Below are positions 1 through 64,000 of a stretch of DNA of 64,000 bases, piece by piece (position 1 is the stretch's first letter; every line of letters starts with the position of its first letter). The notes beneath the pieces are model-generated. The model did no database searches. It was given only the letters and a program-made list of their open reading frames with translations, and was not told the DNA's origin. The stretch spans positions 434,001 through 498,000 of the forward strand of contig LSRY02000005.1 of the NCBI GenBank assembly GCA_001643675.2, in the 5' to 3' direction. This DNA is from Monocercomonoides exilis PA203. Taxonomy: Eukaryota; Protista; Preaxostyla. Position numbers and translations under genes: made by a program.

Positions 1-345
1 TGCTTTTTCCTTTAAGCCACACTTACAATTCGATCTGCTCCTACAAAATTGCTTTATTATGCATACGTTTTAAAGAAGGATAAAGCTCGTGCCACGTTTG
101 TTCGCGCATTTCTGCACTGGAAAACGATTGCAAAAGTATAATGAATCTTTTTTAGCACTGTTCTTTAACAGATTTATCTTTCAATTGAACTTTTGATTTG
201 ATGAATTTGAATGAATTATCTTTTTGATAAACTTAAAAATTTATCCATTTTTCAAACAAACATCCTTCAGCGACGTGTTGCATTCGAGCGATTTCTAACT
301 CTTCACTTTCTGTCAGAAAGAAGGCGAGTGCTAATGTTTTATTTT
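1..345 (-). CDS. Possible 5' exons of an unknown gene running off the left edge
   Basis: Short coding-like minus-strand segments (LAFFLTESEELEIARMQHVAEG; FIILLQSFSSAEMREQTWHELYPSFKT), each followed by a GTTTGT or GTATGC donor-like site. No homology recognised. Confidence 0.25.
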
Positions 346-498
346 CGATATTGGAGGTTTGAGAATTTTTGGCTGTTATAAACGAAAGTCATTGAAATTA
401 CAAAATTTGAAATAAACTCTTCTTTTCTTATCTTTTTGCAAAAAAAATCTAATAAATTTTTTGGGGGAAACGATTTTCATTTTAATTGAAATAAACAG

Positions 499-1214
499 AG
501 GAGAAGCAAGAAAAGCCAACAGCATCACGTCTGACGAGTTTGTTAAGCAGGAGGCTTGGGCGCAGTGCAAAAGATCTCATATGGGATGGCTTGTCAATTT
601 TATCCTCAATTTTTTAGAGATGATTTGAAGCATTCTGATCTCTGATTTCTTTTTAGCTTGTATTTCTGCGATGAATGCGGAGCTTTGGTGAAGGAGCCAT
701 TTGTTGATGTTTGTCTGGATCGTTGTTTTATAACCCTTTTTCACTGTTTTTTTCTTTGCGTTATTATTATTTTGTAATTATAACAAAAATTCCTCATTAT
801 TCATGATCACTTGTTAAATTTTTTCTTTATTTTTTCTGATTTCTGAATGTGTTTTTTCAATTCAGTTGCACCTTCTGTCACCGCTTTCACGTTACATGGC
901 GTCCACAAGCAGACTTCGCGATCTAACACTTTTCACTGATTCTGTTGTTGATATCACAAATGTGTCATCTGATGCAGTTCCTCAGTCGACAACTGTATGA
1001 CAAATGAAATTGAAGGAGAATGATATCATCTCTTAACATTTGTTTCTTTCTTTCTGCATTTGTAAATGCTAATTATGAAATTTTAAAATAAATTCAATGT
1101 TGTCAAACAACTTTCACTCTTTATCAACTTTATTTTCTTTTTTGCAATTACATTACTTTTTCACTTATTTCTCTTTCTATTTCTAAAATCACATTTTTTT
1201 TACCATTCATTCAT

Positions 1215-1248
<34 letters not shown>

Positions 1249-4200
1249 AAGCCTCAATTGGAAGATATACACTCAGTTGGCGTCGAGTCATCTCCTCCTT
1301 CGTTTGGCTTACTCTATTCGCGCCAGTCATTTCCTTACGCTTCTCCCGACAGAATGTACCTGCCATTGTCCTACAGCTCTTTGTGGCCAGACTCCTCGTT
1401 GTGTCACTATTGTGTGTGCAACAAAGCAGAAATGGATGCAGGTGATCCAAAGAAGCGCTCGAAAGAGCAGCTGAAAAGAGGAATTTCTCGATCACAGCTG
1501 TCTCGTATGCCTGGTGCGGATGTCATATACTCACCAGCTTTCAAAGCTGATCATGATTTGAATGTGAACGGAGATTCTGCTAAAAGAATGGAAACGTTGG
1601 TGATGTTTGAGCAGAAAGACTGTATGCGAAACTGTCGAAGAATAATCCTTTTTTATCAAGCAAATTTTCTCTTTTTTTCGATAGTTGGACTACTGAGTAT
1701 ATTTATTATTTAACTGTTTTCAAGTGATGTGGTTATTTTTGAATATTTGTAATGCAATTTATTTTCATTCTGATTCTTCAATTTATTTTTCATTTTTGCA
1801 TAAAATAGTAACATTTCTGCTTCGAAAAATCGCGTTTCTGCTCGTTCACCAGAACAACATGACTCATCCCGTTCTCAGCTTTTCTTCTCAATCTTCTCCA
1901 ACAGCGCAAGACTTGTATCATCAAAGAGTGAAAATGATTTTGGTTAAATACGTTTGTAATGCATTTATTGCATTTTAATTTATATTATTATGATAATAAT
2001 GCTTATCTGATTGTTTTCTTTCAATGGAATGTTTGTTAATACCATTTTTAATCATGTTTGCCTTTTTTTCAATAGAATGTTCCATTTGGTCAAGATTTCA
2101 ATATGAAAGTGTACAGCCAACTTTTGGCCGATCAGATAAAAGAAGGAATTGTTTGCTTTCACTATCAATTAGCTTATATTCATTTATTTGCGCAATTTCT
2201 ATTTTTCTTGGAAATTATATCCATTATCATCAAACTTCTCACATATCCATGTTGATTATTTCCTTCCTAATTATGCGCTTTTTTTCAAATTAATGATATT
2301 TCTTTTGTTTTCAGAAGCAACGCCAACAGCTTCAAAAGCGGGATGAAACGTTGCTTTGGCAATATTCTGTTCATGTTGCTGCTTTGCGCCTGTCGGCCAT
2401 TTCTCCAACATTCACAGCAAGCAGCAAAAGGAATTATTTGTCTGAGATTGCACGAATTATGAAGGAGAACGAGAAAGAGCAAGAGAAGAGAAGAAGAGAA
2501 GGCGAAGATTTTGAAGATAAAGATGAAAACAGAAATAAAAAAGAAGAAGATAATGAAGAAGAAGAAGAAGAAGAAGAGAATGAAGAGGAGGACGAGGACG
2601 AGGAAGAGGAAGAAGAAAACAGCACCGAAGAAGAGAATTCAGAAGAACCAGGAAGAGAAGAAGCAGATTTAAAAGGGCGCATACAAAGAGAAGACCGAAA
2701 GGAAAGTCTTAAAGTGAGTCCGAAAGAAAGCGAGCCGAAGGAGTTCGATGAGATTGAGGCGGAAGATGATGAGACGCGCAAGATGCTGCTTGAGCTGGAA
2801 CAATATCCGAGTCTGTTAGAGTCCTTTGAGCAGGCTGACCAGCGCTTCAGAGAGAAACAGCATCCGCCTCTGATGTTCAATGCGTTTGATGCGACGATTC
2901 CGGAAGAGCCAGAAATGGAGAAGGAGAAAAAGGACAGACGCGACAAAGAGCGGAAAAGGAGGAGGAAGCGGAGAAGAGAGGAAGGAGAGGAAGAGGAAGA
3001 AGAGGAAGAAAGCGAAGGGATTGAAGAGGTTAGCGAGGGAGGGTCAGTGTTTGGAGAGATGGAGAATGAAGATTCGACGATTTTTGAAGAAGACGAAAGA
3101 GACATGTTTGAGAGAGAGGAAGAGGAAGAGTACGAAGAAAAACAAAGGAGAGAAAGAGAAAGAGAAAGAGAAAGAGAAAGAGAAAGAGAGAAAGAGAAAG
3201 AAGCTGAGGAAGGAAGAGAAGGCAAAGATCACAATGAACGAGAGAAAACAAAAGGAAAGAAAGACAAAACAGGAAGAGGTTCGTCACTTTCACACAGTCA
3301 AAGCAGAAAGAAAAAGGAGAAAGGGAATTCTCGAAAAATCGCCCTTCATTTGACGCCTGTTGCGGATGGGTCGACGCTCAACACAGAAAAAGAAAAAGAA
3401 AAAGAAAAAGAAAAAGAAGAGCACAAGAAAAGAGGAGCCAAACACTCAAACGAGACGGTTCGCATGGGATTGCGAGAAAGGCCCTCAAAAAACAAAAGAG
3501 AAAAGCGGCTGAGCGACTCACGAGGCTCAGCGTCGTCTTCGCTGGCATCACTGTCTGCCTCTTCCTCTTCTGAGATGCTGAAGACGAATCCGTCGGGCAT
3601 TCCGCTGGCGTTTGACCGAGAGGCCTTTCTGAAGATGCTCAACACGCCGTCTGTCTCTCCAGTCATTCTGAACTTCAACGTGCTCGAAAAGCAGAAGCCT
3701 GAATCGTTTCAGTCATTTGAGTCACTCACTCCGCGCTCAAAGACATCGTTTTTTGCATCTTTGCTGGTAAAAGCGCAGGAAAAAGCAAGCGACAACACGA
3801 CAAAGGAGCTGAAGCAGATGCTGATTGAAGGAGAAAACTACGAAGGAAAGAAGGAGAAGGGAAAAGACATCCAAACTCCTTCTGCAAGGAGCAATTTGGC
3901 ATTTCCGTTTGGGAAAGGCGGAAAAAAAGGGAAAGAGAAGGAGAAAGACGACGAGACGACTTATTTAATGGGAACGGAAGCGTTTTATGATGAAGAGCGG
4001 TTTGATCCATTTGACATTTTTCGATCAGAAAGCAAAACATCGTTGGATCATGTCAAAATGGGAGACACAGAAAGAAAAAGAGCAAAAGACAAGCCACAAT
4101 CACAGCTCAAAATACGAGAAAAAGAGAAGGAAAGTAACAAATCGACGAAAAGAAAGGAGAAAACATCAGCTCGCACTGCTTCGCCTTCTCCCTCTGTTTC

Positions 4201-7200
4201 TTCCACACCTTCGCCAAGCCCTTCTCGTTCGCCGACTTCTTCGGCATCTCCTTTGCCACATGTGGGAAAAGGAAGAAAATCGAATGAAGGAGCGAAGGAG
4301 GCAAAGAAGAGAAAGGGATATTTGGCTGAAAGGAAAAAGACAACAGAAAAAGCAGAGAAAACAAAAAATCAGAAAGAGAAAAGCGAACAAAGTACAAAAA
4401 TAACCAAAGCGACTAAAAAAGGGAATGTCAAAGAAGCAAATGCACCAGAAGAAGGAACGAAGAAACACCAAACGGAATCGAAAGAAGAAGAGGAAGCATC
4501 AAAGGCTTCTTCAGCTGCTGATCAAAAAATACCAAGTTCATCAACAACAACTTCAGAAACGATGTCTTCATCGCATCTTCCAATGTCTTCAAAGTCAACA
4601 TCATCAATGGCATTAGCGTCTGCAACTGCGTTATTGCGTTCCCGTTCTCCTTCTCCTTCTCCTTCACATTCGCCTTCACCTTCTCGTTCTCCTTCATCAT
4701 CTTCTCTTCTGAATGGCCGAAGTGTCTCAAGCAGATCTCTGAAGCCAGCTAATTCAAGCTCGCAATTGAAAATACAATCAACACGACTTTCAACTGAAGA
4801 TGAAGGTGTTTTATCGAAGGAAGCACTGGAAGAGCAGCTGATGGATGACTTGGATGAAAAGAATGTGTTTCGGCTGCTATCAGAACTGATTAAAGCTGAT
4901 CAGAAAGAAAAAGAATTGGAAAGACAGGAGAAGGAAAGGGAGATGGAGGAAGAGGCAGAAAGAGAAAGAGAAAGAGAAAGAGAGAAGGCAAAAATGGAAG
5001 AAGAAGAAGAGAAAGAAAGGAATATGAAAGAGGATTCAAACAATCAGCTTGAGAAAGCAAATGATGAAGAAAAAGAGAACGAGATTGAAAAGCAGAAACA
5101 AGAAGCAGAGAAAGATGAAAAAATGAATGAACAAAACAAAAAGCAAAATTCTTTCAGAGTTGAAAGTGAAAAGCCGCAAACAACTGAAACTGTGCAGAAA
5201 GACGAAATGAAAGTGACAAGCCAAACAAAAAATGAGGAAAAGGCGAATGGAGAAGCAGCGAATCAACTTTTGTTGAATGAGACAGCAACACCTCCATCGA
5301 CACCTGAAGTGAATGAGATGAGAACAAAAGTTGATCAACAAAAGGAACAAGTAAATCAGCTTGTGCATATGGAAGATGAAACTCTAATGGTGAAAGAAAA
5401 AGAAAAGAAAGAAGAAAAGGAAAAGATTAAAAAAGAAGAGGGCTTGGAAGGAAAGAAAAATAAGGTTGATGACAAAAATGAGATCGCTGAAAAAGCAGAA
5501 AGAAAAGCTGATAAAAATGCCAATGTGGAAGCACAAAAAAAGAGTGTAATTGTTCGAAAGGCATCTGAAGGAAGGATATCACTTGTCTTTTCAACTTCTG
5601 GTGACACCTGCAAAACAACAGAAGCTCCAATCAATGCAACACAAACACCTTCTCTTCCTCCTGCTTCTTCTGCAACGCCAACACCAAAAGAGAATCTAAA
5701 TTCATCCGTCAAACAAACAAAGCCAGTTGTAACCAAAGTGGAACGGTCATTCAAACCGAAAGTGACAGAAAGGCCTGCCCGCACCATCAATGTGATGAGT
5801 GAAGAGCAGAGAATGCTGCACGAAAGAAGCACGTCTCCGCAGTCGCCAAAGGCAGCCTCAAAAATCAGAGCGAAAGTTCCGACGGTTGTGAGAAGAAGAT
5901 CCCCTTCGCCTGAGAGTCACTCGCAGACTGCACAAAACACAAAGCAGGAGAATTCACAAGATGCTCAAAGGGATTCAGTTAAACAAGGAAAATCTGCCTC
6001 TGCTTCGACAACACATCTGACTGATTTGAAGTTTCCGATGATTTCGAATGCGTCGTCCTCTTTTTCTTCTTTTTCCATGTCGCCTTCTTCGCCATCTGCA
6101 GACAAGTTTCCGATGGAAGCGACAGAAACCGAGAAAACAGTAGCAGCGCCTTCCTCACAAACACAAATGCACAATGAAAGAGATGAACAAAAACCACAAC
6201 ACGAAACATACTTTCGTGTAATTCCAACGCCACTTCCAGAAATGTTCCAGCAGCCACTTTTACTTTCATCTTCGTCTTCATCTTCTTCGGATGAATCATC
6301 ATCATCATCTTCTTCTTCTTCTTCCCTTATGCCTCCGAGTTATCAACAGCCCATGTCGCATTCTCCTCTTCTCATTCAGCCGTTGAGTCCTCAGACTGCT
6401 CTCACATCGCCCACTTATCCGCATTCATTAGAACGAGCATTTCCTTCTGTCGATGGCTCTTCTTCGCCTGCTGCTCCTTCTCCTTCTCCTTCTCCTTCTC
6501 GGCAAAAGACTCAATCTTCTCAGCAGCAAAAGCTGAAAACTCAGAAAGTTGACAAAACAATAAAGTCAAAATATATTTCAGACATCAAGTTTGACGCAAA
6601 ACGAGAAGAAAGGCGGAAGAAAATACTGGAAATGAAGAAGAAAGCAGAGGTGATTGCGACAATATCTGAAAGGCTGGACAAAGGAAAGATGCCAGAAAAG
6701 ATTACTTCTCAACTGGAGCAAATCAGAGAGCTGATGAATGCACTGCAGACGGAAAACAACTTGGACGAATTCAATTTTAGTGGTGTTGAAGAGAAGGAGA
6801 CGCAGAACAGTTCAATGCAAGCTCGTTATTCAGATTATGAGCCTTCTTCTTCTTCTTCTTCTTCTTCTTCAATAGCTCCAATTGAGAACAGTGCACAACG
6901 AAACATGAATGAACTTGAAAATGACAACGCTGCTGATGAAAGTCCGTTCACTCGCAGAACAGTCGAGTCAAGTTTTGTGTATTCGACAGCTGATCCTTCT
7001 CAATCATCAACAGCTGATAGCTCATTTCCTTCAAATTATGCCAATCCATCTTTCTCCTCTTTCAGTTCAAGTGCATTTTCCTCATTTTCTCCTTCTCTTT
7101 CGTCTTCTCCTGTGCCTTCTTCTTCTTCTTCTTCTCTTTCCTTCTTCAAATCTCCTTCCACTCAGCTCATATCTTACAGCTCTTCCGAAAGAAGAAGCGG

Positions 7201-10200
7201 CTTCGAGCCACCAGCCTCAACTTCAACAAACATTCAACAATTTTCTCAGTCATTTTCGCTTTCTTCTCAAACACCTTATTCATCATCTTCTTCCTCTTCT
7301 TCTTCCTCTTCCTCATCTTTGATAGGATTACCAACTGAACAGCCTGTTTCTTCTTCAATGGAATTTAAGACTTCTCTTTCTGATGGCAATGTTTTGCCTT
7401 CTTCTTCGTCTACTGCTTCTTCACATCAACACATTTCCCACAGCAAACAAGAATTGACCAATAGCAGTTCTTCATCAGAATCTTCTCATTCTATAGAAAA
7501 CAGGAATCAAAACAGACGTTCACTTTCTCCGCCAGATATTTCTGATCCAATTACTTCTCTTTCCGCCGCCATGCCAACTTCCTCTTCATTGCCAAGCATC
7601 AATTCTTCAAATGCCAATCAAATAAAATCTTCAAAATCTGATCTTTTGAATGAAAGCACAGCTGAAATCCGTTCTTCAGTGAGTGTTTACCAATTCCCTC
7701 CAAAAAAGCTTGGTGCTAGTATTTTCAAGCAGCCTTCACCTGCTCCTCCAAGCAATGCTCCAAGATATTCTTCTCCTTCTTCGCCTTTCGCTTCTTCATC
7801 TTCTTCTTCTTCTGCAACTTCTTCGTTTCGTCTTCCAAAGTCTGTTAATCTCTCTTCTTCTTCGCTGACTGCTCAATCTGACCATATTCTTCAACAGAAC
7901 ACCTCAAAACACGATCAGCCTTCATTTGCATCAGAAACAAGACGTGTTCCTATTCGATCCCTCAACGCTCTTCGCAATTCTGCTTCTCCAACTTCCTCTT
8001 CTTCCTCTTCTTCATCTGTTGCCTCGCCGCTTCTTCAGCCACCAACATCTCCTTCTTTCTCAGGCAATCCCTTTCAAGCTGAAGCTGAAGAAAGCGAAGG
8101 AGCAGCAGATGAGCTGTATCTTGTGGCAAAAGAACCTAAAACGTTTCATTTTGCTTTGGGAGACGATAATGACAAACAAGACAAAGCAATTCGATTTGGC
8201 CACTCTGTTTCAAGGGTGAATGACTCAAATGTGCAGCAGTCGCAACAGCATCCACTTAGTGCACCTTCTCTTTCACATCCAAAACAATCTTTCATTTCTT
8301 CTTCATCATCTTCTATGTTGCATCTGACGACAGATGAATCCATTTCCAGGCAAGATCCACAGAAACAAAGCAAAAGTTCTCTTCCTCCATTGATGCAGTC
8401 AGAAGAGCCTTCTTTTGCCACAGCAGCAAATGCAACAAGAGCAGGTTCTGTTCGAAGTGTTTCCTCGCTTTCTGAGAAGAGAAGGAAATCTCCTTTTCTT
8501 CTGAATGAATTCTTCGAGCCTGGCAAACAAAATGGTATGCCTGGCAATTCGATTGATTTGTTTATGCCTTCTGAATCAAAGAGAATGAACGCATTGTCAA
8601 CTTCTGTTTCATTGTCTTCTTCTTCTTCTTCATTTCCTCGTCAATCTCAAATTTCTCCTTTTGTTAGGCCGACTTCACTTTCCCAATCAATATCATTTTT
8701 ATCCACACAGCAATCACTCCACACAACTTCAGCTTTTCAAAAGGGCGATCCAAATGCTATGCCTGCTGTCTCAACAGAAAATGCTTCTCAGTCTGTTCAT
8801 TCTGATCATTTGAGACAGGCCAAACAGCCTGCTCACATTCCTCTTCGAACTCTTCTGCCACCGATTCAAAATGGAAACTCAGAGAAAGAAGAGGCATTTG
8901 ATTCACAGGAGCAAAAACTGCTAAAGATGCAATATGAACATTCTCTGAATAGAAATAAGAAAAAAACACTTATGAATGTTTGGACGCAGCCGACAGATCC
9001 AAAAAGGATGAATGAAGAAAGAATGGAATTGAGCCAGTTGGAAAACTCAATGGAACACTCAAAAAAGGATTCAACAAACAAAAGTTCATTGGACACTCAA
9101 AAGCAAAGAAGAAATACTGAAAAGGAGAGAGGTAGACAGCAATTTCCCTCCGAAGAGCTGACAACTGCCAATCTTGTTCGACTCGGTGTGGACGATGAAG
9201 ATGTATTATCATCCAATTATCAATCATCACCATTGCCATTTTCTGATACAAATTCTGATGCTTATAATTTTGCTGGTCCTTCTCTTTTTCCTCGCTCTCA
9301 ATCTATCACCAATTTGTCTATGCATTCTGATCACTCTGAACTTTCATTGCTGTCTTTTCCGAATGAAGAGGAAACAGTGAATGTGGCGTTGGATTCGGTG
9401 AGGAAGCGGAACTCACTAACAGTCGCCGAGCGTAGCCTCGGAATCAGCAATGATCCATCATCGGAAGAAACCAAATTTGGAGGAGGAATGCGAAATGTGT
9501 TGGATGGAGAAGGAAGAGGAGCGGGAAAGAATATGTTCAGTGGAATTAGCAGAAAGAGGAATGATGCAAACTTAACTCTCACTGCAAATGGAGGATTTCC
9601 TCAAAAGCAGCCAATTTCTATTGATTGGAACACGGCAAATTCAGATTCAACTTCGGTGAAATCAAAAAGAAACGAGTTTGCAGACAAAGTCGCAGAAAAA
9701 AAGCACATTACAGTTGCAAATGAGCTCACTCCACTTCCTCCAGTCAGAAGAGTGAAAGACAACAGAATCACTATGGCGTCTGCTTTGGACGCTGGAAATA
9801 AAAACAAAACTGAAGACGGGAAGATAAGAAAGAAGTTGCAAGGTTCAACAGATGGCAGCACAGTAAATCCAGCAACAGCGACGAAACCATTTGCATTATC
9901 TCCTCCTCGTCGAAATGTGGATTCTCTTTCTTCTTCGATTATAATTCCATCTGATGCAAAAGTGAAAAGAAGAAATGAGATGAAAGTTGAAGATGCCGAA
10001 GCTGTGCTGAGGAGCGCTTTGAAAACAATGGAGAAGTATGGATGGACTGATACAGAAATGGAGAACAAAAAAGAGGGGAAAGAAGGAAAAGACGAAGAAT
10101 TGCTGAATGATTCATCGTTGACGGGACAGCCAAAGAAGGGGAAAGCCAGAAAGCAGCCTGTAAGCTATCTATCTGTTTCGCGAAGGCTGTCTCGATCGCC

Positions 10201-10915
10201 TCCGAGAATTGATTTTAATGCATCATCAACAGCATCGCTATTAGCAACTGCTACTGCTTCAAAAACATCAGCACCGCAACTGCAAACTGTCTCAACACTT
10301 AACAAGTCTGCAACTTTGCTTGAAACTTCGACTCAGAAAGCGAAAGATGATGCAACAGATAAAGAACATATCAAACAACAAAATAATATGCCCCGATCTT
10401 TTTCTCCACAAGCAAAATTGCTTTCTCACAAAGCACTTTCTTCAGATGCAACGCAGAAAATGCAGCAAAGCCAAATTAAACATATTCTTGACAGATTGCA
10501 AAAGCAGGAGGTTTCTTCCAACAGCAAAGGAGTGAATCCTGTTGAAACTGAGAAAAAGAAGGAAGAAAAGAAGAGTACCATCGCAAGTAATGTTACAAAG
10601 AGCAAAGCTGACAAAAAAGATAAGCATTCCGAAATAGCTACTGCTTCAAAAATGGAAAGAGCTTCTCCTAGAGTTAGTAAGAAATCATCAAAACAGCCCA
10701 TATCAGAACTCAAAAACGATAGTTCAAAGAAGATTGACCGAACAAGACCAAAGCCATTGACAATATTTGAAAATTCACCATCATCACAATCAACCATTCA
10801 AGCTTCAGTTTCTTCAAAGAGAAAAAGTGAAGAAAGTGATGATGTTGAAAATCCAGAAGATATTCTTGAAAATTTGATGAATGAATTTTTGGGAGACATA
10901 TCTTCTTATCTTTAA
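499..10915 (+). CDS. Very large multi-exon, low-complexity (Ser/Glu/Lys-rich) hypothetical protein of more than 3000 aa
   Basis: Terminal exon ~2315-10915 (2854-aa ORF whose TTG start lies just after a ttttcag acceptor). Upstream small exons ~659-708, 866-994 and 1252-1621 join in frame via GT..AG; further exons lie near 1810-1950 and 2075-2150. The N-terminal part has CxxC motifs (YFCDEC, LCHYCVC). True start uncertain. Confidence 0.7.
3148..3200 (+). repeat. (GAGAAA)n coding microsatellite giving an Arg-Glu dipeptide run
   Basis: Visible tandem repeat; translates as REREREREREREREKEKE. Confidence 0.85.
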
Positions 10916-11039
10916 AAAATTTATTTATCTATGTATTTCATTATAAATGCTTTTGAAGCAAATTTTCTGTTTTGATCATCAACCTTTGTTTGAATCATTT
11001 CTTTTTTCTTTTGTTGTTTTTCGTTCAATAAAAAAGAAA

Positions 11040-14002
11040 ATGAGTATTACTGCAGAAGGGTTCACCGATACACTACCTTTAGAAGAGAGATATGGAGATC
11101 TCCTTGATGTATATGATCCACGTGATTGGTGTGAATTTGGATTCCCTTATCACAATTTTTTTGAAGTTTGCAAATGATAATCGCATATCATATCGTTTCT
11201 CCAAAAGGTTGCATAGATATGATCAGCCTGGAACACCTCAGCAATGGAAAGATTTCACAAATCCAATCAATAATTTACGTTTCCTCCAACAATCTGAAGT
11301 TGATTCTTCAGAAGCCGCTTCGCAAAGCTCATCTACAGAACCTTCTTCAAGTACTTCTCCATCTAAAAAATCTTCCCCGGCAGCTTCAAGATACGGAGTG
11401 CATCTTGTTCCTCAGACAACGGATGTTCTCATTTGCCCATTGTGCAAAAAGAAAATTGAAAATCCGTTTCCTGGGCAGCCAATAAACTGGCACATACAAA
11501 TTTGTTGGGCGTGTGGAAGATATTGCTGCGAAAGCTGTTCAAATATTGTGGATTTGACTCAAATAAAACTGAAAAAAGGAGAGCAGCCTCCAAGTCCTCT
11601 GGAACTTGTGTGATTGTTTTCATTCATCAGTTTTCTTAAACGCAATGTTAAAATTTTGAACTTTAGGGAAGTTGTTTCCATTGTATGGCTCCATTAGGAG
11701 CGTTATCAACAACAATGAAGAGAAGGGTTGACTGGGGCTACCGTCTATTCGATGAAGAGGGAGATTTTCATTCAAATCCAAAATTTGCAGCAGCTCTTTG
11801 CATAGCCTCGGAATGTGATCCTTCAGCAATTATGGTTTGATGGAAACGCTTTTCATTATTTGCCTTCAAATTTTAAATTTTCGTTTATTTTAATGTTGAA
11901 TTTCATTGTTTTTCAAATAAATACCTCAAATGAAAACGTTCATGACATTTATCTCATATAACTTTCGTTTTGCTTCTGTTGTCATCCTATTGATTGTTTT
12001 CTTTCATCTTTTGAAATTATCATCATATAGGCACAAGATCTGATTGCTAACAAGCGCGATCCAGTACAAGGCTGTGCTTATCTCACACGCGGGATAATGT
12101 GCATGAATTATGTGGAATCACTTGCACCAACGTTGATCAACGGCATTTATGCACACTTTTTGTATCGTACTCATTTTTTGCGTCTGTCTGTGGAAAAACG
12201 GTTCGGTTTGTGGGGAAAAGAGTGTAACAAAGACAAAATTGTGGCCGAGCAGGTTGATGAAGAAGGGATGCTGAGGGCCAAAATGAAGGAAGAAAAAGAG
12301 AAGGAGAAAAAATTAGAGACTGGAAAAGAGGAAAAGGCAGGAGAAGAAGAAGCGAAAGAGGAAATGAATGATGTTGAAAGTAAAGAGAATGCAGAATCAA
12401 AGAAAGAAAAAGCGAAAAAACAAAATCAAAGTCCCGCTTCAAGCGATGAAAGCAGTCCTCCTCGTTCACTTTCAGCTTCTCCACCACGTGTTCCTGTTCC
12501 AAAGAAAAAAGATGATTCAAAAAAAGCCAAATCAACTTCAGCTTCTTCGTCATCAACATCTTCTTCTTCTTCTGAAGGTGATGAAGAAAATGAGTCTTCA
12601 AAGCCGGAATGGGCAATACAACCAGTTTTAGACGATGAGGCAGCAAAAGAAGAAGAGAGGAAAATTTTAAGTATTTTGATAACTAAAAAACCAGACGCAT
12701 TCCAATCAAAGACTTCATATTTTTGTGCTTTGTCTGTGCTCCCTTCTGGTTATCCAGATCCTTTGCAACTGCCATTTCGTTCGCTGTATATTGATATGTT
12801 TTCTTTGCCAAATGGTATGATGTTTTTGAACGGGTGATTTGATCTTTTGGAAAGGAAATATTCTTGCTGTTAATATTTATTTGCTTTTGAAAAAGAAGAG
12901 AATAATTTTTGTGTTTTTTTTAAAAAAAAATGATGAAAAGGATTTTTTATGAATTATTAATCTTTTTCATAAATTTTAATCATTTTCTTTCTTTCTATTT
13001 TGATGAAAGGCATTCAACTTATAAGAGATGATCGTTTTTCGAGGCATTTGATATGCCGTTGCTGCACAGGAAATGCCAGAGCAAGGGCTTTGGGAATACT
13101 TCACAGAGGATTGATGTCTTATCTGGGGCATCCAAAAATGGTGATGATGAGAATTATGGTTTGGATTATTAGCAGTTATTTATTGAAAATAAGAGCTATT
13201 TTTTCTGTTTTTGGAAATTGCATTTCTCTTCAAAATTGATTCATCTGTTGATCAATGCCTCATGACTGATATATTGATGACTCAAATGTATACTGAATAA
13301 ACAGGATATAAGGTGGGTATTTGAAACAGAAGAAGGGGCAGAGCAATACATCAGAGAATGTCATGACAAGCTTACTGAAGGACAAAAGGCTGTCCGTGGA
13401 ATGAAAGACATCGGAAAGAACTTTACATGTGTTGGGGTTTGCTATTCGTAAATATCAAAAAAAAAATTTTGACTGTTCATCTATTTTTTAATAATTATTA
13501 ACTAACATAAGGGGCCAAAGGCTTCACGAATACACGATATACCAGTGCCATCGTATGCTTTCATATTTCGCATTGGAAGAGTTGTGCTGAAGATTTATGC
13601 AGCACAAGGGCCTGAATCGACAGTTGTGCTTGATCCATCTGCACTTTCGACTCTGTCAAAAATTGCTGCAGCGAAGGCTGCAATGCTGAAATGTATGAAT
13701 ATTTGATATTGATTTTTTATTTCATTTAAAAATTTCTTTTTTATTTTTGAATTTATTTCGATAAATTTCTGATTCACCAAAATTGTATTTGCTTGCTCTT
13801 GATTTCAGTCCCTTCACCTGAGCACATTCAATCACTTATTGCGCAAAGGGATGCAGATGGCGCATTCGGAGCGAAGTTAGAAGAGAAAGTGAGAAGAGAA
13901 GGAGCGAAAAAATCAAGGGAGCAGGTTATTTCTCAACATGTATCAGCTCTTACTTCAAACGATCCAAGAGAATTAGCATCTCTTCCAAAGGCAATTGGCT
14001 AG
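11040..14002 (+). CDS. Multi-exon hypothetical protein with an N-terminal Cys8 RING/FYVE-like zinc finger
   Basis: ATG at 11040. Exons at ~11040-11128, 11209-11607, 11668-11835, 12031-12813, ~13010-13140, ~13304-13448, ~13512-13691 and 13810-14002 are bounded by GT/AG. The spliced motif reads CPLC..CWACGRYCCESCS..GSCFHC. Confidence 0.65.
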
Positions 14003-14801
14003 AAAGCGAACTTGCTTATCTGAGTAAATTGTTAATTCTTTTAAAATTTTTTATATGTTAATTTTTCATTAGATGCAATAATTCTTTTGTTATTGTTTTT
14101 TAAATATTTTTAGAGAATAAAAATAAAATAAAATAAATTAATGATTATCTTTTAAAGATTTGTACAAAATGAAAATTTTGAAAAAATGGAGATTTGCGCA
14201 CCACAAGGAGGCTAATTGCTTCCAAATAACTCTTTCGCAATAGAGAATTAACTTTCTTTTTGTTGATCATAAAAGCTACTCAGTAATGAGCTTGTCATAA
14301 AAAAGAAATGAATTTATCATTTCGGTTTTTATTTGTTTTTGTTTATTTGTTTTTGCAACACATATTTTTGATAAAAAGAATTTTGAAGTTTAAACATGTT
14401 TTTCGATTAGATGGACAATTTGAATCATTTGTTTCACCACAAGAATCTTCAGAACTTTCAAACTTTTGTTCCGATGGTTACATACAAATTCACATTGAAT
14501 TTATTTGAATATTGTTCTTTCTTTCTCTTAGAGTGAAATGAAAAACAGAAATTATAAGTAAATAGTTGGAATAAAAACCATTTAAAACATTGACAAGAGA
14601 GAATAACATGATCTGACGTGCTGTTATCTTCGTTTTTCCACAAAATAAAAATGATAAAAATAATGATTGGAGATTATCTGTAAAAAATAAAAAAGAAAGA
14701 AAGAAAAATTGAGAAAAAAGGAATCCAAAATGAAAACTATATATTCATATATTTTCACTTCATCAACTATCTTCGCTTTAATTTTTCATTTCTTTGCCCA
14801 T

Positions 14802-16063
14802 TCAAATCTTTCTCACAGCGGTCAATGCAGCGTTAAGATACTTTGAGTCCGAATATTTTTTGTAGATCGTTGTAAATTTCATTGTTGGCGCCTTTTTCAC
14901 GAAATCTCTCATTTCCACCATGCAAGGTCTCAACTGCTCATATGTGTACCCTGTAACTTTTTCCAGTGTAGCAGTCCACGGTGGTCTGTCCATCACGCGC
15001 AAGCCGTGAGCAATCGAAGCAGCAGCAACCATCGATGGCAAATATGTAGTTGACAGCGACAGAGACATCAGGCAGAACTCCGAAATGAACCTTGCAGCCA
15101 TTCCCAGAGGAGAATCAGCCATTGCTGCCTTTGCATATCGCTTGAGGAATATCACAACAGTAGGGGCACCAAGGAAATAACGCAACTCATTAAGGATTGT
15201 TCTCTCCATCAATAGAACATCTTCCGGGCGACCTGCATCTGGAACAAATTCAAGAAGTTGCTGTATTGTTGGATAATATGTTTCTTCAAATTTGCATGCT
15301 ACATAAAAGCAAGAAACAGAAAGCAAAAGAAGTTTGTCTCGGGTGACGGCTTTCCGTGAAAGAAATCGATCCAAAAGTGAAACACAAAGAAAGAGCGTTT
15401 CCAATTGAAGTGATGATTTGAATGCAACTGAGACGTGACGGTGAAGTTGCACTTGGAAGTCCACACTTTCTTCTCTGTGTCTAAGAGTAAGATGTGGCTG
15501 CTTTGTGATGTAATTTGCTATTGGTCGATGAGTCAGCTTTAATAAATAATATCAAATTTAATTAATATCAAACAAATATAATTTAAGCAGATATGCATAC
15601 TTCCAAGTGTCTAAGATATGTATATATATCATCAACATACTGCGTGCATTGTATTTCATTATCTTTGTCATCTTCATCAATATCAATTGGAAGCTCATCT
15701 TTGGGAAAGACATACGGTCTTATTGCAAGTTCCGATGCGCTTTTAGCTTGTTCCGTCGCTTCTCTAGGTCTTGTTGGCAAAGCTGCAACTCTTGATGGAA
15801 CAGATGAATGTGTTGTTGAGCCCGAGCGAAATTCTGCATTACTCGAATTTAAAGATGAACGGAGCAAATCAGTATTTTGTCTTGAACGGCTCTAGCAATA
15901 TTTAGGAGCATTTAACGTTGTTAAGAAAAAATCAAACACGAAAATTTTGAAAATATTTTGTTAACAAAATTCACAAGGTATATACCGATAAACTTTCTCT
16001 GAGATGTTCTGTAGTTGTTGTTGTTCCGGCAACAGTTGATAAAGAAGCTCGAGGCCTTGCCAT
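14802..16063 (-). CDS. Mitotic (A/B-type) cyclin, 3 exons, ~367 aa
   Basis: Exons 16063-15986, 15891-15601 and 15536-14802 splice in frame. Motifs: QYVDDIYTYLRHLE, ETLFLCVSLLDRFLS, ACKFEE, MERTILNEL, YLPSMVAAA, IYKKYS. N-terminal RxxL D-box-like motifs (RASL, RSSLNSSN). Confidence 0.93.
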
Positions 16064-16294
16064 TACTTCCTATTTTCAGTTACAGTAATATCAATTTAAA
16101 TAATATTGACGAAAAAGGGATTATCATTGATCAGATTTTTGATGAATTGTTGGTTTTCTTTTAAAGAGTAATTATTCGCAAATTTTTTTCATCGAAAATT
16201 TATTTTATTTGAATTGTTAAAAAAATTAAATGGAAAAGTACAGTTTTTAACAATTTTCAAGTTTGTGAAGTCATTGATATGCAAATGATATTGA

Positions 16295-17009
16295 TTAAAA
16301 TCTTAATTTTTCAAAGAACCATTTGGATTCACCAGCGCGATATCTGTTTAATGATGAAAAGGGGTTAAAAAATCAATGATTCAAAGCTTAATAATATTTT
16401 ATAATGACAAACTGTTTCTGGAAGATTTTCTTGACAATTTTTCTAACATGGCGACGTTTAACTGGATCGTCAACCTTATCGAATGTGACAACATTTTTTA
16501 AGGGGAAGTTTGCGGTATATCTTGTGAAAAGAAAATGAGAAATTCATTTTCAAAAATGAATGATATATCAAATTTACAAATTCTTCAAAAAATACCTTGT
16601 TGGGAGAACGTGAGAGAAGTTAACAACTTTCACGAATGGACGCATTCCAGATTTTTGAACGGTTCTTTTTGCTGACATGTTTCTTGTAATTTTTCTTGGG
16701 CTTTTTCTCAATCCAGCAACAAGAAGACGGCTGAAGCTGTGTTGCTTTGATTTGTGGACGACTGATTTCACAATAACAGCCTTCTTTCCGGCATATCTTC
16801 CGTTAAGCATAAGAACAACTTTACCTGGTTTAAAGCTGCGATGTTTTGATTTTATGCAAGCAAATTGATAAGTGATCAAGTAATGGAAATAAATAAAGAT
16901 GCATCAACATATTGTCAAATAAGCATTTGAAAAATAAATTAAATGTAAATGTATTTTAAGGAATTGAATTAAAAACATATAATAAAGTGCCTAAAACACA
17001 CAATTTCAT
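16295..17009 (-). CDS. RPL27: 60S ribosomal protein eL27, 4 exons
   Basis: MKL|FKPGKVVLMLNGRYAGKKAVIVK..RPFVKVVNFSHVLPTR|YTANF..|YRAGESKWFFEKLRF*, matching the typical eL27 KOW N-terminus and C-terminus, with three GT-AG introns. Confidence 0.96.
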
Positions 17010-17190
17010 TTTTTTATGTTTGAGCGATTGTGCTGGGCGAAATGGGAATATATATGATCACAAATATTTTTTTTTTAAATTTTCTTTTTTCAATAATTAA
17101 TTTATTTTTCAATAAAATTTTATTAATAAAGCAAAGACAAAAATAATTTATTGTAATTTCTCGTACTAAACTTGAAAGAAAGCCCAAAGA

Positions 17191-20100
17191 TCATTTTGTT
17201 GATTGAATCAAAATATTCACTGATTCGATAGCTTCCTTGGCAGAAGGTCTTTTTTCAGCCTCAACCTCGTGGCATCTGTCCATCAACATCAGCAGCACAT
17301 CTGCTTCTGCTTCAGACAGCCCCAGGCGCTTGCAGCCCTCCGAGGCCAGAAATCTGTCTGGCCGCTCTCCAGTGCCTATCTCATCCAAGGCATCAGTCGA
17401 TGAGAGAGTCTCAAAGGGAACACAGCCTGTCAGCACCTCCCAAATAAGCGTCCCAAACGAAAACATGTCCGACTTCTCTGTCACCGTCCGCTTCTCGTCC
17501 CCTTCTGCCCGCTCGCGTTCGCGCTTGTTCGCAAAGAGCCTCTGATTGCGATGTGCTCTTAGATTCATCGGGTTATCTGCAAACACATGCTCTGTGGATG
17601 AAGATGCACCGCTATTTTCATCTGAGTTCTCGTTGCTTTCTTCTTCTTCCTCTTCTTCCAATTCTTCCAATTCTTCCTCACTCTCCTCAATCTCTTCATT
17701 TGCCCCTTCAGCTCGTTTAGCAGCAGCTCTCTCTAATCTTCTCAGCCATTCATTAATCTTCACCCAGTTTGTGTCATCTGCCTCTTTATACCCATTCTGC
17801 TTGCAGCCTGCTCCTACTCCTGCTTCATTCATCCCCAGCAGCCATATTTCAGGCGCTGCCCATCTTTTATTGTCTGCCCCGCCAGAACAGCACCACTCCA
17901 CAACAAGCGACCCTTTCTTGCGCAAAGCAAAGCACACTGAAAATGTTCTAACTGCCTCATTGAATGTGAATACATTCTCTTCAATTTTTTCATTCGAGGC
18001 ACTTTCTCCATTAGCAGTCAGACTGTCTTCTCCGGCTTTCCTCTGCGAGCTGTGGGGAATGCACAAAATTGTGTGAGAAGACAAACACCCAAAAACATGC
18101 TGTTTGTGCTGTTGCGTATGCAAATGGTGCAATCCGATGGCAACCTGCTTCAAAATGATAAGCAGCTGCTTCAGAGAAAAACGATAATTCTGTATTGGCT
18201 TGTTGGGAAGTTTTTGTGAGTGTAAAGAAGAAGAAGAAGAAGAAGCAATGGATGAAGAAGATTGCCGTAATGAGTTAGAGTCATCTTGTGGATGAAGTTG
18301 GTAATAAAGGCAATATGAACGATGGACTGCATATAAGTCGAATGGCGGATCTATTGAAATGGCTGGAATGAATTCTTTGAGTTGGCTACGCTGGCTTCGC
18401 AAAAGCTCAATTTCTGATATTTTTAAGTTAAAGGGAAATAAACGAACGCAACGAAAAAAAAGAGAGAAATAATGTTTTCATCAATTGCATTTCAAAAAAT
18501 AAAAAAGAGTCGAAAAAAGGTTGCTCGTTGAATTTCATTCGAATTCATAAATTAAAAAAAAAAAAAAGAGTTTTCATTTTCTAAATTGAATAAAAATTCT
18601 GATTTATTGTCATACCTGAAGCATCTGTACTGTCTGCCATTTTTGACTTTAATTCTTTATATTGAATGAGATGAGTGCTCCATTTGTGAAGTGTTTCGAA
18701 GGATTCGATTTGAGAAGAGGTGTTGAATGAAGAAGAAGAAGATGATGATGATGAAGTGAAAGATTCATTTGAAAGCAAATTGATAGTTTTTCCCGTTGCA
18801 TTTATTGGAGATGCATTGACTTCATTCAAAATGCAATCTTTTTTGCTCCCTCTTTCAAAGCCAGGCAACTCAAAATACGTCTGAGATTTGTCTGCCATTT
18901 CCGTTCCAATGAGCTTGTCTTCGATCTTTCCAAACACCGCCCTCAAAGAGGAGCCCTCCTTCTTTTTGCTGCCTTCAAACGCCCCAGGCATCCTCAGTGA
19001 CTCGACGCTCAGCAAACTTTCAGTCCTTTCTGAATCGTGTTCGCTTCCTTCTCTTTTCGAAGCTGACGACGAGCGTGTTTCGCTGTGCCCGATGAGCAAA
19101 TGAGTAGATTCGTCTTCCTCGTCCCTTTCCTTTTGGCGCAAATCATCATTTTTCACCCATCCCACCCTTGTCACTTCAATGTTTCTGTCAACAACTGCAT
19201 ATGCATCGTCGATATTGAACCCAGAATTGCCGTCGCCCACAAACTCCAACCCGTTTTCGTCAAAGCTCTTCATCTGCACATATTTCCCGCCTCCATCAGA
19301 AGCAAATCTTCCTTCGCCTGCAGCACCACTCCTCTTCCTCCTCCTTCCCTCTCTTTCTCTTCGATTTGCCCTCCTCCTCTTCATATACACAACCATGAAC
19401 ACAATCACACCAACAGTTACCAAAGTACATACCACAGATCCAATAATCAGTGCTGTATTTATACTTTTTTGTTTTTTTCTTTCTTCCTCTTTCAGTATTC
19501 TTTCCCTCTCTCTCTTCAGCTCTTCTTCGCTCGGACGCAACGTCAGCCAAGACGGCAATTCAACTCTTGTTGGATTTGTTTTGTTCCGTTCATTCAGAAT
19601 TTTGAATGTCTGATACCAAAGTCGAACATGTGCCACAGTTTGGTCTCTTCGTATTTGCTCCACAATTTCTGCGCTCAGCTGCAATTCTCCGATCATTTCA
19701 TTCTCCGACAGCAGAGAAAGCGAAAGAGGCAGCAGCAGATGATCAGACTTGAAACTGGAGTCTGTGAGTGTAAGTTCCAATTCTGCAGTAAGAGAGCACA
19801 AGAAGAAGTTGGCTCCAGCGATTTGAAGATATAACACAGTTGCAGCAGCAGAAGAAGAATTTGAAGCTCTGTCAGAATCATTCTCGAAATTGTTGATTTT
19901 CAAAGGAATGTCTCTATCGTTCGTATTTGGCGGATCTTTCTTCACGGTCACATTCTGAATAGCTGGCTCAAACATCAACGATGACACATCTTTCACAAAC
20001 TTTCCATCAAATTTACATCCTCTCTCTTCTTCTTCTCCTCCTCCTCCTCCTTCCTCTTCTTCTTCTCCAACTCCTCCTCCTCCTCCTCCTTCCTTTTCGT

Positions 20101-21610
20101 CTTTCTTCCATTTTCCAGAAACAAAATCGTTCAAGATCCAACGTGCCTTCGCAGCATAGGGCTTTTCTCCATTTAGCTCCTTCATGCTCTCAATTCGGAC
20201 TTTTCCACCGCTGCTGCAAACCAAATTGCGCTGTGGAGGTGTCTTTTCAGAAGATGACAGCAGAGATCCATCAGAAAGAGAAGTCACCTCTGCGAAATTA
20301 TAGTCATAATTCATTCCAAATGTGTTTTCTTTCAGAATAATCATTCCACCACCTATAACACTCAGTCCGCCATAGGAACTTTCAATGAAAGAACAGTTCA
20401 ATATTTCTGAGCCATCCATTGCGTCAATCAGAACAATCATTCCACTGCCCCACCAGCAGTAATCTGTTGCATCTTTTTCATTTAGATCGTCTTCAAATGA
20501 CTCTTCATTAATATCTCCAATATTTTTACCATGTTTTTCTTTGATTCGAGGCTGTTCAATAAACATGCAGCTTTCAAATGAAACCAAGCATTGCCGGAAC
20601 GTTCCAATAGATCCTATTCCATCTCTTTCTGTTTTGCTACCTTTTCGCGTGCAGGCCACAAATGTACATGCATTCAAATATGTAGAAAATGATTCTGAAT
20701 TATTCTGATTTCGATTTGTCGATAAAAAAGGTGAATGTGTTGAAGTGTATTCAACTGTGAAACAACTGCTTCCACCTTTTGTATTATTATTGCAACACTG
20801 CTCAAATCTACTGTTTGTCACGTGAAATTGAAGTTTTAACTTTTCATTGTTTGATAAATGCAGAAGTCCAAATTCTGAAAATGTTGATGTTTCTTTAAAA
20901 CTGCATTCGCTGATTGATATAGTTCCGCTTCCTGAATGATATAAAATGCATCTATTATTATAATGAAGCCCGATAAAAGATGTTTTACTAATTAAAATCT
21001 GAGTGTCTTCGGAAAAAATGAAGTGAACAGAGAAAACTTCATTATAATTTGTGGTAACTTGAACAATACTGCTTGATAATTTTAAAATACTATTGGCCAT
21101 AGCTTGAATCAAAGAATACTTTAATAAATCAAATGTTTGATGGTCGAATGTCAGTTTTTTAAATGCTACACAACTTCTTTCAAGTTTAAACATATTATCG
21201 TAAAGATCATTTTGCTCCAGTTTCACACTTGATCCTTTCTCAGAAGCATTAATAGGCTTCTTAAGTTTGATAATGCATCCTTTTGCGTTTTTTCCAATGA
21301 TTGTCGTTGAAGTATGTTTTAGCTCCGCCGATATCTCAGAATAATTACCAAGATCCAAATGGATCCGAGATAACTCCTTTCCAATATCAATTGAATGTGC
21401 AATTGTCCGGCATGGATCATTTTCTCCACAACTTTGATTGTCATTTCCAGAAGGTGATAAAAATAGTTCTTTTTCAAATTTTTCAAATGATGTTTGTTTT
21501 AAAAGTTTTATGTCATCTATTTTTTCATTGCACAAAAGCATGTTTTGTTCATGTAAACAAAAGCAAAAGTGTACATTTGTAAAATATAAAATAAAAAAGG
21601 AAATTATCAT
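17191..21610 (-). CDS. Single-pass receptor-like protein with a beta-helix-type ectodomain and a degenerate tyrosine-kinase-like C-lobe (~1405 aa)
   Basis: The 1009-aa and 403-aa ORFs join in frame via intron 18615-18414 (GTATG..TCAG). Features: signal-like N-terminus, CGENDPCRTI motif, TM ALIIGSVVCTLVTVGVIVFMVVYM, then RWAAPE, TEKSDMFSFGTLIWE, VPF, GERP and KRPS. No HRD or DFG. Confidence 0.85.
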
Positions 21611-22403
21611 CCAATAAAATATATTTTGGGCAAATTATTAAATAAGAAAAATCTATCTTTTCACGTTATTTCAAGTGTTAAATTATGAAAATTGTTCAAA
21701 TGAAACAATTATCAGGCAATTTTAAGTTCAAGCAAATATTCTGATGAAATAACGAATGCCGTAAGATAAAATTTTTTTGTAAAATAATTCATTTCTCACT
21801 TTATTATTTATTTATATGTTTATAAAATTCAAAATATTATTTGAAGTGTGAATCTGGATGAGCTGAAATATTTTCGATATTCTTTTTATTTTTAAATTCT
21901 AAAAATCATAAGAACTTTTTGCATTAGTTTTGAAAATAATTTCGAGAAAAAGAAAAAAATTATTTAATTCGAATTGATAAAGATAATTTATCTGTGTTTG
22001 TTTGTTATTAATTTATTGATATTAATAATTAATTGTCATATTTTGAAGATAGCTTCTTTCTGAACGCAGTTGCATCAAATTTTCGAATTAATAAACAATT
22101 TGACTGAAAAGAAATGAAATTTCGCATCTTAATTTCGTTATAATACATATATATTCCGAAAAGATTCTAATTATTTGTTTGATTTAGCTTTTTTTTTTTT
22201 TTTTTTATCAAATTTCAAAGAATTCAACTGATTTTGACATACAAAATGAAAAATTTTGTTATTCACAAAAAAATGTGATTAATGATACCTCAAAAACATT
22301 TAACTCTTGTTGTTATTAAAACAATGAATTTTTTGATCGAACTATAATAAACTATTTGTCGCCCATAATTATATTATATTTTAATTCTTTTTTTTCCTCC
22401 TGC

Positions 22404-25400
22404 ATGTTGAAGATTGTGCTTATCTGCTTATTTGAGCACATAATTGGATCATACATAAATACAAATTCAGAAAATATTGATACCATTGTTCAACCGAAAG
22501 ATGAACCGATGAAAGAACAACAATATTCGAAATGCACATTATCGACTTTCCTGCAGAACTTCGAAAACTTTTCTCAATCAGATTTGATGAAGAAAATGAA
22601 GAATATAAAAGATAATTGTGAAAATAAGAAATTGATAAAAGAGAAAACTTTCATTCATGGATGCTTCCAAGAAAAGAACGCATCGATAGGATTAAGAGCG
22701 ATGAATCTTTGCCAGTCAAAAAGAAACAGTTTATTTCTTGTTGATTCACTCTCATGTGCAAGAATCGAAGATTGCCAAATTTTCATTGAAAAAAGCCAAA
22801 CGAAGTGGATTGTGGAGAGTTTTGGAGGAAGAACTGTGCTTTCAAATGTTTCGCTTGCTCCTGAGAAATCAAAGTCTTTTGTTCCCCTCATTCAGCGTGT
22901 CGGGAGAACAAAAAACTGTTTTGAAAGCTTTTCCTCTTTGGAATTGAATTTCTGCCGTTTCTCCTCATTCTGCGTTGAAGGAACCCAACCATTTGTTGGA
23001 AGCTCTGATGCACAGGGTGTGCTTGTGAGTGGATGTGCATTCAAGAATGTTTCGCATTCAAATGTTGAACAAAATGTTTGTCCACAAAGCATGAAAAGAA
23101 ACATGCCTGGAGGAGAATACTTGGTGACAAACAGCCAGTTTTCTTCTGTGGACAATGCATATTATGGAAGCATATTTGACGGACTGACGATGCAGAGCGG
23201 AATGTTTGGGGTTTTCAACAGCTCATTTGAGAAAAGCACAAAAACAGTCATAACAACAAGATCTACGAAAACAGAAGGAGACACAGAATTTATCGATTGC
23301 ATTTTCAAAGATTTGTCTGGTGTTAATGGTGGCGCAATTGATCACATTTCAAGTGGATCGGCAACAATTATTCGTTGTGATTTTGTGGTATGTTTATTCT
23401 TTTCATATATTTTGTAGAATTTCTTTTATCATCATTTTCGCCTTTTGTAACATTGAATAAACACTTATAGAGATGTTGGAGCTTTGTTAATGATGGAGCA
23501 ATGCGGTTATGCCGAGGAACTCATAATGCTACAAACTGCACATTTTCTTTTTGTTGGTCAAACGGATTCACAGGTGGAGCAACCTTGATCGAAGGAACGG
23601 TGGGGATATATGTTGGATTGAACTTTTCTTCCTGTTGGGATGTTTATGGAGGAAATTGTGTTCACTTCAGAAACAGTCAGTCGTCACTTTTTGAATTATG
23701 TTGTTTTGTAAACGGTACAACAACAGGACATGCCGGAAGAGGTGCTTTGTTGGATTTCGGTACAGTCGTCGCAACAATTTCAAATTGTCTTTTCAAAAAT
23801 AACACAGTTCTAAATGGAAATGGGGGAGGATTTTCATGCGCAATTAGCGAAAATAATTATGCGTCAGAATTTGCATTGTCGTTCTGTTTGTTTGACAACA
23901 ATACTGCGACTGAAGGACACGATTTCTATGCTTCATCCCAATATGCGAGTGTGATAAATTCCGATTGCTTTGTGGGGTGCCGTTCGCTTTCATCGAATTT
24001 GACAAGTCGAAGAGTAGTGATTGAAGGAGGATCAGCGAGTGATGACTGGATTCCATTGTTTGTTGGAAAAGTGAATGCAAACAGTGGAAATGGAACAGAT
24101 GAGTGGATATGTGGCACAGCTGACAGGCCATGCAAAACATTGAACCATTCGCTGTGGATGTCTGATGTGAGGAGAGAAATGCAAGAGTTTGTACTTGGAG
24201 AAGGCGTATATGGGGACACTGAGCTGGCGGTGAATGCAATGGGGATGAAGTTTGAAGGCAGTGGGGCAAGTCTAACGAGCATGGAGCCAAGAGCTGAGGG
24301 AGGTGCTGGGATGAAGATCACAAGTGGAAAGCTGATTGTTGAAAAGATATGCCTGGTTCACAATTCTGGATTGTGGAAAGGATCGCATCTGCTCAAGATT
24401 GAAGGAAGGGCAGGAGTGGCAGAGCTTCGAGATGCAGTGTTGAGGAGTGAAAGAAATGCAGAAGGGGATGAGCAAGCGGAAGTGTTTGAGAAGGGCGTCG
24501 TCGAGATTGGCGATGGAGAGTTGATATGCAACAATGTTTCAATGAAATGGATGAAGAGCAAACTGGAGCTGGTGAGAATTGGTGCAGCTGGAACTGCAAG
24601 GATTGAAGCGAGCACATTTTTGGAGATTGAACGAAGTGAAGGAGATGGGAGTGTGTTTTGTGGGGTTGTGGAAGATGGAAAGGAAATGGAGCTGAACGGT
24701 ATTTCATTTGAAGGTTGCAAGTGTCTGAGCGGGAGCGGTGGTGCATTGTGGTTGGAGATGAAGATGGGAAGCAAGGTGGGGATTGGGAACACGACAAACT
24801 CTGATGTGAAGACGATGTTTAAATCGTGCAGTGCAAGAGGATCAGAAACAAGAGGGAATGGGGGAGGAGGATATGGAGGAGGAGTATATTTATATGTCTG
24901 CGAGGGGATGAGAGACTTTGTGGTGAAAAATGTTGGATTTTCGAATTGTGAGGCGAGAGCTGGGAAGAACATGTTTGTGAGTGCAGATGATTTGCAGAAG
25001 GTGATAAACACAACAACAATTGGATTTCAGCCGAATATGGATGTGTATGATGAGCTGAGTGGGTTTGAGAGGAGCACCGCAAATGAAAAGCTTGCGATCG
25101 CTCTTGTGGTGTATTTAAGAGAAGTGAGTGTGCCAACGATTGTGGGAAGCGAAGAAGGGGTGCATGATTTCAGCAGATGTGGGAGTGAAATGTTTGCATG
25201 CCGGACAATCAAAGGAGCGGTTGATGCAGTTGGATCAGCAGAAGAGCATAGAATTCGGATGAGAGAAGGATACAAGCTCGATGGCGAGGCAGTTATCGAA
25301 GGTGGTCATTTTGTGTTTGACACAGAGAATGAGTTGGGTGAAATCGTTGTTGGGACAGATACTGAAAAGCAACAGGATGCACTTCTCATGCTTTCAGCAG

Positions 25401-28400
25401 ATACACAAATTATGAAGATGACGCTGGTTCTGAAGGAGTCACTCTGTGGAAGAGAGGCGTTTGTTGATGTGATGGACAAAACGCTTTCAATGGAGAATAA
25501 CAAAATGAAGATGATGGAAGGGGTGACTGCTGTTGATTATGAGTATGTTCGAGTGACTGGAGGGAAACTGGTGATGAGGAATTGCGAGATCGTGGAGGGA
25601 AAGGATGTGATCTTTGGTGGAAATGGGATGCTATCAGTGAAAGGAGATGGAGAGTTGGAGATGGATGGCGTTCTATGCAAGGGTGTTGGATCAACAGGTG
25701 TTGATGGGATTGTGGTGGTATCATCGAGTGGAAAGAGCCATATTCACGATTGTGAGTTTGAGGGAAAGGAAGGATGCGAAAGTGGATTTGGGAAATGGAG
25801 AGGAAGCTGGAGCGTGGAGATGGAGAATGTGAGTGTTGCTGGGATGAAGCGAAGAACAGGGGATGGGGGATGCTTTGCTTTTGGAGGAGGAAATGGGATA
25901 AAGATGAAAGGGAGGAATTGCACAATGAGTGGATGCTCTGTGAGTGAAGAAGAGAGCAGCGGAGGTGGGATAAAGGTGGAGCTTGGCGTTGCATCAGAGT
26001 TTAAATTGGATGAATGGAAAGTGAATGGATGTTCTGCACAAGGAAGAGGAGGAGGGATATTTCTTTATGGATGTGCAGGATCGAAGAACGACTATGCGCT
26101 GAATGATATTGAACTTGGAGGGAACAGTGCGGCAGAAGGGAAGGATGTTTTTGTGGAGTGTGACGATCTGGTTGTGGGAGTTGTGAAGGAGAAATTTGTG
26201 GATATCAGAGGGAGAGAAGGGGAGAGCGTCGAGATGGAAGGGATTGACAGAGGATATTTCAAAGAAAGAGCTGTCTCATTGGATCTGTTTCTGAAGGAAT
26301 ATGTGGGAGACGTGGTGGATGTGAGCAGGACTGGTGTTGATGTTATTGGATGTGGGAGCGATGCGTATCCGTGCAAGACACTTTTGAGAGGATACAAGAA
26401 TGCAAAGCAATGGGAAGGGAAGAAGACTCTGAAGGTGAGTGGAGCTGTTGAGATCGAAGACAAGTTCGATGTGAGCACGCATGAAATAGTGAAGAATGAA
26501 GGAGCGGAAAGTGCGAGACTGACAGTGAAATCGGTGATTGAAGGAGAAGAAGGCAGCTATGTTCTTGGAAACACAGCAAGCATGCTGTTGAGAGGGATGG
26601 AGATAGGGCTGCCAGTCGAGTTTGTGCATGAAATAGATGTTGTAATTCTGTCAAGATCAACAGCAGGAGACGAAGAAGAGGCTGTTGTGGAGATTGAGAA
26701 ATGCACATTTGTGGGAGATGGGACTGGGGTGAGGGAATATGCAATAATGGTTGCAGAGGGTGGAGTTGTGAGGATGAGTGAATGTGAGATATCAATGATG
26801 GATATGACAGAGACAGGATTTGCCTTTCAGAGCAGTGTTGTGGTTGATGGATGCACATTTTCAGAATGCAGAAGAGCAGTTTCAGGAGAAGGAGGAGTGA
26901 TGAGGGTGGTGATTGGGAATGGAGAAGAGATGAAGATGAACAACACAAAGATGAAAACATGCAGATGCGATGGAAAGGGAGGGAAAGGAGGGTTTTTGTG
27001 GATGGACTGCCGGGGAAACGAGGCAGAGAAGCCGTTCATATTTGGTGAGGGATGCGAGATGGAAGGGAATGAAGCAGCTGTTGGAAGAAACATGTTCATA
27101 TTTGCATCGAAGCTGAACAGTTGTGTGAGTGTTAATTCATTTATGTTTGATGTGGGGAACTGGAGCAATGATAGAAATGGATTTGTGGGGAATGATAGTG
27201 TGTTCACTGATACTGATTTGTTGCGCTTTGTTATTCTGTTCAAGGGCAGAACTGTGCATGTCGCAGAAGACGGATATGATGTGATGAGATGTGGGAGCAT
27301 TGAAGATCCATGCATGAGCTTGTGGCAAGGGCTGATGCATGTTGAGGATTGTGAAGAAGAGAGAATGATCGAGATTATGGAGAATACAAGGATGGATGAC
27401 AGACTTGATGTGTCTGGAATAAAGATAGAGGCACATGGAGGAACATTGATTGAGGGGGATGCGAAGGCAACAATTGTTGTTGAAGTGAAGCAGAGGATGG
27501 AAGGTGTGGGACTGGTGAACAGCAAGAATGCGGGATTTGAAGGGATCCGATTTGAAGTTGTGAAGAATGAAGAGTGCTTGAAAACAGCAATAATAGCAAA
27601 CAATGAAGGAGTTCTGTCACTCACAAGATGTGCATTGAGCATTGAAGAGAATGAATTCGTTGGAGAGATTGTTTTTGTCCACCTGATTAAAGGAGAGCTG
27701 AAGGGAAAGGGAATTGAGATGGAAAGTGAAAGTGCGTGCAATGGAATGTTTATTGTTGAGAGCGGGTGCAGATGCATTGTGGAAGAACTGAAAGTGGAAG
27801 GATGCAAAGTGAAAAGTGGGGCATTGATATGTGTGAGAGTTGGGATGGAAGCAGATGAAAGAAAAGGGAATATTGACGATCAAGAGGCAGGGATTGGGAT
27901 TGCGAACTCGAGCATTGGGTGGGTGGATGGAGAAGGGAGTGATGCGGTTGTGGTGAAGAGCGAGGGAGAGGTGAGTGTTGGGGCAGAGGTGAATGGAACG
28001 AAAGTGGAGGGGTGCAAATGTGGAAGAAGCACAAAAGGAGGAGGGATGTGCTGGCAGATGAGCGCTGGGGGCTGGCTCCGTGTGAGTGAATGCAGCGTGG
28101 TGCAGTGTGGATGCTCTGGGATCAGTGGGCGTGGAGGAGGAGTGTATGTTGGGGCAGAGGTTGATGGGGTGTTGGACTTTGTGTTTGAGGGAGACAAGTT
28201 CGAAGGGAACACGGCATATATTGGGAGGCACATTTTTGTTGCTTGCCACAACATCTCTTCACAGATCAACGAAACACAATTTGTGATGGATTTGAGAGGC
28301 ATTTCTGGGCAGGCACACATGATCTCAGGATCAGACGCAACAGATCACAGGGATGATACAGACTTGATGCCATTCATCACGATATATCAGTCATCGACGA

Positions 28401-31366
28401 TCTTTGTGAGCTCTGGAGGAGCAAAAGGCGGGGAGAACAACAGACAATGTGGGAAAGAAGACAAGTGCTGTGAAACGCTGGGATATGGGCTGGCACACAT
28501 TGTGCACGAGTATGGAACGCGAGTTGTGGTGGATGAAGCAAGCGAAGTGGAAACAGAGATCAAGCTGGAGAATCTCACACTGCTGGCAAAGGGAAGCAGG
28601 GCAACAGTGGGGATGAGCAGATTGGTGAGGAAAGAGAAGGGTTGTGTTGTGGAGTGCAAGGGGAATGTGAGTGTGGAGAGAATCAGCTTTGAGATTCCAG
28701 AAGTTCTTCCAACAGAACACGAGCAGATATTTGGTGTGGAGGAGGGAACACTTTCAATGAGTGAATGTTGGGTGAAGCCAGCTGAAGGAGGCAATGTGTG
28801 CAGATTGCCAACGCTGATGCATGGAGAAAGATCATCAGTCACAATAACTGGATTAATTGTTTCACAGTTTGCATGTACTTCGCTTGTTGAATTTGTTGAG
28901 TGTGAGGTGAAGTTATCAGAAGTTGTTGTGGAGCAAGGTGAGAGCAGGAATGGGTTGGTTTTCTTGAGGAATGGAGAGATGAATGTGAAGGAACTTGATG
29001 TGGTGGATGTGAAAATTGAGAATGGGCCTGCTGTCAATATGTTGAGAGAGGGTGGAAATGAGAATAATGGAATGTTAGCAGATGAGAAGAGGAGGAAGCA
29101 GCTGAGAGGTGATGAGAAAAGAATGGATGTGATATTATCGAAGTTCAGCAACATCAGCCGAACAAGTGAAGGAGCATGTGGAGTGGAATGTGAAGACGGA
29201 GAAGGGAAGGTCATGCTGCAAAACTGTTCGTTTGCAGAATGTGAGTCAAGAAGCACTCGGGGGATTGAAGCCTCTTTTTGCAAGTGCACGAGTTTAATAT
29301 TGGACTCAAGCATGTTTGTGGGTGCTCTTGAGGAAAATGAACAAATGAAAGAAAAAGAGGGATTTGAGAGAGATGAAATATGCAGATGGAATGGCTCTGT
29401 TGTGGATGTTGAAGAGAGCGTTGTGAGCATGAAAGATGTGTCAGTTTCAAACTCATCATTGGGTGGGCTGTCGGTGAAGGGAGGAGAGGTGAAGATTGTC
29501 TCAGGCCTCTTTGCATTCAATAGCTTGACAATTCGAGGCTTTCCATCAGCAAGAAGAAACATAATATGCTCTGATTCTGCTCAGCTGAATATTGTGAGTC
29601 TGAAGGGAGGAGATGGAGTGAAGGATAATTCGTCATTGTGGATTCTGAATGATGGATGCATCTTGAAGGGGATCGTTGAGGAGCGAGCATCACCGCTGTT
29701 TATCCCAATTCTTCGATCTGCCACATCAGAACAGAACGAAGAGCTTTTGAACGTTGTGTTCAGAGGAGCACTTCTTCTGCCATGCAATCTTTCTTTTCGG
29801 ATGACTTCCTCCATTGGAGATGTTGAGCAGGTCGAGACTCATGAAATACCCGACTCGGGCTTTGTGAGCGAAGAGGAAGTTAATGTGGCAATTGAATCTG
29901 GAATTGTGAGAACAGCAGACGCAAATGCAGAGGTGAGCGTGTGCATTCTGTTTGGAAATACAGAATCTCTTTCATCAACAGATTCATTCATTTTGAAGAA
30001 CAAAAGTGAAACTGAACCAAAAAAAGATGTAAAAATTGTTGAAGGAGGAAAAGAAGGAAAAATCTCATGGGCTTTGATTGTTTGCATTGTGATTGTGGTG
30101 GTATTGTTAATAGTATCCATAGTATTCATTGTTCGATGGAGGAAGGTGAAGAATGAAGCAGAAGATCTGAGAGAGATTGTGAATGATAACATCAGAAAAG
30201 ATCCGAAGCTGATTGAGATGGTGACGATGGAGATGTCTCCTGAGGAGCAGTGGAGGAGAGCAGAGAGGGAGGCTGAGAAGAAGAATGATGAGAGGATAAA
30301 GAAGAGAATACATGATACGAATATGGAACATTCAGAGTCATCAGAGCATCTTCTATCTGAGAGTGGTTCAACTGAATACATTCTGGGGAGAGACTCAGAC
30401 AAGATCCCAGAATGGGCACTGGAAAAGGTTGAAGAAGAAGAGATTCGAAAGAGAACTCCTTCACCATCCATCTCATCCACTTCAACGACTGATTCAGATT
30501 CCACTTTTATCCGACCAGAGAGCATGTGTCCAACCACCTCATCGATGTCGAATCTGGTGGATGCGATGGCATGCTCATCACCTCATGAAAAATTGATTGT
30601 GGACTTGAGAGATTCGCTGTTCATGCTGCTTCATGGGAGGAACAAGACAAAGGAAATGCCGATTGGCTCACTGAAAGAAAGAGAACAAACAGCTTCCCAA
30701 ATTATGTTCTGGGTGGCCAATCTTGCGCTCCACTCATTTGATGAAATGGAAAATCCTCTTTCTTCTCTTTCCAACCTCAGTCCGCACATTGTTTTATTCT
30801 CTGAGCATATGGTAATCTGCATTGTGATGCACTCAGACTTCTTGTCTGATGATGACTCGGATTCATCCTCCATCTCATCATCAACAGTTATCACTTCTGC
30901 CAGTGATGATGATGATGACTCACTTCCCTCATCAGCATTTGAGGATGAGGATAGCTTCAAAAAAGAGTGTTTGAGGTGGAAGGCACCAGAACTGCTGATG
31001 AACAAGAAGCTGGGAGCGACAAAGAAGTCAGTTGGCTTTTCGATTGGGATGATGCTGTGGGAGTGCTTGACACTGCAGATCCCGTTTGGAGAGTATCCAG
31101 CAGAGGTGGCAGGGCAGAAGATTGTGAATGGCGAAAAGCCAAAGCCAGAGGCTGTTGAAAACTCGTCTTTGAGCAACGCGGTGAGATGCACAATAGTCCA
31201 GCAGCCAAACGATCGGCCGGCACTCACTGATTTGAAGAAGGAGTTCATCCAGCACTTTCCAGAAGGAGCAATGGTCATGACCATTGCTGATGCAGTTGAT
31301 TACCAGATGCCATCTGAGTGCAACTCGCAGATCCCTGATTCAAGCAGCTCGCTCATATCATTGTGA
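22404..31366 (+). CDS. Giant single-pass receptor-like protein with a repetitive pectin-lyase/Pmp-like beta-helix ectodomain and a pseudokinase domain (~2959 aa)
   Basis: The 353-aa and 2621-aa ORFs join in frame via intron 23388-23470 (GTATGT..ATAG). Features: signal peptide MLKIVLICLF, repeated CG-x4-5-C-x-[TS] and GG[AG][IVL]/FxxC/GxxxF motifs, TM ISWALIVCIVIVVVLLIVSIVFIV, then RWKAPE, FSIGMMLWE, IPF and DRP. Confidence 0.88.
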
Positions 31367-32613
31367 GTGTGCGAATGGCTTCAACTGCATCTTCTTCAAA
31401 AAGCACAAATGGCATTTGCCAATGAAAGAGACTCAAATGAGGTTGCAAGATCTTTTCTGAACAGAAAACGGATCCTCTGAAAACGGTAATATTTCGATGC
31501 TTGTGGAAGTCTCGAGCATGCAATCCATTGATCTTTCGGAAAGATCGAGCGGAGTTCAAGCAGAGCTTTGTTAAAGCTGTGCGAATGCTGTTTGAACCGA
31601 ATGGGAGACATATTATTTCAGTTTGTGGAAATTCATTTCAAGCCACTTTCTGAATAACGCTTGCTCCATTTTTTTTTTGCTTTTGAGTTTATTATCAGGT
31701 TTTGTTCTTGGTTGAGTGTGTGTATTTGATTATGTGATTCAATTCTTTTCGTTTTCTTCATTTTTTCTTATTTATTTATTTATTTATTTTTGTTTTTAAT
31801 GAGAATAATGAATGGTTTTCTGACCAATCAAAAACGTGCTTTTGAGAAAAGTGCTTCCAAGAGTTGTTTTTGCTGTTTTGTCTTTCCTGGTTGCTTGTTT
31901 GCATGATTTTGGTTCAAAAGAAGAAACAAACAACAATCACTCAAAGCATCAAACGAAGAGCACATGGCTAACGATTGAAAAACTGAGCACAAAAAGTTTG
32001 GATATGAATGAAGGAGTTGAATAAACTTTGTGCAACTTTTTCAGTCTCTCTTTTCAACAGCGCGAGAGTATTTTGTTCCAAAAATAATTGAATAAAAACA
32101 ATCTTCCTTCCCCTTGCGTTAGCCTTTCTATCTTCAATTCAATTGCAAACAATTGTTTTTAAATGAAAAATAATGTATCCAAGCCAGAAAGTCAAGTTCA
32201 ACTTCAATCTGTCAAGCCATTGACAAACAAAAGACGAACCAACAATTTCAATTGCATTATTGCCATTTCAGATTTTGAGTATCGTTGAAAATCATTGCCT
32301 TTCGTTCGAATCCTTCAGCTGCTCTTTGGTGTTCAAAACCCTCAGGAAAGCAAAAACAATTATTCATTGATGCTCTTTTCCATTTCACTTTCTTTTGTTA
32401 ATGAGTCTCCTCCGCAGTTATTTTCTCCTTCATTCACTCATCCCAAAAATCTCATTCCACAATTGGATCGATTTATTTTATTTCATCTTTGAACATGCAC
32501 GAAATAGAAATAGACCCTTTTCTTTTTTCATGATGGCAATCGCTCGCATTTCCGAAGCAAAGTGGTAAAAAATACCACAAAACTTATCTGTTTTTCTTCA
32601 TTCGTCTTCTGTT

Positions 32614-35400
32614 TCATTTGATTTTGGCTTCCTTCAACAGCCACTTCACCTGCTTGCCAAGTCCCGCCTTGCTCAGCTCTGCATCCTTCACGCTGCTCAC
32701 CGCAATTCCCAAACTCTTTCCCGCTTCCTCTTCGCAAAAGCCTGCCCCTCCATAATCATATGCTTCTTGCCCCTTTCCGCTCTCACTCCTCAGTGACTCT
32801 GAACGCGATATATGGTGGCTCCTGTATCCATGTCGATGATGCCTGTGATGAGAATGGTCATTATTCATTGCGTGTTGCGCATCCCATTCTTCAATCAATT
32901 TGCTCAGTGAAGAGTTTTTATCTCTTCTCAGGAAGCTATTGTCACAATACCCATGAGAGCAATCATGATGTCGCCTGTGATGCCTGTGTTCATGCTTTGT
33001 GGTTGTCTTCAACGAACTCACCATCGAGCTTGCATCTGAACTGTCTCTGCAAAGCCTTGCTTCGCTATGCTCCTTCTCTTCCCCTTTGGGTTCATCATTT
33101 AATTCTTCATCTGCGTTTCCTCCTCCTTTTCTCTCTGATTTTCTTTTCTCCACACAATTAATACGAGCAGATTTCTCGCTAAATCCTCTTTTCTCAAATC
33201 CTTTTCCCAATGCTAGTCTCTTTTCTTTGCCATCTTCATCGCCTTCATCATCATCATCATCAAATATCAAGCTCTTTTTTTCCTTTATGCGCAAATTCTC
33301 TTTCCGCTTTCCCCTTGCTTTTTCCTGACTCAAAACATCCTTCGTTATTTCTTCTCCTCCATCCTTTTTCTTCAAAATATTATCATAATCTTCTTTTTTA
33401 GCATCTTCAATATATCTTCTCTGCAATATGTGCTCTTTTTCCTCTTTTTTGTTTACTGTGCTTCCTCTTCTTTTCATCTTTTGCGCTTCAAACAGATCTT
33501 GGTCCTCTTCTTCAGATGCATCTCCAATCTCAAATATCTCGTCTCTCCCAATACTAATTTTCTTGCCTATTCCCGTTTCCCATCTCTCTTCCTCTCTCCT
33601 TTCAGCCTCGTAAATTCTTGGCTCTTTTCTTTTTCCTCCTCCTCTTTCGTCCACTTCTTCTTCTTTAATTCCTGTTTTAGTCTTCTGTTTCCTTTCTTTT
33701 CTATCCTCAGCAGCATCATCAATGTGCCACTCATAAATCCCTGACCCCCGCTTCAAAGTGTCGTATGCTTTGTCGCTTTCTTCTGAGCTATCTCCTTTTC
33801 CCTCAGCAAAATCCTCCATCTTGCTCTCCCCGCATCCCCCAATCATCGCAATGTCTGCCAAAGAGACTGTAATAGGACTTGATGCACCTTCTCTCTTGAG
33901 CACAATCTGCTCTGAAAGAAGCGAAGAATATGGAAAGTCGGAAGAAGGCAAATCGATCCTGCTGATATCAGCTTCCAAAGATGTTTCGCCTGAAGACAAA
34001 GCAGTCTCTGCCTTCATTTCTGTATTTTGCTTCGAAGATAATAAAGGTTCGTTCATTAGAGACGATGCCACTGAAGAGGATTCCCTTAGGCCTGATGAAG
34101 ACAGAGAAGTGGTTTCGCTGTGCGACATTTTCATCTGATTCGGTGAATCATGCAATGCATTTGAGTTCGCCAGCAGAGATCTGTCAGTCTGTTCAGCTGA
34201 TAGCCCTTGAGTTGCATTGGCACTGTGCTCTGCCTTTTCTTCCTTCATTCCTCCACCCAAAAAGCCCAACCGAAATCGTTTTCTCGGGGGCTGCATGTTG
34301 CTCATTCGATGGAGTTTTTCATCAGCGCTTGCAGATGCACGAGCAACAATTTCTGCGCTGATGTGTGCCGCATGCAATTTCAGTTCATCTTCTTTGGCAG
34401 CTTCTCCAAGTCCGAAAACGCTTCCCAAAAAACCTTTTCCTTTCTCCCCTTCGTTGGCCCCTGATTCTTTTCTGTTCACCTTCTGCTGCCCTTTCTTGCT
34501 CTCAGCATGCCCCACATTCACTTTTTCTTTTGATGTAAGTTTTTCAGTCATCGGCAAAAACAAGTCATCCTCGTCAATTGCCCCATGTACTCCATATACT
34601 GTGCTAGATGACTGCACGGCTTCGCCGTCTTCTATCTCGCGACTCGTTCCGTCATACACCTCCGAAAACAGTTTGTCAAACTCTTCGTCCCATCCCTCTG
34701 ATTCCTCCCAAGCTCCTTCGTCTTCGCTGCTCACTTCCCTTTCCTCTATAATTTGCGTGCATTTGTCTGCTGTTTTATCGAGACCGACTAAAGCAATCTC
34801 CATCGACAAAATACAATTCATAAACAAATTCTTCTTGTTTTATAATCCCAATTGAATCAAATTTATAATTTTCCCAATTTTTCTGGAATTCAAATTGCCC
34901 TAAGATTCTGTGCTGTTTGGCCTCCTTACTCCTCCGTGAAGCAAGAAAAGCGTAAAACAATTATATTAAAATATAAAAATGGTCCTGATCCGCTCATAAT
35001 TATTCTCTCCTGCCTCTTCCAGACATCCATCATCCGTCCCAGACCTTCAGCCATTCGTGCCTCTCTGATTGTGAAGTGCTGAGAAGCAGCCAGGCAGAAG
35101 TGCTCTTTGTGAAGTGCTTCCAAAAACAAACTCAACAACCAATTTCTCAAAAGAGGCAGGTGAAAATTTGAAGAACTGATTGGGATGGGGAAAAACAACA
35201 AATAAATAAATAAATAAACTGCACAATAACGCAATCTCAAAGGCAACCACGAATTCTTGCTGTGATGTGAGCCAGTCGCATTCCATTTTGTTCTTCTTCA
35301 TCGCTCGCAATCTCCCCTTTATCCTTTTCCTCTCCAAAATTCGTTTTTCCAACCATTCCTTCTCCCAAAATTCTGGCATTCGGCTGAAGCAGACGTTGCT
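32614..35400 (-). CDS. Hypothetical Glu/Lys-rich protein: a 737-aa terminal exon plus probable upstream exons
   Basis: Long ORF 32614-34827 with a TTT-proximal non-ATG start implies splicing. Coding-like pieces lie at ~35400-35251 and 35078-34990. Whether it is separate from the BCD1-like gene is unresolved. Confidence 0.55.
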
Positions 35401-35449
35401 TTGCGGATGTCCATCAATAGCTCCAGAAACACTTTCCCAGGCAATATGC

Positions 35450-36340
35450 TCATTGTGGTGGCTGTGGCATTGCAGGTGTGTGCATCGTGGCTGCAAATGA
35501 ATCATAATAATCTGCTCCAAAAAAAGAACAGAAAAAGTGAACACGAAAAATGAAAAAAGAAAAACAAAGAATTCTGAAACCTTGGGGCAAATAAGCTCCG
35601 AAAGAAAATGGCTGAAATGGAACTTGGGGAGCATAGCAAAAAGGAGAATAATATCCAGCCATCCCCTGCGGCACTGGGGCACTCTCTGCTGGCTGAAGCA
35701 CAGGCACCACTTTCTCACCCTTTTGCTCCCCAGAAGCTTGCTCGTAGCTGTTTTCTGCAAGGTGTCGCTGCTTCTGCGGTCGAACTTCTTCCATTCCATC
35801 ATCCTTGCTCTTGTCTTTCCCATCCCGTTTTTCTTGCGCAATAAATGCCTGGAACAGCGCACCTTTCGATGATTGCTGTGTCCCTTCCCTTTTCACACTG
35901 CTTTCTTTCATCGACGCTTCAACAGCCTCCAGCTCGCTCATCATCGCTTCATACAAAATCGGCTTTGCCCCGAACCGTGGCATTGCCGGCACCTCCTCTT
36001 CACCACGTTCCCCAATTTTTATTTCCTTGCGCGCCTGCTGCATCTTCCTTACCAGGTTCTCGGGAGGCACAAACGAAGGCCTTTTCGCTTCCTTTTCTTT
36101 TCGCTTCGCCCTCTCCACCTCCAGCGCCATCGACTCCAGGAAGTGCAGGTCCGAAACCATCGTTTGCACATTCATCTCTGACAGACGCACAAACTGCTGC
36201 GGCTGCCTCTTCCCCGTGCACCCGCTCTGTTCTTTGTGTTTCTTCACACACTCCACACAGCATGTCCGCACCCCGCACTCCGGGCACTTGTACTTCCACT
36301 CCTGCTTTTTGCATATTTCGCACATGCCTTCGTCTGCCAT
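35450..36340 (-). CDS. BCD1: BCD1/ZNHIT6-like box C/D snoRNP assembly factor (zf-HIT)
   Basis: CEICKKQEWKYKCPECGVRTCCVECVKKHKEQSGCTGKR followed by FVRLSEM..MVSDLHFLE, the characteristic BCD1 N-terminus. A probable intron starts at ~35580; the 3' end is uncertain. Confidence 0.82.
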   Translation of the reverse strand: MADEGMCEICKKQEWKYKCPECGVRTCCVECVKKHKEQSGCTGKRQPQQFVRLSEMNVQTMVSDLHFLESMALEVERAKRKEKEAKRPSFVPPENLVRKMQQARKEIKIGERGEEEVPAMPRFGAKPILYEAMMSELEAVEASMKESSVKREGTQQSSKGALFQAFIAQEKRDGKDKSKDDGMEEVRPQKQRHLAENSYEQASGEQKGEKVVPVLQPAESAPVPQGMAGYYSPFCYAPQVPFQPFSFGAYLPQGFRILCFSFFIFRVHFFCSFFGADYYDSFAATMHTPAMPQPPQ

Positions 36341-36865
36341 CTGCTGGTTGCTGCGCTAAGAGTGGGCTTTTACAAAAAAATTCTCTCAGGACAAAATAAC
36401 CTATGGGCCAAGAACAAAAGAAAAAACATCCACCACAAATACCTCTATCCATCAGAAACTTTTATCTATCTTCAAGCATGTGAGCAGATTAAGCACTTGC
36501 CAGAATTCGTTGAAGTCGCTCAATCGGAAAGAGATTGGAAAAAAAGAGATTTTCATTTTTTCAACTTGAAACAGAAGTTTTGAAAGCTTCGTCTGACAGC
36601 TTCAATGCATCAACTTAAAATTACCCATTTTAAATAAACATGCAAAAATATAGGGGGAAAAAAATAATGAGCAGGGAGAAGTGAAGCAGTGGCAAACACA
36701 ATAATAATGGAGAATGCTTCAAAACCTCAACAGAAAACACATACAACCAAAAATCTAACAAAAAGCTTCACGAAAAACGCAAACATTAAAGCAATATTAC
36801 AACACAAATAAATCGAAAAATGAAATTGAAAGTGAACGGAAAAGAGAAAAAATGAATGCAACCGT

Positions 36866-39740
36866 CTAGCAAATCGACTCTCCCCTCTCTTCCTTCTCCT
36901 TCATCCTCTTCACTGTGCACCGCAGCTGCTCTCTGTCTTTCTGCGAAAGAGCCCCGCTGCGCATGTGGGCCTTCCAGGAGGGCGGCAGCACGAGGCGGTC
37001 GAAGGGCACAGGCTGCGCCAGGCGCTTGGCATCGAAGGTGCGCAGCAGATAGATGGCCAGCTGCTGGTCGGCTGTGCGGATGTGGCTCATGATCCACATC
37101 GAGCAGAACGCCACAACATCCGACAGCGGCGCCTCGCCTGCCTCGATGCCTGCCACAAACGCCAGCGCCGAGCCCAGCAGCTCCACGTGTGCCTGGCAGT
37201 GTCTGTTCTGCACCTGCGCCGGATAGTGCGTGGCCTCCATCATCTGCTCCTCGTCTGCAAAGTGGATCATCGCCACTGCCAGCAGCTTGTCCCCTGCCTG
37301 CGCCACCTCTGCCAGCGGGGCGTGCTGCGCAACCAGCGCCACAATTGCTGCCAGCGTGTTGACCAGCACGTGGTGTGCCTCGTCCATCCGCCCCACCTGC
37401 GTCACCAGCTCTTCGCTCCACACAATCTGCTCCTCCTCCGCAGAGGTCGCAAGATGTTCAATATACATCGTTTTGCTTTGAACGCCACGGAGTATTCGCG
37501 GAAGAGGAGAAAAGCACAGCGCAAACACCATCAGCATCACTATCAGAAATATAATGAACAGCACAATGACAAGCGAAGGAATAACATTCACAACTCCCTT
37601 GATGTACTTCTCCCGCAGGAGCTCTGCCATTTTAATCCCATCTCCAAGATCAAATTTTGAGGCTGTTGTGATGAACTGAAAAGACGGATTGGTCGGCACA
37701 AGCTCCTCGTCCTTCGCGTTTGTGAGCGTCTGCACGTTGTCAATGAAAAGCAGAAGAAGAGCATTCAGCCCATAGAACTCGTCTGTCATGCCTGCAATCC
37801 GACCTTCTTTGCACAGCGCTTCATTCAGCATGAGGCACTTCACTTTGCTGTTCAGCAAGGTTTCCACATCGTGGTTGACCCCCTGCGACCTCGACGCTGT
37901 CATCGAATCGATCGCATCATCACCAGACGGAGGAGCAGAATCCGAGCCTACAAGCAAAATGCTGTTGAGTGATATCAGCAGCGAGTTCAGCCCTTTCAGC
38001 ACAGAAGCCACCTTCTGCTGCGACAAGAGAAAGGATGTGTTGAAGAGAACAGGAGAAGTTATCTGGAGAGATGCATGTGTTGCCTCCTCAAGAGAAGAAG
38101 ACGTTGAAAGACGTTTCGATGAGCGCTTACTCATCTCCCTCAATCTTTCCTGCCACTCTTTTCCATTTGAGCGCTCATACTCAAACACAGCTGCACGCTC
38201 TTCCCCTACCGTTGAGTTGCCCACAAGCATTGCTGCAAATCCTGCAATTTGTAAAGTCAGCACACTTCGCTGCCCTTCCATCGCCAGCTTTCCCACCTCA
38301 TCGCTGATAAGCATACTCTCAACAATCACTCCTATTTTAAATGAAATTGCATTTCTTTTCATTTTCCATCGTCTTTTGTTTCTCCTCTTCATCCTTTTTG
38401 GTTGTTTTTCCTTTTGTTTGTTCATAAACAGGCTTCAGAAGCCATTTTCTGTGTGAATTAGCTTTTGATAGAAAAGCACCCAAAAAGGCAAAGAGAACAG
38501 GCAAAACAGCACAAATGATCCAAGAAAGAGCAGAAAGCGAATAATAAACAGAAGATGAAGAAGACGAAGAAGGATTGGAGGACAAAGAGAAAGAAGAGGA
38601 AGAGGAAGAGGAAGAGAATGTGTCAGATGCATCAGAATAAGTTGATGGAAAATGAAATTTTGATTTAATAGAAGATGGCTCATATTTCAGTTGCTCTTTT
38701 CTGACAATTTCAGAAGCTGCAGTTTCAGGCAGAGAAACTGCGTCCAGCTGCACCAGCAGATTCTGAATGAAGCCGATCGCAAAACTTGCCCAACCAGCAC
38801 CTGACGCTGCAGACAGCATGGCGCAGTAGATTGTGTTCGGCCGGATGGAGAAAAAGGGCTGCTTCAGTGCCACAAGCAGCGCAAGCAGCAGGAACGCCAG
38901 GCCGATCCCGAGCGATGTGAAGACAGGGCTCAGAACCTGCAGCAGTGTGGCTGCCATCACTACAGCAGAAATGGCACTCTCGATAAACGCCAGAAGCCCC
39001 GTCCGCCGCAAAGTGAAGTCGCTTTTTTCAGAGAAAGTGGGCTGGAAATGGAAGTAGAAGACAAGCACCCAAAACGCATTCAGCACAAACACAAACACAG
39101 CACAAGTTATTCCAAGATCAAGCCCCGAGCCGCCTTCGCAGAACGACAAGTTCGACTTGATTCTCATGGATATGCTGGACGAGTCAGCAATCGAAGAATT
39201 GATGAAGCACGTCAGCGGAGAAAGAAGGAATATGATGTTGGGGATTCTCAGCACTCGACTTGATAAAAGCAGAAGAAATGATGCTGTGTTCCGCAAAAAC
39301 TGGTTCATCCTTTTTTGTGCTGTTGAGGTGAGACATAATGCAAACATTAGCAAAATAGGGATGATGCACAAAATCGAAGATATTATGAAAAACGTAATTA
39401 ACGCAGTTGATGACAAAAATCGGATCGAAGGATCGAGATATCGTCTAAAAAAGATGGGAAAAATGCCGAATAAAATAAGGTTAACACATATTTAACATCA
39501 TTTCTTTCAGATATTGCTGAGGGCAAACCCCAATGTCTTCATGACTTCGGGAAATCCCATTGAAAAAATATCCACTCGCTTGAACCCCAAAAAGCAAAGT
39601 TGGAACCCATTGATAATGCACATCAAAGTGAAAGAATTACGTGTGAAGGCTTTCCATTACTGAGCCAAAAAATGACAAAACAATAAAAATTCTTTTTCAA
39701 ATAGACAAAAAAACAAACTGGATATCCAGTCTTCATAAAT
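36866..39740 (-). CDS. Multi-pass membrane protein (TmcB-like architecture) with a C-terminal hemerythrin domain; possibly disrupted
   Basis: The 359-aa ORF has about 7 hydrophobic segments (KQPFFSIRPN motif). It overlaps in a different frame with a 519-aa ORF that carries a TM helix followed by the hemerythrin motifs VWSEEL, MDEAH, HFADEE, HCQAH and HIRTAD. The junction near 38340-38430 and the 5' exons are not cleanly spliceable by eye. Confidence 0.75.
37045..37430 (-). other. Hemerythrin (bacteriohemerythrin-type) di-iron domain
   Basis: All seven canonical ligands are present in order (H; HxxxE; HxxxH; HxxxxD), together with the N-terminal W and the YP motif. Confidence 0.92.
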
Positions 39741-40317
39741 GCAAAAAGCCTATTTTTATAAAGCAATAATTCAGTGAAATTCAATAATCATCAATTATAT
39801 GGCGATACATTCGCGTTGAACTTGAAAAGTGCGCGGAAACGAGATTGTCTCCAAATCCGCTACTCAAATGTTTTGCAAGTATCCGTCGCAGCGGAAACAT
39901 ATCTTGTGCAAGTGCGCTTCCTCTATGACGTTGTTATAGGCCTTTTAAGACAAAAATTGCAATTGTTTGATCAACAATAAATATTATAAAATTATTTTTG
40001 AGATTTTTTTAAAAATTATGAAGTTTATTATAATTAGTTGTCAGCTTTTTGAATGAAATTCATTAAATGAATACAAAAGAAAAAATGCTGTTTATCAAGA
40101 ATTATTGTCTTGTCGGCAAATTTGTTTTTAAACTTGATAATTTTTGTTAATTTCGTTTGGTACATGAAATTTTTTCGATAAGCATCTGCAAATGTTAAAA
40201 TTTGAGCAATGATACAAGTATTCATGATAATACATTTTGTTATCTGCATGTTCATTACATCATAATTATATGTGAATATTTTCCAGACATATCTATTACA
40301 GTAGAAAGATCAAAGAA

Positions 40318-41953
40318 ATGTCTAATTCAATTGAGATAAAATTGAGTCCAGGAGGTAGTGAGAATAACGCATCCTCTTCACAAGTGATAACGATGGGTAC
40401 ATATTATTCTGCGATTTTCTTCCTTTAAAGCGAAAATTTTGACTTTATAATTTATTTAGAAGGAGGAGATAATCTGATGGATGGTTGCGCCTGCATTGGA
40501 CAAAATGAGAACCTTGAAGATGTTGGCCAACTGCAGGCTGAACAATGCACGGAAAAATATGTGTGCTTGTTTCTCGATTTATTCGAATGTGAATTTTTGT
40601 TTTTGATGTTGGCTCGTGGGCATTTTTGAATTGTTTGCTTTCATTGCGATATTTTGCTATATTTTATTGCATCAACAGATGGATGGTACACAGTCGTTGA
40701 TTGCAAATGAGGAAATTTCAAGCGCGATAGAGCTGAAAGAACTTACCGAACAAACAAATGATGGAAGAGGTATTCAAAATGGTGCAGCTCCTACAAAAAG
40801 GATTGCATCATTGGACATGTTGAAATCGTTTGCAGCTCTTGGTGTTGTGCTTACTCATTCTGGACTCAGACAAAGATATCAGTACAAGCTTTTCAGCACA
40901 AACAAAAAACTTTCGTACTGGATTTTAGCAAATTTATATTGTGCTTTTGGATACCCCGGAACTCACTTGTTCATGATGGTGACAGGGATCATCATGCTGT
41001 CACCGAAAAGGCTGAATGACAGCGCAACAAGCACTATGAAATATATCATTCAAAGAATGGTGCAATACACGTTGTGGATGATCCCGTACAACTTCAAGCT
41101 GTTCAAAGCTGCAATGAAGTTGGCAACACCCTTCAAGCGGATTCGTCAAATAGTGAACATCTTTTTTGTGAATTCTGGGACGCTTTGGTATTTGCAAATT
41201 GCTCTAAGAATTCTAATGATTGTACCGTTTGTGAGGCAGGCAGTGAAATCGACAAGTAGGAAAATTCTTGAAATTACTATTTTGTCAATATTTGTGTCGC
41301 ATCATCTGCTGCACACTTTTCTGGTTGGGATGCAAATAGGGGTGTGGGCAGATGCGTTTGTGCCGATGTTTTTGTCGTTTCTGCTTGGTTATTACTGCTG
41401 GACGGTGATGGAGTATCAGCGCAATCCATCAGCAGAACACCCAAACTGGGTGGAAGAGCCGGGATACCTCCCAATTCTGGGGAGAGTGAACTGGCAGAGC
41501 AAAGTGACAGCGTTGGTGTGCTTTGGAGTGTTTATATTTTCTGCGCTATGCAACTGGGGGCTGGTTGTGCTGACTGGGCATTATGCACAGAACGCTGAGT
41601 TTGGGAAATTTTTCGAATATTATGAAGTATTCGAAACTTTGGCATTTGTGGGATTTTCTTGTGGAATTTTTGCTTTGACGTGCAAATGGAAGCCCACAAC
41701 CAGATTTGAGAAGTGTGTGATGTGGTACTTCAGTTCGACAGGATCGTGCACGTTGGGAATTTATTTGATGAACGAGTTTGCGATCTTCAGGTTTGTGGCA
41801 GATTATCTGTTTCCGAAAGTGCTGAAGAAGTCTTATTACGATATGAACCCGTTGTGGTTCACTCCTCTGCTTTGCGTGAGCGTGTATTTGACAACATGGA
41901 TTGTGACTGCGCTTTGGCAGAAAATACCGCTGCTGAAAAGGCTGGTGATGTAA
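40318..41953 (+). CDS. Acyltransferase-3 family (OafA/WecH-like) multi-pass O-acyltransferase with a spliced N-terminal extension
   Basis: RIASLDMLKSFAALGVVLTH, LFMMVTG, LWYL and TLGIYL motifs with about 10 TM segments. Exons 40318-40396, 40460-40560 and 40679-41953 join in frame with GT-AG introns. Confidence 0.88.
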
Positions 41954-42519
41954 GATGCTGCTTTTGAGAAAACAGCATTTCACAGAAAATCTTTTCATAT
42001 GAATGCACATTGTGTGCATATATTCGATCTATTCTATTATCGATTGATGCTTCATTTTGCATTTTTATTTTTTATTTTTATTTTTATTTTATTTTTTTTT
42101 TTTTGATTGAAAGCAAAATGATAGATTTTTCGTTATTTTTTATTGCTCCTGTTTTCTTAATGTTTGTCTTCATTCTGTTTTATTTTGATTTCGAGGTTTT
42201 AAGTTAAGAGGAGCAATGTTACAAAAGTTAATTCTTCAAATCAATTTATGTAACGTTTTATAATTAATATATGGCTGATCCTTTTTGAAATCAAACTTTC
42301 GTTCGAGTTTTGATCAATATTTTGATCTCAATGGGATTTTTGCCAAAATTTGTTTTTGCAACAGCAATAACATTAACAATAAGTGTTCACTATTTCACCT
42401 CATTTGGGACAAAATTTTTTGTTTTATGAATTTTGTTCCACACAGTTCTTTCAAAGATTTTTTTCGATTTTTTATGTTTTTATATATAATATTGAAAGAT
42501 AATGTTAGAATTAAGCCTG

Positions 42520-42790
42520 GGTGACGTACTGACTTTTGACGTAAACCTTTCGATTCCTGACTGACGTGACAAATATTTTAACGTCAGTAAAAAATTTTTG
42601 TGAAATTTAATTTTGATTTTGAAATAAAAAACATTAAAAATAAAGAATCCATTTTTTTATTAACTTGTTCAATTTTTTTTTTAAATTTCATTATTTTCTC
42701 AAATCATTAATACCATAACATGATTTCACTGACGAAATGGTCAAAATCGGAATTTTGAAACTTCTTTGACGTCAGTGACGTCACGTCAGG
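42520..42790. promoter_or_regulatory. Subterminal TGACGT/ACGTCA motif cluster (putative transposase-binding sites)
   Basis: Repeated TGACG(T)/ACGTCA in AT-rich DNA at 42521-42590 and 42730-42790, mirrored at 50694-50727. Confidence 0.7.
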
Positions 42791-42799
42791 TTACTCAAA

Positions 42800-45789
42800 A
42801 TGTTAGAGTTGGAAGAAGACATGGAAAATGAAAACTTACCAAAGGAATTACAAGAATGTTTAAGAAACGTTTTAATTGTTTGCTCAAATCTCACAACAAT
42901 TCTCACAATATGGTGAACATTTTATTTGTTAGAAAGATATTTACGAAAAGACAAAAAAGAAAATGCATGACACAGGATGTCAATTTGTGAAATTACAAAA
43001 ACAGTGCGAAACGAAATACGGACCAGGTTTATGAACTTTTTTTCGATTTTTTTATTTTTAAATTTCTTATTGTTTTTCTTTGTGAAAAGTGTATGATCAT
43101 CCTCGAATAAAAAATGAATTTCTTTCTCGAATTTCATTTGAAGTTATCGGAGAATCATTATGGATATCTTACACTCTCGTTGATGTAAATGGAACACCAA
43201 AAAAAGATTGCCATAAGTATTATTTGTGCCCTATTTCGAAAGAAGGATTTCCCTGCGGTGTATCAGGTCGAAGAAGTTATTCTGTGGTTGTTAATCATAA
43301 ATGTGAACTATTGAAACACAAAAATATTGCTCTATTCAAAAAAGCATATGATCCCATATCAATTTGCAAAGATCCAATGTCTCTTTCAATGTCAGATGGC
43401 CCAACAAGTGTTTCAGAATTACAAAAGCAATTCATTTCCTTGATTTGCCGATGCAATTCTTCGTTTTTGGCATCATCATCAAAAGAAATGAATTCGTTTA
43501 TTTTTTCGTTGATCAAAGCTGGACAAAGTAACCCTTCGCTATCATCAACATTAATTTTCCCATATTTAACACGCAAAAAAATCGCCCACATGGTTCTCAA
43601 AGAAAAATCCAGAGTGGTGAAGGAAAAGGAGTCAACAATTAGAAACAATGGAGTGAGCATTATGTTGGATGGAGCATCAGTGGCGAATCGAAAGATCATT
43701 GTTGTTACAGTATCAAAATTGTCATTTGACAGCAAACCATTATTTTGGGGATTATATCCACCATGCGGAACTACGAAAGAGTTCAATATCCTTGTTAACA
43801 ATCAAATATATGAATTCAGTCAATATAACACAATTGTGAGAAGTTTTTGTACAGATGGGTTTTCTTCTCAAATCAGAGCAATAGAGAATTTCACAAGTCA
43901 GGAAAGCAATGCAGATTCAGTTGAAGAAAAGCATCAGAGATTTATTCCTTTTCATATTTACTGCTGTAATCACTTGACAAATTTGGTTATCACAAATTTA
44001 TTCACAAAAGTTCCATTTCTTTGTGATCTCAAATTAAAAATGTTAAATTTTTCTCAAAAAGCCCATACTCTGCCATTGAAAAACCTTCTGAAGAAGCGTG
44101 CACCGACTTTTGTCTCAACAAGATGGAATTCATTGTTCGAAATAGCTTCGTTCATCAGGAAAAAGAATCAAATCATTCAAAAGGAAAATTTATTAGACAC
44201 TGATAGCCTTGTAGATATCATCAAAGCAGAAGTGTTCTTATTCCCTTTTCATTTGCTTCATATAAATTTCGAAAATGATAGTATCAAGTTAAGTCAAGTT
44301 TTCCCAATTTTATTAAGATCTTTTGAGTTTTTTTTCTATATTTTGAAGCAGGTTCAGTTCAAAGAAGAAAAATGGAGAAACTCTATTGCGAACTCGCTTA
44401 TATTGATGTATAATTATTTTTTTGTGGGAACGCGCGGTGAATATATAGCGCTTTCGTATGCTCTGATCCCAATTGGCATTCAGTTGGTTCGAAAACAATG
44501 CTTTCCTCTCAGAAACTTTTCAACACCATCTTTCTTTGTGAAAGAAGCTGAAACCTCTAGTCAATCCTCCTCAACAAAATCTTCAGACTTCACACACATT
44601 GCTTCATCATTATTTCATCCTTTGCCTTATCCTGTTGACTTTAATGCAAATGAGTTTTTTTTATTTTTTGTTTAAATTTCTTTAACTTTTGTTTTTGATA
44701 TTGATTGACCATTTTTTGAAACATAGGATGGATTATGAACCCCAGTCCCAAGCTGCATTTCAAGATAAATCAAAAAGTCAATCAGGTTTGAAACTATTCA
44801 TATTAATTTATTTGCTGTATTTAATGCTTATGCACATTTATATGTCTCTTGAAGAAAAAAATGAATTGAATGGCATTCTTTTGTTGATACAGCAACTAGA
44901 AGAAACTGATCAAGAAACGTATGGGAAGAGAAACGAAAAGAAACTTGTCGTTGGAGAAGAGGATGATGAAAGCGATGAATTTGGATTATTAGAAGCGGAA
45001 GAAAATTCAGTTGACGATATGTACGATTTTTTATTTGAACAAAAAAACCCAAGTCAAACTCAAATCGGGAAAGATAATGAAATATTCACAACGTCTGTCA
45101 TTTCTTCAACTTCAAGCAATTCCAACTCTTCAACACATTCATTTGAAAATCTTAATTGTTATTCTTCGGCTAGTGTTTGTTCACAGGAAACAATGAATAA
45201 AACTCAAGAGGAACAGACGGATGTTGATAGAGTCCTTGAAGATAATCAGATGGATGAAACGATATGTTTGGAAGATGACATTCACTGTCACTATCATTGT
45301 TCTTTTGATGGACATCAGTCAGAATTAGATGAAGAAATAGATTTTGATATTGAAGAATTATTTTCGACTGGCAAATTACCTATTATTACAGAATTCAATG
45401 AAGAAAAAGAAACACAAAGCATGAAACAGATAGAGAACACGTTGTTTGTTGATTGGTTTCCTAGGCTTGACGCATATTTTTCGAAATATGCAAAAAAAGT
45501 TTTAGGAGACATGGAAAAGGAATACTCAGAAGGTTGCAAGCTGCTGTTTGAAAGGCAGATGAGATCAAAGCCGGATGATTTATATGAAAATAACCCAGAA
45601 ATTTATTACCAAGTGCTGGCAGCATATGGAAATATTCAAACCGTTTATTCTGGATTGTGCCTTTCGTTAATTGTTTCCCTCTGTAGTGAAGCTAGCTGTG
45701 AACGAGTTATTTCCAGAATAAAAAACATCATCGGTGATCAAAGATATTCTTTTAACATGCAAACACTTGAAGCAATCCTTCACATTTGA
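42800..45789 (+). CDS. hAT transposase, spliced
   Basis: Motifs VSIMLDG (D1), FCTDG (D2), CCNHLTNL (CxxH), TRWNS and SEASCERVISRIKNIIGDQRYSFNMQTLEAIL (E, C-terminal dimerisation region). The two ORFs join via an intron at ~44654-44726; another probable intron starts at ~44786. The 5' exons (42800-43025) are tentative. Confidence 0.9.
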
Positions 45790-46099
45790 ATTATTTTGGT
45801 TTTTGTATCATTTTTTCTCCATTTCAATTCTGTTTTCACTTCGAACAAAGCCTTTCTAGAAATCACTCTTGTTCATTGTTCAAAATAAATATTTCAATTG
45901 AAACATTTCAATTAATTTTAATTTTGAATCATCCACAGGAAAAAAAAGAATGACGAACAAAACTTAAATTTGAAAATGGAATGAAAAGAAAAATGTTAGC
46001 TTTTTCCGTTGTTGGTTGACGATGAAATTTAAAGTTGGAAACGACTCTGAACAAGTGAAAAAATGAGCAATTGTGATTCTTCCTAAGAAAAAAAATAAA

Positions 46100-49000
46100 G
46101 AAAAAAAGAGAAAAAGAATGCGTGATTAAAATTCTTTCGTATTTTGTTCAGTCCTTGGAATCCATAAGTTTGATTTCTTCTTTGCAGTGCATTGTTATGG
46201 ATGTTGTGCGATTTTATTTTGAAAACTGTTTCATTTCGAAAGTCTGTCCACATGATGATCATAACTTTTCATTTACTGAGTGCGTTCAAGTAATGAATTC
46301 TCATTGAAAAAAGAAAGGAGGGAAAAAGGAGGACTCCGAGCGGAGTTAAAATAAATTGAAATGAAAAGAGATTTTTGTAGTTGAATTGTTTGAAGTGAAG
46401 AAGAAAGAGAAAAATAAAAAAGAAAAGTATGATGAAAAATTCAATAAAGTTATCTGTTGTTTCATATAGATAATTGACTTGCCAAAAGTCAAAAAAAAAC
46501 GTTCCTAATTGATTTCAACATATATTTCTCTTGCTCTGTTTTTTCTCTCACGATAATATTTTTATTTATTACTAGAACTGAAATCTCAGAATATTTTGAC
46601 AAACTAGTGAGGAAACTTGAGGAACGCCAGATATTTGAAAAGTCCATTAAAGACACTGTTCTTAACGATATGTTAACAAACAATCATTTGTATTTTCATG
46701 AAAGTGATTTGCAGAAATATGATTGATGAAAGACTTTGAGTTGATAAAGAAGGAGATTGATAAAAATCTTTCCATTTATCTTTTATTTATAAACAATTTT
46801 TCATTTCAACAAAACGAAGGAAAATAAATATCACTTTTTTTTTAAAAAGAGACACAAACATAAATTGAATTTTGACCTGATTATCAAAAGAAAAAAAAAG
46901 AATGTGAGAAAACATAGCTTTTGATAATCAATATTTAACATTTCTCATTTTTAAAAGCATTCATTGAATAATTTCCGAAACAATCTGAAAGTTAATTATC
47001 AAAAAGAAATTGTCTAAATCAAAGTTTTATGAAACCTTGTGAAAGAATGATCGAATCCTTCCAACACCATTTTTTTCAATCACTTTCCTTTTCAACTCTT
47101 TTTTTTAAACTTCTATTTCATCTTTCCCCTCTTCCTTCTATTGTCTTGAAGAATTTATAAGGAATTTCAAGCTTCGAAATATCAGCCCATTTTTCAATAT
47201 TGATTGTTGAATCTCCTCCTAAATAATATCGACGGACGCACTTTCCAGCAATTCTTCAATTTTCACCGCTCTTCTGTATGTTTTTTTTTTAATGCATGAA
47301 TACAATTATCGCTGAATTCTTTGTGGTTATCCCTCGATGCTCGAAACACATTTGAAATAAAGCCAAAATGCCTAACAAATAATTCTTTCCACGAATTGCA
47401 ATGGATTAAGTGCAAAAGCAACATACCATCGGTAGAAAACCCGGTCGTTAGTGGAAAACCCGGTAGTTGGTTATTCGAAATTGTCAATTTTTTCAACGTA
47501 AAAGTCATCTCAATTAATTTAAAACATTTTCATTTTTGTTTTGAAAGGTGTTTGTGATAAAATATTTAATGATTGAAGAAAAAATTTTTAGAAATTTGGA
47601 GAGAAAATTATTTACTTTCATTTGATCAAAACCATTAAAATATGAAAAGCGTTCCAAAAAAGCAGCTACAGCGTGTAGTTCATGTCTGCCAATAATATTT
47701 CATTAAGCAATTAATAACAAATTATATTTTTCTTACTATACATCAATTTTTTTAGTGAACGAGTCCACAAACTACATGTTTTGATTGGGGCGTGCTTTTT
47801 GGTTGCAGGCTTTCCAGAAGAAATGTTACGGTTTGTTATTTTTTTGTACCATGTTTATTTTTTTATAATTTGCGATGTAATTAATTAAATTCTTTAAAAG
47901 AAAATGTTTATAGCAATATTGTTCGACGTGAGTATTTTTGAAGTTTATGAGTGTTCAATTTGTGTAACAGTGGATGATACTTTGGTTTTGAATTACCAAT
48001 ACTAACTTCTAATTGTAATTAAAATTGTGATTTGTTTAAATAAGAATTGATTGTTAATTTTGAAAAATATTATCATTTGTTCTTTCTTCAATTCTTTTTA
48101 TATACAATTATTTTTCTTGTTTTGTTATTAAATTTCTTGAATTCAAACCCAATACATTATTCCTATTGATTTTTTATCTCAAAATTCTTTTTTGTCACAT
48201 AAATATAAGATAAATGTATTTGTTTCATTTTTTTTCAGTTTTTTTTCTACGATTACTTTAATCATTCATATATTTGTTTTCATAGATATTCGAATGTATA
48301 TGAGTGAAATGAACTTTAGAAATAATTACTAAAATTATTCATACTTTTATAGTTTCATTAAATTATTCGATAAAAATGAAAAATGAGATTCTTTTTTTAA
48401 AAGTCAAAAAAATGTGAACAATTGTTATGATGTTATATGCAATTCATGATAAAATGAAAATATATTATGAAGAAACAATATTCGTTTATATTTTTAATAA
48501 TACAAGTTATCGAAGAAAAAAACTGAAAAAAATGAAACAAATACATTTATCTTATATTTATGTGACAAAAAGAATTTTGAGATAAAAAATCAATAGGAAT
48601 AATGTATTGGGTTTGAATTCAAGAAATTTAATAACAAAACAAGAAAAATAATTGTATATAAAAAGAATTGAAGAAAGAACAAATGATAATATTTTTCAAA
48701 ATTAACAATCAATTCTTATTTAAACAAATCACAATTTTAATTACAATTAGAAGTTAGTATTGGTAATTCAAAACCAAAGTATCATCCACTGTTACACAAA
48801 TTGAACACTCATAAACTTCAAAAATACTCACGTCGAACAATATTGCTATAAACATTTTCTTTTAAAGAATTTAATTAATTACATCGCAAATTATAAAAAA
48901 ATAAACATGGTACAAAAAAATAACAAACCGTAACATTTCTTCTGGAAAGCCTGCAACCAAAAAGCACGCCCCAATCAAAACATGTAGTTTGTGGACTCGT

Positions 49001-50175
49001 TCACTAAAAAAATTGATGTATAGTAAGAAAAATATAATTTGTTATTAATTGCTTAATGAAATATTATTGGCAGACATGAACTACACGCTGTAGCTGCTTT
49101 TTTGGAACGCTTTTCATATTTTAATGGTTTTGATCAAATGAAAGTAAATAATTTTCTCTCCAAATTTCTAAAAATTTTTTCTTCAATCATTAAATATTTT
49201 ATCACAAACACCTTTCAAAACAAAAATGAAAATGTTTTAAATTAATTGAGATGACTTTTACGTTGAAAAAAATTGACAATTTCGAATAACCAACTACCGG
49301 GTTTTCCACTAACGACCGGGTTTTCTACCGATGGTATTTTTCCATCTCTTCAAAAAAATTTCCTCATCAGTTTTTCGTTTCTTTCCTCTTCAATCTCTCT
49401 CTTTCCTTCTATATTTCTATTCAGCTCATCCAATTCTCTTTCCGATTCTCTCGCAAAATGCAGATCGTTCACGATGCCTTTTTCCAAGCCGTATGTTATA
49501 TTAAATCAGTTCATCGTAAAACTCCTAGCAGAATGATGTATTAGTCTTGTCAAATTGATGAGTTCATGATAATGTTGGATTATCTCTTTGAATTCATTCA
49601 AAAACAGTTCCTCTGACATTTTCTAATGAAAAAAAGAAATAAAAGTCAGTTTATAAAAAAATGGCACAAAAATATTTCAAAATTGATATTCAAAGTTGTT
49701 CAATGAAAGCAATACCATTACTCCTTCTTCGTTTGTTTTTTCACTTTCCGCTATCTTTAATAAAGCTTTAAGAAAGAAAGGCACACTTACTGATATCAAT
49801 TTCGAATTCAACCTGTTGTGAAGCAAAAGACAGCATTTGCATAGATTAATAAGCTTCTTTTCATTCTTTTCTTTCTTTTTTTGTCTTCACCAATGATCAT
49901 GTCCTCAAATTTTGCTTTCGTAATAAAAAAATCATTTTATTCATTCCATAACTTTTTCAAAATTTTGCAAAATCCCTTTGGCTTTACCAGCCAAGTTGAA
50001 TTTCTCAATGAAAATTTCTCTTCTTCTATAATTCAATTCAAATTGCAGAACAGATCGATAGAATAAATTGATTCCAATTTTTTTGAATTATTTCACAATC
50101 ATTTCATTTATTTCTAAAGTTTTCTGTTAATGATCTTCATCATCGAAATCTTCCAGTTCAAAAAGCATTTCTGCA
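46100..50175 (-). pseudogene. Decayed second gene carried inside the hAT element
   Basis: Protein-like minus-strand fragments with scattered TAA/TGA stops and frameshifts (MLFELEDFDDEDH*QKTLEINEMIVK*FKKIG..; MSEELFLNEFKEIIQHYHEL..; RWKNMLLLHLIHCNSWKELF..), plus a polypyrimidine-CAG acceptor near 50172. Confidence 0.55.
47426..49334. mobile_element. Foldback-type non-coding element with ~825-bp inverted arms and a TA target duplication
   Basis: 47426-~48250 is the near-exact reverse complement of ~48510-49334, with a ~260-bp spacer. Termini are TA|CCATCGG..CCGATGG|TA, and GAAAACCCGGT occurs twice near each end. Confidence 0.93.
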
Positions 50176-50580
50176 AAAAAAAAAAAAAAAAAATAAAAAT
50201 GGAGATTTCAATGAATTAAAATTCAAAAAGATCAACAACTTCACACAGCAAAATTATCATGTGGTGTTCAATTTCCGTGCTTTCTAGATGAAATAACAAA
50301 TTGAAGACAACTCAACTATCATTAATTTTGTTGAACAAAAAAAAGTTGAAAGATATGTTTTGAAACAACACAATCAAAAATTATCGATGATCATACCAAT
50401 GTTCATTCATTCCATTGAGCTTTTGCGCCTTTTCTTTGAATGGAACAAAAGAATGATTTGATTTGTTTCAAATTCAAATAATTGTGGGACATATTGATCA
50501 AATGGCAATTTTCAAAAACATGTCAAATGAATCCTTATATATGTATATATTTTTCTTTTGCTTTTGTAATAATTTCTTTT

Positions 50581-50588
50581 ATTTTATT

Positions 50589-50655
<67 letters not shown>

Positions 50656-50656
50656 T
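50581..50656 (+). repeat. (TTTA)n microsatellite
   Basis: Visible tandem ATTT array near the right end of the hAT element. Confidence 0.9.
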
Positions 50657-50940
50657 TTTTTTATTTTTTTTTTTTTTGTAAGGTGGAAAACTTGTGACGG
50701 ACGTGACAAACTTTTTTTTCACGTCACCCAGGCTTAGTTAGAATTATAATAATACGATTGCAGAAAAAGTTTGGAACTAATCATTGAATTTTTTCATAAA
50801 TGAAAAAATTCTCTCCCATTTTTATTGATTATCCCATTGAGAAAATTTTTTCTATCTAAACTCGAACGAAAGTGAGATTTCAAAAAGGATCAGCCATATA
50901 TGTAATTTTTAAAATCTTTAACTAAAAATATTCATTCGCT

Positions 50941-50975
<35 letters not shown>

Positions 50976-51059
50976 CACAATTCATATTTTTTTATTTTTT
51001 TATTGAAGTTGTTTTTTTTTGTAATTTCTAATTCATGAATTGTTTCAGATGATGTATTA

Positions 51060-51420
51060 CAGTTTGCGCAAAAAATACCGGACAAGATCGATTTCTCAAC
51101 AACCGCAAGAGGAATAATTCCGTTTATTTTCCTCAAAAAACGTCTCGTTTATACAAACTCATTTGACATGCAAGAGTTGTATTTTCATGTCGACTGAATA
51201 TTTTAAAAAAATAGTTTTTGAAATTTCGGAGAAACTCAATGTTCTATTTCTCCGAGTTTTTAAATATGATTTTTTTCTGAGCGCAAATGAAGCTGTCCTG
51301 AAAGTCTCGTTTGTCAATTGAGTTTGTATTGAAGAGATATATTTTGAGGAAAGTTAACAGAATTTTTCTTCTTGCAGTTATTGAGATATCGATCTTGTCC
51401 GGTATTTTTTGCGCAAACTG
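51060..51420. mobile_element. Tc1/mariner-like MITE (361 bp)
   Basis: TA|CAGTTTGCGCAAAAAATACCGGACAAGATCGAT..ATCGATCTTGTCCGGTATTTTTTGCGCAAACTG|TA. Imperfect inverted similarity extends ~110 bp. Confidence 0.92.
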
Positions 51421-53572
51421 TATTTCATCATTTCTCAACTGCAATATCAACAGAATTTTACAGTTTGAATCTTTGGGAATAAAACTCTGTAGTGCTTTTA
51501 TTTTGTCAGTCATTTTTTTGAAAATTAAAGCGCTTGAATCATATTTTGTTTCCAAAATTTCGATTAAAACATTTTATTTTTTATTTTATTTCTATTTCTA
51601 TTTTTGTATTTTTCACGATTGTTTTTTTGACTATTTTTTGTGCAAATATTTTTATTCCTAAAAAACAAATGCAAAATTTCAATTTTTTTAATTTTTTATT
51701 AAATTTATAATATTTTTTACCAATGCACCAAAAATAATTCTAATTGAGAATTTTTGCAATAAAAATGACAATTATGAATTTTTTAAAAAAGACACAATTT
51801 CAATATTACATATACATATACTGCAAAGCTAATTAAAAAGCGCAATCCATTTTGCATGATTCTTTGAAAAAATCACTAAACAATTATTTCCGAAATTGGT
51901 TTTTCAAAGAAAAAAATTAATTATAGGTTTTTTATGGTATAAATTTTTTATTTCGAAAAATATCAAAATCCATCGTTTGAAATCGGTTTTTCTATTTTTT
52001 TTCATTGCACTTCATTTTGTGCGTTGATGCAAAAAGTAACAATTTCAAGAAATTTTGAAATTTTTAAAAATGACTGATAATTATCCATTATGGTTTTTTG
52101 AACAAGATTATTTGTGACCTTGATGACAAGATATGTTTTCAAAACCTTGCTTTTTTGTATGTGAGATTTTTCATTTTTTTGTCACACGGGTGATTATTTT
52201 CGAAATTATTACTTTTTTCAGTGAAAACATTATTCAAAGGCTTTTGTTTCAAAAAAGAGATTTTGAATTCAAACGTAAAATTCATCAAAACTGTTTCATT
52301 AACAACTGTTTGAGTTGAAATAAAGATGCAAATATCTTTAATCAACCTTTTCACTTTTCAATGTTCATTTGTCAACATTTAAACCAAAAGAATTAACGAC
52401 AAAAAAAAGTTGTCGAAATATGAATTCAAAAACAATTTGAGAAAAAAAAACAATTAATGAAAAACAACGGTGGACTTTATCAACAACTGTGGGCAGTGGT
52501 GTCATCTCAACAGCAGACGATTATCGTGTTTCAACAATTAGTTTTATTATAAATTCAGCAAGCTTTAACACTTGCTTCTCACAGAAATGAAACATCTTCT
52601 CTTACGATATTTGAAAAAAAGCATTAATGCATTTTTAAAAAAACTCAGAGATAAAAGGTTCTCCAAGATTTTCGAATATAAAATATAAATAAATAAATTG
52701 TAATTTTCTGAATGGATCAAAACATTGCATTAATTTGAGATAATGTTTTTTCTAATGATGATGTTTGATTATTTAATTCATGAATTATTAGAGAAAAAGT
52801 TACGCACTCACAATGAACTCATTTGCATCATTTCCTTAAACAATTTTTGTTTCATTACTATTTGAATAATAATAAGAGTTAAAAACAATAAAAAAAAGAA
52901 TTAAACTAATTAGAAAAACGAAATTCACTAAAATGTAATCACTGTAAATGTATTTATGAATAAAGAATGACTACTGATTGAAATAAATGCTACTATGAAG
53001 TGGATATATGATATACTTTGAGAAATATAATTAACAAGCAATGAAAAATGAACTGAACTACAACTATGATATCATAATAAAACAATACATAATAATAGAT
53101 AATTATATAATAATGACATAATACGCGTTTGGAGCTGGTTTTCTGACTAATTAATACAGTTTCCACTTGTTCTCAACTGAAGCTTTGGTGAATGAAACAA
53201 CAAGATTAGTTGAATCCTCTTTCACTAACAGCGAATATTTCTGCAACAATAGTTCACTAACTCCATAAAAATAACAAACAAAATTCTTTTTAAAACTATG
53301 AACAAAACATTATTGATTGTTTCATATGTACAATCTCTATGAGTTAAACTACTCGAAAACACTCCAAATATGTTAAAGACTCATTAAAGGAAGATAAGTG
53401 ACAATTTCAAAACAATACATCAATGAAGAAACAATTTTTTTTCCAGTGACCATGATATTGAAGAGGCCAAAAATTCACTCTGATATTTGCTAATACGTCA
53501 AAGATATTTCTAAAAACAATAACTACTAAGTTGATCCTAATTGTACAGAAAAAAAGAAGACATCTCATTTGC

Positions 53573-56500
53573 TTATTTCCAACTTTTTTCATTGCCCGTT
53601 GGATCGTGTAAATCTGAATGAGGAGATGAATCTACCAAATTAGGGTCAGTGGACGAGCAGGACGAGGGAGGAGGCGGATGGATGGCAGTGTTTGTAACAG
53701 AAGAGTCTTGAGAAATTGAATGCTGTGAAGAGGATATTAACGCAGCAGAAGCAGGGCTAGACAAACTTGGTTGTGGACTTTGCTCTGCATTGAACGAAAC
53801 TAAATTGTGATTTGATGAGTCATTCTTTAAAGATGCATTTGGAGATGATGGAGTCTCCGTGAAAGATTGCTGTGAAGGCGGTGAGGATTGTAAAGATTGT
53901 AAAGATTGTAAAGATTGTGACTGCCCGCCGAACGAAGAAGCTTCAGCATGGGAATTGTTCGAAACACTTTTTGAGGTCATTTGAGCAGCTGTTGAGCCTC
54001 TCCGACTTCCAGTTCCGAACATGTCAGAGATTGGCAGCATCTGCAAAAAGGAAGAAGGATAGGGAAAAAACGAAGAAGTGACTAAATTATGAGCATCAGC
54101 ATAATCATGTTCGGGTGCAAGGTGGAGTGTTGGGCTATACGAAAATGAGACTAAAGAGGAGTCTGTCAGAGCAAGTGGCGGAGACAGCAATTGAGTGAAA
54201 TACTTCTTGTCGCCTGGCAAAGACGGCGATGAATTCGAAGAAGAGAGCGAGCGGTCTGAGGGTGGAACCAACGCAAACGTGGGTGAATCATATGTCTGCA
54301 CATTCTGAGAAGTGTTGGACAGAGCAAGTTGCGTGGAAGTGATGGGCGATAAGCTCATTGGAAGCCCTAACAACGGACTGCTGGAGAATGTTGGAGAAGT
54401 AAAGTCCTGATCAATTCCTGAGCCATCCATCGGCAATGAAGGGTTCCTAAAGTGCGAAGAAAACAGACTTTTTGTTGTTGTCTCACTCGTTTCTGTTTTT
54501 TGGCTCTTTTTCGGATTGCTGAGTGTTGCAAGCAACTCCATAGTCGAAAAAATGTGCATTTCTTCGCTATCATCTTGCTTTGAAGACTGTGAAGGCGAAG
54601 GATGTGAAGGTGAAGCAGCTGTGCTTCCATCAGGGGACAACTTCAAAGCTAAAGAGTCTTCATGCTGAGAAGTCGAGCCAACAGAACATGATTGAATATT
54701 TGACTGAATGAGCTGTGCCAGCTGTTGAAGTTCGGTTGAGGATAGCGATTTCAAACCTCCTTCAAACAAGGAATGCACATAATTCATATCTTTCCCATCT
54801 TTTTTATCTTTCTCGTCAATCTCATCTTGTTGTTCTTGTGCTAAACTTTCATCATTTTTCTTAAAGCGCTCTTCTTTGCTTCCTTCAGAAAGCAACTGAA
54901 ACGGGACTTGTGTGAATATTGTGCCATTAACCGGATCAAGACTGCCTGTTGTGCTAATGCTGTTCTCTGAAAATGCCATTCCATTTCTCAACTTTGTTGC
55001 CAGAGACTGCGTCTCGTGGCTCAAAGACTGTCTGAAAATGCCATCATCACCAATGCTCCTGTCTCTTGGAGAGGAGATGCTCGAGTCATCAGCTGTGATT
55101 CTGCCACTTGCAAACAACTCAGTGTCTTCTGCAGATGCATCAGCATGTCCCGTTTTGTTGTCTCTATCGCCTTCCAAATCGATTGTTTGAAAAGGAAGCG
55201 AATGCATAAACAAGCGCGGGCTGTATTCGCTAATGTTGCGCATTCCGTTTGCCAATGTGCTGTCCAAAGAATCGCTGCGGATAAAGTCAGAAAAGAACGC
55301 TGATTCTGAAGGGCTTGACAACTGGCCATTGTGCTTATGACTGTTGTCCATACACTGCTTTGTAATAGTTGAGATACTGATGGAATTCTGAAATGACTTA
55401 GAAGAATCTAATAAAGATGCACAAGGAGGAGGAGGTGAAGAAGTGGATGTTGAAGAGGAATTGAAAGAAGAAGAAGAAGATGAGGAGGAGGAAGAAGAAG
55501 AGGAGGAATTATAAGTTGTTGATAATGGAGGTGAAGTTGACGATGGAAATGAAGATGAAGAAAACGAAGAAGAAGGAAATGAAGAACTAGGAAATGAAGA
55601 AGAAGCAGAAGAGGAAGAGGAAGAAGAAGAAGAAGAAGAAGCAGAAGAAGACGCCAATGGTGATATCAGTGGAGACTGTTCTGTGTGATCTGAGGAAGAA
55701 CGTGAGATCCCTGATGCAGCATCAGACGATACATACGATCGAGTGAATGGAGGAAATAAAGACGAATATGAGTCTATGCCAGAAATGCTTCTCCGCACAG
55801 TGCCTGCAGACAGAGGTGTTTTTATATCTACATACTTTACTGCGTCTGAGGCAGGCTGCTTGGAAAGCGAAGGTGGTGGCGGGAGAGGAAGATTCGGCGG
55901 AAATGAAGAAGGGCTGATGTGAGAAGGGCTTTGGTGTGTAGATTGTATAGACAGCAAAGGTTGTATAGGTTGTATAGGTTGTATAGGCTGTGTGGGGTGA
56001 ATGAGTTGATTGGGGTGACTAGAAGGGTGTATGGGTGTATGCTTTGTGAACGTGTTGGTGTATGAGTGATCGGCGGTGGGTGAGAAAGGAGGGGCTGTGT
56101 CTGAATGAGTGGAAGATGCCTTCACACTCGCCAGATTCTGACTCGAAGCGTCGGCTGCTGAAGAAGCGCTGAACGGAGACGGTGCGGACACACTTGGTAT
56201 GGGCGATTGTTCAGGCAGAGGCAGGTTGGGCTCAGCCGACGGCGGCTTGGGCGGAAGAGGAGGGAAAGGGGGTGAAGGGAGGGTTCTTCGGAAAACACAA
56301 GAAGAGGAGGGTGTTGACAAAGACGCCGCCTTCGAGTTTTTCTCTGACGAATAGTGGCTGGCAGCACTGGTCGAGGAATAGTGCGAGAATGAGTCTGAAT
56401 TTGTGTCTGTGTCCTTTTTGCTAGCTGCACCTTGCTTTTGACTCGAAGAGTCGCTCAGATTGAAACTTGGGTGCCTTGTGAAGGAGTGTGGAGAGGTTGT

Positions 56501-57347
56501 ATATGAATGCGAAGAGGCTGATCCGATGAATGAAGAAGAGTTCGTATAAGAAGAAGAAGAAGAAATAGAAGAAATAGAAGAAATAGAAGAAGAAGAAGAT
56601 GATGAGGAGGAGGAGGAGGAAGATGAAGAGGAAGAAGAGATAGAGTTTGGTGACAGCAAAGCAGGTGTAGTTCTGTTTTGTTCAGCTGCTTTGTCTGTGT
56701 CAGGCAGCTCAATTGGATGCGGAGTGGCTGTGTGTTTGTGATACGCAGCTTCGATGGGGGGTGCTGGGAGCGGAGGGAGTGGGAGAGGGAAGGAAGAGGC
56801 GCTGCGTAAAGAAGACGTGCGTTCATTGGGAGCATTCGATACAGAAGAATCTGAAATATTCAGCTGCGTATAAGACGCTGGAAGTAAAGGCTTGTTGTCC
56901 AAAAGCGAGGAAGACTGATTCATTTCATGTGGATGCAACGAAAGACGGTTGTGTGGATAAGGCTCTGCTAATTGCTGGCCATATGGCTGGTTGTATTGGA
57001 GATGAGGGGCACGTGCTTGAGAATAAGCAAATGGCGCAGCAGATGCGAAGGTATTGCTGTTGCTTGCAGGCTGAACGGTGCTGCTTTGATAAATCGATGA
57101 AGACGTGATTGTTGGGAAGGGTAAAGACCCAAGACGAGTTGATTGTGAAGAAGAAGAAGAAGAAGAAGAAGTTGATGATGATGATGAAGACGAAGAAGAA
57201 GAAGAAGATGAAGAAGAAGATGGAGTAGAATAACTGCCTGGAAATATTGATGGATATAAAGAAGTGGTTGCAGAAGAAGAAGAAGAAGAAGAAGAAGAAG
57301 AAGGCAAATGCGCAAGAGATGCCACAGCAGAACTCTGAGGTTTCTGA

Positions 57348-57378
<31 letters not shown>

Positions 57379-59690
57379 AAGAAGAAGAAGAGGTAGAGGA
57401 AGAATAAGATGACTGATAAACAAATGCTGAGCTGGGAAGAGACGATGAAAGTTGACCAGGCCGTTCGGGCAATGGAAAAGATTTGAGATCGTTTCCAAAG
57501 TAATCAGCAGCAGCAGAAGAAGAAAAAGAAGAGGAAGAAGAAGAAAGAGGAGGAAGAGGAGGATATTGACTCTGCTTCAAATAATTCGCGTCGTTCAGTG
57601 GTGGATAAATCTGCTTGTTTCCCTGTGGATAATACTGCTGCTGCTGCTGCTGCTGTTGTTGTTGTTGTCTCATATTTCCCACTCGAAGTGCTGTCTGTTC
57701 TCTCTGTGCCAGCTGTGTGTGTGGCAGAAGAGCTGTGTTTGTTCCACCCACACGCTGCGGCGAAGGCAGTGAGTGTTTCCGAGAAAAGCTATCAGATCCG
57801 TCCAGATAAGAAAAATGGTGTTCAGACAGCACAATCGAAGGGGGTTGGGTGTGGCGCTCTTGGATGAGCGGTGCAGGGCGAAGAGAACGCGCTTTCGGAC
57901 GGGCGAGGGAAGGCGGGTGAGTTGAGAGAAGCGCTCTGAGAGGAAGCGGAGGAGGAGGCGCAAAAGTTGGCAGGGTTCCGCCGTCTGCCTGTGGAATGAT
58001 GGTGAACGACGCGAAATGGATGGTGTCACTCGAAGAGAGAGAAGAATAGGCGCCTTTCTGTGTCTTGCTGGTAGCGGGCTGAGGTGAATCAGAAAATGGA
58101 CTGGGCTGAGGAGACAGAGAAGGCTGACGAAATGTGTCTGAGTTGTTTGTGTTTGAAGAGGAAGAGGAAGAGGAAGAGGAAGAGGAAGAGGAAGAGGAAG
58201 AAGGAGAAGAAGGAGAAGAGGCGCACGTGGAATCTCTGCCGAGAGGCGGTGTTGACAAAAGCGGCGGAGATGAAGACACCGCATGCCTAGTGGGTGACAT
58301 GGGCAGTGATGGATGAGCTGCAGATGACGATGCCTTCTCAGAAGCACCAGACGAAGAAGGCCGAGTCAACGTGCTGCTTTCCTGTTCTGTGGAGGGATGC
58401 GCTTGAGAGGGATGCTCCAGCAGCTGGCAGCTTCCTTCTTCATTGGCATCTCTTTCTGTCTTCGACGCTGTCATCACAAGCGCAGAGGAAGACAGTATAA
58501 CCAGAGGTTTTTCAGTCTGCTGCTTCAAATCGCGCAGATGGTACATTACATCCACCCCTTTGACGATATACTTGCTGGCGCCCTGGAAGGCTGCCATATA
58601 TGTTGTCTGGTGGGGCACGAATATTTAGAAACCAAAAGTAACATTCAGAATGAATAGCATATTAAAAATTATTAATTAAAATAAAAATCTATTTCAAAAA
58701 ACAAAAGTCAAAATTATAAAAGCACACAATCTGTCCGAGCGGGGTGAGGGGAAATTCAACTATGCCCCCATAAACCGTTCCTCTAAACATTGTCGGTATT
58801 AAATTCACTTTGGGGCACACGATCTTTTCGTTTGGAGTATCTTTTTCAATCACTACAGAAAAATGACTTGCAAGTATTTCCTCATTCTCTTCTGTTGAAA
58901 GCTCTAATAGATGATTTAAATCAAACTCAAGAAGAAGTGCATTTACAAATGAATTTATATGCAAGGGTTTGAATAAAAAGTCATCTCCCCTTAAATGTTT
59001 GAATTCGATAAGCCTGCCGTCGTCTTTCGTTGTAAGATTTGTTTGAAAATATGCAACATTTTCTTCTGGATAATATTCTACAGAGAGAACATGCTCCAAA
59101 TTTCTAGAGAATATTAGTTGAAATTAACAGAAATGGAATTTAAAGCAAGAATGAAAAAATAATTTTTTAATAAAAGAAAAAAAAGATAAACATAAGTTCC
59201 TGAATTGTTGTTTCAGGTAGAAGATTTTGAGCTTTCCAATATTCCTTTCTCCTTTCAGGCGAGAAAAATATAGTATCTTTATCATGAATAAAAATCAGTA
59301 TTTTAAAAGCAAAAAATCAACAAACTTTCAAGTTCTTCTGTTTCGCCAAAGTTCTTCGATTTTCAGAACAAATTCATAAAAGGCAATCAAACAATTCAAA
59401 AGGTAGTTAAATTCAAAATAAAAAACATAAGTTTACACACAAATGACCGGGCTTTTGCAAAACGATAAGCATCTTCATATGTACAAAATGTCACAAATCC
59501 TGAAGTGTGTTGGGAATTACCATGATCCCTCTGTAGAATATTTACAGAAACAATATTTGCACGTCTTGAAAGCACATCAGCTATTTCCGCTTGGGTCTTT
59601 TGTGACAAAATCATAAAATGGAGGATCTCTAAACAAAAATAGCATCTCACTGAAAATATATAAAAAGTACGCATCTTTCATACTAGTATC
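53573..59690 (-). CDS. Multi-exon protein with an N-terminal RRM-like domain and a ~1600-aa Ser/Pro/Gln-rich disordered region
   Basis: The exon near 59440-59630 reads IVSVNILQRD..TSGFVTFCTYEDAYRF (RNP1-like). Further exons at ~59105-58729 and 58625 onward (1681-aa ORF). Both ends are approximate. Confidence 0.68.
57348..57392 (+). repeat. (GAA)n microsatellite encoding poly-Ser on the minus strand
   Basis: Visible tandem repeat; several similar runs occur at 55460-55650, 57147-57300 and 58156-58200. Confidence 0.85.
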
Positions 59691-59823
59691 CAACTTTGAA
59701 GAACAAGAAAAATCCATAAAAATAGATTTAAAAAGAAAAAAAAGTTGAACACTTAAGATCTTGACCTTATTATTATTTATTATGTGTATAATTTGATTTT
59801 GTCACATAGAAATAATTGTTGAA

Positions 59824-60932
59824 ATGGCTTCTTTGCTTGCACATTCAAAGCTATTCAATAGGAAATTACTTATTGGAATGGTTCATGTTCATGCTCTTCC
59901 CGGGACCCCAGCTAATCGAGAAGATTTAAGTGAGATAATAAAAATTGCTGTTGAAGAGGCAAAGCTTCTTGAAGCTTCTGGTTTTGATATGGTTGCAATT
60001 GAAAATATGCACGACACTCCATATCTTAAAAGAACAGTTGGACCTGAAATCGTTGCTTCAATGACTGCAGTGTGTGTTGCGGTTAGGCAAGCAATTAAGA
60101 TTCCTTTTGGTATGTCTGCAGTTAGCTCGAGCTTTATTCATTATTTTTCGTGACAGGATTGCAAATTCTTGCTGGAGCAAATAAAGAAGCTATTTCAGTT
60201 GCTTTAGCTTCTGGAGCCTGTTTTGTGAGGTGCGAAGGTTTTGTGTTTTCCACAGTTGCTGACGAAGGGATAATGGATTCTGATGCTGGGTATTTAAATT
60301 CTTTATAAATTCCATATTTTGCAAATATCTTTAAAAAAATTTATTTACAGTGAGTTGTTGAGATACCGTCATATGATTGGAGCTGATCATATTACAATAT
60401 TTGCCGATATTAAAAAGAAGCATAGCAGTCATTCTTTGACTTCAGATCTTAATATAGTTGATATTGCACACGCTGCTCATTTTTACAGTGTGAACTTCTT
60501 CAAAATATGTTTATCAGGATTCATTGTTCATAATTCATTATTTGTCGCTTCAACATTTCTTAGGATGTGATGGAGTTATTGTAACTGGAAATTCGACAGG
60601 ACTTCCTGCCAGTCCAGAAGAAACAAAAGCAGTCAAAGACGCTTTGAAAAATACTGATGTGAAAGTTTTAATCGGCTCTGGGTATGAGTTGAATTTTTGT
60701 GGCAATCAATCAAGACTTTTATAATAATTTTAATATTAAAATATATGAATGCATTCGACCAAATAACACCGTCAGTATCACACCGTCAAACCTTCACGAG
60801 TATTGGGATTCTGCAGATGCATTTATTGTTGGAAGCTACTTCAAAAAAGGAGGATTCTGGGAAAATCCGATTGATCCTGAAAGAGCGGCTGAACTTGTCA
60901 AAGCTGCCAACGCGCTTCGAGAAAAGGAATGA
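59824..60932 (+). CDS. BtpA/SgcQ-family TIM-barrel protein, 5 exons
   Basis: IGMVHVHALPGTP, IENMHDTPY, PFGLQILAGAN, FVRCEGFVF..DEG, IFADIKKKHSSH, DGVIVTGNSTG, VLIGSGIT, ADAFIVGSYFKKGGFWENPIDPER. Four GT-AG introns splice in frame (first: 60110-60156). Confidence 0.93.
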
Positions 60933-61861
60933 AGTATAAAGATAATTGCCTGACACTTCAGCCTTGCTTTAGAAGTGGCATTTTCTCTTTTGCACAAATG
61001 TAATTATTTATAACGCTGTTATGAGACCAAATTGATTTATGCACATTGTGTAATTTTTCATTGAAATATGTTGTTTTGTTGTAATTGATTTATTTCTCTG
61101 CTTGAAATACAAAGAATTTCTACTAGAAACGCTATTTTTCTTTAATTAACGAAAACTGTTTATGCTTTTGGAAAAAAAAAATAAATGATATTTGAGCAAA
61201 ATTCTTTCATTTGTGAAAAAAACAACAATTTTGTTCCAAACTTTTTCAACAACCTTATCATGAGAAATCTTTCATTCTCATATCAAAAAAACATTGGAAA
61301 ATTTTCAAAATTGAGAAATTAATTTAATGTGCAGAATTGAACAAAATTAAAAAGCAAAAAAAATCCCACCATATGAAAACCTTTGCGAATGAGAATAATA
61401 CAGGCATAAAAGAATTCAAATAATTTCTCTCCAAAGTGAGTGTATGTATTTTTTATCTGTTTGAATAGACAATCAAAGAGTGAATTTTTTTTTTGAAAGT
61501 TTTGTGAAAATTTAAATAAAAGTCGAAGAAAAAGAAGAGTGGATCGTAATATAGCAATATATGTGTGCTTTTCTATTATTTTTAAATTAATATGCTGTTT
61601 TATTTGTTTAAAGACGAACAAAAATATTATTGTTTAATTAATATTATTATTTCTAAAATAAATTTCGACAAATGTGTTTGAATTATTTTGATTTATTGCG
61701 CGAACCTTCAATCTTTCTTCTTTTTCTTCTCAATTATTTTATGAGTTAATCAAATATTTTTTTGAAACCATTATTACTTTATTTAATTCAGATTTTTGTG
61801 AATTACGCTTTTATTACTTACTTGTCGATATAATTCACAGTAGAAAATTTTTCTTTTTTGA

Positions 61862-64000
61862 ATGGGAAATGTAATGAATAGAGAAGAAGCCTTAAAAATT
61901 GTCCACAATGAACTGGAAATTGAACCACTTTTTTTCTATCCTATATCTGGACATAAAAGCGATTACGAGTTCTATTGCGAGGTATTAATATTACAAAATG
62001 TTTTTATTTTTGTTTTATTGAATGTTTTCTCAGTTTAAGGAGAATAGAACTTTTAAAGAAGTTATTGACAAACATTTTTTCAGTACTTTTTCCATGTTAT
62101 CAGACACGGTTTCATTTGGAAATCCGTTGCGTACGATTATAGGACTATATGAAAAGCAAAATGTACTCGAAGAGATTAAATTATTGTTTGTCTTTAAAAG
62201 CGTTAAAGGCTCAAGATATTGATTTTTTGATTTCTTCTTAGATTTCCAAAAGAAACAATCAAAAATGATTTGCACACAAGTACTGTAGAAGGACTTGTGC
62301 AAGTGCTTATTCATCCTTGCATATATTTTAAATCTATACTATACCAACGCCAACTTATAAATGATAATTCTACTTTAAGTTGTGCCTTAAAACAAAGAAC
62401 AGTTGAACAGACAAATAGCAAATATTTATTTGACGAAGACAATAAACATTTTAGAAGGTTTAATTTCTTGAAAGAGACTATATGGGGAATTGTTGAATGT
62501 TCTGAGTGGGTTCTAACACTTAGTGAACCAACTTATTTTAACTTGTGGAATGTGATGCATTGTTCGAGAACCATCATTTCTGATAGCCTACTTTCTGCTA
62601 TGTCAGATTCTAGTTTAATTGGACTGAGTATATGCGGAATGGGAGAAGATTGCTTGATGGAAAATAGTATTGAAAAATTCGACGAAAAATGCACTGAAAG
62701 AAATAATGAGTTATTTAAAGATTCGAATAGAGAGAAGAGATATGAGATAGGAATGCATCTTGGAAGAAGATGGGGAGGTTCAGGAGCATCTTCTATTTTC
62801 GTCAACAGAGTCTTCAACGATTTCAGTAATTCAGATTTTTCAAAAAGGACCAATATCTTGCAGACTTCTTCGATCGGAGCAGACGCGCCAACTGCTGAAG
62901 GAACAACGACAAAAGTTCATCTTGTATCGTATGCAAAACAAAGAGTTTCTCCATTTGCAGCAGATGTAACTCAAAACGAATCCACTTCACAGAAATTGAA
63001 TACTCGAATTCCATCTACAGAACCTCCTCTTGTTAGCAGCATGCCATCTGCCATTCCTTTGCAAAATCAATTTTCCGAGCCAACAAGTTTACGTTCAGCC
63101 TCACCAGCAATTGGAAGAGAACACAGGACCAGCGTTGAAGAAGGTGAGCTTCGCATTAGCACCACACTGGGTAGCGGCAGCGGAGCAGTGGCTGTTAACA
63201 CATTGCCAATGACGACAATTGTGAAAGGGTCTTTGCTGAAGTCCAAGAGCGATGAGCGGAGAAGCAGCATAAACACCAACAGCAGTAGTGGAACACACTT
63301 TGCAATTAATACAGTCTCGGAAAAGATGAGGAGGAAGGCAAAAGCAAGCGGAAGAGTGCAATCAAAACAAATTAGCATGAACACTGGAACATATTTCGCG
63401 GGAACTGGAACAACTCTCCAATCTGATTCAAGCAGTAAAGAACAAATATCGCCTTTTGCGAGGGAGTCTGCATATTCAGGTCAAACTGCTCCATACTCAC
63501 ATCGCGTCTCTGACGCTTCGTCAACTTCTTTTCTTATTCAGAATCAGGAAGCTGAAACAAGCTTGGAATTGAAATCCTCGGGAGTATCGTCCTTATCACC
63601 CTCAATGAATTCTACCATTCAGTCGTATACCAGCAGCAAAGAAACAAATACTTTGCCAACAGATCCATCGCCACTTTCAGCGATTTCAATTTCGTCTCAG
63701 GTTCATCCCCAATCACCAATGAACCAAACGCTTGCTCCAACTGATCAATCAGCAACATTACCGTCTGTAAACAGTTATGGAGAGGACACACATCCAACTG
63801 CTTTTCCTTCATCCACAACATCACACCATCATCTCCATAAGCCATTTGGCATGCTAAATCGATGGCACGAGGCAAGAGAAGGAAGAAAAACGAAGGGAAA
63901 GGAAAAAATTTGGGGCGGTGAATATCTCAAAATGATTCCAGATCTTCAAGAATCGAAAAGAAGTCAAAGCAAACGAGCCAATATGCTATCAACAGGAGCT
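61862..64000 (+). CDS. Hypothetical protein, truncated at the right edge
   Basis: Small exons at ~61862-61981 and from ~62033. An open frame then runs from ~62290 to the window end (KETIWGIVECSEWVL..GMHLGRRWGGSG..); it is missing from the ORF track because it has no stop in the window. Confidence 0.65.

Follow-up and report, generated by a model that had tools for sequence, protein, structure and literature searches.

Introduction

Fusions of hemerythrin to sensor proteins are well known in bacteria (PMC4919030, PMC9388753), and in one of them, the chemoreceptor DcrH, the N-terminal loop of the hemerythrin is redox-dependent (PMC9388753). Among protists, hemerythrins with proposed roles in O2 stress or sensing have been reported in Monocercomonoides exilis, Mastigamoeba and Naegleria (PMC6759080, PMC8136499, PMC9928731); the M. 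exilis genome paper gives hemerythrin only as an oxygen-stress enzyme (PMC6759080). The TmcB protein acts in cAMP signalling in Dictyostelium (PMC12750705, PMC8516963), and a 2021 paper found tmcB homologs in Carpediemonas and in none of the other sampled metamonads (PMC8516963). For the first-pass annotation of the locus described here, a joining of the two would lose its novelty if the architecture were already characterised. No paper pairing hemerythrin with TmcB was found in the literature searched, where coverage is thin for subscription papers. Bacterial hemerythrin fusions and TmcB are known separately; the hemerythrin-TmcB fusion family is real and an unpublished candidate for oxygen/redox sensing.

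Gene structure of the locus

The window, a stretch of 64,000 nucleotides from the genome of M. exilis, an oxymonad without mitochondria, carries at 36866-39416 what was first read as a single multi-pass membrane protein with a terminal hemerythrin. The locus is a broken segmental duplicate of M. exilis MONOS_7061 (2719 aa, hereafter the parent) and very probably codes for no working receptor. On its minus strand the span contains one ORF of 359 aa (38337-39416) and another of 519 aa (36866-38425), which do not share a frame, and a TAA at 38337-38339 ends the upstream, membrane-half ORF. It also falls short of the gene, whose start lies further upstream, at an ATG at 39900, with three more exons. 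The exons were read singly by reference, and lengths given for the gene are arithmetic. The features are as follows.

31000..42300 (no strand): segmental duplication of the gene with its neighbours, at least 11 kb (genome DNA search)
39809..39900 (-): coding exon 1, beginning with the first in-frame ATG (39900); RNA contigs show the intron joint, and applied to the parent this exon arithmetic yields 2719 aa
39750..39808 (-): intron 1, 59 nt, GT..AG (RNA joint in runs X1-X3)
39719..39749 (-): exon 2, 31 nt (RNA contigs and sequence reading)
39660..39718 (-): intron 2, 59 nt, GT..AG (RNA joints)
39529..39659 (-): exon 3 (RNA contigs and sequence reading)
39657..39659 (-): premature stop TAA at codon 42, where the parent has CAA (Gln) (sequence comparison with the parent)
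39445..39528 (-): intron 3, 84 nt, GT..AG (RNA joint in X1 and X3)
38352..39444 (-): N-terminal multi-TM block, forming the 5′ portion of exon 4; 95% identity to the parent, match to public MONOS_6371 (379 aa)
38330..38351 (-): filler of 22 nt at the junction left by the deletion, standing in for 5,355 nt of parent sequence; causes a frameshift, unspliced in RNA contigs
38312..38314 (-): ATG gained (parent: GTG); P0001, 482 aa in the public annotation, begins here
37574..38290 (-): outer loop, predicted to form a four-helix bundle like those of PilJ/McpN/NarQ (model of the corresponding parent region)
37517..37573 (-): last transmembrane helix (hydropathy 3.6)
37451..37507 (-): helical linker from the TM to the hemerythrin (parent model and coordinates)
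37034..37420 (-): hemerythrin domain (PF01814, TIGR02481, PDB relatives, ligands)
36866..37033 (-): 55-aa tail and stop codon (ORF reading)

The hemerythrin itself is complete, as the first-pass annotation had it. The domain matched PF01814 with an E-value of 3.9e-8 and 34.3 bits (cut-off 25.3) and TIGR02481 with 70 bits (cut-off 51.75), and it stayed under the cut-off of the narrower NF033749 profile (70 vs 84). Its nearest PDB relatives are the Methylococcus bacteriohemerythrin and DcrH-Hr. All seven Fe ligands (HHEHHHD) are in register in both the window copy and the parent, with minus-strand codon starts in the window at 37375 (H), 37264 (H), 37252 (E), 37201 (H), 37189 (H), 37084 (H) and 37069 (D). 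The helical linker at 37451-37507 and the tail of about 55 aa proposed around the domain were confirmed as well.

The membrane part agreed less well with the first description. Roughly seven N-terminal TM segments had been proposed; hydropathy of the upstream ORF shows six clear hydrophobic segments, and the seventh is a weaker stretch seen by eye. A later TM-loop-TM unit had also been proposed, but the hemerythrin-half ORF has one TM only (37517-37573), most of the first TM of the unit being deleted. The outer loop at 37574..38290 contains two conserved Cys and two N-glycosylation sequons. Weak Pfam matches to Tmemb_9 and DUF6234 were discarded as hydrophobic noise.

Deletion junction and RNA evidence

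The genome DNA search aligned the locus to two blocks of the parent, C47:111093-112838 (95% identity) and 118194-120019 (98%), and the 5,355 nt between them are absent from the window. Both blocks lie within a single open frame of 2650 codons, which together with three small exons amounts to 2719 aa, the length of the public MONOS_7061. What was deleted comprises TPR_TmcB and, near parent residues 1288, 1707 and 2128, three TM helices, two of them whole and one for the most part. The net length change of deletion and filler is not a multiple of three, so that the frame is shifted into the TAA at 38337-38339. The 22-nt filler has no second occurrence anywhere in the genome with up to 2 mismatches. 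It ends like the intron 1 acceptor of its own gene, with an A-rich run and TAG, and this end is unused in the RNA contigs. The compact shape of the apparent receptor and its lone "TM-loop-TM" are thus due to the deletion.

RNA evidence came from contigs (Logan) of four runs (X1-X4) of one 2024 study; such contigs may be mosaics of copies and drop rare isoforms, and a minor spliced form could escape them. They contain three GT-AG introns, all upstream of 36866-39416, and none at the junction, which is read unspliced in X1 (38295-38546, 0 differences), X4 (38166-38503) and X2 (38166-38420). Contigs spliced at intron 3 (X1, X3) bear the window copy's own letters beside the joint, which means that this copy is transcribed and spliced. 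DNA carry-over is unlikely, given zero depth in intergenic bins. The letter of the codon-42 stop was found at an RNA joint in run X3 only, and the parent letter in X1-X3. One contig spans the last TM, linker, hemerythrin and 3′UTR, and the contigs across the hemerythrin have mostly the window copy's letters. Separate loose contig ends at 38397 and 38329 continue into the parent gene.

The TM block and the hemerythrin can therefore not be kept as a single protein, their halves lying in different frames with the junction unspliced in the RNA contigs. No reading frame of the window copy joins the TM region to the hemerythrin, which comes close to what the first-pass annotation itself had named as refuting, namely transcripts that never link the two. 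A cryptic intron, for example one of 148 nt at 38479-38332, could mend the frame and give the compact receptor as first described. Pairs of GT and AG that would keep the frame are present, and the filler resembles a 3′ splice site with its TAG end like the acceptor of intron 1. However, no such joint occurs in the four RNA runs, whose contigs read through both sites, and the upstream stop would persist. Moreover, the four-helix loop would directly follow the last N-terminal TM and would then probably lie on the wrong side of the membrane. We consider such an intron very improbable.

Duplication and age of the breaks

The parent block (G000:C47:105.5-125.5 kb) lies inverted on the same contig, 350 kb apart from the window copy. 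A third, truncated copy (L008) is found at C47:213-219.5 kb; it begins at the hemerythrin linker and has a TAG within the domain. It is publicly annotated as the 176-aa MONOS_13539, seemingly a free-standing hemerythrin but in fact a fragment. The high identity to the parent (95-98%) could suggest a misassembly, or an allelic haplotype of MONOS_7061, as the source of the deletion. Against this, the junction was matched without mismatch in 2024 RNA contigs, the two copies stand apart and inverted on one contig with 2-5% differences across at least 11 kb, and the third copy exists. An assembly error was rejected, since RNA contigs read the junction, and the explanation as a whole is hardly conceivable.

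Other genes and repeats were noted in and around the duplicated block. The HIT zinc-finger gene (PF04438) at 35450-36340 (-) was co-duplicated with the window copy; RNA contigs of 4/4 runs carry non-window letters for it, and the expressed copy may be another one. At 40616-41953 (+), within the duplicated block, lies an Acyltransferase-3 (PF01757) gene with a 445-aa ORF, upstream introns in RNA and several genomic copies. A 2621-aa single-TM protein with a putative degenerate kinase-like tail is encoded at 23501-31366 (+), and sequences related to its 3′ end are numerous in the genome. Adjoining a transposase-like ORF pair, 42270-43000 and 43089-45789 hold short dispersed repeats that occur dozens of times in the genome.

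Between window and parent, pN/pS is 0.19 in the 3′ half and 0.28 in the 5′ half, and the 3′ value is lower than expected under drift since the duplication (P 0.004-0.03). Such low values mean that the breaks are recent or that the halves are still under selection, and judging from sequence comparison the breaks are probably recent. Three substitutions separate the hemerythrin domains of parent and window. In the hemerythrin region, private changes (non-synonymous to synonymous) are 3:1 in the window copy and 0:2 in the parent, which are small numbers. Residues private to the window copy are N at 37360, N at 37207 and M at 36904.

Selection on the halves would fit a gene fission, in which the deletion left two functional genes, one for a multi-TM protein of 379 aa and one for a loop-TM-hemerythrin protein of 482 aa starting from the ATG at 38314 by re-initiation or from its own promoter. 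The public annotation does cut the locus into a 379-aa and a 482-aa gene, and the new ATG lies 23 nt past the stop. The low pN/pS of the 3′ half and the predominance of window letters in hemerythrin RNA contigs also speak for two genes. However, the 482-aa product would have neither a signal sequence nor a first TM to place its loop outside, and its ORF stands behind two stops on apparently one transcript. In addition, the private changes tilt towards non-synonymous, and no comparable short form was seen elsewhere in the family (57 genome matches). Fission is an improbable reading.

With high probability, then, the window copy is a young, processed-looking yet genomic (intron-bearing) duplicate that was broken recently. 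A full receptor is not to be expected from it; translation from a downstream ATG could at best give a TM-only fragment of 379 aa. The compact receptor serves as a warning, being an artefact of reading across a deletion. The short public "hemerythrin" proteins (482 aa; MONOS_13539, 176 aa) come from broken genes and are unsuitable for experiments.

The family of intact hemerythrin-TmcB genes

Profile searches of the M. exilis genome (82.3 Mb, 101 contigs) gave at least 57 hemerythrin matches and 69 TPR_TmcB matches; the latter were obtained with a newer Pfam model and stand against the 2021 absence of tmcB in sampled metamonads other than Carpediemonas (PMC8516963). Paralogues with the fusion that was first suspected in the window are numerous: 52/57 hemerythrin matches share one open frame with an upstream TPR_TmcB, about 1,000-2,800 codons apart. 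Three further matches lie near a TPR_TmcB with the frame interrupted, and only the window copy and the third, TAG-bearing copy have no TPR_TmcB upstream. All 57 matches found are either fused or broken copies; the Pfam search, in which 57 is a lower bound, added no free-standing hemerythrin. A further 14 TPR_TmcB matches in the genome have no hemerythrin match.

In the parent, TPR_TmcB is detected with 32.1 bits (PF25474, cut-off 27), and it is missing from the window copy as part of the deletion. The parent has about 12 TMs, arranged as an N-terminal TM block, TPR_TmcB, two TM-loop-TM units and a C-terminal hemerythrin, and Pfam detected no PAS or cyclase domain in it. For the other paralogues the assessment used loci of 3.4 kb and the lengths of their frames; within the top 30, intact loci have TMs about 50 and about 290 residues ahead of the hemerythrin. 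The initial picture of a TmcB-like scaffold with a bacterial-type di-iron hemerythrin and no catalytic output thus holds for the intact MONOS_7061 and its family and fails for the doubly broken window locus.

Iron ligands vary across the family. Among the top 30 matches, 8 have complete sites (6 intact genes and two broken copies), 5 have lost the second His, 13 have lost both His of the O2-binding iron, and 4 have a changed last His or Asp, the last His being replaced by Asp/Glu in L014, L023 and L024. Most paralogues are thus half-site hemerythrins, in which one or both His of the O2-binding iron are lost; the bridging Glu does not vary, nor do the first two His at the other iron.

Length-limited word-index homologue searches gave no more than the protein itself, which carries no information on the family. 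An exhaustive search with paralogue L001 as query found the same C-terminal module outside M. exilis, in Blattamonas nauphoetae, Streblomastix strix and Paratrimastix pyriformis. Both TPR_TmcB and hemerythrin were detected in Streblomastix and Paratrimastix proteins, and complete seven-ligand sites occur in all four genera (Monocercomonoides, Blattamonas, Streblomastix, Paratrimastix). In a quick unrooted tree of 132 columns, one branch (SH-aLRT 95) separates the fused domains from 47 other hemerythrins. This would fit one fusion before these lineages parted; the tree, being unrooted, shows no donor. Some members (among them P0005 and P0015) run far beyond the hemerythrin position or hold two TPR_TmcB stretches (P0005). 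In the gene model of P0050 (Paratrimastix KAJ4460679.1) a protein kinase domain comes directly after a complete hemerythrin and may be a built-in output.

Predicted structure of the C-terminal region

The last 516 residues of the parent, modelled with an alignment of 52 rows, gave a pLDDT of 89.7; a fold of the window domain from its own sequence alone reached a poor pLDDT of 47 and was set aside. The parent hemerythrin is predicted as a four-helix bundle with an N-terminal Trp loop, with TM-scores (by target) of 0.80-0.85 against DcrH/McHr.

Regarding the outer loop between the last two TMs, the situation was less clear. The loop model matched PilJ, McpN and a NarQ TM-sensor fragment with Z scores of 13.6, 12.3 and 11.5, near the level common for helical bundles, and the nearest named Atlas family was PF13675 at 0.89. 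The sequences gave no support for PilJ/PF13675, with no Pfam match among the 52 members and an hhalign probability of 0.4%, and Foldseek found no match for the two-domain model at E 0.001. The PilJ/McpN/NarQ-like fold is accordingly a borderline lead from modelling. An Arg near the membrane is kept in 43/52 alignment rows and recalls R61 of McpN (PMC6381276). The conserved Cys and sequons would place the loop outside and the hemerythrin in the cytosol together with the TPR. The closest Atlas shape was a parabasalid cluster with PAS domains (TM about 0.42-0.45), a similarity of models which hints that PAS and hemerythrin occupy the same slot in such receptors.

Proposed function of the intact receptors

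By analogy with DcrH, members with complete sites, such as MONOS_7061, may sense O2/redox, a proposal that could as well prove right as wrong. The intact parent would act like the bacterial chemoreceptor without its MCP output. O2 binding or oxidation at the cytosolic di-iron site would shift the N-terminal loop of the hemerythrin, and this loop, which some 20 helical residues link to the last TM, could pass the signal on. The hemerythrin signal would be integrated with that of a ligand at the outer four-helix bundle, and the TPR scaffold would relay the combined signal in trans to a partner that probably belongs to cAMP or kinase signalling. The redox-dependent loop of DcrH (PMC9388753), the fold matches, the parabasalid cluster of similar shape with PAS domains, the Paratrimastix hemerythrin-kinase gene model and the tie of TmcB to cAMP signalling in Dictyostelium (PMC12750705, PMC8516963) speak for such a mechanism.

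For the family as a whole, we tentatively propose, with slightly less than even confidence, a Preaxostyla-wide set (oxymonads and Paratrimastix) of 50+ TmcB-type receptors with an outer chemoreceptor-like four-helix domain and a cytosolic hemerythrin, in which complete sites would sense O2/redox and half-sites a metal or another ligand. Alternatively, the receptors might sense metal/iron status (or NO/nitrite), or the hemerythrin might be mostly structural and no O2 sensor, a plausible reading that we nevertheless lean against. It is consistent with the loss of both His of the O2-binding iron in 13/30 top matches and of one in 5/30 while the ligands of the other iron are invariant, and with an outer domain that resembles nitrate-sensor folds and keeps its membrane-near Arg in 43/52 rows. 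On the other hand, all seven ligands are retained in the parent, in five other intact genes and in members from Blattamonas, Streblomastix and Paratrimastix, and the PilJ likeness has only a borderline score for a helical bundle, with nothing at the sequence level to back it.

If our proposal is true, bacterial hemerythrin chemoreceptors would have a eukaryotic equivalent in these receptors. The family offers a candidate for oxygen sensing in anaerobic, mitochondrion-less eukaryotes. It also recasts the M. exilis hemerythrin, reported as an "oxidative-stress enzyme", as a probable signalling family, because all hemerythrin domains found in the genome belong to TmcB-type receptors. With six intact complete-site genes including MONOS_7061 and a soluble domain of 130 residues, the question is directly testable.

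Comparison with known systems

The hemerythrins reported from protists (PMC6759080, PMC8136499, PMC9928731) differ in that the passages on them mention no membrane/TmcB fusion or family of 50+ genes. The predicted fold of the last outer loop of the parent is like the four-helix sensors PilJ/McpN/NarQ (PDB 8WDF, 6GCV, 5IJI); unlike them, the loop has no Pfam or profile match, and its inserts carry the conserved Cys pair.

With the TmcB/TmcC family (Dictyostelium tiny macrocyst protein B; PF25474) the receptors share TPR_TmcB, present in the parent and in 52/57 hemerythrin genes, the N-terminal TM block and the TM-loop-TM units. They differ in the hemerythrin at the end of the parent and in having no PAS or cyclase, and in the window copy the TPR is lost.

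Desulfovibrio vulgaris DcrH (PDB 2AVK/2AWC) likewise ends in a cytosolic hemerythrin, with five His, Glu and Asp as ligands, that follows a unit of TM, outer domain and TM, and DcrH-Hr is the best structural match of the parent hemerythrin (Z 16.0, rmsd 1.9 over 132 residues). No HAMP or MCP output was matched by Pfam in window or parent, whereas the bacterial matches P0024 and P0041 show MCPsignal. Unlike DcrH, the M. exilis receptors have a eukaryotic multi-TM TmcB scaffold with TPR, a hemerythrin about 20 residues from the TM and 50+ paralogues.
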